A model generated the notes under the pieces. The model was given only the letters and a program-made list of their open reading frames with translations, made no database searches and was not told the origin of the DNA. The position numbers were made by a program, and so were the translations under genes. A stretch of 63,834 bases of DNA, filler included, from Octopus bimaculoides (Eukaryota): NCBI RefSeq assembly GCF_001194135.2. It is 5 parts of 5 records of this genome, joined end to end, with 100 filler letters (N's around TTAATTAATTAA, not from the genome) between each part and the next. Parts side by side here need not be neighbours in the genome. Positions count along the whole stretch, not along the records: positions 38,807 to 54,895 come from NC_069000.1; 4 more parts are not named here. One strand, given 5' to 3'. Positions 1 to 63,834 of the stretch are shown here, piece after piece (within the stretch, counting starts at the first letter, position 1; each line of letters opens with the position of its first letter).

Positions 1-939
1 CACAGATAAAATCCAGAGATTCTCTGTATAGGAGACACTTAGTAGTGCTCAAAAGTAGATTCCGATGTCTTTGCAGTGGCGAAATTCCTCAGGGTAAAAA
101 TAGCTATCAGAGGGGTCAAGTTGAGCGGATAGAGGCAATTATGTGGATAAACAAATTAGTTGTATTAAATATAACAGGTTATGGTATGACATACAAAATA
201 TGTATATATGTATACATGCAAAATGAGAGAAAGCAAAAAGCAGAGACTTTTAGACTATGAATATTTAAGTATAGAGATATTTATATTAATAGAGCCAACT
301 TACACAGAGTACAAGCGACATAGAAAATATCAATCATAATGTTGGTAGACGTAGTTTATCGCAATACGCGGCCGTATGGAAGCAATCGACATTGGATAAG
401 ACAAGACCTTATATTTCTGATCTTAATGCAGAGAAGTTCAAAGATGTACTCTGAGTAAATTGGATCTAGCTATATACATACACCTACCATCAAATTCCAT
501 CTGGCACACTCGTCTCTAACAGTCTTGTGGCCCCTACTGTCATAATCATTAACTATTCCAAAACAGAAATCTAGCGATCAATTTTTACTGTTGTTGATTG
601 ATGATTAAACTTAACAGCTGTGAGACCGTTCTAATCTGTCAAGACAAGCTTGTAAATGTCCTGAAGAACATATTTGATGAAACAAATCAACAGCCTTCGT
701 TTTTCTGTGCGCGGAAGTTCCATAACATCTCGACTAAAGCTCTAATAAAAAATCAATTTCCTTTCCTCTACTGTATAATCCATGAATCCCAAAAGGAAAT
801 ATTTTACCTAAACTCGTTTTCACAGAGCTGTGACTACCTTTAATTCCCTGCATACTTAGTTGCATCTTTTCTCGCAGACCTCGTCCCATAAACGTGCGAG
901 CCAAACATCACCTACACTAAGGGTGTAGTTTTAGACTAA

Positions 940-1146
940 ATAATTATTTCTACTCTAGGTACAAAGCCTTGAAAAAAATTGGGGGAAAGGGGGCTAGTCG
1001 ATTACATCGATCCCAGTGCGTAACTGGTACTTATTTCATCGTACCCGAAAAGATGAAAGGCAAAGTCAACTTTGGTGTAAAGACGGGTGAAACACCTCTA
1101 AGCATTTCACCCGGGGTGCTAACGATTCTGCCAGTTCACCGCCTTT
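940..1146 (-). mobile_element. tRNA-derived SINE, family A
   Basis: Reverse copy of the ggcggcgagctggcagaatcgttagc...gagttcaaattcc...ctttcatcctttcgggg...aagtaccag consensus that recurs across the window. Confidence 0.8.
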
Positions 1147-1387
1147 GTTTCAGACTAAATAATGAAATAAATTGTAGTGATCTATGTGAAACTGCGGTTG
1201 ATATTTTAAGGCAACTATTAGAAGAACAACGAAAGGTTTATTGATAAGAGGACTCAATACTGAGTGTAGAGTCAAATTCACATTAAATATCTCAATGTCT
1301 CTTTATTTAAGTCTCTCATTTAGATATCTTCCTTTGAAATATCAACACTTCGCCGTCCATAGAACTGTCTATAGATGAGATGTCTTT

Positions 1388-1433
<46 letters not shown>

Positions 1434-1465
1434 AAGAGAGAGAGAGAGAGAGAGAGAAGGAGAGA
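1388..1465. repeat. (GA)n microsatellite
   Basis: Seen directly. Confidence 0.95.
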
Positions 1466-2286
1466 AATTTACTGGATTGATATTTTATTTATATAATCGG
1501 AGAAAACGAAAACAAGGTTAAAAAGCAAGATTTGAACCCAGAACGCGGAAAATCCCAAAATTCTACAACAGTTTCTGTCAGACAATCTGCGAACTGTGCT
1601 ATTTTACTGTACTGTTCACCTAGTCTCTAGTGGGACCTGTTAAAGTCGTTATGTCGGCTTACTATATTAAATATGCTCGACCTTACTTATGTATAAATTG
1701 TAATGGCCTCTAATACAAATATCTCTCACTGTTGAGTTACTCAAGATAGTGTAGAATATCTCGGTTATATATGGATTTTGCATGTGTATAGAATATTCAA
1801 AGGAATGAAATACTACATTATCTGCACAGAGAAGGTAGAGATAATGGTAAAAAAATTGTAGATGGAAGTGCGTCACTTCATGATATACTTTTATAGCTCC
1901 ATCTAACACAAGCTTTCGAAACTTGCGATTACGGACGAAAGGAATCTATTTCACGAGAAGCTTCCCATTCCAGACAACGTCTAAGGCAGATGTAAAGTGT
2001 AATAACATCCTTTTCTCACAATACCCTGAACGAGGGAACTGTAGTTAATTATGCTAAACAATAAGTTTACATTGAGAGACGTACATATATGTATGGATTT
2101 CTGGGAATGAATTGTACGCCACGTTCGACTGTTTAGAGTAATTTTTCTGGTTACATATGATTCGAGTTAACAACTACTTGCTACTTTTTTTGTTCAGTAC
2201 CTTAACAACGCAATCACATGCATTCTCTCCACTTAAAATATACGCTAATTATAATTTTGATCGAGACCTATAATATATATATATAT

Positions 2287-2324
<38 letters not shown>

Positions 2325-2823
2325 CCACTAAAAGTAACAACACAAAAACAAAATAATGAAGCTACTTTTCAGAAGCACCAAATCTTACTTTGTAATCGCA
2401 AAATTATGAGTTCTTCGTGCTTTGAAACTTGCAGCTATCCATCGACCATTTGTTCCTGGTGATTACAGTTTTCTCAATTGCTAAGCAGCAATGGCCATTA
2501 ATACTGGAGTCAACAGGTTTTCTGTCGAAAAATTAGGGAATATTCCGGCACATAATGACAATAATGAGGACATTAATTGATGGACATTTACAAGATAAGC
2601 TTTGATGAAATTCATTTTTTTCTTATTTTGGTATTTATCTGCGAAATTGCGTAAACTAAAACAACGGGAAAAAAAACTAAATAAAACGAATACTCTGTAA
2701 ATGAAATACAGACTTACGTATAGAGAAATATGGAGCCATACAGATAAGTCTCCATGCACATATACAAGCGAATATCATAATATATCTTTATACACAAACA
2801 CACACACACACACAGGCACACTA

Positions 2824-2881
<58 letters not shown>

Positions 2882-3873
2882 ACACACATACAAACACATA
2901 CATACACAGAGAAACATTCAGGCATGCATACACACAGGCTCGTGCATACATACATAAAAGCCACACAAACGCATAAGCATGTATGTAGAGAATTAAATCA
3001 GATATAAATTAAAACTTGGGAATACTCAGACAAAAACAATTTTTATACTGTTCTTTTTTTATCAATCTATGCGTATATAAAATACTACTGAAATAAACAC
3101 ACATATGTATGCAGGTACAGCATCTCACAGATGTACACATCCGCTTTAGTTTATGTATGTGAATATATAAATCTTTATATAGATATATGTACATATTTAT
3201 TGGTGNNNNNNNNNNNNNNNNNNNNNNNNNNNNNNNNNNNNNNNNNNNNNNNNNNNNNNNNNNNNNNNNNNNNNNNNNNNNNNNNNNNNNNNNNNNNNNN
3301 NNNNNNNNNNNNNNNNNNNNNNNNNNNNNNNNNNNNNNNNNNNNNNNNNNNNNNNNNNNNNNNNNNNNNNNNNNNNNNNNNNNNNNNNNNNNNNNNNNNN
3401 NNNNNNNNNNNNNNNNNNNNNNNNNNNNNNNNNNNNNNNNNNNNNNNNNNNNNNNNNNNNNNNNNNNNNNNNNNNNNNNNNNNNNNNNNNNNNNNNNNNN
3501 NNNNNNNNNNNNNNNNNNNNNNNNNNNNNNNNNNNNNNNNNNNNNNNNNNNNNNNNNNNNNNNNNNNNNNNNNNNNNNNNNNNNNNNNNNNNNNNNNNNN
3601 NNNNNNNNNNNNNNNNNNNNNNNNNNNNNNNNNNNNNNNNNNNNNNNNNNNNNNNNNNNNNNNNNNNNNNNNNNNNNNNNNNNNNNNNNNNNNNNNNNNN
3701 NNNNNNNNNNNNNNNNNNNNNNNNNNNNNNNNNNNNNNNNNNNNNNNNNNNNNNNNNNNNNNNNNNNNNNNNNNNNNNNNNNNNNNNNNNNNNNNNNNNN
3801 NNNNNNNNNNNNNNNNNNNNNNNNNNNNNNNNNNNNNNNNNNNNNNNNNNNNNNNNNNNNNNNNNNNTATATA

Positions 3874-3905
<32 letters not shown>

Positions 3906-3970
3906 CATATATATGTGTGTGTGTGTATATATGTGTATGTGTGTGTGTGTGTGTGTGTGTTTGAGTGTGC

Positions 3971-4017
<47 letters not shown>

Positions 4018-5015
4018 TGTGCGCGTGTGTGTGTCTGTGTCTGTACATATATAGATAGATCTTAATGACTTCCTAAATATCATTGGTGAAAAATGGATGT
4101 AGAGTAATTGCAGAAAAAACATTGAAAATACAAGTAAAAGCTGAATTTCTTAAAGCTGTTTCGGTGAAATGTTAAATACTTTCCAAAATTCAAAATTGTA
4201 TTTGTTCCTCGCTTACTATTTCATATTTTTCAATTTTTATAAATTATTTTATATATAAGTTTTCACATCGACTGTTTCTTTTAATAGTTTAGTTTCCGAT
4301 AGGAACTGGAATTTATGTGTTTACTAAAAGTGATAAGCCTCCGACAATTTCCTCATTTTACGTATATCTAATTTCAGATTCATGGCTTAACTCACTACTA
4401 CTTTTCAGACATGTATATCATCGGAGCAGCGTTCTGTGTCTATAGGAATATATGTATATCTCCATAAAAAAAGGAAATATTACTTTGCTTGTTTGTGTCT
4501 GCGCGTGCGCTTGTATTAAGCCAGCCATACTCGGGGACACGCTCACGTGCCCACTCACAGAACAATGTAAACGGATCTCTGTTGGGTTCGGCGATTACTT
4601 TTCCAGTTGTTCGACCAAATGAACGAAAACTTACTTTATGATTGAATGTTAGTTTAAGTATATCTACATGCACTTATGTATATTTATATACATACATATT
4701 TACATACGCATATATACATACGCATATATACATACATAAATTTATATACGCACGCACACACACACAAATATACATGTTTTTATGTATATATCAGGTTTGT
4801 GTATCTTCTATTGCAGTTCTTGATGATTAGATTTTCAATTAGCAGCTGCTATTTCTCCTCTTAGGCACCCTTTCTGCTCAGTAGGTAGCTATTTATCACT
4901 ATTATTATTATTATTATTGCTTTAATTATTAAGGCAGTGAGCTGGAAAAAACGTTAGCGTGTCGAACAAAATGTTTAGCGGTATTTCGTCTGTCTTTACG
5001 TCCTGAGTTCAAATT

Positions 5016-5180
5016 CATCAGCAGTACTGTTTTCTGCAAGTGCTCCACCCTTATTGCAGCCCCTATTTGTTCCTTGTACTTCTCGAGATTTTTGCTTACT
5101 GTTCCCTGGGCTCTTGCTGCTACCTTTTTCATCGGCCACAACTGCTTAACTTCCCAATCTAACCTGTCATATCTCTCAGC
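5016..5180 (-). mobile_element. 3' fragment of an RLE-type (R4/Dong-like) LINE
   Basis: AERYDRLDWEVKQLWPMK...GTVSKNLEKYKEQIG...EHLQKTVLL resembles the C-terminus of restriction-like endonuclease LINEs. Abuts (TTC)n. Confidence 0.6.
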
Positions 5181-5320
5181 TTTCTTCTTCTTCTTCTTCT
5201 TCTTCTTCTTCTTCTTCTTCTTCTTCTTCTTCTTCTTCTTCTTCTTCTTCTTCTTCTTCTTCTTCTTCTTCTTCTTCTTCTTCTTCTTCTTCTTCTTCTT
5301 CTTCTTCTTCTTCTTCTTCT
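5181..5320. repeat. (TTC)n microsatellite, about 46 units
   Basis: Pure trinucleotide run that produces the spurious poly-K and poly-F ORFs. Confidence 0.98.
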
Positions 5321-7492
5321 TGTTATTATCATTGAAAATAGTTAAAAGTTTTGATTGAAAATTAATTTTTACTGCTATTTGCTCGTGCCTCTGGGAAAGA
5401 TAAGTTGACGAAAATACAGTTAGGTTCATGACGAATGTCCTCCTAAAATTGGAGCGATAGGTGTGCTAATTTGTGGACGTGCATAAATTACATTCACGTA
5501 CACAAACGCATCCTGCGTTTATATATACAGATAACAGTTACTTTTACTTTTTGCTGAAACTGAGTAGTTATAATAATTATAGTTAGTTGTCTCCTGAAAG
5601 TAGATATTCGTAGAGTGAAAGGACACTTATTTATGAGAAATGTGAAAACAAAGAGTAACTTTTCCTTTATTTGCACATTGCCTTATTTTAAATAGAAATC
5701 ACTCTCCTGACAATCTCACTTGTGAGGCATAGCTATATGTAGAGAATACCAAATCTAACACATACTGACTCTTCTTATTAAAGGTACTCACCAATAAAAG
5801 AAATCCTACTAGAATTCTATTTAGCTACACTAAATAATACAAGGAGGTTTCTTTTTGAAAGAAAAGCTAGCTGTTGTGATAGTGTTCTGTAGTCGAAAAG
5901 AGCTCACTGCTTGTTCAACGGCGCTCGGTATGTGGCAAAAGAAAATATTAGAAATAAAAAATTATCAACAAAGAAAACACATTACTACAAACAACAACAC
6001 AGCCCAATGAAAGGTCAGAGTTTTCATTCAGATGTCATGAAAAAAGTAAAGAGACCATTGAGTTTTAAAAATATCTAATCATATCTCATCATATCAGTCT
6101 TTGGTTGTCATCATGGTGGATTTACTTCTTTCTCCTATATATTTTAGTTCGTTTATTTCTTTTGCCATTGATTTGCAATTTATTTGGAAACCTATTCTCT
6201 AGACACTAATCTCTCTTCCAAAACAAATAAAAAACATTTTACTGTCAACAGCTATGACAATTTAATGTTCATACACTGATATTTTACTATATCAATGCAG
6301 AGAGAGGGTTGTTGTTTTCTCAGTGTTTTTCGTGTTGACGGCTGTAGATTTTTTTCTTTTTCTGGTAAAGTTATTTTTGTTGTATTACTATCAAGGTAGA
6401 TTATATGNNNNNNNNNNNNNNNNNNNNNNNNNNNNNNNNNNNNNNNNNNNNNNNNNNNNNNNNNNNNNNNNNNNNNNNNNNNNNNNNNNNNNNNNNNNNN
6501 NNNNNNNNNNNNNNNNNNNNNNNNNNNNNNNNNNNNNNNNNNNNNNNNNNNNNNNNNNNNNNNNNNNNNNNNNNNNNNNNNNNNNNNNNNNNNNNNNNNN
6601 NNNNNNNNNNNNNNNNNNNNNNNNNNNNNNNNNNNNNNNNNNNNNNNNNNNNNNNNNNNNNNNNNNATATATATATATATATATATAATATACATATTTG
6701 TATATGACAGTGCTAGACTATATATTTGACATGTTTATTTAGTACCTAAGATACACAAAAGTGTTATTTTTGTTTTGGGGATAAAGAGATCTGTCCCCGC
6801 TTCCTCTAATATATAAAACCGTGTCGAAAGTATAGACCTGCACTTTCTCGATACATACGACGAAGCAAATATGGCGATTTGTGAAGAAAGAAGATGCAAA
6901 ATGGTCCTATATCTTTCGAGAAATGACGAGCGCAGAAAATATAGAGAGAAATAGAAAGGCAGAAGATGGCATAATTCACTTATTTGTCCCTGATTTACGC
7001 CTCTTAAATCAACATTTCTACTCGATTTCAAAAAGTTATTTCTTAAGAAAACTAAATAAAAATTTCAAGCAAATATACTATGGTTAAAAAGATTTAAAAT
7101 ATATTCTGTCGGATGTGAATTGCCCTTGGAATATAAAGAAATGATTGTTATCTTCGTTCTGAGTTTAGGTGTAAAGTCTTATGCATATATGTATGCGTAG
7201 GAGTGATGTGAGATGAAAGATTCGGTGTGGCGTGTTTAACTGTGTAAGATTCGGAAGTGCTAATTTATGGTAAATGGTGACAAGCTTAGTTGAGAGTAAA
7301 TTAGGCATCCTCATAGACTAGCGATTATTATGTGTACAACAGGTTAGGCGTTGTCCTAAGCTGTGTATTATTCTGTTGTGTGTATGCATACACTCACACA
7401 TACACGCACATGCGTACATCATGCATATATACATACATACACATGTATGTTAGTACATATATGTAGCAAACAACCCTAGAATCACTATGCGC

Positions 7493-7536
<44 letters not shown>

Positions 7537-9011
7537 GGATATGTGTGTATACGTGTGCGTGTGCGTATGCTTGTGTGCGTGTGTGCGCGCGCTTTTGTTT
7601 GCTGGTCAAAAGTCTCGAAGTGGTTTATCTTTTACCTTTCATCTTTTACTTGTTCCAGGAATTTGTGTGCAACCGTGCTGGGTCACCGCCTTGAAGTGTT
7701 TAGTCGAATAAGTCCAACCCGATACTTATATTCTAAACCTGGTACGTATTCTATCGATCCATTATGCCGGATTTGTAAGTTACGGGGACGTAAAAATACT
7801 AACACCAGTTGTCAAACTGTGTTGGGAAACGAATGCATGCACCAAGTCACATACACACGCATACGCACGCACATACACATACAAACACACACACACACAT
7901 ACACACAAAGATACATTTTCACACAGAAACGAAAACCTACACACATACACACACACACGCATATGTATGTAGGGGACGTACAGAAAAGAACCAGTCAAAT
8001 ATAGCTCCATAGGAAGGCAACATTTCAGAATTCTTTCAGAATTCTGCATTTGTAAGAAATGAAATATATAAAATTATATTCGATACTTCCAGATGGTAAG
8101 ATTGCAATGCACTCATAATAAATGGCTTTATCGCAGGCAAACATTCGGTTATCATTCTAATATTACTAACAAATAAAAGTAAAAGAAAATGCAAGAGAGA
8201 CGATTTATCAATAATCTGAAAGAAGGAGAACAAAATAGTATATGACATTATGAAACCAAATCATTTAAGCTGTATATTCAAAGTAGATTTATCGGAAGCA
8301 ACTTAAAGGATGAAACTAATCTTTTTACGAACCAGGCACATCCATAGAGTCGGTACTTGACTTAGGTCTCAGGAGTATTAACCAGGCAGCAGACAATTCA
8401 AAATATCTTTTTAGTGGGAAGCTAGTTTATTAGAAGCTATTCCTTTTCACAATGGTGCACGTTCAACCAGCATTTCTTTACTGTCCTCATCATGACTTCT
8501 TTCTCATATTTTTTTCTAAATTACAGGTTGGGATATATTTTTAACAGAGCTAGAAACAATGGACAACCTACTTTATCTGTAAACTACATTTGTTTTCTCT
8601 TTCTCCTGTAAGCACACGGACTGAAATTTAAAAGAGATGGCTAGTTGATTATATCGACTCCAATATTCAACTCATACTTATTTTACCGAGCCCGAAAGGA
8701 TGAAAAGATGAAAGACATATCGACTTTGGTTGAATTTGTACTGAGAATGTAAAACCGGAAAAAATGTCAATAAATATTTTGTCCGGCGTGCTAATGATTC
8801 TGCCAGCCTGCCATTTTTTATTTGATAAAATATTGTAACAACGATACAATTAACAAAGTGTTCTTTCCAGTGGAATACTTCAAGATAAACACACACACAC
8901 AATCATTCATTCATACATACATAATACCTACATACATACATACATACATACATACATGCATACATACATAGTACCTACCTACCTATCTACATACATACAT
9001 ACATACATACG

Positions 9012-9039
<28 letters not shown>

Positions 9040-9042
<3 letters not shown>

Positions 9043-9555
9043 CAATAGAAGACCATACATAGACATATTAATAGAAAGCTCCGGAATGATAGTAGCATTG
9101 ATCATCAAAGCAGTCTACCATGGACCAATAACCGGATTACGAATTCCCATTTGAAGGGCATGCGTTTGGAATCCAAGAACAAGAAATACCAACCAAATAC
9201 TTCATGCACAAACGGGACAGAGACGCAGGAAAAGCAGCAAAATGCGACCAGCGATGCAGACTTTGTGGAGATAACACCGAAGATATTATCCACATCATAA
9301 GCAGTTGTTCGTAAATGTCATCACAGTATTATTTAGAACACTGTATAATGAGATCTGTTGGAAAGATAACCTCGAGACCAAAGAAATAAGAACCTATATA
9401 ATGGTATAGCCAGTCATAATAAAAAGGAATAGCGGGGAAATGTCATAGTGAAGACCTTGATGTTGTTGAAATTCCAGTGAAGGAGTCTTGAATCTATGTT
9501 AGAAACTGACTGATTCTCTATTGGCAAGAAATCTTGAAATAAAACAGAATACTGA
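9040..9555 (+). mobile_element. Internally deleted RLE-type LINE flanked by (CATA)n
   Basis: HIISSCS...YYL zinc-knuckle remnant near 9290. The 3' tail (gttgaaattccagtg...ctctattggcaagaaatcttgaaataaa) is shared with 44010-44100. Confidence 0.6.
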
Positions 9556-10949
9556 CATACATACACACATACATACATACATACATATATATACATACAT
9601 ACATANNNNNNNNNNNNNNNNNNNNNNNNNNNNNNNNNNNNNNNNNNNNNNNNNNNNNNNNNNNNNNNNNNNNNNNNNNNNNNNNNNNNNNNNNNNNNNN
9701 NNNNNNNNNNNNNNNNNNNNNNNNNNNNNNNNNNNNNNNNNNNNNNNNNNNNNNNNNNNNNNNNNNNNNNNNNNNNNNNNNNNNNNNNNNNNNNNTATAT
9801 ATATATATATGTATATATATACGCACATACAGAAACACAGAGACAGACAGCGCAAATAACAGCAAGTATAGTAGGGGGAGCCTCTAATGGATTACTGAAC
9901 TTCCTAGAAAGATTTAGAAATATCTCAACAAGTCCAATTTTACAACCTTGAAAAAGGTAAAAACACAGTGAGTGCTCTATATCTAGGAACCCTAATGATC
10001 TGTTTTCCTAGATACCCTGGCGAGACTGAATGACTGTGTTTATAATGAGTGGTGCTTGATTAGACTTGAACTGAGAAATAAATAGTTAAATCAACGACTA
10101 TATCCGCTGCGATAGAGACAGCATCGTAAGCAATCTCAGCTATGACAACATTCAAACTCATTGAAAATGTAATGACTGATACGAACTTAAACGGTATTTT
10201 CTCTAATGAAAAACATTTCAAGCAGTTACTCAATATAAACGAAATAAAAATGGATACAGAAAATAACGAAAATAAAATTGATGTATAAACATTTAACCAT
10301 ACATTCTTCGAGACGTTTAAGGCCAATAACATCGGTTCTCGCCAGTGTCAAAAGTTCCTCTTTTGTTCTTACCTTATGTTGATGAGACAAACCTATTGTT
10401 TCTAAGTAGGTAATTTTCATGTGAGCCTTCAGGTGGCTGCCTTCATAGAGTATCAAACAGCCATCAGTTTATCGGCAGTTCGTATATTCCCATGTGCGTT
10501 ACTCGTGTCTATGGCGAAAACGTTTTAATTTACAGGTTGAAAAATATTGTTAGCAATTGCATTTTGGCTTGATGCATCATTTGTTAATCTAGATTTCTCA
10601 ATTTAATTTATATAGCTGGAAGACTTACCTACAACAGACCACTGTTGTGTAAAAAAGAGGAAAAAACATTTCTCTTTATTTGGTTAATGACGCAGATATG
10701 TAAACCCTTGATGTTTAGAATTGCATTGTAAATATTTAGGCACGTTGACGAAGAAAGACACAAAACAATACTGAGGCTTAAAATATACTTTATTCAAGAA
10801 AATACTCCAGAATCTAGTGACCCTGGCGTTGCCTATGTATAGATTTATAGATAGCTATTGATGTCTTTAGAGACGCTGTTAAGTATTATTCCAGTTGTAC
10901 CAGTTAATGTTGAAATGACAGACCAATTTCTTAGTTACTATATTCTCCA

Positions 10950-13200
10950 GCTAAATAAATGTAAAAGTTAACCTTCTTGTCACACTTCTGAATGAAATTA
11001 TTGTAAGTTATTTGGTCCTTTGTTAAACCACTATTAAGAATTTCTAACACTGAAAATTAAACCATTATTATGCGTTGTCTGAAGTTCTTAATGTATGTCA
11101 GTGTTCTATAGGTAATTTCTATTGTCATTTCTATCGCTAGTGAAGGTGCAATAGAATGTTTTCTTTAAAAAGTTGAGTCTGAGTGACAAGAAGTATTGAG
11201 ACTAAACTTGCTTCGTTGCAGATGTTCAAGTATATGTTTTATGTCAGACATCTTGATGTAAACCTACAATTGACATTCGATTTCTACATTATAATGATAT
11301 AACATAACCTCATGAATGACATTTGGCATCTATGTATTCGTAGTATTTAACGTTTTGTTCAACTGAAGTTGTTGAATGTAATGTCCTTTTTTAAATATGA
11401 GTTGTTGCCAAACTTGATCGAGCAGACCGTCTTTATAATGTAACAGAGAATTATATTATTTAATGTTTCGTTTACGTGCTTAAGACAATTTGAGGAATAT
11501 TTATCTGCATTTTCTAGCAGGTTTAGGGAGCGCGTAGACGTAACATTGCCGGCTCGTTAAGATTGTCATTTATTTAGTCATAAACACTTATTGTTAATGT
11601 ATGTAGAACATACAGCTCAGAAAGGCATTAACTAAATAATAGTGCATATAATTATGGTTGTTTATCATGAACAACAAATGTGCTATTTCTAATGTTCATG
11701 TTTTCTGCTACTTAGTCATAAGATCTCAATTTTTCAAAAAAAATCTAATGTAATTTCGAAGGAAACATTTGCTTCAACAAAGATGATAAACTCGCTTCCT
11801 TTCTTATTAACACAGTCAATAAAAGTAAGAACGTTTCCCTGTGAGACTGAAATGAAGTGAGAGACAACAATAATTTTTTCTGTGGAACTTTTCCAGTTTT
11901 CAAAGCGATTTAAAATAGTCACAAATCAGACACTGTAATGCTTTTGGGAAGCGGTTTTTTAATTTATATTGTTGTTACATATTCCCACCAGCTATAGTTT
12001 CTTTTTAAATAGTTATCTTCATTTCGCAAATTTGTTTCCTAAACGTTACTAATTTTTATTTTATGGGAATCTTAGGATTTTAGCGTATATTGTCCTATAT
12101 ATCATTTGCAGGTGCCGTCAATGGAATAGTTTTGCTAACACCGTTTTTGAGTATTGCTTTATCTTTGTAATCAATTCTTAAAAGCGACTATGTTTTGTGT
12201 GAAGCATTCGAGCTTATTGTTTACTACATGAAAAAAATGCGAGCAGGAGAAATAATATTCTTAAGATTATAAGTTTGGAAAAGTACAGGACAATTTATTA
12301 CATCTGGTAAGGTATAGAACAAGAAAAATTTAACTTAAAATATTGCAGCTAATGATAAAATTTCAAATAAAATATTTAGATTTAAAAAATATTAGCTTTT
12401 ATTAAAACTAAACATTTTATTTACAAGTTATTACTTGTTACTTCTATTAAAAATTTCAAATAACTCAAAATATTTACGCACTTTAAAAAATTCATTTAAT
12501 TATTAATTAATAATTAGAAATTTGAAAATGGGTTATAAAATATAATAGTAGTACATAATTAGTACAATAAATAGAATAATACGAAAATTAGTTATATACT
12601 ACAATAAAATCTACCTATAACAATAAATTCATATTGAAATCTGATTGAGTTATTGCCTAAGTTGTTGCCAACTCTTCACATTTTTAGTCTCGACCCAATG
12701 GCTATTTTTTACATAATGAATTTTCCTACCAAACATACCGTTCTACTTTGCATAAAAATGTAGCCATATTAGTACTTCTGGCTCTCATCTTTTAAAATAT
12801 TCTAATGAGTCAATATTTTAACAAAATGATGGTACATTTTTTAATTATAATGTCACTTTGTAAATTAAAATCAAATCATTTTTAATATTTAAATTCTATC
12901 CTTAGCTGCAATATTTTAAGTAAAAATGTTTCTTCTTCTGTACTTTACCAGAGGTAATAACTTGCCCTGGTCTTTTCCAAGTGTAATAACTTGTCCTGTA
13001 CTTTTCCAGGTTTATAATCTTGTGAAAATTATTTCTCTTGCTCGCATTTTGCCATGTAGTCCATGTTTTTTCCTGACTATACTCTTATGTTAATTCATAA
13101 TGAGTTGAATGTGTCAATTAGCGGTGTCGTTGATAATGCTTTCTTTAACTCAATGACGCTGGTGACATAGATATATTAAAAGTCCACTTATAAAACTATA
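10950..13200 (-). mobile_element. Highly degenerate Penelope-like retroelement relic
   Basis: Ordered RT-like remnants on -: KNGVSKTIPLTAPANDI (cf. G.aMGSPLSpvlAnif), WWEYVTTI (cf. W.RYVDD), QGNVLTFIDCVNKKGSEF (cf. LpFLDv). Many stops, recognised by eye only. Confidence 0.4.
12233..13060. mobile_element. Non-autonomous element with about 140-bp terminal inverted repeats
   Basis: 12233-12370 is the reverse complement of about 12890-13060 (actacatg...aaaatgcgagca...ggaaaagtacaggacaa...cttaaaatattgcagctaa). Very AT-rich interior, no clear TSD. Confidence 0.7.
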
Positions 13201-13670
13201 TTCATAAAAAAGTATAGAGCTCCTCCTCCGCGTCCACGTCCACCTCCTCCTCCNNNNNNNNNNNNNNNNNNNNNNNNNNNNNNNNNNNNNNNNNNNNNNN
13301 NNNNNNNNNNNNNNNNNNNNNNNNNNNNNNNNNNNNNNNNNNNNNNNNNNNNNNNNNNNNNNNNNNNNNNNNNNNNNNNNNNNNNNNNNNNNNNNNNNNN
13401 NNNNNNNNNNNNNNNNNNNNNNNNNNNNNNNNNNNNNNNNNNNNNNNNNNNNNNNNNNNNNNNNNNNNNNNNNNNNNNNNNNNNNNNNNNNNNNNNNNNN
13501 NNNNNNNNNNNNNNNNNNNNNNNNNNNNNNNNNNNNNNNNNNNNNNNNNNNNNNNNNNNNNNNNNNNNNNNNNNNNNNNNNNNNNNNNNNNNNNNNNNNN
13601 NNNNNNNNNNNNNNNNNNNNNNNNNNNNNNNNNNNNNNNNNNNNNNNNNTTATTATTATTATTATTATTG

Positions 13671-14396
13671 TTCAGTAGTTTTATTTTTATAGCATGCTTT
13701 CACTTCACTACCGAGCGCAGCTCTGTGCGCCTTGGGTATGTGCTGTGGTTTGCTGTGGTGCTCTTATGGTTACTGTATTGAAAGTGTTTTGCGTAGGATG
13801 TGTGCAGTGCCCAGTAGTGCAATTTTCTGTATGTTATATATATTTGTAAGTCCTGGTGTTTTTGTTATGTATTTGTCTGAATATTTTTTTTATCATAGCT
13901 AAGGCGCCTACTATGAGAGGAATTGTTTCTGTTCTTAGATTCTGCATTCGAGTTACCTCTATTTCCAGGTCTTTGTATTTTGAAAGTTTCTCCATTTCTT
14001 TTAGAGAAACGTTGTCATCTGCTGGTATTGATGCATCGATTAGAAAGCATCTTTTTCCTTCATGATCTTCGACAACTATATCTGGCCTATTGGCCTTAAT
14101 TTCTCTATCCGTGTGTATTGGCATATCCCAGAGTATGTTTGCATTCTCGTTTTCTGTGACCTTTTGTGGCGTGTGTTTATACCATCTTTTTTCTGTTGTT
14201 ATTCCATAGTGTTGGCATAGCTTCCAGTTTATATAGGTCCCAGCTCTATCGTGTCTGTGAATATATTCCTTCTTAGGCAGGACTGAGCAACCAGAGATAA
14301 TATGATTTATTGTTTCTTGTCCATCGCCACATATTCTGCAGATACTTGTTATGTTTCTTTTCATTATATATTTTTGATAATTTCTGGTGGGGAGGC

Positions 14397-14398
<2 letters not shown>
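13671..14398 (-). mobile_element. 5'-truncated R4/Dong-like LINE (CCHC + RLE endonuclease) inside (TAA)n
   Basis: CRICGDGQETINHIISGC...RHD...LWD...NRPDIVV...LIDASIP...KYKDL, with a frameshifted end QKIALLGTAHILRKTLSIQ*. (TAT)n on both sides. Confidence 0.9.
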
Positions 14399-14458
<60 letters not shown>

Positions 14459-14619
14459 AGTTGTTATTATTATTGTTGAATTGGCCAAAATGTTTAGTCG
14501 CTTTTTAGAGGAAAATTAAGACAATTTTTAAACATAAAGCGATTCATTCAGTCACCGTTATTGTTGTTTAGATTTAGTATCTGCTGCCCTCTCGTGAGCA
14601 GATCCATGATTTACTGCTC

Positions 14620-15420
14620 AAATAATTTCCAGCCTTTACTGGTGAAGAGCACTTCTAGGTATATTTCTACATCATCTTCAGAGTTGAATATCTATTCATT
14701 CAATGAATATTGAAAAGACTGAAACAGGTAGGAATCTAAAGACTCAAGGTCGGGCAAATATGAAGGGTGTGGTAAAACTTCTCCAGTTACGTTTGCCGAG
14801 GTCTGTAATTGTCGAGAGGAAAGACAATTTCCTGACAAGTAGGAAGTCCGAGACGCTTCTGGTGGATCACTGCGTTTCATTTGTCCAGTTGGTCAGGCAT
14901 CCGAACTGAAGGTCCTGTTCGACGGAAGAAGCTCGCAAAAACCAACACCCTTCTAACATTAATAAAGTTTAGGTGATGTCCTGCTTTGGAGGTTGTGTGT
15001 GGTGGTTCACCTTGCTTCTCACGCGGTCATTTGTGCTTCACATTGTTATAGACGATCAAGTTTTCGTCCCCTGCACCAACTCTCTTCAAGAAAGAATTTT
15101 TCTGTTCACGTATTTGCAACGATGAACTTTCATTGGGTCTCATTTTTCTCATTCAGTTGACGTGGGATCCAAACATCAGGCTTGCTAACGTTACCAATTC
15201 GATGCAGATAGTTTTCTACACTCGATTTTAGATATTTGGAGAATATCTGCAATGATTCTAGTAGTATAAAGGGGATTGATTTCCTAATTGTTTTTCACTT
15301 TGTTGCTGTTAGTCTCAGTTGGCCGGTTAGTGCGAGGTGCATATCGAACATAGACAATTCCCGAAAGAAACCGTGACAATCATTTCTGGCACACACGTTC
15401 TGTAACAGTACCCTCTCTAT
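14620..15420 (-). mobile_element. Mariner transposase relic
   Basis: Remnants WIPRQLNEKN (cf. WVPHEL), FLKRVGAGDEN (cf. TGDEKW) and EVLPHPSYLPDLESLDSYLFQSFQ (cf. HPPYSPDLAPSD). Stops and frameshifts. Confidence 0.75.
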
Positions 15421-16169
15421 ACACAATGCATATCTTCTTGCAGGTTATTGCTGCTTACATGATTTTTTTGTAAAAAAAAAAAAAAATAGCACGATGTGTT
15501 GATAATGATCTCAAGTATACGAAATGCATGTCTCGTCGCAAGTCCACGTCGAGCTATATTAGTTTGTCAGTTATCTAACGAATAAGCATGCAAAAAGGAA
15601 AAGAGCAAAGATAAGATTCCAGAACTGATAACCTTACTGAAGGGGAAAGACCTTAGAGTAAATGTGGAGGATAAATGACATACATATCACATCTGAGGAA
15701 CAATAGATCAATTGAAATAATCCTACTCACGCATTCAAAATAGGAAAACGGAAAGGTGATCAACCATCGTTGGATCTTCAAGAACAACTGTGTACAACAA
15801 TAGAAGCGAGATCATCAGTAGTGTTATGAACAAAAAAAAATCTGGACGAATATCAACAATATCAACAGTGACGATGCTTACAACTACTGAACAGCAACGT
15901 TGGTAGGTAAAGTTGTAAAAGTCTTTAAAATGGTGTATTACAACTCTATTTTCATACCACAGAAAGATACATATGACTAGATATAAACACTCAGTCAAAG
16001 ACACAACACAGCAAACTAGCATCCCGACTAAGCACTGTTATTTATAAACATTATATGAACACTATATANNNNNNNNNNNNNNNNNNNNNNNNNNNNNNNN
16101 NNNNNNNNNNNNTTAATTAATTAANNNNNNNNNNNNNNNNNNNNNNNNNNNNNNNNNNNNNNNNNNNNG

Positions 16170-16470
16170 GGAAGGCAGGGTAGGAAAGGTTATTGCGTAC
16201 GAGTGGCCAAACAGACCGGCATTCGTCACATGGCTTGGAATCGCCATTCTCAAAATAAAATGGCTAAGAAAGCCGAAAATAAATTTAACAAAAATGGGGA
16301 ATTCGCCACACAGGGCAGATTTCCCGTGCAAACAAGTTGCACAACTGAATATGTCAGTTGTTGCACAGCTTTTGTATATAAAATATTACTGAGAAACAAA
16401 CTTTTTAGAAGCAAAAAAGGCAAAACTTACGGAGCCGATGTGTCTACCGTCCGTCCATGATAGATAGGTG
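16170..16470. promoter_or_regulatory. CpG-rich segment, candidate MPPED promoter / first exon
   Basis: Locally dense CpG, non-repetitive, with YY1-like CGCCATT and AAAATGGC motifs, about 0.8 kb upstream of the ATG exon. Inference only. Confidence 0.35.
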
Positions 16471-16991
16471 AATTATTATATTGCTTAGAAACAGCTGGTA
16501 ACAGGAAGAACACTCAGCTATGTAAACTTGCTATGACAGATTCCATTCAATCTATGCAAGTATGGGTCGGATGAAGATGATGATGATGATGCTGACATAA
16601 TGTGTGTGTGTGGATATATGTAAAAAGCACTGAGTCCACTCTGTTGATTGGTTGGTGTTAGGAAGGGCAGTATAAACCCTGTCAAACAGACACTGTAGTC
16701 TGGGGTAGTCTTCTACCTGGCCTGCTCCTGTCAACTGTCCTACCCATGCATGCATAGAAGACTGACATTAAACGATGACGATCATCATCGTCATCATATA
16801 CATTCTACTATATAAATGTGAGTACATGTTGTTATGTATATGTGTTTAGTCTTAAAAAGGCTCTGAAACAGTACATCCTTAAGAAAAATGAATTTGATTT
16901 TCGAAATGTTTGCCTCAAAGACAATGTCATCCATAAATAATAATAATAGATACAATTTGTTGAGAAATAACTCAACTTTGTACGTGTGTGT

Positions 16992-17040
<49 letters not shown>

Positions 17041-17306
17041 NNNNNNNNNNGCGTGTGTAGTACTGAAGAACAACCTCAGGACATTGAACCTTTCAGAGAT
17101 AACAAAGGACAAAGATATCTGTCACCTTGCTGTACTCAAAATTACCTGCCAAAATAGAGAAATTCCAACTTGAATGGGCAGCTTATCTCTGATGTCCACC
17201 AATATATAAATATATATATATATACATATATATATTTATATATTTCTTTGCTTTTAGATCTTCAGATGGCATAGGTTCCAATTATATCTGAATTTGTTGT
17301 AAAAAA

Positions 17307-17316
17307 ATGTATTCTG
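17307..17316 (+). CDS. MPPED1: MPPED-family metallophosphoesterase, coding exon 1 (ATG TAT TCT G)
   Basis: ATG followed by a consensus GTGAGT donor at 17317. Phase 1 matches the next exon, and an in-frame TGA at 17289 lies upstream. Acceptor for this exon at 17257 (ttttag). Inferred, no transcript seen. Confidence 0.7.
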
Positions 17317-18029
17317 GTGAGTGGGAGGAGATTCAGTGGCGTGTATGCATTTCAGCTAGGCCTTATCTCTAAACCAATAAATCACATGAGTTAGCCATGT
17401 AATTTCCAATGTGTCATACTCCAACAAATGCAAATGTCCAAATTCTGACTCGTAAATTAAATTGCTTTGCTTTCTATTTTTGGATGTTATAAACGCTTTT
17501 GATTCAAATAACAAAACTTCAACTGAATCATTGAACCTCTTTTCCTTTACTATCCCAAGTATACTCAAGAAAGCGAGTTCGTCCTTTATTTTTTTCACAA
17601 TGACAATTACTATTATTAACTGACACTATAGGTTGCGTATTATCATGTGATATAAAACGTAGAATAGTAAAAAGAAAATACTTGCAAAGATAAAATTGTG
17701 TAGGAAGGTATTAAAGATATTCTTTTATTGTATCTGATATCAAAAAGTTTTGTTAGTCTTCGCTATATATATAAACTGTTATGTAATTTATTTCACAGGA
17801 ATAATTTGGTAACTAAACTGAATTGATTTTGAATTACCGGGAGACTACAAAACATACTCATCAACATTGTATATCGGAAAATCTGGCAAATGGATTTGAA
17901 AAAGTTTGTCAGCTCATTGGGTATGATATAACTATCTTTAACTATAGCTGTGTGTATGTATGTGAGAGAGACAGACAGACAGGCAGACAGACGGAGAGTG
18001 AAAGGCAGAGGTTGTGTACAATCAAATCA

Positions 18030-18243
18030 AAAGGTCAGCAATTTTGGAGGAGGGGGTAAATTGATTACATTGAACTCTGTTCTCGACTGGTGCCTATTTC
18101 ATTGACCCCGAAAGGATGAAAGATAAAGTTGACCACTGCAGGATTTGAACTCAGGACAGAAAGACAGATGAGATTCTGTTAAGCATTTAGCTTGGCGCGC
18201 TAACAACTCTGCCTACTCACTGCCTTAATAATAATAGTAATAC

Positions 18244-18307
<64 letters not shown>

Positions 18308-19653
18308 CCTTTCTACTATGAGCACAAGGCCTGAAATTTGGTGGTGGGGTGTCAATTACATTGACTCCTGTGTGTAACTGGTACTTATTTCATCAACTCC
18401 GAAAGGATGAAAGGTAAAGTCAGCCTTGGTGGAATTTGAACTCAGAATGTATAGACAGATGTTTATCTGGGAGCTTGGCCTCCAGTTCTGTGAGACTTAC
18501 AAATGCCACTGTTTGGACCAGACTAACACCCATAGTGACCCTAATGGCTAAAAAGATTTTCCTGCCCCTTTATAGGATCCTTTTTCATTTTCTTCCAACC
18601 ACTTGAAGGTTTATCTTGCTTCAGTCCACTCAGCTGGCCCAAATGAGTCATAGCTGTAATTCAAAGGGGCCAACCTTGTCATATTCTGTGTGAGGCTGAA
18701 TCTCCCAGAGAACTACATTAATGATATGCATGTCTGTAGAGTACTTAACCACTTGCAAGTTAATTTTATCCTCATGTGGTAATGAAAAGTGAAAGTGACC
18801 TCCAGTATTTGCTGTAGTTATTTGCCTCTGATTTAACACTGTGTCTATGTCTCANNNNNNNNNNGACCTCCAGTATTTGCTGTAGTTATTTGCCTCTGAT
18901 TTAACACTGTGTCTATGTCTCAACTTTTCTTTCGAATTATACATCTACTATTCTTGCAATATGATAAGCATTTAAATACACAAAACAAACGCCATCACCA
19001 CTCACTGTCTCTCTCTTTCTCTCTCACTTCCTCTCTGTCCTTCTCTCTTCCGCTTTGCCACTCACTTCTTCCATTGAAGTTGTGCATATTAATATTATTG
19101 ATAATGATAATAATGGTTTCAAATTTTGTCACAAAGGCAGCAATTTTGAGGGTGGGAATGAGTCGATTACATTGACCCCAGTGTTTCACTGGTACTTATT
19201 TCAGCAACTCTGAAAGGATGAAAGGCAAAGTTAACCTCGGTGGAATTTGAACTCAGAATGCAAAGACACATGAAATGCTGCAAAGCATTTGCTCGGCATG
19301 CTAACGATTCTGCCAGGTTGCCACCTTAATGATAATAATAATAATAATAATAGTGATTTCAAATTTTGGCATGAACCCAGCAGTTTTGGGGGAGGGGATA
19401 ATTTAATTACATCAACCCCAGTATTCAACTGGTACTTCTTCACCGACGAAAGGATGAAAGGTAAAGTTGACCCTGGCAGCATTTGAACTCGGAACATAAT
19501 GTCAGATGAAAAGCCACTAAGAATTTTGCCCAGCGTGATAATGATTCTGCAAGCTTGCTGCCTTAATAATAATAATGATAATAATAATAATATAATAATA
19601 ATAATAATCCCCTCCTCAAAATTGTTGGCATTGTGCCAAAATTTGAAACCAGT
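18030..19653 (-). mobile_element. Cluster of four SINE A copies plus one inverted tail, separated by (TAA)n
   Basis: Copies at about 18030-18228, 18305-18452, 19100-19328 and 19353-19563, with an inverted tail at 19606-19653, in MPPED intron 1. Confidence 0.85.
18229..18306. repeat. (TAA)n microsatellite
   Basis: Seen directly. Others at 14400-14475 and 19564-19710. Confidence 0.95.
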
Positions 19654-19654
19654 C

Positions 19655-19698
<44 letters not shown>

Positions 19699-19747
19699 AA
19701 TAATAATTAATGACAATGACTATCTATGTAACATTTTGCAGTTTCAG

Positions 19748-20023
19748 GCTCCAAAACATTCAGAGTAGATTCATTAAGTGAAACACCGGATAAGGCATGG
19801 GAAAAATATAAGAAACACTTACATATTGAAAAAGTAGATCCCCTAAGTTTGATCCATACAAGGGACCCAGATAAATATCTACGGTTTGTTTGTATTTCTG
19901 ACACCCATTGCAACATAGAGAAACAGAAGAATTTTGTGCCAGAAGGCGATGTTTTACTTCATGCAGGAGACTTTTCACACTGCGGACGCTTGTCAAACAT
20001 CAAAAAATTCAATGATTTTCTCG
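19748..20023 (+). CDS. MPPED1: MPPED exon 2
   Basis: Encodes ...DKYLRFVCISDTH...EGDVLLHAGDFSHCG...KKFNDFL(G), containing the DxH and GD metallophosphoesterase motifs. AG acceptor at 19746-47 (alternative at 19740-41), GT donor at 20024. Confidence 0.95.
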
Positions 20024-20155
20024 GTAATATATTTAAACTTTTTCTGACTTATTTCTAAAAAATAGTCTGTCTTTGTGTTTCAATTAACTTTCAATATTTC
20101 ACTTAGTGTGTGTGTGTGTATATATATGTCTGTGTATATATATATATATATATAT

Positions 20156-20199
<44 letters not shown>

Positions 20200-20406
20200 T
20201 TATCATCATCATCGTTTAACGTCTGCCTTCCATGCTAGCATGGGTTGGACGATTTGACTGACGACTGGCGAACCAGATGGCTACACCAGGCTCCAGTCTG
20301 ATTTGGCAGAGTTTCTACAGCATCATATCTCTACTTATATGTAACTTAATTCTGTTCCAATATGATATTGATTAGACAAACTATTAAGACACTTTTATAA
20401 TTGCAG

Positions 20407-20626
20407 GATCTCTACCTCATCAATATAAAATAGTCATTGCTGGAAATCATGACATAAGTTTTGACACAGATTTATTAAAAAAACCACAGTATATTTTCAA
20501 GAATGATATTGAGAAAGACCTCAAGGATTTACAAGTTGAGTCAGCAAAAGCTTTTCTTACCAACTGTATTTACTTGGAAGATTCTTATGTGGATATCCAT
20601 GGTTATAAGATCTATGGTTCTCCTTG
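20407..20626 (+). CDS. MPPED1: MPPED exon 3
   Basis: SLPHQYKIVIAGNHDISFD...LTNCIYLEDSYVDIHGYKIYGSP(W), with the GNH motif. ttgcag acceptor and gtaag donor, phases consistent. Confidence 0.95.
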
Positions 20627-21919
20627 GTAAGATTCAGTATATTTCATCATCATTTTATCTCTACTTTTTCCATGCTAGCATGGGTTGGATGAGATTTCTT
20701 GAGGCAGCATTCTATGGTTGGAAGCCCTTCTCAATACCAACTCTTATTCTTTTTACAAGTTAGGTACTTTATTACATGTTTTCACATATCAAACTGCTGT
20801 TGGCCATTTTTTTTTGTTTTTGTTTTTTTGTGAGAGATATAACCCTTTAGTATTTCAACCAGCCATAGCCAGCCGAAACATTCTACCTGTTTTATGTTCA
20901 AACCAGCCAGATCTGGCCTCTCACACCTACCCTACTATGTTATTCAAAAAATATACAACAACATCATCAAAGTTTTAAAGCTATGAGATAACTGCACGAT
21001 TAATTCAAAACAATGTGAATAAATAAGTATTACATTTGACAGAGTAATCTGAATGCTAAAGAGTCAAACAATGTAATTGTAGCTGAGGCAATATCAAAGC
21101 AAAGATGTGTATGTACACACACACACACACACACACACATACTAACAGTTGTTAGCTAATATCTGTAAGGAGGCCACTGAAGTAAGTTAGACTCAGGAAG
21201 GACAATGATAATGAAAAAAATAAAGAAATTGTAAGTCATGGCTGAAATTCTTCCACTAACTTTTCATAGTATATCAGTATTCTATTTAAAACTGATGTTG
21301 GTATAGAATTAGCACCAATTAGTCAATGATAATTACAGAAATAAATTGTCATGTGTTGTTCAATAATAATTACTCTTCTGTCTAATATCACTGTCTTTGT
21401 CAGCTAATTATGATAAAAAATACATACACACCAAAATAGCTGTAACATCAGGTGGTTCTGCTATACTCTAACATTTTGTTCAGTTGCAAACATCTTTCAC
21501 CATATTTTCTAAAGAATTTGAGCTATTTTGCATTGATTCAACACTTCCTTAATTGTTTCTGCTGATCCAAACCCATAGCATAAATTTCACCTTATGTCTA
21601 TGTTAGAAATAAATTATTAAATAAGTACCAGTTATGCACTGGGGTCGATATAGTCGACTTAATCTGTTTGTCTGTCCTTGTTTGTCCCCTCTATGTGTAG
21701 CCCCTTGTGGGTAGTAAAGAAATAAGAAATAAACATATACCTCTTGAAAGTGCTAAGTTGGGTTGATATGTTGTGAAAAGTAGGTCATAAATGGTAAATC
21801 CCAAACAAGTCTTGTTTGCTTAATATCTTGGATAAAAAAAACAAGATAGCAATCATGAGTATAAGATAACATTTTGTTGATTGCCAAATGGTACCTCAAC
21901 TAATGGTTATATCTAAGGA

Positions 21920-22192
21920 GTCAAGGCACATAGCTTAGGGGTTAGGGTATTCAGTGCATAATTCTAAGGTTATGTGTTCGATTCCTGGTGGTGCATTGTG
22001 TCCTTAAGAAAGATTCTTTTATTCACATTGCTCCAGTCCACTCAGCCTTGTCACATTCTGTGTCACGTTGGATCTCCCTGATAACATGTGTCTGTAGAGT
22101 ACTCAGCCACTTGCATGTTAATTTCACAAGCAGGCTGTTCTGGAGAACAGATCAACTGGAGCACTTGTCACCATAACCAATGGAGTGCCAAT
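21920..22192 (+). mobile_element. tRNA-derived SINE, family C
   Basis: Head ggcacatagcttagggttagggt...gttcgattcctgg, body ccttgtcacattctgtgtcacg...cacttgcatgttaatttc. Related pieces at about 18650-18780, 24068-24310, 43310-43500 and 63640-63762 (-). Confidence 0.7.
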
Positions 22193-22489
22193 TATATCTA
22201 CGAACCAGATATTTGAAATATTGAACAGTGCAATTATATTTATACCTTTTTAGAAGTCTGTGGTAGATTTAACTTTAGCTACTGAACAACTAAGATTCTT
22301 CTTCAAAGAAACATCCCTACCAAAATGTTATTATCTTCTTCATTTCAAAACTCACCTCTTTTGTTATTTTTAAAAAATTATATATCTGATTTTGCTGATA
22401 GAGGCCATAATTAGTCTACCAGTTCCAGTAACTAAGTTTCTTTCTCTTTTTCAACCTGCCTATTATCCTTCTTTAATGTATTCCAAAAC

Positions 22490-22665
22490 GAAGAGCTGGC
22501 AGAATTGTTAGCTTGCCAGGGAGAATGCTTAGAGGCATTTTGGCCATCTTTACATTCTAAGTGAAATTTTTTCTGAGGTCAGCTTTGCCTTTCAGTCCTC
22601 CAAATTTGATAAAATAGGTACCAGTTGAATATTGGGGTCAACGTAATCAACTAACCCCCACCCCA
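22490..22665 (+). mobile_element. SINE A, CpG-decayed
   Basis: aagagctggcagaattgttagc...ctttgcctttcagtcc...aataggtaccagttg. Confidence 0.75.
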
Positions 22666-22933
22666 AATATACATATTTGACACCAACATATAAGTTGCCT
22701 GTGGAGCCAACATTCATAACTACCCTATATTTGCTGCATCTGTAAAGGATTACATCAGAGATGAAAGTTTCAAATCATTATGACACCCCATTAGTGACAT
22801 CTTTGTTACATGTCAGACAACTTTATACAAAAACTATATTTAGTTTCAAATTGATTCTACAAGAACCTGAAACACACTGAACATCCTCTATCACCTGATG
22901 TCACTTGTATCTCATAGTTTTCTTTTTACACAG

Positions 22934-23049
22934 GCAACCACTTTTTTGCAACTGGGCCTTCAATCTACCCCGAGGTAAGGAACTGCTGGAAAAATGGAAT
23001 CTTATCCCTGATGATGTGGACATCTTAATGACACATGGACCACCTCTGG
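22934..23049 (+). CDS. MPPED1: MPPED exon 4
   Basis: QPLFCNWAFNLPRGKELLEKWNLIPDDVDILMTHGPPL(G). acacag acceptor, gtaag donor, 116 nt. Confidence 0.95.
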
Positions 23050-23072
23050 GTAAGAGAATTTTCCATTTAATT

Positions 23073-23112
<40 letters not shown>

Positions 23113-23268
23113 CTTTGTAAATTGTCTGTATATCAACACCACCCTGAATATTCTCCATCATCATCATCATTTAACATCTATTTTCCATGCCAGCATGGGT
23201 TGGATGGTTTAACTGGGGCTGGCGAGCTGCACGGATGATGATTTTCTTCTTTTATCCCCATACTACAG

Positions 23269-23379
23269 GTTATGGAGATCTTTGCAGATCTGGCTTGAGG
23301 GCTGGTTGTGTTGACCTCCTCAACACCATTCAGAAGCGTGTCCAACCAAAATTTCATGTTTACGGACATATTCATGAAG
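23269..23379 (+). CDS. MPPED1: MPPED exon 5
   Basis: YGDLCRSGLRAGCVDLLNTIQKRVQPKFHVYGHIHE(G), with the GHxH motif. ctacag acceptor, gtaaaa donor. Confidence 0.95.
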
Positions 23380-24319
23380 GTAAAAATTATTTTCAATTAC
23401 ATCATTTCTTTTTTTTTATAATTAATATTGTTTACTTGTAGTCATGGGGCTCTCCATCAATCAAGGTTGACCATATATTGGCATAGCTATGCGCATACCT
23501 GAGCAAGGTTTTTTTTTTTTTAAAGGAAGATTAGCAGTTGCCCCTGCATACAAGTTTCCCCTCTCCATGCCACCAATATCTATCCAAAGGAAAGGTTGCT
23601 AACTTGGCCTAACATGGCTTGGCACCAGTGTTGTGGCTGTCAGAACACAAGGAGCCAGAACAAATACTGTTACACATCTTGCTTGAACCCCTAAGTTTTA
23701 CCAATAGGTACCTGAATGGGTACTTTTTTATTGACCCCACCAGAAGGATGAAAGGCACAGTTGATGCTGGTGGTATTTGAACTCAAAGCATAGAGGTTTG
23801 GAACAGATATTATGAGGCATTATATCTAATATTGTAACAACTCTACCAATTCAGTTTTCTTATAGCCATAGGGCTTGGATTTAAGCGAAAGAAATGAAGT
23901 TGTGATGTTCATGCAATTTTTTTCAGTTGTTAGCAATATGATTGATTTCCTGTTAGGTATTTCAACAGAGATTACAGATTCTATGGAAGCTTGACTCAAT
24001 TCTATGGAATTTGTGATAAATACCAGTAATACAGTGGCTTATTTCAATCAGCTATATTCTTCCTAAAGTGGAAGTGCATGGCATAGTGGTTAAGGTGTCA
24101 GCACCATGATCGTAAGATTGTGGCTTTGATTCCTGGACTGGATGTGTTGTGTTCTTGAGCAAAACACTTCATTTCATGTTGCTCCAGTTCACTCAACTGT
24201 AGAAATGAGTACCACTGGTGGAGGTACATCACTTAGTGGTTAAGGTATTGGATTCAAGACCGTAAGATTACAGTTTCAATCCCTGGACCAGGCGATTCAT
24301 TTCATGTTGCTTCCAGTCT

Positions 24320-24513
24320 TCAAGTCCCAAAATTTTGGGGGAGGGGGCCAGTCAATTAGATCAACTCCAGTACACAACTGGTACTTTATCGACCCTAAAA
24401 GGATCAAAGGCAAGTCAAGCTTGGAACAATTTGAACTCAGAACATAAAGACAAACGAAATACCATTAAGCATTTCGCTCGGTTTGCTAACGTTTCTGCCA
24501 GCTCTTCACCTTA
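24320..24513 (-). mobile_element. SINE A
   Basis: Reverse copy ending gctaacgtttctgccagctcttcacc. A more decayed reverse copy lies at about 23700-23850. Confidence 0.8.
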
Positions 24514-24591
24514 GAATCAGAATTATTATTGCAAGGTATCCTACCCGATGCTGGTAGTTCTGCATATTTTTTTTTCTAGTGTATCTATTCA

Positions 24592-24918
24592 TAGGCACAG
24601 GAGTAGCTATGTGGTAAGAAGTTTGCTTCTCAACCACATGGTTCTGGGTTCAGTCCCACTGTGTGCCACTTTAGGCAAATGTCTTCTACTATAGCCTTGT
24701 GAGTGCATTTAGTACACGGACACTGAAAGAACCTCATGTGTCTATGTATATACGCTTGTCTTTGTGTCTGTACCACATAGCAACCAATGTTGGTGTGTTT
24801 ACATCCCCGTAACTTAGCAGTTCAACAAAAAATAGTACTGGGGTTGATTCAGTCAACTAAAATTCTTCAAGGTGCGGAACCAGCATGGCCACAGTCTAAT
24901 GACTAAAACAAGTAAAAA
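24592..24918 (+). mobile_element. tRNA-derived SINE, family B (CORE-like), CpG-decayed
   Basis: ggcacaggagtagctatgtggtaag...gggttcagtcccact...gcaaatgtcttctactatagcc...cagcatggcc...gactaaaacaagtaaaa. Confidence 0.8.
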
Positions 24919-24981
24919 AATTAATTAATTACTGTTCTTTTACTGATATAGTAATTCTGAACATCTATTTTTATATTTCAG

Positions 24982-25106
24982 GTTATGGCATCCTGACTAA
25001 TAAGATGACAACATTCATCAATGCTTCAAGCTGTACAATAAACTATTGCCTCACAAATCCACCCATTGTATTTGATCTCCCCTTATACAAGTCTGAGGCA
25101 TCTTAA
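24982..25106 (+). CDS. MPPED1: MPPED exon 6 (last coding exon)
   Basis: YGILTNKMTTFINASSCTINYCLTNPPIVFDLPLYKSEAS*. tttcag acceptor. Summed CDS is 858 nt (285 aa + stop), in frame. A single invertebrate gene would be co-orthologous to vertebrate MPPED1 and MPPED2. Confidence 0.93.
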
Positions 25107-25368
25107 CATTACAGAAAACGCTTACATTTCCACTCTTCTTTCTTTCAATTCATATAGTTATTTAATGTTAAACGTTTTTGTTAGGATTTTTGTTAAACTG
25201 TTTTATATTCAATTTTTCCAAGTTGCAAGTCAGATTGTAACACAAATCCAGACATTTGCATTAATTTTTGAGAGCAAATGTTTCATAGCCAGTTGTCTTT
25301 CCTATCATCAATATAAACCATTCACTTGTGAGGAGAGGGTAACACAAGAAAAACCAGTAATATTTAGT

Positions 25369-25565
25369 TTAACCCTTCAGTGTTTAAACCTGTTTTGTGT
25401 TTCAAACTGGTCAGATCTAGCTTCTACCTATTCAACAATATCATTTTGAATACAGACAGTTACATCATCAAAATATCAAAGCTACAAGATAATACATAAT
25501 TAATTGAAAATGACGTGAATAGATAAACATTACATTTGACAGTAAAATGAATGCTGAAGGGTTAA
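25369..25565. mobile_element. piggyBac-like MITE (TTAA-flanked)
   Basis: ttaa|cccttcag...ctgaaggg|ttaa. Related copies at about 20839-21067, 33253-33448, 36995-37162 and 37800-37998. Confidence 0.75.
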
Positions 25566-26124
25566 ACAATCAACATGATTTTATGTTTAGGGAGAGTCAT
25601 TATGCCAATATAATTAACTTAACACACACACTGGTTCAAATCCACTCAATTGGTTAAATATCCAATTGTTTTGTCTTTTGTTTGTCAAAGCTCTTTCATT
25701 GCTACTTGCAACTTTTTCAATAACTACCGACTTAGCCTGTTATAGAGGCTGTGTTTGTTTGTTTGAGATCTTGCTGCATGTGAGCCTGCATGCACTTATG
25801 CTAGTGTATTGGAAAGGCTGCAAATAGTAATGAAAGAGCTTTGACAAACAAAAGCAAAACAATCAGATATTTAACCAACTGATTAATAATAAATGAGTGG
25901 AATCGAACTAGTGTGTGTGTGTGTGTGTTAATTATATTGGCATAATAACTCTCCCAAGACACAAAATTTATTTCAACACAAATTCACATAGAGAATCTTG
26001 CAAACCAGATGCAAAAATGAAACCAACATGGTACATTACCAATAATGCATTTTCCATCAAGAGTTATTATAAAACTGTTATATCAGTAGAAAGTAGCATT
26101 ATATTTCATGAATTGTTTGTTACT

Positions 26125-26472
26125 TGTGGTAAGTAGCTTGCTTACCAAGCACATGGTTCTGGGTTCAGTCCCACTGCGTGGCACCTTGGGCAAGTGTCTT
26201 CTACTATAGCCTCGGGCTGACCAAAGCCTTGTGACTGGATTTGGTAGTCGGAAACTGAAAGAAGCCCGTCGTATATATATATGTATGTGTGTCTGTGTTT
26301 GTCCCCCCCAACATCTCTTGACAACCGATGTCGGTGTGTGTTTACGTCCCCATAACTTAGCGGTTCGGCAAAAGGGACCGATAGAATAAGTCCTGGGGTC
26401 GATTTGCTCGACTAAAGGCGGTGCTCCAGCATGGCCGCAGTCAAATGACTGAAACAAGTAAAAGAGTAAGAG
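26125..26472 (+). mobile_element. SINE B, near full length
   Basis: B-box ggttcagtccc, gcaccttgggcaagtg core, tail gactgaaacaagtaaaagag. About 1 kb after the MPPED stop codon. Confidence 0.9.
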
Positions 26473-29400
26473 TATAATAGTTATCTTTGGAACAAACCTA
26501 AGTATGCTGTGAGGTTAAAACTTTGCATTGCAACTGCATAATGGTTCCAAGACTGATCTCAATGTATCGCACTTTCAACAAGTCTCCTACTGTAGCCTCA
26601 GGTTAATCAAAGCCTTGAATTTAGTTATGTGGCAATTGTGCAACAGCCTTTTGAGAATGTGTGTATATGTTGTAAATATATTTATGTGTGAGATAGGTGC
26701 AGACTTGACTATTTGGGAAGAAGTTTGCTTCTGAACTACATGGCACCTTGATCAAGTGTCTTCTACTATAGCTCTGGGCTGACCAAAGCCTTGTGAGTGG
26801 ATTTAGTAGATGGAAAGTGAAAGAAGTCCATTGTATATGTGAATATGATGTGTGTGTGTGTGTGTTACTGTCCCCTTGCCTTGACTTTGTATTGATAGCT
26901 GTTTCCAATTTTCCATGAAAACATGTATGGTCATGGTGGAATATTACCTTACTTGAAAACGGGTGAGGAAGGGTATCCAGCTTTAAAAATTCCATCCAAC
27001 CCATGCGAGCATGGAAAAATTGGCATTAAAACGATGATATATATATATGTATATAGGAGAGAGATAAAAAAATAATGTACCTCTTTTATTGATGCTTAAC
27101 CCTTTTGTTACCATATTTTTGCTGAAATACACTGCCTGTTTTTAATTGATTTTCACATTAATAAAGAATTTAATAAAATAGCTTTGTCATTATTAAGTTG
27201 GTGTTTGGAACATATAATTAACACATTTAGATAGATGTTATAATGTATATTTTTTTGAAACAGCTAGTTTTTAATCATAGAGCCAAAAGCAGTGGAAAGA
27301 GAATAAAAAAAAAACAGTGCTTATAAATATGACTATTGTGTAATTTGCAAAGACATTACCTTGTCATTTTCACCATCAGAAATGCAATAAACCAGTTATT
27401 AGCTCATTGGAAACTAAAGATGCTATGTTGCACCAGTTAGGATAGAAAATGTAATTAAAATAAACTTCCACGTTTAACACTCAGTATTACATTCAGTAAT
27501 TCAACGTCAACTATTCATAGCTTAACCACATATGGCTAAGTGGCTAAGGAGTTAATTTTGCAACCATGAGATTCCAGGTTCATTCCTCCTGCATGGAACT
27601 TTAAGCAAATGTATTAGAGCTTCTGGTTGACCAATACTTTGTGCGATTCAATAGCTGTAAATTTTAAGTATGCTGCAGATGATAATATAGCATTGTACTC
27701 ATAAGTCTGTTCCTAATACAGCTAAAACTAGATCAATGCAATGCCTCGTTTTTTGGCTTCTTGTAGCAGTCCATGTTCATCATAAAAAAGACCAGTGTTA
27801 GCTTTGAATTAATCCAACTATTTGTCTCTCTGGTTCTCCCAGTTCAGATTTACTTTCTACTTTGCTAATCATTGTTGCAATTTCTGTGATAGATTGAGAG
27901 CAATAATAAACCAGAAATTGCACAGGAAATTGTATTTTATATTTCAAATTATTTGATTTTATTTCAATTCACAATATGTTGAGCAAGTGGTACCAACACA
28001 AAGGTTCAAAATTGACATTTTATTTATTATTATTATTTTTTTTTTTGGTTAAATTCCAGTTGTCATTAATATGCCTGCCTTTTGTTTATAATGACAAAGC
28101 AGATGATTGTCACTTCAAGTTAAATCAGCCCTAATACAAACATTACCAGACTAGCTGTAGAGGAAGAACATTTTTTTAACACATTTAGCAACTGCAATTT
28201 GTGATACAAAAACTCAAGTTTCCACATAAAAATATGAGGGGTTTTTCCATTTTTAGACAAATACAGAGCAATTATAAACAATACCATGTTGATTTTGTCA
28301 ACAGATTTTTTTATTCAATGGAATCAATAGTTGTGTGAAAATTTAAATAATTCAGCCAGACTGAAAAGTAAAAATAATTTGGAATGACTTAGCTATCAAA
28401 TCTGTATAAAATATTAAATTACAACCATGGAAAGAAACATTTAGAGCTACCATACATTTTAAAAAAATAGTTCTCTATGTTGGCTGTAACTTACATCAAT
28501 GAAGTTCTACTAAAAATATATAGAAAACTTCGATATGTAAAGTCGAAGACTACTTTCTGTAAACTTCCAATCAGCCATCATATGGAATTGCTCTGGGTTT
28601 TAATAATTGTCTTATGCATGAAATAAGGTTAAAATTAATGTGCAGTTGGAAATATTTCTACAGATAAAATGACAAGTTATGATAAAACTGTTCAAAATAA
28701 AATACTACTCTTTATATAGAACAGTATTTTTCAAAGCTCTATGTCCAAGAAAATGAAGGGAGGTAATTTGGTCGTTGGGTAAATACCAGAATTTCCTAAA
28801 CAAGAGATTATAAGCTGAGTTTCATTTTTATAAATTTATTTTTAAAAAATTTATTTAAAGCTTTGTTGCTGACCAACAAATAACATACTAAACTAACAAC
28901 ATTTATTTTTTAAAGAAAACTTATAATTTAAAATGAAATGAAAATATATTATTTGAATTTGTAATAAATAAATTTGGAGAGAAGAGAAAGTTTTATATGA
29001 CAGCTTAACAGAGTCTGTGATGTCTGGGTCATAGGCACCATTCATTCAGATTTATTGGGATATAAAAATTAAGATGGGAGCATATGTTAGCTTTCTAATT
29101 GAAATTGGTTCCAGTATTAGAAAAATAAATGCCTAACGTTTGACTAAAACTGTTTATCTAATGATCGATTGAAAACAAATTTTTAAAAAAAAGACAAAAT
29201 ATCCAGATATGTAGCAATGAATAAATTCTGTTTCCATACCGGAAGCATGTAATACTTATGTTACTTTCTTTTTTTTTTTTTATTTTAAAGGCCTCTGTTG
29301 GTACATGGAAGTCCCGATTAATGAATATAAAACGGACAATTAGGAAATAAGGTTAAAAGACATGTAACAAAAAAAAATTAAGACTTATACAAAGTATATG

Positions 29401-30526
29401 AGCAAAAGAATTGTTGCCCAGATAACAAGAAATGTTTTTGACATTAACAACAAAATGTGCTAGTTTTGTTTAACCTGAATCTCCTCTTTTGCAACTGTTT
29501 TACATGTGTAAAGGGGCTGTACAGTTGCTCTGGAACTGAAATGTGAAATGCTATTAATGGAATAATTCACTGCAATAAAATCATACGCTTCCTCATTTCA
29601 TATCAATGGTAGAGAAAACAGAAAGTCTGGCATGTTATTTTATAAATAAATAAATAAATAATTCAGTGAATTCCTGCAATAGAAACAGAGTATCCATATT
29701 TTATGATTGGGTTCAGTCACAATTGCAAAGAAAGTAAATGATTGATGTTTGGAGTTTGGAATTTTCCTCTTAGCTTGGCCATAAATTTATTAAAATGGGG
29801 AAAGATCCAGAAACAGCATACAGCAGTGAATCCCTATCCCACAAATATAGGGTCTTTAAATTCTAACTCAAAAGAAGAATTTAGTTCAGATGTGAGAGGA
29901 AGAATAGAGAGCAATATGAAATATCTGATGAAATAAGTGAATTGCATTTTGTGTAGTCTACAAACAATATTTAAAAATCTAACCAAACTTTTTGTTGCAA
30001 ACAAGAAAATTAAGTTTTAAAACTTGGAAACCTTTGCTTTGTAGCTTTAAATATTTTGAATAGTCTGAAGTGTTTGTATTTTAATGATTAGTAATTCTGA
30101 AATCATGCCTAGCAAGGTAGCCAAAACATTTTAGCTTCTAGAAAAAATATACTTATCCCAATAGTCTAAATGGAAGAACAAGAATCCTGGAAGAAAACTA
30201 TTTGGCTAGATTATTAGAATTCACTATTCATTCTAAAGAATAATTAACCTTAAATAAAATAGCTCTCTTGTAAAAGCACTAAATAATTTTTTTTTCTTGA
30301 AATCAAGATAGACACAGGATATTTTCACAGAGCTACAGACAAATGAATGACAAAAATTTATGTAAATTTCCACTGTCTGTTAACAAAGCAACCTTGGTAA
30401 GTGATTGATAGCTGCTCTGGTAGCTCGTGTCACTTCTTTGTTGTTAAAGTGGTGGTGGTGCTGCTGGTGGTTTCCTAAACTGTCAAATCAAGTTTTACTT
30501 CCTTCCTTAGGATGAAATGATGGAAA

Positions 30527-30694
30527 TTATTTCCAAGCAGATTCACCTTTTGGAAATTCTTTTTTCATTTTGCTTAATTTCAAATTTTTCTGTTGCAATT
30601 TTTCTCGTCTTCTTGGATTGTTTCCACCTATTGAAGTGAATTCGACATTTATTTGTCTCCCATTCAGATGAGTATGATGCAGACGCAAACCAAT
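30527..30694 (-). CDS. NOP6: Nop6-like single-RRM protein, last coding exon
   Basis: ttccag acceptor, then IGLRLHHTHLNGRQINVEFTSIGGNNPRRREKLQQKNLKLSKMKKEFPKGESAWK*. Completes the RRM (INVE strand) and resembles the fungal Nop6 C-terminal signature as recalled. Not related to human NOL6. Confidence 0.85.
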   Translation of the reverse strand: MGLRLHHTHLNGRQINVEFTSIGGNNPRRREKLQQKNLKLSKMKKEFPKGESAWK

Positions 30695-31725
30695 CTGGAA
30701 GAAATTTGTAAAAAAGTTAATACAATTCCAAATATAATAAAAACTATTTCCTATTTACTTTTTTAGACTTAGATTCCCATACAGACTAATAAATGTTAAA
30801 TTCGATAAGGACTAGGTGGAGATGTTGCATTAAATACCATCCGTGATGAAGGCAGGGAGTTGGTAGTCATTAGCAGAATTCCTTCTGGCTCTCACCGCCC
30901 TAAGTTAAATCCCAGAAGATCCAGCTTTTTCTTTCATCCTTTTGAGGTCAATAAATAAAGTATCAGTCATGTGTTGGGTTGATTTCTTTTTTCTCTAAGA
31001 AGAAATATGCTATGTTCAGACCTAGAAAGGGGTTGAACTGTACTAAGTTACGAAAATGCCCAAGACATAACAGCACTACTACAACTCAATCAGGAATTAA
31101 GGGTCCCAGCCTAATTAATGAAGCAAATTTATTAAACATAGAGCACTTTCTGAAGGACTGATGGTTTAGCAAAGGATGAAAAATTGATTGACAGGATTTT
31201 AATTTCAGAGAGCTGGAACAAATATTGCATAATGTTCTATTCAACTTGCTGCCATCAGCACTGGTAATATTTAGTGCAAAATCTCAATATGGTTTTAATC
31301 TAATCTAACAGGAACATCTAGTTGACTGCTTTAGGTAGTTGGAGAGCAGCATAACTGATGAAAATGTTGTAAACTAAAAGCTCTGAAGACAACAAATGAA
31401 TAAAATCTATGACCGTTTGGAGTACCAACTTAGAATTAGAGAGATTTACAACTGGTTGTAATGATAACCACAAAAACATAAAATGATCATTAATTAGATG
31501 AAAGTCATTACCATTACATGATGAGTGCTTTTCAGTTAATTAATAATTAAGAAATTACAGAACATTTAAGAATCTTTGTCATGTTAATCAAAAACAATAC
31601 TACAATTATTAATAATAAAACTGCTATGTAACTACACATATTGCCAATAATACTATTGATCTCTAACAAACATAAAAATTTTAATTGACCAGCACTTACA
31701 TATCCTGAAAGAATGAAAGACAAAG

Positions 31726-31941
31726 TACGAGGGGGTGCTGAAAAGTTCCTGACTTTGGGTTAAAAGAAAAATACAAGAGAATCAGTTAATTATGATTTTA
31801 TTCAAAATATTCCCCTTTCAGACTCATACACCTATTGCATCAGTCCTTCAGTTTTTCTAGACCCTGTAAAAGAACTCATCAGGCTGGGCCTCCAACCAGG
31901 TCTTTCACAAAACCCTTAAAGCCAGGAACTTTTCAGCACCC
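31726..31941. mobile_element. Mariner-type MITE
   Basis: Ends tacgagggggtgctgaaaagttcctgactt and aagccaggaacttttcagcaccc are inverted repeats. In the last intron of the RRM gene. Confidence 0.75.
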
Positions 31942-32942
31942 AGAATGTAAAGGCATTCTATCAATTCTATAATTAACCACTTGTCATGGTGGCTGGAGAT
32001 TTTTGTGGTTATGTCAAAACTCACCAAGATGGATTGATTGTGTAAAGAGAAAATTTGATCATCATCATTATTTCACATCAGCTTTTTATATGCCTGCATA
32101 GACTGGACAGATTTTGCCCTCTATTGTACAATAGTTCTTCACCTGGTGCACAAAACAACAGAGATAATTGTCAATCTCTGTATGCTGTTTGTGTTATTTG
32201 TGGGCATAGTTTTTAAAGCTGGATACTTTCTCTATTATCAATCACTTTACAGCATGACTGGGTGCATTGTATCATACTCCCATAACAAGAGAAGCTGACT
32301 TGTGGTAGGACTAAAGAATTCCCCTCTACTGTGTATCAGTTTTTATTCACAATTACTGCCCTCCATAACAGGATTCCAGCACTGTTGATTGTGGAGCTCA
32401 CAACTTCATTTCATTCCTTGATTTAAGAAATATAACAAGACTAGAAAGCCTGAATAATCTTATATGTAACACAAATTTCAGAAATCCAGCTAGACAACTG
32501 GTAGCTCCTGACAAACATAAAGCAAGAGTGTAGGTCAGAAGTCACTGTTATGTATTCAGTGCCCCAGGGTCTCTGCCACACTGATACCTGTATACAGCTG
32601 GCTAGACCAAGTCATTTAGAGTTATACTCAAGTCATAATATGTTGCTTATGATGAAATATGAACCATGTACTCCTTTTAGCTGGTAGACCAAACAGTCTA
32701 TTAAGTTAGTCAGCTGTGGTTCTATGATAATTTACACCTAAAAGGTATTTGTAGTGACAACTATACAATCCTGAAGTGACTGTAGTATGTCAATTGAATG
32801 AAGTTTGTAGAGTAAAATATTTTCTTTCCATAATAACACCAGAAGCTCGTGTCTACAAAAAATGTCATTATTAACTGAAAAGATTCCTCTTCTGTTTCAT
32901 AAAAATATATACAAAAAAAAAAAAAAAGGAAAAAAAACATAC

Positions 32943-33037
32943 CTTGTGACTAATTCTGTCTTTGAATTCAATGTAAGCAAATCCTCGAGGCTTGTTTGTG
33001 CCACGTTCTGTAGGAATTCGAACTTTTTTGACTCCTC
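32943..33037 (-). CDS. NOP6: Nop6-like RRM protein, RNP1 exon
   Basis: (G)GVKKVRIPTERGTNKPRGFAYIEFKDRISHK, RNP1 = RGFAYIEF. ttgcag acceptor, gtatgt donor, phase 1 to 0. Confidence 0.92.
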
Positions 33038-34539
33038 CTGCAAAAAGAAAAAGAATTTTCAATTATTGATAAATTTACATAAACCTAATATCACAAAATT
33101 TTGTTTTACATTTCATATGTATCAGATATTTTACATTTTCTAATTCAAACTATCTACCAATGAGTGGTCAGACTTATTAATTTCAGGAGACAGAACACCA
33201 ATCTAAAAAAAGATGGAGCAGAACCACTTTCCGTTGTTTTCTCTACAAAGATTTAACCTCTTAGCATTCAAATTATTCTGTCAAATGAGATGCTTATTCA
33301 CACTGTTTTGAATTAATCATGCATTATCTAAGATTTCGATGTGATTGCTTATTTTTAGTATGACATCATAGGGTAGATGCAGGGGCCAGATCTAGCCAGT
33401 TTGAGCATAAAACAGGCAGGATATGGCCAGTCTGAATGCTAAACGGTGTAGCTACTGAAAGTCTCTGCAGAGATACAGTGCTAATGACAGAACACTGGTT
33501 ATCAAACTAGCCCTGTAACCATTCCCCTATACAATTCAAGTAATATGTAAAGTAGATGTCCTCCAGGCTATGAAGGGCTTTTTAGTGCCAGTGCCTTGCT
33601 CCAGTTTATACCATGCACAACCTAGCTTTAGAATAGATACACTACATCCCTATGTTTCATAAGTGATGACCAAAAAAAGTCAGAAACAGGAAAGACATTT
33701 ACTTGTTGAACACTGCCTCAAAAAACCCATTCACACAATGCCAGTATTTTAGGCACAAAACAATGCTGATAATGCATTGTTCTAGTTTCATGACAGGAAA
33801 TAAAATAGATGACAAATACATTTTCTTCTGGATAAAACATCAGCATATTGCAGGTTGCTCTTGTTTAGTCTCAAATCAACCCTCATCAAGCAGACCTATA
33901 ATCATGATCAAAGACATTCCAGTTCTGACTGTCCCATCATTCTGTATATCAGAGACTACATTATCCAATGTAGGTCTTACCTTTTCTAAGACAGTAGGAT
34001 GTGACTGGAGGGAAATTTTGTAGCTATTTCTAATAGGTCAAGCAACCAAAGAGAGATCTTTGTTGGCTCAGGTTAACATTCAAAGCTACAGAAAATCTGC
34101 GTCAGTGAATTCCGTCTGATCCATATTAGCCTGAAAAAGTGTCTTCAATAAAGATTACAAACAAATTGATGGAAGGAATGATGTTAACTGATATGACACA
34201 AAGAAAAATAATGCTAAACTCAACTAAATGTGGCACATAAGTCAATTTACACCTTAAACACAGCAACACATCAAACTACGAAATATTAAACTGCTGCTCA
34301 TGCAGCCATAATGTATTATGATGACACATATATAACTCAGCTCACGCACAGGACAGAGTCACACACCAGTGACAGCCACTTATACACAAGTTGTTGTCAT
34401 CAACACTGCCATGCTACATAAATCAATTAGCCATGCAAAACTAAATATTGTGAAACATTTAATCTTGATTTAGTCCTACAGAAAAGAATGTGAATCAGAA
34501 TGACATTAAATGAACAGCTGATGTCTTCTATTTCAATAC

Positions 34540-34932
34540 CTGTTTTACGGAAGTGTTCCTCTAGCTGTTCTTTTGTAACACTGTAAGGTAGGTTACCAAC
34601 AAACACAACATAGGCCTTCTTCACTGGTTTATTGTCCACAGAAAAGTTCTTATCTGGTGTTACATTGTTACTGGTATCAGAGGTAGATTTCTTTGTTTTC
34701 GGTGACGGAGTTTTAGCTTTGGAAGGACTGGCTTTCTTTTCTTTGGTCTTTTTCTTTGGAGCTTTGCTACCAGCAGCTACCACTTTAGCTGTTGCTGTTG
34801 CTGCTGCTGCTGCTGCTACTGGGGGTTTCTTAGTGTGACGAGGTGATATGCGTTTCTTAGAGAGAAGCAGCTTGGACTGAAACCCACTGCTACTCTGTGA
34901 TTTTATTTCCAATGTTCTTTTCGATCGCCGAA
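34540..34932 (-). CDS. NOP6: Nop6-like RRM protein, Lys/Ala-rich exon with RNP2
   Basis: 393-nt open exon ending ...KAYVVFVGNLPYSVTKEQLEEHFRKT(G), RNP2 = VFVGNL. ttttag acceptor, gtattg donor, phase 1-1. Confidence 0.92.
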
Positions 34933-35134
34933 CTAAAAGGAAAAGGAATTAAGAATCAGATGTCACTAGATACAGGAAAATTGATAAGAAAGGAAACACT
35001 TTCAAAATGCCTCACCATTTTCACTACAACACAGCTTTATAACATTATCTGTTACACAGGAATGTATCGACATAGTATTGAACTCATCATCATAATTGTT
35101 GTTGTCAGATGCCATGACTGTCCCACGTTTCAAC

Positions 35135-35368
35135 AGGCGGCGAGCTGCCAGAAACGTCAGCACGCCGGGCGAAATGCTTAGCGGTATTTCGTCTGCCGCT
35201 ACATTCTGAGTTCAAATTACACCGAGGTCGACTTTGCCTTTCATCCTTTCGGGGTCGATTAAATAAGTACCAGTTACGCACTGGGGTCGATGTTATCGAC
35301 TTAATCCGTTTGTCTGTCCTTGTTTGTCCCCTCTGTGTGTAGCCCCTTGTGGGTAGTAAAGAAATAAC
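35135..35368 (+). mobile_element. Young full-length SINE A
   Basis: A-box-like ggcgagctgccagaaacgtcag, B-box-like gagttcaaatt, tail gccccttgtgggtagtaaagaaata. Near-identical to 39405-39640. Confidence 0.9.
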
Positions 35369-35699
35369 TCTGTATTTGTTGTTCTTAAGCATCCTAATGA
35401 GTTAAACTGTACAAAAACTTACACAGGTGTGTTGCTGATTATTTCCTTTTGAATAATTCTCCAGCCAAGAATTTATCGCCAGATCCACACAGATGTTTCC
35501 AAGAACCTTGTTGATCACACAGATATATTTTGGATACTTAGGCAACTGTACATCAATGCTACTGAACTGATAATTTTTTTTTAAATCTTATCATATGCAC
35601 TTAACATCAATACAACAACAGACTGGATTGTAATTCTGAGAAAAGCACACGTGCTTGAAGAGGTCACAGTTTGGATTTTACCCTACTTACCTACCTACA

Positions 35700-36300
35700 T
35701 ACATCATCATCCTTTAACGTCCATTCTCCATGCTGGCTTGGGTTGGATGGTTCAACAGGAGTTGACCAGCTGAAGGTTTGTTCAGGCTCCCTGTGTTTTC
35801 ATATGGTTTCTACGGTTGAATGCCTTTCTAACATCAACCACTTTACAGAACATACTAGGTGCTTTTACGAAGCACCAGCATGTGTGCTTTTTACGTGGCA
35901 CCAGCACCTACAAGCCCACAAAATTAGTGATGCTCAGCTGGAGAGGGTTGCAGCAGGTGAGCCTGTTTGCAAGGGCAACCATGCTTTTACTTTGCTTGAC
36001 ATGTCTTTTCAAGCACAGCAAACCACCAGGAGTCTCAGCCCCCTGTCATCCCCTCTGTGAGTCCCAACATCTGTAGATCCTTTCTCACCATTTCATCCCA
36101 TGTCTTCCTGTGTGTACTCCTTCCACATGTTCCCTCTACAATTAGAAATTTTCACCTCTTGATGCAACTATCTTTGTTCATATGCATTACATGGCCATAC
36201 CAGTGCAGTCTTCTCTCTTGTACACTGTACCTGATACTACACATACCCAGTTTTTCTCCCAAATCACTGACACTCTGTCAAATATATATATCATCATCAA
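35700..36300 (-). mobile_element. Interspersed repeat with a (GAT)n tail (LINE/SINE 3' end)
   Basis: catcatcatcctttaacgtccattctccatgctggcttgggttgga. The same end motif occurs at about 16740-16790, 20207-20320, 23160-23220, 27000-27035, 39040-39300 and 52365-52400. Family unassigned. Confidence 0.6.
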
Positions 36301-36495
36301 GTGTTTTAAATCTGGGTTTTTTCCCCATTAATGGGGGTGGCTGGATCTACCTCAATGCCATAGCAACTGCCCTCACACCATCTCGCCATCTTGCCCAGTT
36401 TGGGCATCACAATATCAACTGTGATATAGATGAAGGAAGTTTCAAAATATAATCAAAAGTTTAACTTGGCAGAATGGAGCAGTGACTGAACTTAC

Positions 36496-36550
36496 CTTTG
36501 GATTTTTCATTTTTCCATTTGTTTGTTTTGCTTCGTGTAGATTTTTCCGT
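36496..36550 (-). CDS. NOP6: Nop6-like protein, probable exon 2
   Basis: ttttgcag acceptor and gtaagt donor. 55 nt, open as TEKSTRSKTNKWKNEKSK(V), phase 0 to 1, fitting the next exon. Confidence 0.7.
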
Positions 36551-38657
36551 CTGCAAAAGAACATGGAATATTGATATGGAATTTCAAACAAAGAGAAGAA
36601 AAAAAATTTTTTTTAGCACAAACAATAAGATAGAAACATACTTAACAACAAGACTAGAAGGTAACAACCATCTGACTTACAGAAGGCTTTGTCTTCTCAC
36701 TGCCTTTTCTATTCTTAAATTGAAGGCCTCTGATCTTCAGAGCCAGCTGGCTTAGTAGCAGCTTCATTCAGGCTTACTAGTCACTCCTACACTCTTTATC
36801 CAAAGTGTATCCATCAATCTCTATCATCGCCAGTCCTTCCACTTCAGAATATTATCTCTCTGGAATTTCATTCTACTTTTCCTTGCAGCTATCAAGTTGC
36901 AGATGTTAAAGAACCTCATCTGTGTCCAATGTTTCTGGTCTTCGCAGTCATTGCCTCCACTTCACGAAATGGCAACAAAGCATAGTTGTGTGGTGTTTAA
37001 ACTGGTAAAATCTGACCTCTTGCACCTATCCTACAATGTCATTCTATAAATAAACAACATCTTCAAAATCTCTAAGCTACAAGATAATACATTATTAATT
37101 TTTTTTAATGTGAATAAATAAGCATTATATTTCAGAGAATGAGCCAAATGCTAAAGGGTTAAATACCACTTCATCCTCCAAGTTACTATCTTTGTTGCAG
37201 GAACTACCCTGGTAGTCCATATTCTGATTACACCACAACTTAACGAAATCTGTTTTATAGATTGAAAATTTCATGCTGTGACAATTATGCCTTTTCAAAG
37301 GACACTAACAATATAAATGAAATCAAATGGCCCTAATTAGTAATTAAAACTGACAACTTAGTAACAGTTGTTAATAAGTTTATCACTTTCTATTTTTAAG
37401 AATTAAGCAAGTCATTCAAAAGGTTGTGTTGATAATACTGAAAGCTATTATATCAATGATAACAAATTGCTGATATCATGATCACTGGGATATCAACAAT
37501 GTACCCTTTAAAGCTACACTAATTTAGCCAGTATTTATTGTTGCCTACATTCACATGTAACTTCACCACAAACTTTATGTTCAAACTGACCAGATCCTGC
37601 CTATCACACCTGCCTCACAATGCTATTCTTAAAATAAGCAATGGCATCATCAAAATCTCAAAAGCTACAATATAATGCATGATTAATTCAAAATGATGTG
37701 AAAGTGATAAAGATGGAGCCACATATCACAAATACAATCCATACATGCACAGTTGCACTATTGTTGCCTTAGATCGGGACAAAACGATGACAGAATGACT
37801 TTTTAGCATTTAAACAGGCCATATCCAGTCCAAATATTCTAACTGTTTTATGTTAAAACTGGCCAGATCCAGCCTCTCACGTTTATCCTACAATGTCAGT
37901 CCTCAAAATCTCAAAGCAATGAAATGTAGCATAATTGACTGACAAGTGAATAAATGAGCATCACATTTGACAGAGTAATCTGAATGCTAAAGGGTTACGG
38001 ACACAAAGGGATTGAACTTAGAACTTTATTTTTGCAAAGCAAACTTCTTAACCACACAGCCATCATGCACATGTACACACACACACATACACACAATAAA
38101 AACACAAGCAACCGTTTATATTGAACCTTACTCAATTACGCTTATCCTAATTAAAGAAGGCTTAAAATTGCTGTGGGCAGACTTACAAAGAGATCTGTTA
38201 TATCCCCATTATATTATCTCCTATAATCCAATTATGATATGTTTAACTATAGTATTGAGCTTATCACATTATTATATTGCAACAACAGCTGCCGCCCCTT
38301 AATACAAGCCCATATCTAGGGCAATTCTTGTCAAATGACAAATAACATCTAACTAGAATCTCATACAATATATAAATAATGAAATATGGATCTTATTCAA
38401 AACATTATTTTCTTTTATCCTTTACTTGTTTCAGTCATTTGACTGCAGCCCATGCAGGAGCACCACCTTGAAGAAGTTTTAGTCAAATGAATCAACCCCA
38501 GTGCTTTTTTTTTTTTTTTGTCTTAAAGCCTGGTACTTATTCTATCGGTCACTTTTGCCAAATCACTAAGTTACGGGAATGTAAACACATTGACACCAGT
38601 TGTCAAGCAGTAACGGGGGACAAACACAGATACAAAGACACATACAATTTTATATAT

Positions 38658-38706
<49 letters not shown>

Positions 38707-38806
38707 NNNNNNNNNNNNNNNNNNNNNNNNNNNNNNNNNNNNNNNNNNNNTTAATTAATTAANNNNNNNNNNNNNNNNNNNNNNNNNNNNNNNNNNNNNN
38801 NNNNNN
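38707..38806. other. Artificial scaffold linker (N...TTAATTAATTAA...N)
   Basis: The same construct occurs near 16070-16168, 54897-54995 and 62580-62679. TTAATTAATTAA gives stops in all six frames. Confidence 0.9.
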
Positions 38807-38839
<33 letters not shown>

Positions 38840-38916
38840 TCGTCGGTAAAACATAAATCCGAAAAAGAAGCTCACTCTAAGTTATAGAGCAGTATATATT
38901 AAAGTTAGATAAGGCC

Positions 38917-38989
38917 GGTTTACGGGATTACCTTAGGTTTCACGTCAATAAAGGGCTTACCTTTACGGTGCATCATCAGATCCCAAACC
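38917..38989 (-). ncRNA. Type I hammerhead ribozyme motif (candidate)
   Basis: Minus strand reads GGUUU GGGAU CUGAUGA UGCACCG UAAAGG UAAGC CCUUUA UUGACGU GAAA CC UAA GG UA^AUCCC GU AAACC. Full core (CUGANGA, GAAA, UH), 10-bp stem I with a GU bulge, 3-bp stem III, 6-bp inner stem II. The base of stem II is irregular. Confidence 0.7.
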
Positions 38990-39404
38990 TGCTTGGTTGA
39001 CGGAAACTTTGTGGAAACCACTCCGAAGGGCTGTTGATCATCATCATCATCATCGTGTCGTCGTCTTTATGTCCACTTGACTCATGCGTGCATGGGTCAG
39101 ACGGAGCTTGTTGAGGCGGATTTTTTTTCTATGGCCGAATGCCCCTCCTGCTGCCAACCTAACCCCATCGTTTCTTTGTAAGCTAAAACTTCCTCATTAC
39201 GAAACATGTCTTGAGGGTTGACTGGAAACGGAGGACACCGCTTGCATGACGGTGACTGTCGTTTACAACTATCACGCGATGTCATGGCAAGGAGACAGTA
39301 ACGCAGGCACAAAATACGTACGCATACATATACACACATACATATGTACATACATATGTACATACATATATATCCACATACATATGTACAGAAACGTTAT
39401 TTCG

Positions 39405-39640
39405 CCGGGCGAAATGCTTAGCGGTATTTCGTCTGCCGCTACGCTCTGAGTTCAAATTCCGCCGAGGTCGACTTTGCCTTTCATCCTTTCGGGGTCGATT
39501 AAATAAGTACCAGTTACGCACTGGGGTCGATTAAATAAGTACCAGTTACGCACTGGGGTCGATATAATCGACTTAATCCGTTTGTCTGTCTTTGTTTGTC
39601 CCCTCTGTGTGTAGCCCCTTGTGGGTAGTAAAGAAATAAA
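39405..39640 (+). mobile_element. Young SINE A with an internal 32-bp duplication
   Basis: Same tail as the 35135 copy. ggggtcgattaaataagtaccagttacgcact is repeated at 39491 and 39523. Confidence 0.9.
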
Positions 39641-39953
39641 ATACATATGTACATACATATATACATATATACATATATACATACATGCCCCAGCATGGCC
39701 ACAGTCTTAGGGTTGAAACATAAAAGAATAAAAGAATATGTATACACCCAGAACCACGCTAATAACTTAGGAGTGAAATTTAGGATTTCTCAGTACTCAT
39801 GGCTCCGGGTTCAGTCCCACTGCGTGGCACCCTGGGCAAATGTCTTCTACTATNNNNNNNNNNNNNNNNNNNNNNNNNNNNNNNNNNNNNNNNNNNNNNN
39901 NNNNNNNNNNNNNNNNNNNNNNNNNNNNNNNNNNNNNNNNNNNNNNNNNNNNN

Positions 39954-39994
<41 letters not shown>

Positions 39995-40208
39995 TTGTAT
40001 ATAACTATGCATACACACACACATATACACTCATTCAAATATCTATATATACAAATGTGACCGCCCATTCCTCGCGCACACTTATACAAATGTAAAAAAA
40101 TTGTGTTTATTGCTCGCTGCTACAACTAAACATGAACATACGTAATTACTTTCAAGTTCCATATAAGTAACTCTCAGATTTCGTCCTCTAAGAAACGATC
40201 CAATTTAC

Positions 40209-40259
40209 GTTTAAACCGATAGATTTAACTGAGGAATGCTTTCGTTTTGCGTTGGGCAT
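40209..40259 (-). CDS. NOP6: Nop6-like protein, probable first coding exon
   Basis: caacATG context, MPNAKRKHSSVKSIGLN, phase-0 gtaaat donor, CpG-rich surroundings. Completes a 762-nt CDS. It lies across an artificial scaffold linker from the other exons. Confidence 0.55.
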
Positions 40260-40432
40260 GTTGAATTAAAGCGAAATCTCTCCAGTTAACACGAAATCTA
40301 CAAAAACAATTGATTCTACTCTGTAAGTCTCTCTACAAATAAATGTTCTGCTGTATATAGATAGTTACATTTACTGTAGAGTGTAAAACGTCATGTAAGG
40401 CACACAAACACACCACTGTCCATACACATATG

Positions 40433-41784
40433 CACTGATTCCTCGACTATCGCCGGTGTTACGTTCCAAAACCACCCGCGATAGGCGAAACTCCGCGAAG
40501 TAGAAACTGTACTGTATATTTTTTTAATAATTTTTATAATGTATATATATTTATTATATTATAAATGCACCCCCTCGCGATAGGCGAAAATCCGCGAAGT
40601 AGAAGCAGTATATTTTTGAAATAATTTTTATAATTTGTATATATTTATTATATTATAAATGCACCCCCCACCGCGATAGGTGAAAATTCGCGAAGTAGAA
40701 ACAGTACTGTACAGTATATTTTTTAAATAACTTTTATAATGTATATATATTTATTATATTGTAAATGCAAACCTCCCGCGATAGGTGAAAATCCGCGATG
40801 TAGAAACAGTACAGTTCTGTATATTTTAAGAATAATTTTTATAATTTGTATATATTTATTACATTAAAAATGCATCCCTCGCGATAGGTGAACATCCGCG
40901 ATGTAGAAACAGTACAGTTCTGTATATTTTTTAAATAATTTTTATAATTTGTATATATTTATTATATTAAAAATGCACCACCCCACTCTCGCGATAGGTG
41001 CAAATCCGCGAAGTAGAAACAGTACTGTACTGTATATTTTTTTAATAATTTTTATAATTTGTATATATTTATTATATTATAAATGTAAAGCCCCCACGAT
41101 GGGTGAAAATCCGCGAAGTAGAAACAGTATTTTACTGTATATTTTTTTAATAATTCTTATAATTTGTATATATTTATTACATTAAAAATGCATCCCTCGC
41201 GATAGGTGAACATCCGCGATGTAGAAACAGTACAGTTCTGTATATTTTTAAAATAATTTTTATAATTTGTATATATTTATTATATTAAAAATGCACCACC
41301 CCACTCTCGCAATAGGTGCAAATCCGCGAAGTAGAAACAGTACTGTACTGTATATTTTTAAAATAATTTTTATAATTTGTATATATTTATTATATTGTAA
41401 ATGCATCCCCCGTGATAGGAGAAAGTCCGCGAAGTAGAAACAGTACTGTACAGTATATTTTTTTAATAATTTTTATAATGTATATATATTTATTATATTG
41501 TAAATGCAACCCCCCCGCGATGTAGAAACAGTACTGTACTGTATATTTTTTTAATAATTTTTATAATTTGTATATATTTATTATATTATAGATGTAAACC
41601 ACCCGTGGTAGGTGAAAATCCGCGATGTAGAAACAGTACTGTACTGTATATTTTTTTAAATAATTTTTATAATTTGCATATATTTATTATATTATAAATG
41701 CAAAACAACTTCAAAGAGGAATCGACGTAAGCTTAAATAATTAACCGCGATAGGTGAACCGCGATATGGCGATGGATTACTGTA
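40433..41784. mobile_element. Tigger/pogo-like MITE with an internally amplified tandem array
   Basis: Ends cactgattcctcgactatcgccgg and ccgcgatatggcgatggattactg|ta are imperfect inverted repeats. A cleaner 5' end of the same family (tagtaatccctcgactatcgcg) is at 45326. Confidence 0.7.
40476..41705. repeat. Minisatellite, 12 units of about 90-110 bp
   Basis: Unit approximately ccgcgataggtgaaaatccgcgaagtagaaacagtactgtactgtatattttttaaataatttttataatttgtatatatttattatattataaatgcacc, counted by hand. Confidence 0.95.
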
Positions 41785-41887
41785 CACATATATACGCATA
41801 CATACACACATGCACATATACGCATGTGTATATGTAATATGATTATATATATGGGTGTAATATAATTGTATATGTGCATATGTGTGT

Positions 41888-41926
<39 letters not shown>

Positions 41927-43568
41927 AGTATTTGTGTTCCACCACCACCACCACCATCACCACCTGTCAATCGGGGTTGTTTTGTTTACGTCCCCTGTTA
42001 GCTAGCGGTTGGCATAAGTGATCAATGGAATAAGTACAAAGTTTCAATAAACCCTTTAAGGTGGTGCTCCAGCGTGGCCGCAGTCCAGTGAGTCAAACAA
42101 GTATAAAAGATACATACACAGATGCGCGCACACACACATAATCACTGCTCGACAACCGGTGTTGGTNNNNNNNNNNNNNNNNNNNNNNNNNNNNNNNNNN
42201 NNNNNNNNNNNNNNNNNNNNNNNNNNNNNNNNNNNNNNNNNNNNNNNNNNNNNNNNNNNNNNNNNNNNNNNNNNNNNNNNNNNNNNNNNNNNNNNNNNNN
42301 NNNNNNNNNNNNNNNNNNNNNNNNNNNNNNNNNNNNNNNNNNNNNNNNNNNNNNNNNNNNNNNNNNNNNNNNNNNNNNNNNNNNNNNNNNNNNNNNNNNN
42401 NNNNNNNNNNNNNNNNNNNNNNNNNNNNNNNNNNNNNNNNNNNNNNNNNNNNNNNNNNNNNNNNNNNNNNNNNNNNNNNNNNNNNNNNNNNNNNNNNNNN
42501 NNNNNNNNNNNNNNNNNNNNNNNNNNNNNNNNNNNNNNNNNNNNNNNNNNNNNNNNNNNNNNNNNNNNNNNNNNNNNNNNNNNNNNNNNNNNNNNNNNNN
42601 NNNNNNNNNNNNNNNNNNNNNNNNNNNNNNNNNNNNNNNNNNNNNNNNNNNNNNNNNNNNNNNNNNNNNNNNNNNNNNNNNNNNNNNNNNNNNNNNNNNN
42701 NNNNNNNNNNNNNNNNNNNNNNNNNNNNNNNNNNNNNNNNNNNNNNNNNNNNNNNNNNNNNNNNNNNNNNNNNNNNNNNNNNNNNNNNNNNNNNNNNNNN
42801 NNNNNNNNNNNNNNNNNNNNNNNNNNNNNNNNNNNNNNNNNNNNNNNNNNNNNNNNNNNNNNNNNNNNNNNNNNNNNNNNNNNNNNNNNNNNNNNNNNNN
42901 NNNNNNNNNNNNNNNNNNNNNNNNNNNNNNNNNNNNNNNNNNNNNNNNNNNNNNNNNNNNNNNNNNNNNNNNNNNNNNNNNNNNNNNNNNNNNNNNNNNN
43001 NNNNNNNNNNNNNNNNNNNNNNNNNNNNNNNNNNNNNNNNNNNNNNNNNNNNNNNNNNNNNNNNNNNNNNNNNNNNNNNNNNNNNNNNNNNNNNNNNNNN
43101 NNNNNNNNNNNNNNNNNNNNNTATATATATATATATGGTATGAAGTTTGCTTTGCAGTCATGATTTCCCTGGATTGATCTTGTTGCTTGTCATTTTGAGC
43201 AAGTGTCGTTTTATATAACTTCGAGTTGGTCCAAATCTTGTACATGAAGTTGAATTGTGGGAAACTGAATAGAAGCCCGCCGGGTGGATTGTATCTGCAA
43301 TTCAAAAGTACAACCTTGTCACAAATTGTGTCACGCTGTGTCACGCAGTGTCACGCTGGTTTCGTGTGAGAAGTGCTTTCAAGATACAAACGACAATAGA
43401 ATCACCGGCCTCTTGTATGTTAACGTGTTAATTCAACGTGCCTGGAGGTTCAGCTGGTTCACTGATCAATTGAACACTCACAACTGGAAATCATGACCGA
43501 GATCGATCCTCCACCCCCACATATACAGACACACGCAACACACATCCATCCATCCATCCATCCATCCA

Positions 43569-44105
43569 TTGGGATAGAGAAGAGAAACTGTGCACAGTTG
43601 TTGGAAATTAGCTGCCCAGAGGATGTTAACATAAGGCTGAAAATCAGTGAAAAAGAGAACACCTATGCTGAACTATTGAGAAATCTGCAGTTACTCCAGT
43701 TCAGGTTTATACCTGTAATAATTGGAGCCCTGAGATATGTAACACACTGCCGAAATACCAATCTTGAGAAATTAGGCTTCTCAAAACCAGAAAGGAGAAA
43801 GCTAATTCGAAGACAACATATCCAATCCATCACTGGAACTGTAAAGATCTGTAAAACTTTCCAGAAGTTTATCATTTAAATATATATGAGCATGTCTAGA
43901 TATGCAACTATATGCACATGCATAAAACATACAAATCTGCACATGCATACATACATACATGCATACATACATACATACATACATACACACATACATACAT
44001 ACATACCCTGTTGTTGATGTTGAAATTCCAGTGTAGGAGCCTTGGATCTTGGTTAGAAACCGGTTCTTTCTCTATTGGCAAGAAATCTTGAAATAAACTG
44101 AATAA
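43569..44105 (+). mobile_element. 3' end of an RLE-type LINE with (CATA)n in and after the 3' UTR
   Basis: LLEISCPEDVNIRLKISEKENTYAELLRNL...FIPVIIGALRYV...SITGTVKICKTF is an RLE C-terminus. Starts right after (CATC)n. Confidence 0.8.
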
Positions 44106-44328
44106 CCATACATACATACACACACACATACATACATACATGCATACATACATATTTAATATACGCAATTAGAAAAGTGCTACTAATAGTTTCATGCTTT
44201 AAGATACAAAAAATTGACAGATTTATATAACATGCCATGTATCTCCAAGTAATCATTCAGGTTTAGTTCATACGTTAAATGTATTTAAAATGAATGTGAG
44301 TGCGCGCGTGTGTGTATGTGTTTGTGTG

Positions 44329-44370
<42 letters not shown>

Positions 44371-44538
44371 AGAGTGTATATATATATATATATATCATAT
44401 TCATGCGTAGATACATACATATCTACACACGCACACACACAAACAAACACATAGATGTACGTGCATCTCTCTCTGTATAAATATATAGAAACGTTTGACC
44501 TCAGACTTCCAGCTGAAACGGGTAAAGTTTAAAAGAGG

Positions 44539-44601
<63 letters not shown>

Positions 44602-44611
44602 AACACACACA

Positions 44612-44666
<55 letters not shown>

Positions 44667-45101
44667 ACATGCCTATATTATCCACGTATACATGGAGATA
44701 TGTTATACAAAGTCAAATTTACACAGCTATTGTATACATTTCCTCTTCCTAATTAGCCTAAACAAACGCAGTAAATCGATGCGTTTCAAACAGAGCCACA
44801 CGACAAGACCTTTCGTGCAATATTAATAAAAATGCTTTAGCCCTCCGTTCCTCTATGAATGAGAAAACAGAATACAATTTGCTTTCATATGATTCTGCTT
44901 TGCGTGATGTGGTTTTCGATAAGTTTAAAATGAAGGTTAAAACCATTTCAATTTTATTAAACATGACAATTATTTGACTTGCCGTTTTCAATCCTCACCT
45001 CTACCCTGTCCTATGAAAATCGTTTTGTATATATTTTATTCACCCGAACAATAGAAATTAAGTGGAAATAAAGACATAACATTCAGTGCACATTGGATGT
45101 G

Positions 45102-45147
<46 letters not shown>

Positions 45148-45287
45148 TCTGTCTGCCTGTCTGATTGCCTATGTATGTATGTATGTATGTATGTATGTAT
45201 GTATGTATGTATGTATGTATGTATGTATCTATCTTGTTTGTTATTGTAAATTTGATTTCTCTCTCTCTCTCTCTCTCTCTATGTATG

Positions 45288-45330
<43 letters not shown>

Positions 45331-46327
45331 ATCCCTCGACTATCGCGAGTGTTNNNNNNNNNNNNNNNNNNNNNNNNNNNNNNNNNNNNNNNNNNNNNNN
45401 NNNNNNNNNNNNNNNNNNNNNNNNNNNNNNNNNNNNNNNNNNNNNNNNNNNNNNNNNNNNNNNNNNNNNNNNNNNNNNNNNNNNNNNNNNNNNNNNNNNN
45501 NNNNNNNNNNNNNNNNNNNNNNNNNNNNNNNNNNNNNNNNNNNNNNNNNNNNNNNNNNNNNNNNNNNNNNNNNNNNNNNNNNNNNNNNNNNNNNNNNNNN
45601 NNNNNNNNNNNNNNNNNNNNNNNNNNNNNNNNNNNNNNNNNNNNNNNNNNNNNNNNNNNNNNNNNNNNNNNNNNNNNNNNNNNNNNNNNNNNNNNNNNNN
45701 NNNNNNNNNNNNNNNNNNNNNNNNNNNNNNNNNNNNNNNNNNNNNNNNNNNNNNNNNNNNNAAAAAGTATTGGGGCTGATCTGTTCGACTAAAATCCTTC
45801 AAGATGGTGCCCCAGCATGGCCGCAGTCCAATGACTTCAACAAGAAAACGGTAAAAAGTTAAAAGGTGATATAGTCTGATGGTTAGCTTTGCTATCCAAA
45901 CCATTCACTACAACATCCGCCGCTAATGAATGGTGTCAATTAATTGTGAATTAGCAGAATTATTACAAAAACCCTATGAAATACTTTGCCATACTCGTTT
46001 ATTCTTTATCTCTTTTAGTTTAAAAAAAAAAAAAAAAATCGAGGAATGAGGGTTTGGTGATTCTTATTGTTCTATATTCGAAAATATTTGATTGCAGTCA
46101 AGAATTGGGTCAATTGAAGCGATTTGCAATGTCTTTCAAAATATAATGTCTTGATGATAAACTTAGAAAGTAAATATTTACAATATTTCACACGTTTTAT
46201 TATAACAAAAAATTCAGTTTGTACTTTAAATACACACACATACATACATACACACATACACTCAAGAATTCAATTAACTTGTAACATTAATTGGATTTTA
46301 TGAATTATACCTACATATAATTTAGAA

Positions 46328-46370
<43 letters not shown>

Positions 46371-46399
46371 AAATTGATTAATCGATTCATTGCTAGATG

Positions 46400-46431
<32 letters not shown>

Positions 46432-47234
46432 NNNNNNNNNNNNNNNNNNNNNNNNNNNNNNNNNNNNNNNNNNNNNNNNNNNNNNNNNNNNNNNNNNNNN
46501 NNNNNNNNNNNNNNNNNNNNNNNNNNNNNNNNNNNNNNNNNNNNNNNNNNNNNNNNNNNNNNNNNNNNNNNNNNNNNNNNNNNNNNNNNNNNNNNNNNNN
46601 NNNNNNNNNNNNNNNNNNNNNNNNNNNNNNNNNNNNNNNNNNNNNNNNNNNNNNNNNNNNNNNNNNNNNNNNNNNNNNNNNNNNNNNNNNNNNNNNNNNN
46701 NNNNNNNNNNNNNNNNNNNNNNNNNNNNNNNNNNNNNNNNNNNNNNNNNNNNNNNNNNNNNNNNNNNNNNNNNNNNNNNNNNNNNNNNNNNNNNNNNNNN
46801 NNNNNNNNNNNNNNNNNNNNNNNNNNNNNNNNNNNNNNNNNNNNNNNNNNNNNNNNNNNNNNNNNNNNNNNNNNNNNNNNNNNNNNNNNNNNNNNNNNNN
46901 NNNNNNNNNNNNNNNNNNNNNNNNNNNNNNNNNNNNNNNNNNNNNNNNNNNNNNNNNNNNNNNNNNNNNNNNNNNNNNNNNNNNNNNNNNNNNNNNNNNN
47001 NNNNNNNNNNNNNNNNNNNNNNNNNNNNNNNNNNTACAGGGCTGTATTACTGGCGTACTGATGGTTTACTCCAAGTTCAAGAGAATTCTCTGCATTCTAA
47101 TTCAGTTGGTAAAATGCCTATAAATGAAAAGTCGTATCATGAACTATTGCAATTAAAAAAAAAAAAAAACTACAACAAAAAACTCTGTGTTATCTTCTTT
47201 AGACTTTCGTCTTGTTCCCCTGCCTGCTTTTACG

Positions 47235-47720
47235 AAGCACATTTGGTGTGATATTTCTACTGGTAATAAACGACCTTCTTTCTCTGCTTGTCAGACACAG
47301 ACGCTCAGTTTTTCTGCTCTTCACAATTTATCTCAGCCAGTTGTTGCAGCATCGGCAAAACTTATTTCAGCTCGTCTCATTTGGCCAAATATGACCAGAG
47401 AGTTTTGTCAATGGGCTACTAATTGTACATCTTGTCACAAAACAAAAGTTCATCACCGTAGTAAAGCTTCCCGAGGAACTCTCGCAGCACTAGATATTAC
47501 TGGACCCCTATCTCCTGTTCGGGTCTATACCAGCTATTGCTAGATCCTTATCTCCTGTTTAAAATCTATACCAGATATTGCTGGATCCTTATCTCCTGTT
47601 CATGTCTATATCTATCTGTTTACCCGTATGGAACGTTTTTGTAGACGGCCTGAAGACGTTCTTATTAGAGATATTTTATCTGCTACTGTAGCGGTAGTGT
47701 TGATGAATATCATGAAAGTA
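47235..47720 (+). mobile_element. Gypsy/Ty3 integrase relic
   Basis: IWCDISTGNKRP...ALHNLSQP...SARLIWPNM...WATNCTSCHKTKVHH...DITGPLSP...YLFTRMERFCRRPE: decayed HHCC region plus the start of the core. Confidence 0.8.
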
Positions 47721-48749
47721 GTGCAAGGAATTTAAAGCCCGGCATATAACTGATGTATATTACTAGACACTACACATTAAGGGAGGACTTTTTTTTATCG
47801 AGTACGACAGAAGCGTGTTGCATAAGAAAAGTGAAAGTGGGGACGAGAAACTAATTCGCTACGACGAGTAACATAGATTCCCTCACCCCTCATGCGGATT
47901 AGAATCTCGCTGGTCTAAGGTTGAATTTGTCAGCTTTTATAATTGTACACTCGATTCTAGAATCTTCAGCCAAATTGCTTAGCAGGAGAACTCGCTGTGT
48001 AACTTTGAAGTTTGCAGCAACAACAACTATAATAAATTACTCCTGAACTCATGAGTCACGGAGAAAATGTCTTGCTGTAGACAAATAGGTGTAAATATAA
48101 ACAGTCAGTTCGAAGCGCCCCCTACCCAAAACTGATGGATGCATGAGTTCAGGAGTAATGCATGAATCCATCTTCAGTATCAAACACTGGAAGGAGGCAC
48201 TACGGACTGACAAGAGATAGATCTTTCTTGTTATATTCCAGTCAGTGTACTGTGACTGATGGCGCTAATCAGTGGCTCGACCGTAATAAAATACGGAATG
48301 TAAGCGCTAAGCAGTGATGTATACATATATAAACTCGTTACCATAATATATAATATATTTAAATTTACAACCAAGGTAAATATAATATATTTAAATATAA
48401 TATATTTAAATTTACAACCAAGGTAGTCTGCTACCGCTTTTATTGGCAATGTTTTTTTTTCAAGCACAATACTAAGGGTGTCTGTATATAAATAGGTAAA
48501 TTTGGTGTTGTGTGCGAATGTATGGTTACATTGGCTGTACTTGCAACAATACAAGCCACTTCTTTTTTTTTTAATCTCTATCGATACCGATTGTCTCTTT
48601 TTTTTACCATGGGCGTCGATAACAAAATATTAAGGTGTGCCTGTAAAATACAATGAGGTCCGATATCGGTGCATGCAGGGGTTTCTGCCTTGCATCGTTG
48701 AGACCACGTAGTGTCCGTTGGAACATTAATTTTATATTTGCTGTCTGGG

Positions 48750-49260
48750 CAGTAATTTCGGTAACTCAAACATTTTATTTTTTGGAATTTTATGAATTTT
48801 TTCCCCCAAATTTGTGTTCTACACACGGAAATTCATACAATTATGAAAAAAAAAAAAAAAAAAAGCAACAACACTTTTTTTACTCCCGCAAGCCAATAAA
48901 TCCTAAAAATTCCACTCTTTTCCGATGCGAGTTTAAAATACGGACAGGACGAATTATTTTGCTCAAATCCCATGAATGGATCACTCTTGGATGCTTCATC
49001 ATTCTATTAAATGTGTTTATGGGGAGAAAAGTATTGAAAAACATCAATACATGTCAGAGTGACAATGTAACGAGGAAGATATCAGGTGGTCGTGAGTTGT
49101 GCTAAAAATAACAACTAAATTGCCCTTAAATCACTCAAACACACACTATATATATATTTTTTGCATAATCATATCAATTCTCGTGTGTAGAACACAAATT
49201 CGCAAAAAAAAAAATTTCTGAAAATTCCCAAAGATAAAAAAGTTACGAGTTATATGGGAT
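48750..49260. mobile_element. Element with about 100-bp inverted arms
   Basis: 48750-48850 (ttttggaattt...aaatttgtgttctacacacgg...aattatgaaaaa) is reverse-complementary to 49155-49255. Outer ends not resolved. Confidence 0.55.
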
Positions 49261-49934
49261 GCTTAAACCAGAATTCCGCCAAATATTTGATTAATCACCG
49301 ACACTAAAATACATTTATTCGTCTCTGTCGACCCAACGACTTATTAGAAACTACGGACGACTGAATACAAAATTGGCTAACAAACATTTCAAGTTCTGTA
49401 TAGAATTGCAATGTCGACTCAAACGGAATTTAAGTGTAATAGACTGGAGTGGAGCTAAAACTACGGCTGGCATATAACGTCCGATAGTCGGCCATTCTTA
49501 TCACATAATTTTGTTGCTGTTGTTGTTTTGTGATAGTCGAATTTAGACATTTAACCGAGAACGATACCCACACATAATAGCGTAATGTTTATGGCATATA
49601 TTATTATTGTGTAATCAAAATACGTTGGTCATCAGTTTTAAACCATTATCGTATTTCATGTTATGATCATAAACAATCGCCGTTGTCTTATTTTTTATTT
49701 TTTCGTTACTTTTTATTTGGTAATTTATCAACATTTCGTTCATCACATGCGCAGTAGAAGAACTATATACATAAAACACACACATACAAACACACACACA
49801 CAATTTATTTAGCTTATTGTGACTTACTGATTGCGTATATACTTGAATGTATGCATACTTGTACGTTTATGTATATAAATATATGTATGTATACATGTCC
49901 ATGTTTATGAACATATACATACGGATATATACTC

Positions 49935-49989
<55 letters not shown>

Positions 49990-52165
49990 NNNNNNNNNNN
50001 NNNNNNNNNNNNNNNNNNNNNNNNNNNNNNNNNNNNNNNNNNNNNNNNNNNNNNNNNNNNNNNNNNNNNNNNNNNNNNNNNNNNNNNNNNNNNNNNNNNN
50101 NNNNNNNNNNNNNNNNNNNNNNNNNNNNNNNNNNNNNNNNNNNNNNNNNNNNNNNNNNNNNNNNNNNNNNNNNNNNNNNNNNNNNNNNNNNNNNNNNNNN
50201 NNNNNNNNNNNNNNNNNNNNNNNNNNNNNNNNNNNNNNNNNNNNNNNNNNNNNNNNNNNNNNNNNNNNNNNNNNNNNNNNNNNNNNNNNNNNNNNNNNNN
50301 NNNNNNNNNNNNNNNNNNNNNNNNNNNNNNNNNNNNNNNNNNNNNNNNNNNNNNNNNNNNNNNNNNNNNNNNNNNNNNNNNNNNNNNNNNNNNNNNNNNN
50401 NNNNNNNNNNNNNNNNNNNNNNNNNNNNNNNNNNNNNNNNNNNNNNNNNNNNNNNNNNNNNNNNNNNNNNNNNNNNNNNNNNNNNNNNNNNNNNNNNNNN
50501 NNNNNNNNNNNNNNNNNNNNNNNNNNNNNNNNNNNNNNNNNNNNNNNNNNNNNNNNNNNNNNNNNNNNNNNNNNNNNNNNNNNNNNNNNNNNNNNNNNNN
50601 NNNNNNNNNNNNNNNNNNNNNNNNNNNNNNNNNNNNNNNNNNNNNNNNNNNNNNNNNNNNNNNNNNNNNNNNNNNNNNNNNNNNNNNNNNNNNNNNNNNN
50701 NNNNNNNNNNNNNNNNNNNNNNNNNNNNNNNNNNNNNNNNNNNNNNNNNNNNNNNNNNNNNNNNNNNNNNNNNNNNNNNNNNNNNNCTGAGTACCTAATT
50801 TTTTTCTATAACATAATTCCTGTATAACCTTCCAATATATCATTATATATCATATAAAGAGACGGCATCGCAAGGTGAAATCAAAAAATCTGAAAATCCT
50901 ACACGATTAGGTGAAAAGCGCTTAAAATGATTTATAAAACATGATGTGACATATTAATAAAAATCTGTAAATGTACAACCATCCAGATATCTGAGTACCT
51001 AATTTTTTTCTATAACATAATTCCTGTATAACCTTCCAATATATCATTATATATATGTATGTATACGCATGTTTGGTTTATGTAAATTTAAATAAGTGCT
51101 GGAGCGCTACAATTTGTACACTGAAGTCAGAAGATCGTACTTCGAAGGAGTTCAGAAATTTGTACTTTTTTTTAAATGAATAAATACTTGTCCGAAAATA
51201 GTCTCAAAACTTCTGAAATGCGTCTTGTGTACATATTCTTTTATTCTTTTACTTGTTTCAATCATTTGTCTACAGCCATGCTGGAGCAGCGCTTTGAAGG
51301 GATTTTAGTCGAACAAATCGATCCCAGGACTTATTTTTAAAGCCTAGTACTTATTCTATCGTCTCTATTGCCGAACCGCTAAGTTACGAGGGGTGTAAAC
51401 AATCCAACACCAATTGTCAAGCGGTGAGATTCAATACAGTTTCTAGTTTCCAGATATCCAATACCACTCATAAGTTATAGGGCGAATCGAGGTTACCAAA
51501 AATGACATTCACTCAAAGTGCTACGACTTGGGATCGAGCCACAAGATGCAAAGTGAACTTCTGTACCATTCGGCTATGCTCTTTCCCTCCCTCCTTCTCT
51601 CCCTTCCCTCCTCTCTCTCTCCACCTCTCTGCCTCACACACATACACACAAATGATCGTGTTCCACTATTCGATGCGGTTGCACAGTGAAGCTGGTGTAA
51701 TTAAAATTTTTATAACAACAATTAAGTTGAAGAAATAGCTTGCACCGATTTAGAACTTTGCTCGGCGGTCCTCAATTATAATCGCATTCTTCAAACAACG
51801 CACACACTCGCCAATGTAATGACTATGCCTATGTGAGTGTTGTTGTGCGTGTCATGTGTGTGTATGTGTGTGTGTATGTGTGTGTGTATGTGTGTGTGTT
51901 CAGTATGTGTGTTTTCTATTGTATGTTTATGTGCAGTTCTTCAATCTAGATCCGTGCGGCTTTTTGTTTTTAGTTTATATTAGCTGTTAAACTACGCGAT
52001 ATGGGTAGGGGCACAGAGGCCACACGGTAACACGTAAGGGGCCCCGTACCATTTATTTGTGTATGGCGTCCGGTCAGGCCTTCATTTCCTCCTGTCAGAT
52101 TTTCTTGTTCAACATTTTTTTATATCTAAGTGCACACTGCTTGTATCAATCAATCAGTAAACTTC

Positions 52166-52226
<61 letters not shown>

Positions 52227-53829
52227 GCACAGGTGAATATATGTGTGTGTTTGTCTATATATATATATGCACATATCCATATAGATTGGTCCATAACACA
52301 TATATGTACATATACACACATAGACACATATATGTTATGTATATATGTATATATACAACCCATACCAGCATGGACAACGGACGTTAAATGATGCCGATGA
52401 TTCATATATGTATATTTAGAATTNNNNNNNNNNNNNNNNNNNNNNNNNNNNNNNNNNNNNNNNNNNNNNNNNNNNNNNNNNNNNNNNNNNNNNNNNNNNN
52501 NNNNNNNNNNNNNNNNNNNNNNNNNNNNNNNNNNNNNNNNNNNNNNNNNNNNNNNNNNNNNNNNNNNNNNNNNNNNNNNNNNNNNNNNNNNNNNNNNNNN
52601 NNNNNNNNNNNNNNNNNNNNNNNNNNNNNNNNNNNNNNNNNNNNNNNNNNNNNNNNNNNNNNNNNNNNNNNNNNNNNNNNNNNNNNNNNNNNNNNNNNNN
52701 NNNNNNNNNNNNNNNNNNNNNNNNNNNNNNNNNNNNNNNNNNNNNNNNNNNNNNNNNNNNNNNNNNNNNNNNNNNNNNNNNNNNNNNNNNNNNNNNNNNN
52801 NNNNNNNNNNNNNNNNNNNNNNNNNNNNNNNNNNNNNNNNNNNNNNNNNNNNNNNNNNNNNNNNNNNNNNNNNNNNNNNNNNNNNNNNNNNNNNNNNNNN
52901 NNNNNNNNNNNNNNNNNNNNNNNNNNNNNNNNNNNNNNNNNNNNNNNNNNNNNNNNNNNNNNNNNNNNNNNNNNNNNNNNNNNNNNNNNNNNNNNNNNNN
53001 NNNNNNNNNNNNNNNNNNNNNNTATATATATATATATATATGCCGAACTGCTAAGTTACGGGGGTGTTAATACACCAGCATCGGTTGTCTAGCGATGGTG
53101 GCGGAGGGGACAAACACAGACACACAAACAGTCAAATGGCTGAAACAGGCAAAAGAATAAAATAAAAGGCTAATATACATACGCATGTATATATTACACA
53201 CACACACACACGGAATTAACACTCACTCACATATAACTGTATAAGCGTAATTATATACATATACACTCTATTTTGAATCCACCATAAACGCAAATACATT
53301 TAAGCACTGTATTATATCTACCCCTCTACGTTAATAACTACACAACTACTTCCTGCGAATCCCTATACCGCTCTATACCCAACCCTTACATCTAATCCGC
53401 ATTCATACTCACATGCGCTTGCATATATACACACACACCTTTCTACATCCACTTACCTTTGGCGTGATTGCTCTCTTGTTAAAAGACAACTTGATATCAA
53501 AGAAAGCACACCTTCCCAACATGTGAGTTTGACGCCTTTGTATATGCGTGGACATACACTGCGTTACATATGCATATACATACGTGCTCGTTTCTCCACC
53601 AACGCTCTGCCTCGCCTCCCACCAACGCACTTCCTTGTTCCCCACCAACGTTTCCCCTGCGATAAATGCCGCCCTCTCCCCTGTCTCCTGGCTCTTCTAT
53701 GCCACCCTTGGTCTGAACAGCCACCTCAGGCACCCGGCACCCTTCGTAACCATCAAGCCGAAGAGACTCAATTACTACTCAGATACGAGTTAACGCCGCC
53801 GACACACACACATACATATATATATATAT

Positions 53830-54221
53830 CTTTTACTTGTGTCAGTTATTTGACTGCCGCCATGGTGGAGCACCGCCTTTAGTCGAGCAAATCGACCCCG
53901 GGACTTATTCTTTGTAAGCCTAGTACTTATTCTATCGGTCTCTTCTGTCGAACCGCTAGATGATGGAGACATAGACACACCAGCATCGGTTGTCAAGCAA
54001 TGAGAGGGGGGACAAACACAGACACACAAACATACACACACATATATATACATATATACGACGGAAGTCTTTCAGTTTCCGTCTACCAAATCCATTCACA
54101 AGGCTTTGGTTGGCCCGAGGCTATAGTAGAAGACACTTGCCCAAGGTGCCACGCAGTGGGACTGAACCCGGAAACATGTGGTTCGTAAGCAAGCTACTTA
54201 CTACACAGCCACTCCTGCGCC
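53830..54221 (-). mobile_element. SINE B, full length
   Basis: Complete reverse copy from ggcgcaggagtggctgtgt to acaagtaaaag. Further partial copies at about 7640-7835, 38415-38660, 41950-42112, 45760-45860, 51240-51430, 53040-53165 and 54255-54515. Confidence 0.9.
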
Positions 54222-54564
54222 TATATATGTAGATGCATGGTTATGCGTTATATCAAAAGAAGCTTGCCTTCCAACCACGCGGTTCTGGGTTCAGTCCCAC
54301 TGCGTGGCACCTTTGGCATTTGTTTTCTACTATAGCCTCCGGCCTACCAAATATTTGTAAGTGCATTTGGTAAACGGAAATGGAAACTGAAACGAAAACT
54401 GAAAGAGTGACTGTGTGGTAAGAAACTTGCTTCCCAAGTGTCTTCTACTATAGCCTCGGGCCGAACAAAGCCTTGTGAGTGGATTTGGTCGACCGAAACT
54501 GAAAGAAGCCCAATATCTTTAATCAATACACGGTGATCGCGTATAAGCTTTAAGCTTATAAAAT

Positions 54565-54604
<40 letters not shown>

Positions 54605-55070
54605 AACAAATATATATACACAAAAATACATATATAAACGATATCTAAATCTATATATACATAAGGTTCCGAGGTACAGCCTTGAGTCTCGTGGTATATT
54701 CAGCTGGGCTCTTGTGATCGTACATGCAACTGGAATTTTAATCCGTTTGTACTTCGGTATGTGTGTATATATTACTCTAATCCTGTTTTGTACACGGTGG
54801 CTATTTCTCTGATCCGAACTTGGTGCTTTACTATTTAGGTACCTGATCCACTTGAACTCATATATGTATAATATATATATATATATATATATATANNNNN
54901 NNNNNNNNNNNNNNNNNNNNNNNNNNNNNNNNNNNNNNNTTAATTAATTAANNNNNNNNNNNNNNNNNNNNNNNNNNNNNNNNNNNNNNNNNNNNTATGT
55001 ATGTATGTATGAATTATGTATGTGTATATACCTTTGTATATATGTTTATATGCCTATGTATGTTTGTATG

Positions 55071-56293
55071 TACACAGACATGCAGGAAGTAAATATATCG
55101 TTAATTTTCAATTTTTTAAATATTTAATCCGCTAAGCGAACAATTGAAATGTAATCGATAGGTAGGACTACATACTTTAGTATTTAGTTGACATTTCCTT
55201 TGCAATTTTTAATTCAGAATCTGTTTTTGGCATTGAACTGATGAGCTTTGTGATTGTCTCTTGTGGAATTTCTGCCCACTTTTCACGCAACAATCGAAAC
55301 AATTCATCTTTAGATTTAGGTTTCTGTCGAGTCTTTTCATATAGCTCTATCTAGTATGCTCCAAATATTTTCAGTTGGGTTCATGTCAGGAGATTGGCTC
55401 GGCCAAGGAAGCTTTTTGATCCCATTTTCAGTCAGCCATTGTTGATTCCTTTTCGCTGTGTGGCATGGAGCCCCATCTTCCATGAATAAAAACTCATTTT
55501 TCGTTNNNNNNNNNNNNNNNNNNNNNNNNNNNNNNNNNNNNNNNNNNNNNNNNNNNNNNNNNNNNNNNNNNNNNNNNNNNNNNNNNNNNNNNNNNNNNNN
55601 NNNNNNNNNNNNNNNNNNNNNNNNNNNNNNNNNNNNNNNNNNNNNNNNNNNNNNNNNNNNNNNNNNNNNNNNNNNNNNNNNNNNNNNNNNNNNNNNNNNN
55701 NNNNNNNNNNNNNNNNNNNNNNNNNNNNNNNNNNNNNNNNNNNNNNNNNNNNNNNNNNNNNNNNNNNNNNNNNNNNNNNNNNNNNNNNNNNNNNNNNNNN
55801 NNNNNNNNNNNNNNNNNNNNNNNNNNNNNNNNNNNNNNNNNNNNNNNNNNNNNNNNNNNNNNNNNNNNNNNNNNNNNNNNNNNNNNNNNNNNNNNNNNNN
55901 NCTAACTTCTAGCTGTTTTTCAATGCCAGAAGCCTTCGAACAGGGTTCGTTTTCCACAATTCTCTTCAAACAGCGAAGCTTCCTTTCCGAGGGCCTGGGT
56001 CGGCCGGGATGAGAATCTGTTGATTCTTTACCATGGCTTTTGAATTGCACTATAATTCTATTAACAGTAGCAAGAGGAATTTGAAGATTTTTGGCAATTT
56101 TTCGCTGGTTAAGACCAGCCTCAGATTGCCCAATAATATGACCTCTTTGAAAATCTGACAGTTCTGCTGAATTGTTTGTGCTTGGCATGGTTACTCTTCG
56201 CAAATGTTTAATATAATGGCACCTGGAATGAAAAAGAATAATTACATTGTAAATTCTACACCGCTGTCTATTTACTTTCTGCATGTCTGTGTA
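55071..56293 (-). mobile_element. Tc1-family DNA transposon, transposase frameshifted and partly in a gap
   Basis: 25-nt inverted ends tacacagacatgcagRaagtaaata including TA. ORF from ATG 56188 has an HTH region, then FMEDGAPCH...WPSQSPDMNPTENIW. TGA at 55337, C-terminus (...KWAEIPQETITKLISSMP...TKY*) in another frame. Confidence 0.92.
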
Positions 56294-56945
56294 TATATGT
56301 ATGTGTAAATACGTATGTTTGTACATGTGTATATACGTATGTATGCTTGTATGTATGTGTATATATGTATATGTAAATACGTATGTTTATACATGTGTAT
56401 GTACGTATGTATACTTGTATGTATGCGTATATACATCTCAAGGCTCCTATAACAAACTTTGTTTACATATATCGAAATTTGAATTTCACATACAGCACTT
56501 GACCGGGTAATCACAGAAATGTGAGTTCGGGTCTCATGGCTGGCCGCTGACAGATTATTCTCCAATATAAGGATACTCTGTCATATACATGCTATTAACC
56601 ATTATTCCGCGTTTGGAAATAAATTATTTCTATATTTGTATACACACACACATATTTGTATACACACACACATACACACACACACGCACACACACACACA
56701 TATATATATGTGTGTGTATGTCTGTTTGTAAATATAGGTATGTATGTGTATATAGGAATGAACGCATGTGTATGTATGGATGTATGTATTTATGTATGTA
56801 TGTGGATATACATATGTATGTGTATATATTTATGAATATATATATGTGTATATACGTATGTGTGTATATATGTATGTGTAAATACGTGTGTATGCATGCG
56901 TATATAGATATGTATATATGTGTATATACATATATATATTATTTT
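56294..56945. repeat. Degenerate (TA/TG/CA) simple-repeat tract
   Basis: Mixed dinucleotide and tetranucleotide repeats. Confidence 0.9.
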
Positions 56946-58254
56946 ATTTAAAAGAGTTCCAACTCTGTCTGTTTTTTATGAAAATTTATGTGGGATATAG
57001 AATATGGAATATATAATATATAATATAAAAAAAGATGGATGGTACAATGAAATGAAGTATTGAATGTCTTATTGAATATATGCTTATTTACAACCGGAAT
57101 GAAATTGAGAGAAAATGCAAAGAAAAGGACTTTATTAAGAAATTCAAACCTACTCTTAACAAACAATGATTAAATTTATCCTACTTGGGGTTTTAAAATC
57201 TTATCCCTATAACTAAAACACAAAAAATCTCTCAAATGTCATCATTTCTAAAAATAACCAAACACCTNNNNNNNNNNNNNNNNNNNNNNNNNNNNNNNNN
57301 NNNNNNNNNNNNNNNNNNNNNNNNNNNNNNNNNNNNNNNNNNNNNNNNNNNNNNNNNNNNNNNNNNNNNNNNNNNNNNNNNNNNNNNNNNNNNNNNNNNN
57401 NNNNNNNNNNNNNNNNNNNNNNNNNNNNNNNNNNNNNNNNNNNNNNNNNNNNNNNNNNNNNNNNNNNNNNNNNNNNNNNNNNNNNNNNNNNNNNNNNNNN
57501 NNNNNNNNNNNNNNNNNNNNNNNNNNNNNNNNNNNNNNNNNNNNNNNNNNNNNNNNNNNNNNNNNNNNNNNNNNNNNNNNNNNNNNNNNNNNNNNNNNNN
57601 NNNNNNNNNNNNNNNNNNNNNNNNNNNNNNNNNNNNNNNNNNNNNNNNNNNNNNNNNNNNNNNNNNNNNNNNNNNNNNNNNNNNNNNNNNNNNNNNNNNN
57701 NNNNNNNNNNNNNNNNNNNNNNNNNNNNNNNNNNNNNNNNNNNNNNNNNNNNNNNNNNNNNNNNNNNNNNNNNNNNNNNNNNNNNNNNNNNNNNNNNNNN
57801 NNNNNNNNNNNNNNNNNNNNNNNNNNNNNNNNNNNNNNNNNNNNNNNNNNNNNNNNNNNNNNNNNNNNNNNNNNNNNNNNNNNNNNNNNNNNNNNNNNNN
57901 NNNNNNNNNNNNNNNNNNNNNNNNNNNNNNNNNNNNNNNNNNNNNNNNNNNNNNNNNNNNNNNNNNNNNNNNNNNNNNNNNNNNNNNNNNNNNNNNNNNN
58001 NNNNNNNNNTTCATCTGCACAGGTACTTCCTGTATTCCAAATCGCAGTAAAATCATTCAGTTGGTTGGTTGGCAGAAACCTAAAAATGCACTTGTAATTT
58101 ACTCTAAAATGTCTCAGATTCAGTAAATGGCAAAAAAGGCTTCGGAACCTCAGAGGAACAGGTGTGGCTCGGCAAGTGTTCCAGTGTATTGCAGGCTGGA
58201 CCCGGTCGTCATCGTGCCACTGTGGTCAAACAATCTTCAAGAAAAAGTAAAAAT

Positions 58255-59655
58255 AAACATCCTCTGAATTTTGGTTGTTGGAATGTGCTGTGGAAAATGG
58301 AGTAAAGCAAGGAGACCTTGATGCACCCACCCTCTTTCCAATATACTTTGCTGTTGTGTTCTCACATGCTTTTCAAAACTCTGAGGAAGGTATTTACATA
58401 AAATATAGAACAACAAGGAATGTGTTTAATCTGACAAGACTGAAATTCAAAGCGAAGGTTTTTACTTCACTCCTTAGGGAACTTTTGCACGCTGACGATT
58501 GCCATCTTGTCAATCATTCTGAAACAGGTCTGCAATCTCTTGTATCTGCATTTGAATCAGCTTGTGTTGATTTTGCCTTGACCATCAACTTGAAGAAAAA
58601 AAACAGTTGTAATGCATCAACCTGCATGTGGTGATGTTTGTAATCCCACTAAAAGTTTTGTTGAGAGAAAGTTATTTGAGGTTGTCGATTCGTTCAACTA
58701 CCTTGGAAGCTCTGTTCAAAATGATGGAAATCTTGATACAAAAATACAGCTGCAAATTCAAAGGGCAGCAAAAGCATTTGGTGGCTTGGAGTCACGCGTT
58801 TGGTGCCAGCGGCATATAAAATAAGAATATAAAGCTGGCTCTTTGCAAATCATTTGTCTTACCATCCCTGTTGTATTCCTGTGAAACTTGCACTTGTTAT
58901 GAAAGGCATTTTAAACTGTTAGAACAATTCCACCAAAAATACCTTCATCGCGTTTTAAAAATTAAATGGAGTTCTTTTACTCCAAACACAGATGTCATTG
59001 TTTCTGCAGGCACCACCTCAATTAAAGCTATGATTTTGAGGAACCAATTGAGATGATGTTGCCATATTGTTCGAATGGCAGATGAACGCATGCCGAAACA
59101 GCTGTTTTATGGTGAGCTTGCAGAGGGAAAACGCTATCGGCGTAAACCTTTAAAAATGGTTTAAGGACGGCATAAGGATTATTATGAAGTCACTTGGAAT
59201 GGTTCCAGAAGATATAGAAACCTTTGCTTTGGATCGAGTTGGATGGCGAACAAAGGTGTGGAGTGGAGTAAAAACGTTTCAAGAGGCCAGGATAACGCAA
59301 GTAAGACTCAAAGGAGATCTAAGGAAGAATGTAACGATCGAGAAGGTGAATGAGAATGAACTTTTTGTGTGCACGGTCTGTGACAGACCATGCCTGTCTT
59401 TGGCTGGCCTCAAATCTCATCTGCGAACGCCTGGAAAACGAACCTACACCAACTATTCTAACTATATGTCTGTGCACACCTTTGAATGCAATGTATGCCA
59501 GAAGGTTTGCAAATCAGGGGTGCAATCTATGTGGGTGTCTTTTCAGAACATTGTCTCGTTTAAAAAGCCACATCAGACGTCATGATGGTGCTAAAGTGTA
59601 GGCACAGGAGGTGGTCAAACTCTGTATAAGGAGTAGACAACCACCATCTAAGTGT
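58255..59655 (+). mobile_element. 5'-truncated RTE-clade LINE (RT plus C-terminal C2H2 fingers), frameshifted
   Basis: GVKQGD...APTLF, LHADD, FNYLGS, YSCET, QLR*CCHIVRM...RMPKQLFYGEL, ALDRVGWR motifs typical of RTE/BovB-like RT. Confidence 0.92.
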
Positions 59656-59791
59656 GTATATACAAATGTATGTATGTGTGTATAACGTAAATATGCATGT
59701 GTATGTATTTGTGCATGTGTATGTACATTTGTATGTATGTATATATTTATGCGTATATATATATATATNNNNNNNNNNTATATATTTATGC

Positions 59792-59857
<66 letters not shown>

Positions 59858-60250
59858 ATACGTGTGTATGTTTGTATGTATGTGGATATTCGTATGTATT
59901 TATGACTGTATTTATGTGTATATGTATATGGATGCTTTGTATGTGTATATACGAATGTATTTTTGTATCTATGTATTTATACTTATGTATATATACATAT
60001 GTATGCATGTCTGTATGTGTATATACGTATGTATGTGTAAATACATATGTATGTATGCTTGTATACGTATGTATTTATGTACAGTATGTGTATATACTTT
60101 AGTATGTATGTATATATAATTATGTATGTGTATATAAGTATGTACGTGTATGTTCGTATGTACAAATGTGTATATATACATGTATGTGTATATATATACG
60201 TATGTTTGTATGTATATATACGGATGTATGTGCATATACATATGCATGTG

Positions 60251-60293
<43 letters not shown>

Positions 60294-60410
60294 ATATACG
60301 TATTATGTATTTGTGTATATAAGTATGTATATATGTGTATTTAAGTGTGTATGTTTGTATGTATGTTTTTGTATATGCGTATGTATGCATGTGCATATAC
60401 GTATATATAT
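59655..60410. repeat. Degenerate (TA/TG) simple-repeat tract
   Basis: Source of many spurious YIYVCM-type ORFs. Confidence 0.9.
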
Positions 60411-60894
60411 AATGTCGAATGAACCTCGTTCGGGCTCAACGGCTATCTAGCAATATCACGGGTACGCAGAAATACCGGGATGGTGTTCGGCGTGCTGAAA
60501 GACCTCTGGGAGTGAAGCACACCTCAGCTTCTGTTGAAGCATGTCTCTACGAGGTCACTCTTATATAAAACCAGATATGCAGGGAATGGCATTGGCTATT
60601 TTCGTGATCTTTGGTTTGTGCTAAAGATCATGGTACTACGACATCGCTGAGCCTGCGACTCATATTGACACCAGACATTTTGCTCCGGCTTGTCTCTGGA
60701 TAATGTCAATAAAGTGGTGAGGGTCTATGAGGTGTCGTGCAAACTTTATTGGACCTAAATCTCTGCACAAGCATTTCTGACCTCTGCTCGATATGTGGTG
60801 CTTTTTTTCCCCAATATATATTTATTTTCTTTCAGTATATATGTATCTTTATTTTTAGTATTTATTTCTATAATTATTTATTTTTAGTATATTT

Positions 60895-61590
60895 TTATTC
60901 GGAAGTCCTGCGGTGATGGGAAGGTGGTGAAGGATGCTGATCTGACGGGTTGGAAGCATATAGTCAGCGATTGCACGTAGGTGGCCCATGCTAGATGTAA
61001 ATTTGTCTCCTTGTCGTCCAAGACAGCGGTAGGATTCGGTTGGTGCATGGATATCTGAACAGCACCATTTGGAGAGGACACTGCTCACCCGGAGGCCGGG
61101 GAGGTTCAAGAAAAAGTGAACCAAAATTGCTTGTCTTTCTATATCTGGTAAGTTTAGCGCGACTGGCGGATGTCCACCCTGCACTCGAAAACCAAAGAGA
61201 CTTTTATTTACAAAATCTGGATGGAACTTGAACATTTCATGTTGGAATGTGCGCACAAGAGTGATTGTAGGCCTGAATGACGCACTGCACTTGTTGCTCG
61301 CGAGCTGAACCGCTATATAGCTGTGCTTTCAGAGACTCGTATAGAAGGTGATGGTCAACTTGATGAAGTAAGGAGGTGGGTACACCTTTTTTGGAAGGGG
61401 GGGGGGGGAGAAGTGGGAGCGCAGAGAAGCTGGTGTTGGTTTTGCAGTTCGATTTGATATCGTTAAGAAGTTGGAGGAGCTTCCTGTTCCTATAAATGAA
61501 CGTTTAATGACTCTACGATTGCGCCTGAAAGGTGGGCGGTTTGCTACTCTAATAAGTGCCTATGCACCTACTTTGACTAGAGATCAGTGC
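60895..61590 (+). mobile_element. 5' UTR and AP-endonuclease of an RTE-clade LINE (separate copy)
   Basis: WNVR...RTALVARELNRY...LSETRIEGDGQL...YTFFWKG...AGVGFAV...INERLMTLRLRL...TLISAYAPTL. Lies downstream of the RT fragment, so it is not the same insertion. Confidence 0.85.
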
Positions 61591-62205
61591 AGACAGCCTT
61601 CGAATGCTGTATAGTATCATTAAGGCAGTACCTGCCGAGCAACAGCAGCAAAAATAAATATATAAATGCAGTGCTAAAAAGTGACGGGAGCAACATTGTA
61701 CGAGTTGGTATTGAGTTCCTCAAAAATTACTCTCTTCATGATGATCTCCTATGCAGCCCCAAAACAGCTGGGTTCCCTTACTTCAGAAAAGACCTGGATG
61801 GAAAGCACTCAGCATACAAAAAATAAAAAAGACTATGCATGGGTATGTTGTCCAGAAGCCTGAAGAATACAGTAGAATTGATACGAAGCGCAGCATCTCT
61901 TGTACACAAAACCACTACATCACATTACGCTTTGAAGGCTATGCGTTGGCAATTCAGGGACGGGAGATTGCCACAAAGTACCTGGTGAACAAGAGGGCAG
62001 TGACGTTCTTGTAATGCCAAGGTTCAACCGCATGTGTAGGCTATGTCATGTTTCTGTGGAAGATATCACGCATGTGATTAGCAGCTTCCCTCAAATGTCG
62101 TCACGGTACTATCTCCCTATGCGGCACGATGTTGTCGCTAAAACAATTTACAATACCATCCACAAAAAGGACTGTCCTGAAATAAACTTAGAAAATGATA
62201 CTTAT
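61590..62205 (+). mobile_element. RLE-type LINE fragment (zinc-knuckle region)
   Basis: MHGYV...FEGYALAIQGREIATKYL...CRLCHVSVEDITHVISSFPQMSSRYYLPMRHDVVAK, similar to the 9.3-kb fragment. Confidence 0.75.
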
Positions 62206-62897
62206 ATTTTTAATATATAATAACTCTTCTATTTAATTGAAGTTATTGATATAAAAAAGATTGTTTAAAGTAACCAATAAAAAAGATTGTTTAATGTAAC
62301 TAATAATAAATGTTCTTTATTTATTGTATTTTGGAGAGAGAATTCCGTAATAAATATGAATAGAAGCCGAACAAAAAATTTGTTTACTTAATCTATCGTA
62401 CGGAGAATTCCGTAATATTGAAGATAAATTTAGAGCTACAAACACTATGACATAAAATACCCTATAGATATAGAGTTAGGCTATAATAATGGATATCAAG
62501 ATATTACTAGTTTTTTAGAAGTAACCAGGTTTGAAGTTACTTCAATAAGGATTAATATTTATTCGTATATTATGGAAGGNNNNNNNNNNNNNNNNNNNNN
62601 NNNNNNNNNNNNNNNNNNNNNNNTTAATTAATTAANNNNNNNNNNNNNNNNNNNNNNNNNNNNNNNNNNNNNNNNNNNNATATATATATATATATATACA
62701 TATATATGTATGTATGTGTATATACATATACATATGTAAATAATTATGTAAGTAATATATATAAGTAAATATGTATATGTATGTATATGTATGTCTGTGT
62801 GTGTGTGCTAATATATGTATGTGCTAACGTATAAATCATTAAATTATAAAGCTTACATCTACATATATATTTATACATACATACATACATACATACA

Positions 62898-62929
<32 letters not shown>

Positions 62930-63759
62930 GACATTATAAAAAAAAAGACCGATGTTTCACTGCTTTTGTTTACAGCCAACTCAATGGGATATATACGACA
63001 CCGAAGTCTACCCGACATTTTATACAATGCAAAATCTGTTTTATCTCTAGTATTATATTTCTGTATTACTGTAGGTATTTCTATTTACTTATATTTTATC
63101 ATCGTTTAACACATATTACGTTGATATATATTTCTATTAATGAATATGTCTATAAACAAACAAAATATCACAAGTGTATCTTACTGGAAAAAAGAATATA
63201 ATTGATATACATTTTATATATTTTGATTAATACAAGAATACATATGTACAGGGAGAGGGAGGGAGGGAGAAATGGGAAGAGACAGAGAGAGAGAGAAAAC
63301 AAGCATTTATGTGTATATCGGTCGATGTTTACATGTGTGTGTGCATGTGTGTGTATCTGTGTTTGTATGTGTGGGTGTGCATGTGTGTATGCATATATGT
63401 TTAAGTATTTTCATTCATATGTGTGTGTATGCATGTATGTATATGTATATGTATGTTTATGCATATTAAATTTGTGTGTGTCTGCGTGTGGTGTGTGTGT
63501 GTTTGTGTGTGTATGTGTCGGTTTGTGTCTGTGTAAACACGCATAACGATACATATTAATGCTCACAAAAACAAACACATAATATATTTGTAAACAAGTC
63601 TTACACGTATGTAAAGATGTTTATGTGTTTGTATTAGAGCAGAGTGAAGTGAAATGAAGTGTTTTGTCCGAGAACACAATGTGCCGCCCGGTGAGGGAGT
63701 CGAAACCCCGCGATCTTATGCTCGTGAACGCAACACCCAAAGCACTAGGCTATGCGCCT

Positions 63760-63806
<47 letters not shown>

Positions 63807-63834
63807 TACATACATACATGTGTATATATATATA

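What the first reader, a model, noticed from the sequence alone, without database searches (positions are those of the whole stretch)
38917..38989. Type I hammerhead ribozyme in sense orientation in intron 1 of the Nop6-like gene
Seen: on the minus strand every conserved core position is present in order (C3 U4 G5 A6 U7 G8 A9; G12 A13 A14 A15.1; U16.1 A17). Stem I is GGUUU-GGGAU / AUCCC-(GU bulge)-AAACC, stem III is ACC-UAA-GGU, and the inner stem II is UAAAGG/CCUUUA. The predicted cut is between 38929 and 38928. Known: short-stem-III type I hammerheads occur in Penelope-like elements and retrozymes and can cleave as dimers; ACCU-A-AGGU here is near-palindromic, which fits that mode. Inference: since it lies on the transcribed strand, it could cut the pre-mRNA co-transcriptionally. 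Caveat: the base of stem II pairs only if an extra U is bulged (G.U, then C-G), so it may be a decayed relic.
Basis: partly seen in the sequence, partly recalled or inferred. Interest (0 to 1): 0.85.

Follow-up and report, generated by a model that had tools for sequence, protein, structure and literature searches.

The report
Lone, eroded hammerhead ribozyme motif in octopus DNA
A 73-base stretch of octopus-like DNA has every hallmark base of a self-cutting hammerhead RNA, but one of its three stems no longer closes on the core, so it is most likely a worn, solitary copy left by a Penelope-like mobile element, which is an ordinary find and not a proven gene-regulating ribozyme.

Summary
The motif is in the sequence exactly as described, on the minus strand at 38989-38917. 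All core bases are present in order. Helix I has 5+5 bp with a GU bulge, helix III is ACC/UAA/GGU, helix II has an inner UAAAGG/CCUUUA hairpin, and the cut site is 38929|38928.

It is the only such arrangement in the piece, where about 5e-4 are expected by chance. At that minimal level roughly 100 would occur in a whole octopus-sized genome. Rfam gives no hammerhead hit even at E<=10, but control phage hammerheads reach only 25-30 bits on that narrow model. My own type I model ranks the candidate first in the piece (15.3 bits, E about 0.003) while skipping helix II entirely. A published RNAMotif score rejects it (-5 against a cut-off of -7).

The "extra U" after A9, the long helix II and the short palindromic helix III are published hallmarks of hammerheads from Penelope-like elements, which are abundant in octopus. 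Three transitions would restore a perfect fold.

Best reading, about 0.5: a solitary, mildly decayed transposon-type hammerhead that is probably weak or dead. Chance look-alike: about 0.3. The intron / Nop6 context cannot be supported from this piece. No homologues could be retrieved.

The parts
38980..38989 (-). Helix I, 5' strand (GGUUUGGGAU). The 5 bp next to the core plus 5 distal bp pair with 38917-38928.
   Evidence: all 10 pairs are standard; ensemble probability 0.38-0.98 in the isolated 73-mer
38973..38979 (-). Core strand C3 U4 G5 A6 U7 G8 A9 (CUGAUGA)
   Evidence: One of 6 CUGANGA sites in the piece (3.3 expected), and the only one followed by the full arrangement.
38972..38972 (-). 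Unpaired U between A9 and G10.1
   Evidence: Allowed by the published RNAMotif descriptor ('one base allowed after core') and described as conserved in hammerheads of Penelope-like elements.
38942..38971 (-). Helix II region, 30 nt. From the core outward: G.U, C-G, A.C, C.A, C-G, G.U, a bulged U (38948), then UAAAGG/CCUUUA (38965-38960 / 38954-38949) closed by loop UAAGC (38959-38955).
   Evidence: 12 layers (8 Watson-Crick, 2 G.U, 2 A.C) plus 1 bulge. The base pairs G19.U48 and C20-G47 have only 0.035 probability. The inner hairpin is above 0.94.
38939..38941 (-). Core G12 A13 A14
   Evidence: In the predicted ensemble G12 is mostly sequestered in a competing CAC/GUG helix (P about 0.7).
38930..38938 (-). 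Helix III: A15.1-U16.1, C-G, C-G with loop UAA (ACCUAAGGU). It is self-complementary at 8 of 9 positions.
   Evidence: P about 0.2. The dimer fold is predicted more stable than two monomers (-39.4 vs -31.4 kcal/mol).
38928..38929 (-). Predicted scissile bond: after A17 (38929), before A1.1 (38928)
   Evidence: Position follows from the hammerhead numbering applied. Cleavage itself was not tested.
38917..38928 (-). Helix I, 3' strand (AUCCC-GU-AAACC) with a 2-nt GU bulge
38997..39007 (-). Upstream GUUUCCGUCAA, which can pair with UUGACGUGAAAC (38948-38937) and so mask the GAAA core in the longer transcript
   Evidence: in the 211-nt context fold, helices I and III and the base of helix II drop to about 0 probability, while the inner helix II hairpin stays at about 0.6. 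inverted repeat I1.
38841..39036 (-). About 196-nt unit carrying the motif, bounded by a (GAT)6 SINE tail upstream (39037-39054) and (TG)n downstream (38807-38837, running to the piece edge). It is single-copy within the piece.

Best explanation
This is a solitary type I hammerhead motif of the kind carried by Penelope-like elements (PLEs) and their non-autonomous derivatives (retrozymes). It lies on the minus strand and is slightly decayed.

If transcribed, the RNA could form the three-way junction. By the established hammerhead mechanism, G12 (38941) would act as general base on the 2'-OH of A17 (38929) and G8 as general acid. That would cut between 38929 and 38928 and leave a 2',3'-cyclic phosphate and a 5'-OH.

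In the present sequence the base of helix II barely forms: G.U, then C-G, then two A.C mismatches. G12 and the GAAA strand are predicted to be tied up in alternative helices. The short helix III would need a second copy for the dimeric mode, and none is nearby. The copy is therefore probably catalytically weak or dead and has no demonstrated host function.

Shown: the motif, its rarity within the piece, its failure on the published score and on Rfam, and the three-transition distance from a perfect fold. Inferred: the transposon origin, the decay scenario and the loss of activity.
For: - All core positions and all three helices are present in the right order.
- It is the only hit of the published type I pattern in the piece, with about 5e-4 expected by chance.
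- It is the top hit of a type I covariance model built from 105 phage hammerheads: 15.3 bits, E about 0.003, filters off. The best score elsewhere in the piece is 11.9 bits, and the best in 20 kb of Octopus vulgaris DNA is 9.7 bits.
- Published PLE hallmarks that the authors say were not built into their search descriptor are seen here (PMC4209133): a nucleotide between 9 and 10.1 and a palindromic helix III. The candidate also shares the architecture they describe: an enlarged helix II, with a mid-helix bulge as in D. virilis, and a helix I of about 5 bp next to the core.
- That paper says most such motifs occur as single elements from truncated PLEs, with low activity.
- Both mismatches in helix II are A.C, the type produced by transitions. 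Reverting three transitions (38969 A>G, 38945 A>G, 38942 U>C) makes the hammerhead fold the MFE at -25.1 kcal/mol with helix II at P = 1.0.
- A random region closes as well as this helix II (12 layers) with P about 6e-4 (statistic chosen post hoc).
- The piece is octopus-like: a TE ORF is 86% identical to an O. vulgaris protein.
- PLEs are a major and partly recently active TE order in octopus (PMC13282606; PMC8967140).
- The giant squid genome has 235 Rfam Hammerhead_1 loci (PMC6962438).
Against: - No Rfam hammerhead hit even at E<=10 in a 96-nt scan.
- My own model aligns helix I, both core strands and helix III but skips helix II completely. Real members score 20-73 bits.
- The published RNAMotif score rejects it: -5 against a cut-off of -7, while all 92 control hammerheads pass.
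- The published curation rules reject mispairs next to the core.
- G10.1-C11.1, described as highly conserved in PLE hammerheads, is G.U here.
- There is no second copy, no tandem arrangement and no reverse-transcriptase or GIY-YIG remnant in the piece.
- No homologous copy could be retrieved from any collection, so there is no covariation evidence.
- Folding energy is no better than shuffles (z = -0.64).
- The piece shows no CpG depletion (o/e 0.96). The fact that two of the three transitions sit at CpG-derived dinucleotides therefore carries no special weight.
Confidence: 0.5

Rival explanations
1. Chance look-alike. An imperfect inverted repeat (GGTTTGGGAT ... ATCCCGTAAACC) happens to enclose CTGATGA, an unrelated small hairpin and GAAA. 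CTGATGA is possibly a fragment of the GAT-type microsatellite that is common here. The sequence was never a ribozyme.
For: - The hammerhead consensus is simple, and look-alikes are expected in large databases (Perreault et al. 2011).
- At the minimal-pattern level about 100 chance hits are expected per 2.7 Gb genome. The model E-value of 0.003 per 16 kb scales to hundreds per genome.
- Helix II does not close on the core without an inserted base, a wobble pair and a 2x2 internal loop.
- No Rfam hit, and the published score rejects it.
- No stability excess over shuffles.
- Competing folds dominate.
- No other copy was found anywhere.
- A weaker chance pairing of CUGAUGA with GAAAC is visible in unrelated octopus DNA (L001 10491-10540, 8.1 bits).
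Against: - Once the second half of helix I and the helix II hairpin are credited, the Markov-null expectation is only about 0.03-0.3 per genome, although those criteria are post hoc.
- The deviations from the canonical hammerhead coincide with published PLE-type hallmarks.
- Both helix II mismatches are of the transition type.
- The candidate scores 3-6 bits above everything else in 36 kb of real octopus sequence.
Confidence: 0.3
2. One reading: an active type I hammerhead, working as a monomer or through helix III dimerisation, that lies on the transcribed strand of a host gene intron and cuts the pre-mRNA co-transcriptionally. This would be analogous to the domesticated intronic hammerheads of amniotes.
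For: - The core is intact.
- A 2-bp helix II and one extra base after A9 are admitted by the published descriptor.
- A U.U mismatch at 10.1-11.1 still supports some activity in natural hammerheads, so a G.U there need not be fatal.
- Helix III is near-palindromic, and a dimer is predicted to be more stable than two monomers.
- Intronic sense-strand type I hammerheads are known in amniotes (PMC6155905).
Against: - No exon or gene is detectable in the piece, and the downstream side of the supposed intron lies outside it.
- No partner copy is available for dimerisation.
- The helix II base is populated at 3.5%, G12 is sequestered at about 0.7, and the GAAA strand is masked by an upstream complement in the longer transcript.
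- PLE-type hammerheads cleave poorly even as dimers.
- There is no HH9 or HH10 similarity.
- There is no conservation evidence of any kind.
Confidence: 0.1

Closest known systems
Hammerheads of Penelope-like elements (min-HHR and D. virilis-type variants; Cervera & de la Pena 2014, PMC4209133; Lunse et al. 2017, as cited in PMC6765202)
   Same: - Type I topology.
- An unpaired nucleotide between A9 and G10.1.
- Helix II longer than the canonical 4 bp, with a mid-helix bulge as in D. virilis.
- Helix I of about 5 bp next to the core, followed by an irregular region.
- A short, near-palindromic helix III suited to dimer formation.
- Occurrence as an isolated copy in an invertebrate genome rich in PLEs.
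   Different: - 11.1 is U, not the highly conserved C.
- There are two A.C mismatches in helix II.
- Helix II spans 12 layers, longer than the 6-8 bp described.
- No PLTR, reverse-transcriptase or GIY-YIG context and no second copy are visible in the piece.
- No family of related copies is available to show covariation.
Canonical metazoan type I hammerheads (Schistosoma Sm-alpha, newt satellite 2, non-LTR retrozymes; Rfam RF00163)
   Same: Core sequence, type I topology, helix I with an internal irregularity about 5-6 bp from the core, and a short helix III (invertebrate retrozymes have 2 bp plus a tetraloop).
   Different: - No match to RF00163 at E<=10.
- No GUCC/GGAC 4-bp helix II with a 6-nt loop, so the loop 1-loop 2 tertiary contact cannot be placed.
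- Not in a 170-400 bp tandem repeat.
Amniote intronic hammerheads HH9/HH10 (RECK, CTCL/C10orf118)
   Same: The proposed situation is the same: a single type I motif on the sense strand of an intron.
   Different: Those are ultraconserved across species and match their own Rfam families. Here there is no Rfam hit, no demonstrable gene and no conservation data.
Viroid hammerheads with an extra residue after A9 (CChMVd plus strand; De la Pena & Flores 2001, as cited in PMC4209133; further details from my own memory)
   Same: One extra nucleotide between A9 and G10.1 is compatible with an active core.
   Different: Those are type III, sit in a replicating circular RNA, and have an intact G10.1-C11.1 pair and a closed helix II.

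Membership tests
Hammerhead ribozyme, type I (general) | Conserved core: C3 U4 G5 A6 N7 G8 A9, G12 A13 A14, A15.1-U16.1, H17 | tested here: met
   CUGAUGA at 38979-38973, GAA at 38941-38939, A15.1 at 38938 paired with U16.1 at 38930, A17 at 38929
Hammerhead ribozyme, type I (general) | Three helices abutting the core, with pairs at 1.1-2.1, 10.1-11.1 and 15.1-16.1 | tested here: inconclusive
   1.1-2.1 (A-U) and 15.1-16.1 (A-U) are present. 10.1-11.1 exists only as G.U after skipping one U, and is followed by one C-G and a 2x2 A.C loop. Ensemble probability is 0.035. Perreault et al. reject mispairs adjacent to the core.
Hammerhead ribozyme, type I (general) | Passes the published RNAMotif type I descriptor and its score (Perreault et al. 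2011, Text S1) | tested here: not met
   The structural pattern matches, but total_bonus is -5 against the required <= -7. All 92 control phage type I hammerheads score -7 to -13.
Hammerhead ribozyme, type I (general) | Rfam RF00163 score at or above gathering (34 bits) | tested here: not met
   No hit at gathering or at E<=10, even in a 96-nt scan. Control: bona fide phage type I hammerheads reach only 25-30 bits, are missed at gathering, and are seen in E-value mode. The test is therefore narrow.
Hammerhead ribozyme, type I (general) | Significant match to an independent type I covariance model | tested here: inconclusive
   Model R2 (105 phage type I hammerheads), filters off: 15.3 bits, E about 0.003 for the piece, top hit, but helix II is skipped as a local gap. 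Members score 20-73 bits. The noise maximum is 11.9 bits in the piece and 9.7 bits in L001.
Hammerhead ribozyme, type I (general) | Site-specific self-cleavage 3' of H17 | not testable with these tools
   Needs in vitro transcription or RNA end mapping.
Hammerhead ribozyme, type I (general) | Compensatory changes in helices I-III among homologues | not testable with these tools
   No homologue was found: none in the piece, none by protein-space searches, none by pattern scans of three collections. No cephalopod genome collection was available.
PLE-type hammerhead (Cervera & de la Pena 2014) | [quoted passage not shown] | tested here: met
   U at 38972; feature as described
PLE-type hammerhead (Cervera & de la Pena 2014) | Highly conserved G10.1-C11.1 pair | tested here: not met
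   G10.1 (38971) faces U (38942). One transition away from G-C.
PLE-type hammerhead (Cervera & de la Pena 2014) | Enlarged helix II (6-8 bp, sometimes with a mid-helix bulge) | tested here: inconclusive
   12 layers with 8 Watson-Crick, 2 G.U and 2 A.C pairs and one bulged U. Only the distal 6 bp are stable as the sequence stands.
PLE-type hammerhead (Cervera & de la Pena 2014) | Short helix III with palindromic 15.2-16.2 and loop 3 | tested here: met
   ACCUAAGGU is self-complementary at 8 of 9 positions.
PLE-type hammerhead (Cervera & de la Pena 2014) | Location in a PLTR flanking a reverse-transcriptase/GIY-YIG ORF, or near a second copy | tested here: not met
   No RT or endonuclease remnant and no second motif within 38807-54895. 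Only 110 nt are available on the downstream side, so a downstream element cannot be excluded. The paper notes that most copies are solitary.
Metazoan non-LTR retrozyme | Tandem repeats of about 170-400 bp, each carrying a type I hammerhead | tested here: not met
   The unit is single-copy in the piece. The only long tandem array (40469-41704, period about 103-106) carries no hammerhead.
Amniote-type domesticated intronic hammerhead (HH9/HH10) | Sense-strand position in an intron of a conserved gene, with cross-species conservation | not testable with these tools
   No exon is detectable in the piece. There is no orthologous locus: L001 is not syntenic. There is no HH9 or HH10 hit.

The most novel reading that the evidence does not exclude
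A cephalopod-specific, still active hammerhead variant. It would have a nucleotide inserted after A9, a G.U at 10.1-11.1 and an unusually long, interrupted helix II. It would sit on the sense strand of a host transcript and be used, perhaps through conditional folding against the upstream GUUUCCGUCAA masking sequence, to cleave that pre-mRNA co-transcriptionally.
Probability: 0.07. Interest if true: 0.55.

Novelty: new member of a known kind. Interest (0 to 1): 0.25.

Why it matters
If real, this is one more transposon-borne type I hammerhead in a genome where such motifs are already expected. Penelope-like elements are a major octopus repeat class, and the giant squid has 235 Rfam hammerhead loci. 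It adds little on its own.

It would matter only if the copy were active and sat in a host intron. That would extend the amniote phenomenon of domesticated intronic hammerheads to molluscs. Nothing in this piece supports that.

Two methodological points are of wider use for the scan:
- Rfam RF00163 at its gathering score misses even textbook type I hammerheads (25-30 bits against 34). A negative there is weak evidence.
- An "extra base after A9" should be read as a hallmark of Penelope-like-element hammerheads, not as a flaw.

Tried and rejected
1. Rfam at gathering, at E<=10 on 594 nt, and at E<=10 on 96 nt gave no hammerhead hit. The hits reported were low-complexity miRNA-like matches at 39302-39400 and chance CRISPR-DR51 and SNORD41 matches over the motif.

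2. Looking for other copies:
- blastn within the piece found microsatellite matches only.
- Translating the frames across the motif and searching the 5.8-billion-protein index found nothing.
- Exact-ORF look-ups for four window ORFs were not on record.
- Gapped DNA pattern scans of metagenome, GTDB genome and viral collections found nothing.
- None of these collections is a cephalopod genome, so absence says little.

3. The exhaustive HMMER search with the 48-aa translation returned four cyanobacterial-type WD40-repeat proteins (E down to 1e-17). I rejected these. The match is the short WDL..GKPF word summed over 5-8 repeats per protein, each stretch is insignificant alone, and the frame has no other WD40 features.

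4. The O. vulgaris locus L001, reached through a TE-ORF homologue, is not syntenic. It shares only dispersed repeats at 69-93% identity, so there is no orthologue of the motif.

5. CpG-decay argument for the helix II transitions: dropped, because the piece has CpG o/e 0.96.

6. An 11-nt direct repeat inside the motif (GGGATTACCTT / GGGCTTACCTT) is probably chance.

7. Search for the 'Nop6-like' gene: six-frame segments of 40 aa or more, with Pfam on the 20 best, gave only Integrase_H2C2.

8. tRNA-like SINE heads: ARAGORN found none.

Full report
**What is there**

On the minus strand, 38989..38917 reads:

GGUUUGGGAU CUGAUGA U GCACCGUAAAGG UAAGC CCUUUAUUGACGU GAAA CC UAA GG U A | AUCCC GU AAACC

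- Core strands: CUGAUGA at 38979-38973, and GAA plus A15.1 at 38941-38938.
- U16.1 at 38930 and A17 at 38929.
- Helix I: ten pairs interrupted by a GU bulge.
- Helix III: A-U, C-G, C-G with loop UAA.
- Helix II: an inner UAAAGG/CCUUUA hairpin.
- The predicted scissile bond, 38929|38928, is placed correctly.

Helix II reaches the core only if the U at 38972 is left unpaired. The layers from the core outward are then G.U, C-G, A.C, C.A, C-G, G.U, a bulged U, and the six-pair hairpin.

**Context**

- The piece (38807-54895) is draft eukaryotic sequence with 36% G+C, six N gaps and many microsatellites and SINE-like repeats.
- A transposon-derived ORF at 43466-43876 is 86% identical, over 39% of its length, to a hypothetical protein of Octopus vulgaris. 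Several repeats match a 20-kb O. vulgaris locus at 69-93% identity. A cephalopod, probably octopod, origin is therefore supported.
- The motif sits in a stretch of about 196 nt (38841-39036). That stretch lies between the (GAT)6 tail of a SINE-like element upstream and a (TG)n run that continues to the edge of the piece.
- Only 110 nt are available downstream of the motif.
- I found no coding exon anywhere in the piece. Among six-frame segments, the only Pfam match above cut-off is an integrase zinc-binding remnant at 47157-47540.
- 'Intron 1 of a Nop6-like gene' therefore has no support here. Any downstream exon would lie in unrelated sequence outside the piece.

**Is it more than chance?**

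- I wrote a descriptor that turned out to be equivalent to the published RNAMotif type I pattern of Perreault et al. 2011. It allows 0-1 base after CUGANGA, helix II of at least 2 bp including wobble pairs, and helix III of at least 3 bp. I required helix I of at least 5 bp.
- The candidate is the only match in the piece. It is the only one of six CUGANGA sites with the full arrangement.
- Under a strand-symmetric dinucleotide (Markov-1) model there were no matches in 40 Mb.
- A conditional simulation gave P(match | core) = 1.5e-4 and a core frequency of 1.3e-4. That is 1.9e-8 per position per strand.
- This corresponds to about 5e-4 expected in the piece and about 100 in a 2.7 Gb genome. The genome size is the giant squid figure, which I take as typical for octopus from my own knowledge.
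- Crediting the stability of the helix II hairpin (factor 0.027) and the distal five pairs of helix I (factor 0.11) lowers the genome-wide expectation to about 0.3.
- Using the 12-layer helix II statistic instead (P = 6e-4) lowers it to about 0.03.
- These refinements were chosen after seeing the sequence. Real genomes also contain more inverted repeats than a Markov model produces. The refined figures are therefore optimistic.

**Covariance models**

- Rfam 15 gives no hammerhead match at gathering. It gives none at E<=10 in 594 nt or in 96 nt.
- A positive control shows how far this negative can be trusted. Phage contigs fetched by pattern contain textbook type I hammerheads. Rfam at gathering reports none of them.
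- In E-value mode those controls score 25-30 bits against RF00163, whose gathering score is 34. RF00163 is a 45-position model with a fixed GUCC/GGAC helix II.
- So the candidate's failure is real, but it is expected for anything with a divergent helix II.
- I then built a type I model from 13, and then from 105, structurally aligned phage hammerheads. I ran it with filters off.
- The candidate is the top hit in the piece at 15.3 bits, with a rough E of 0.003. The next best score in the piece is 11.9 bits. The best in 20 kb of O. vulgaris DNA is 9.7 bits.
- The alignment matches helix I, both core strands, helix III and U16.1, but treats the whole of helix II as a local gap. Family members score 20-73 bits.
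- Scaled to a genome, E = 0.003 per 16 kb means hundreds of equally good hits. This agrees with the descriptor estimate.

**Published acceptance criteria**

- Under the score attached to the 'typical type I' RNAMotif descriptor the candidate earns -5. It is rejected at the -7 cut-off.
- All 92 control hammerheads pass with scores of -7 to -13.
- The same paper's curation rules reject mispairing adjacent to the core and multiple mispairs in short stems. [quoted passage not shown]

**Folding**

- The 73-mer is no more stable than its shuffles: MFE -15.7 kcal/mol, z = -0.64.
- The hammerhead secondary structure is 2.3 kcal/mol above the MFE. The two pairs that close helix II on the core have probability 0.035, and helix III has 0.2.
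- A competing CAC/GUG helix that sequesters G12 has probability of about 0.7.
- In a 211-nt context, an upstream GUUUCCGUCAA (39007-38997) pairs with UUGACGUGAAAC (38948-38937). It masks the GAAA strand, and helix I falls to about 0.
- Two copies are predicted to dimerise more stably than two monomers fold (-39.4 vs -31.4 kcal/mol), but no second copy exists in the piece.

**What changed my reading**

Cervera and de la Pena 2014 (PMC4209133) describe the hammerheads of Penelope-like elements (PLEs) as follows:
- Helix II is larger than usual, at 6-8 bp. In D. virilis it has a bulged nucleotide in its middle.
- Helix I is short, at 4-5 bp.
- Helix III is short and palindromic.
- G10.1-C11.1 is highly conserved.
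- Sequences within a genome are extremely variable.
- Self-cleavage in vitro is low, even as dimers.
- They occur mostly as single elements from truncated PLEs.

The candidate's 'defect', the extra U, is thus a family hallmark, and its long helix II and palindromic helix III also fit. What does not fit is U at 11.1 and the two A.C mismatches.

All three deviations are one transition away from pairing. Reverting 38969 A>G, 38945 A>G and 38942 U>C makes the hammerhead fold the MFE at -25.1 kcal/mol, with helix II fully closed.

PLEs are one of the six TE orders annotated in O. vulgaris. They underwent an expansion about 56 My ago, and 31 families are recently active (PMC13282606). They are among the abundant ancient coleoid repeats (PMC8967140). 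The giant squid genome carries 235 Rfam Hammerhead_1 loci (PMC6962438).

Transposon-borne hammerheads should therefore greatly outnumber chance motifs of this quality in such a genome.

**Verdict**

- About 0.5: a solitary PLE- or retrozyme-type type I hammerhead copy whose helix II base has eroded. It is probably weak or inactive and has no shown host role.
- About 0.3: a chance look-alike. The simplicity of the motif, the failure of every formal membership score and the complete lack of comparative data keep this alive.
It has nothing in its favour within this piece beyond the intact core.

I do not file the motif as a confirmed member of any hammerhead family. Two defining tests were not met and the decisive ones could not be run.

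**Limits**

- No cephalopod genome collection was available, so copy number, covariation, orthology and the true flank below 38807 could not be examined.
- The E-values from my models are rough because of the shortened calibration.
- The null model ignores repeat structure.
- The helix II statistics are post hoc.

Noticed in passing
window 39037-39170 (minus strand): SINE-like element ending in a (GAT)6 tail directly upstream of the motif-bearing unit. From memory it resembles the abundant octopus repeat ending '...CATGGAAAACGGACGTTAAACGATGATGAT'. I did not test this against a repeat library.
   Followed up: no
window 39282-39750: Two to three adjacent copies of another SINE-like repeat (translations repeat 'RNWYLFNRP' and 'QCVTGTYLIDP'). 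They match O. vulgaris locus L001 at 75-79% identity. A 32-nt unit is repeated 2.3 times at 39491-39563.
   Followed up: partly
window 40469-41704: Satellite-like tandem array, period about 103-106 nt (also scored at 213 and 318), about 10.5 copies, 80-87% matches. It carries no hammerhead-like motif above 5.8 bits.
   Followed up: partly
window 47157-47540 (+): Remnant of an LTR-retrotransposon integrase: Pfam Integrase_H2C2, 27.4 bits, E 3.6e-6. This is the only Pfam hit above cut-off in the piece.
   Followed up: partly
window 43466-43876 (+); L001 10001-10575: Transposon-derived ORF with an 86%-identical hypothetical protein in Octopus vulgaris (P0002). The DNA aligns at 80% over 474 nt to a non-syntenic O. 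vulgaris locus.
   Followed up: partly
window 53823-54525 and 39798-39853: Several copies, in both orientations, of a repeat that recurs many times in L001 at 69-92% identity. Translations repeat 'QSHCVAP' and 'IVEDTCPRCHAVGLNPE'. It is presumably the common octopus tRNA-derived SINE, although ARAGORN finds no tRNA-like head.
   Followed up: no
whole piece versus L001: CpG observed/expected is 0.96 in this piece but 0.28 in the 20-kb O. vulgaris locus L001, which lies next to an LSM-domain gene. GpC is about 1.0 in both. This may reflect unmethylated versus methylated compartments. It is unexplained.
   Followed up: no
window 39302-39400: Sub-threshold Rfam matches to mir-297, mir-3149, mir-1277 and others (up to 48.9 bits against gathering scores of 75-100) fall on a TATG/TACA low-complexity palindromic run. 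They are compositional artefacts.
   Followed up: partly
L001 10491-10540 (+): A partial hammerhead look-alike in O. vulgaris transposon sequence: CUGAUGA, 21 nt, GAAAC, then a poor helix III and helix I (8.1 bits). It illustrates the chance background.
   Followed up: partly
loci L002-L121 (IMG/VR viral contigs), e.g. L063 2403-3095, L046 852-1661, L100, L076, L087: Phage contigs carry clusters of 3-7 canonical type I hammerheads a few hundred nt apart. They score 50-73 bits on my model but only 25-30 bits on Rfam RF00163, below its gathering score.
   Followed up: partly
window 38923-39066 (minus-strand frame): The 48-aa translation across the motif gives a repeat-summed HMMER match to WD40-repeat proteins through the word WDL..GKPF (E 1e-17 over 8 repeats). 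I judged this spurious.
   Followed up: yes
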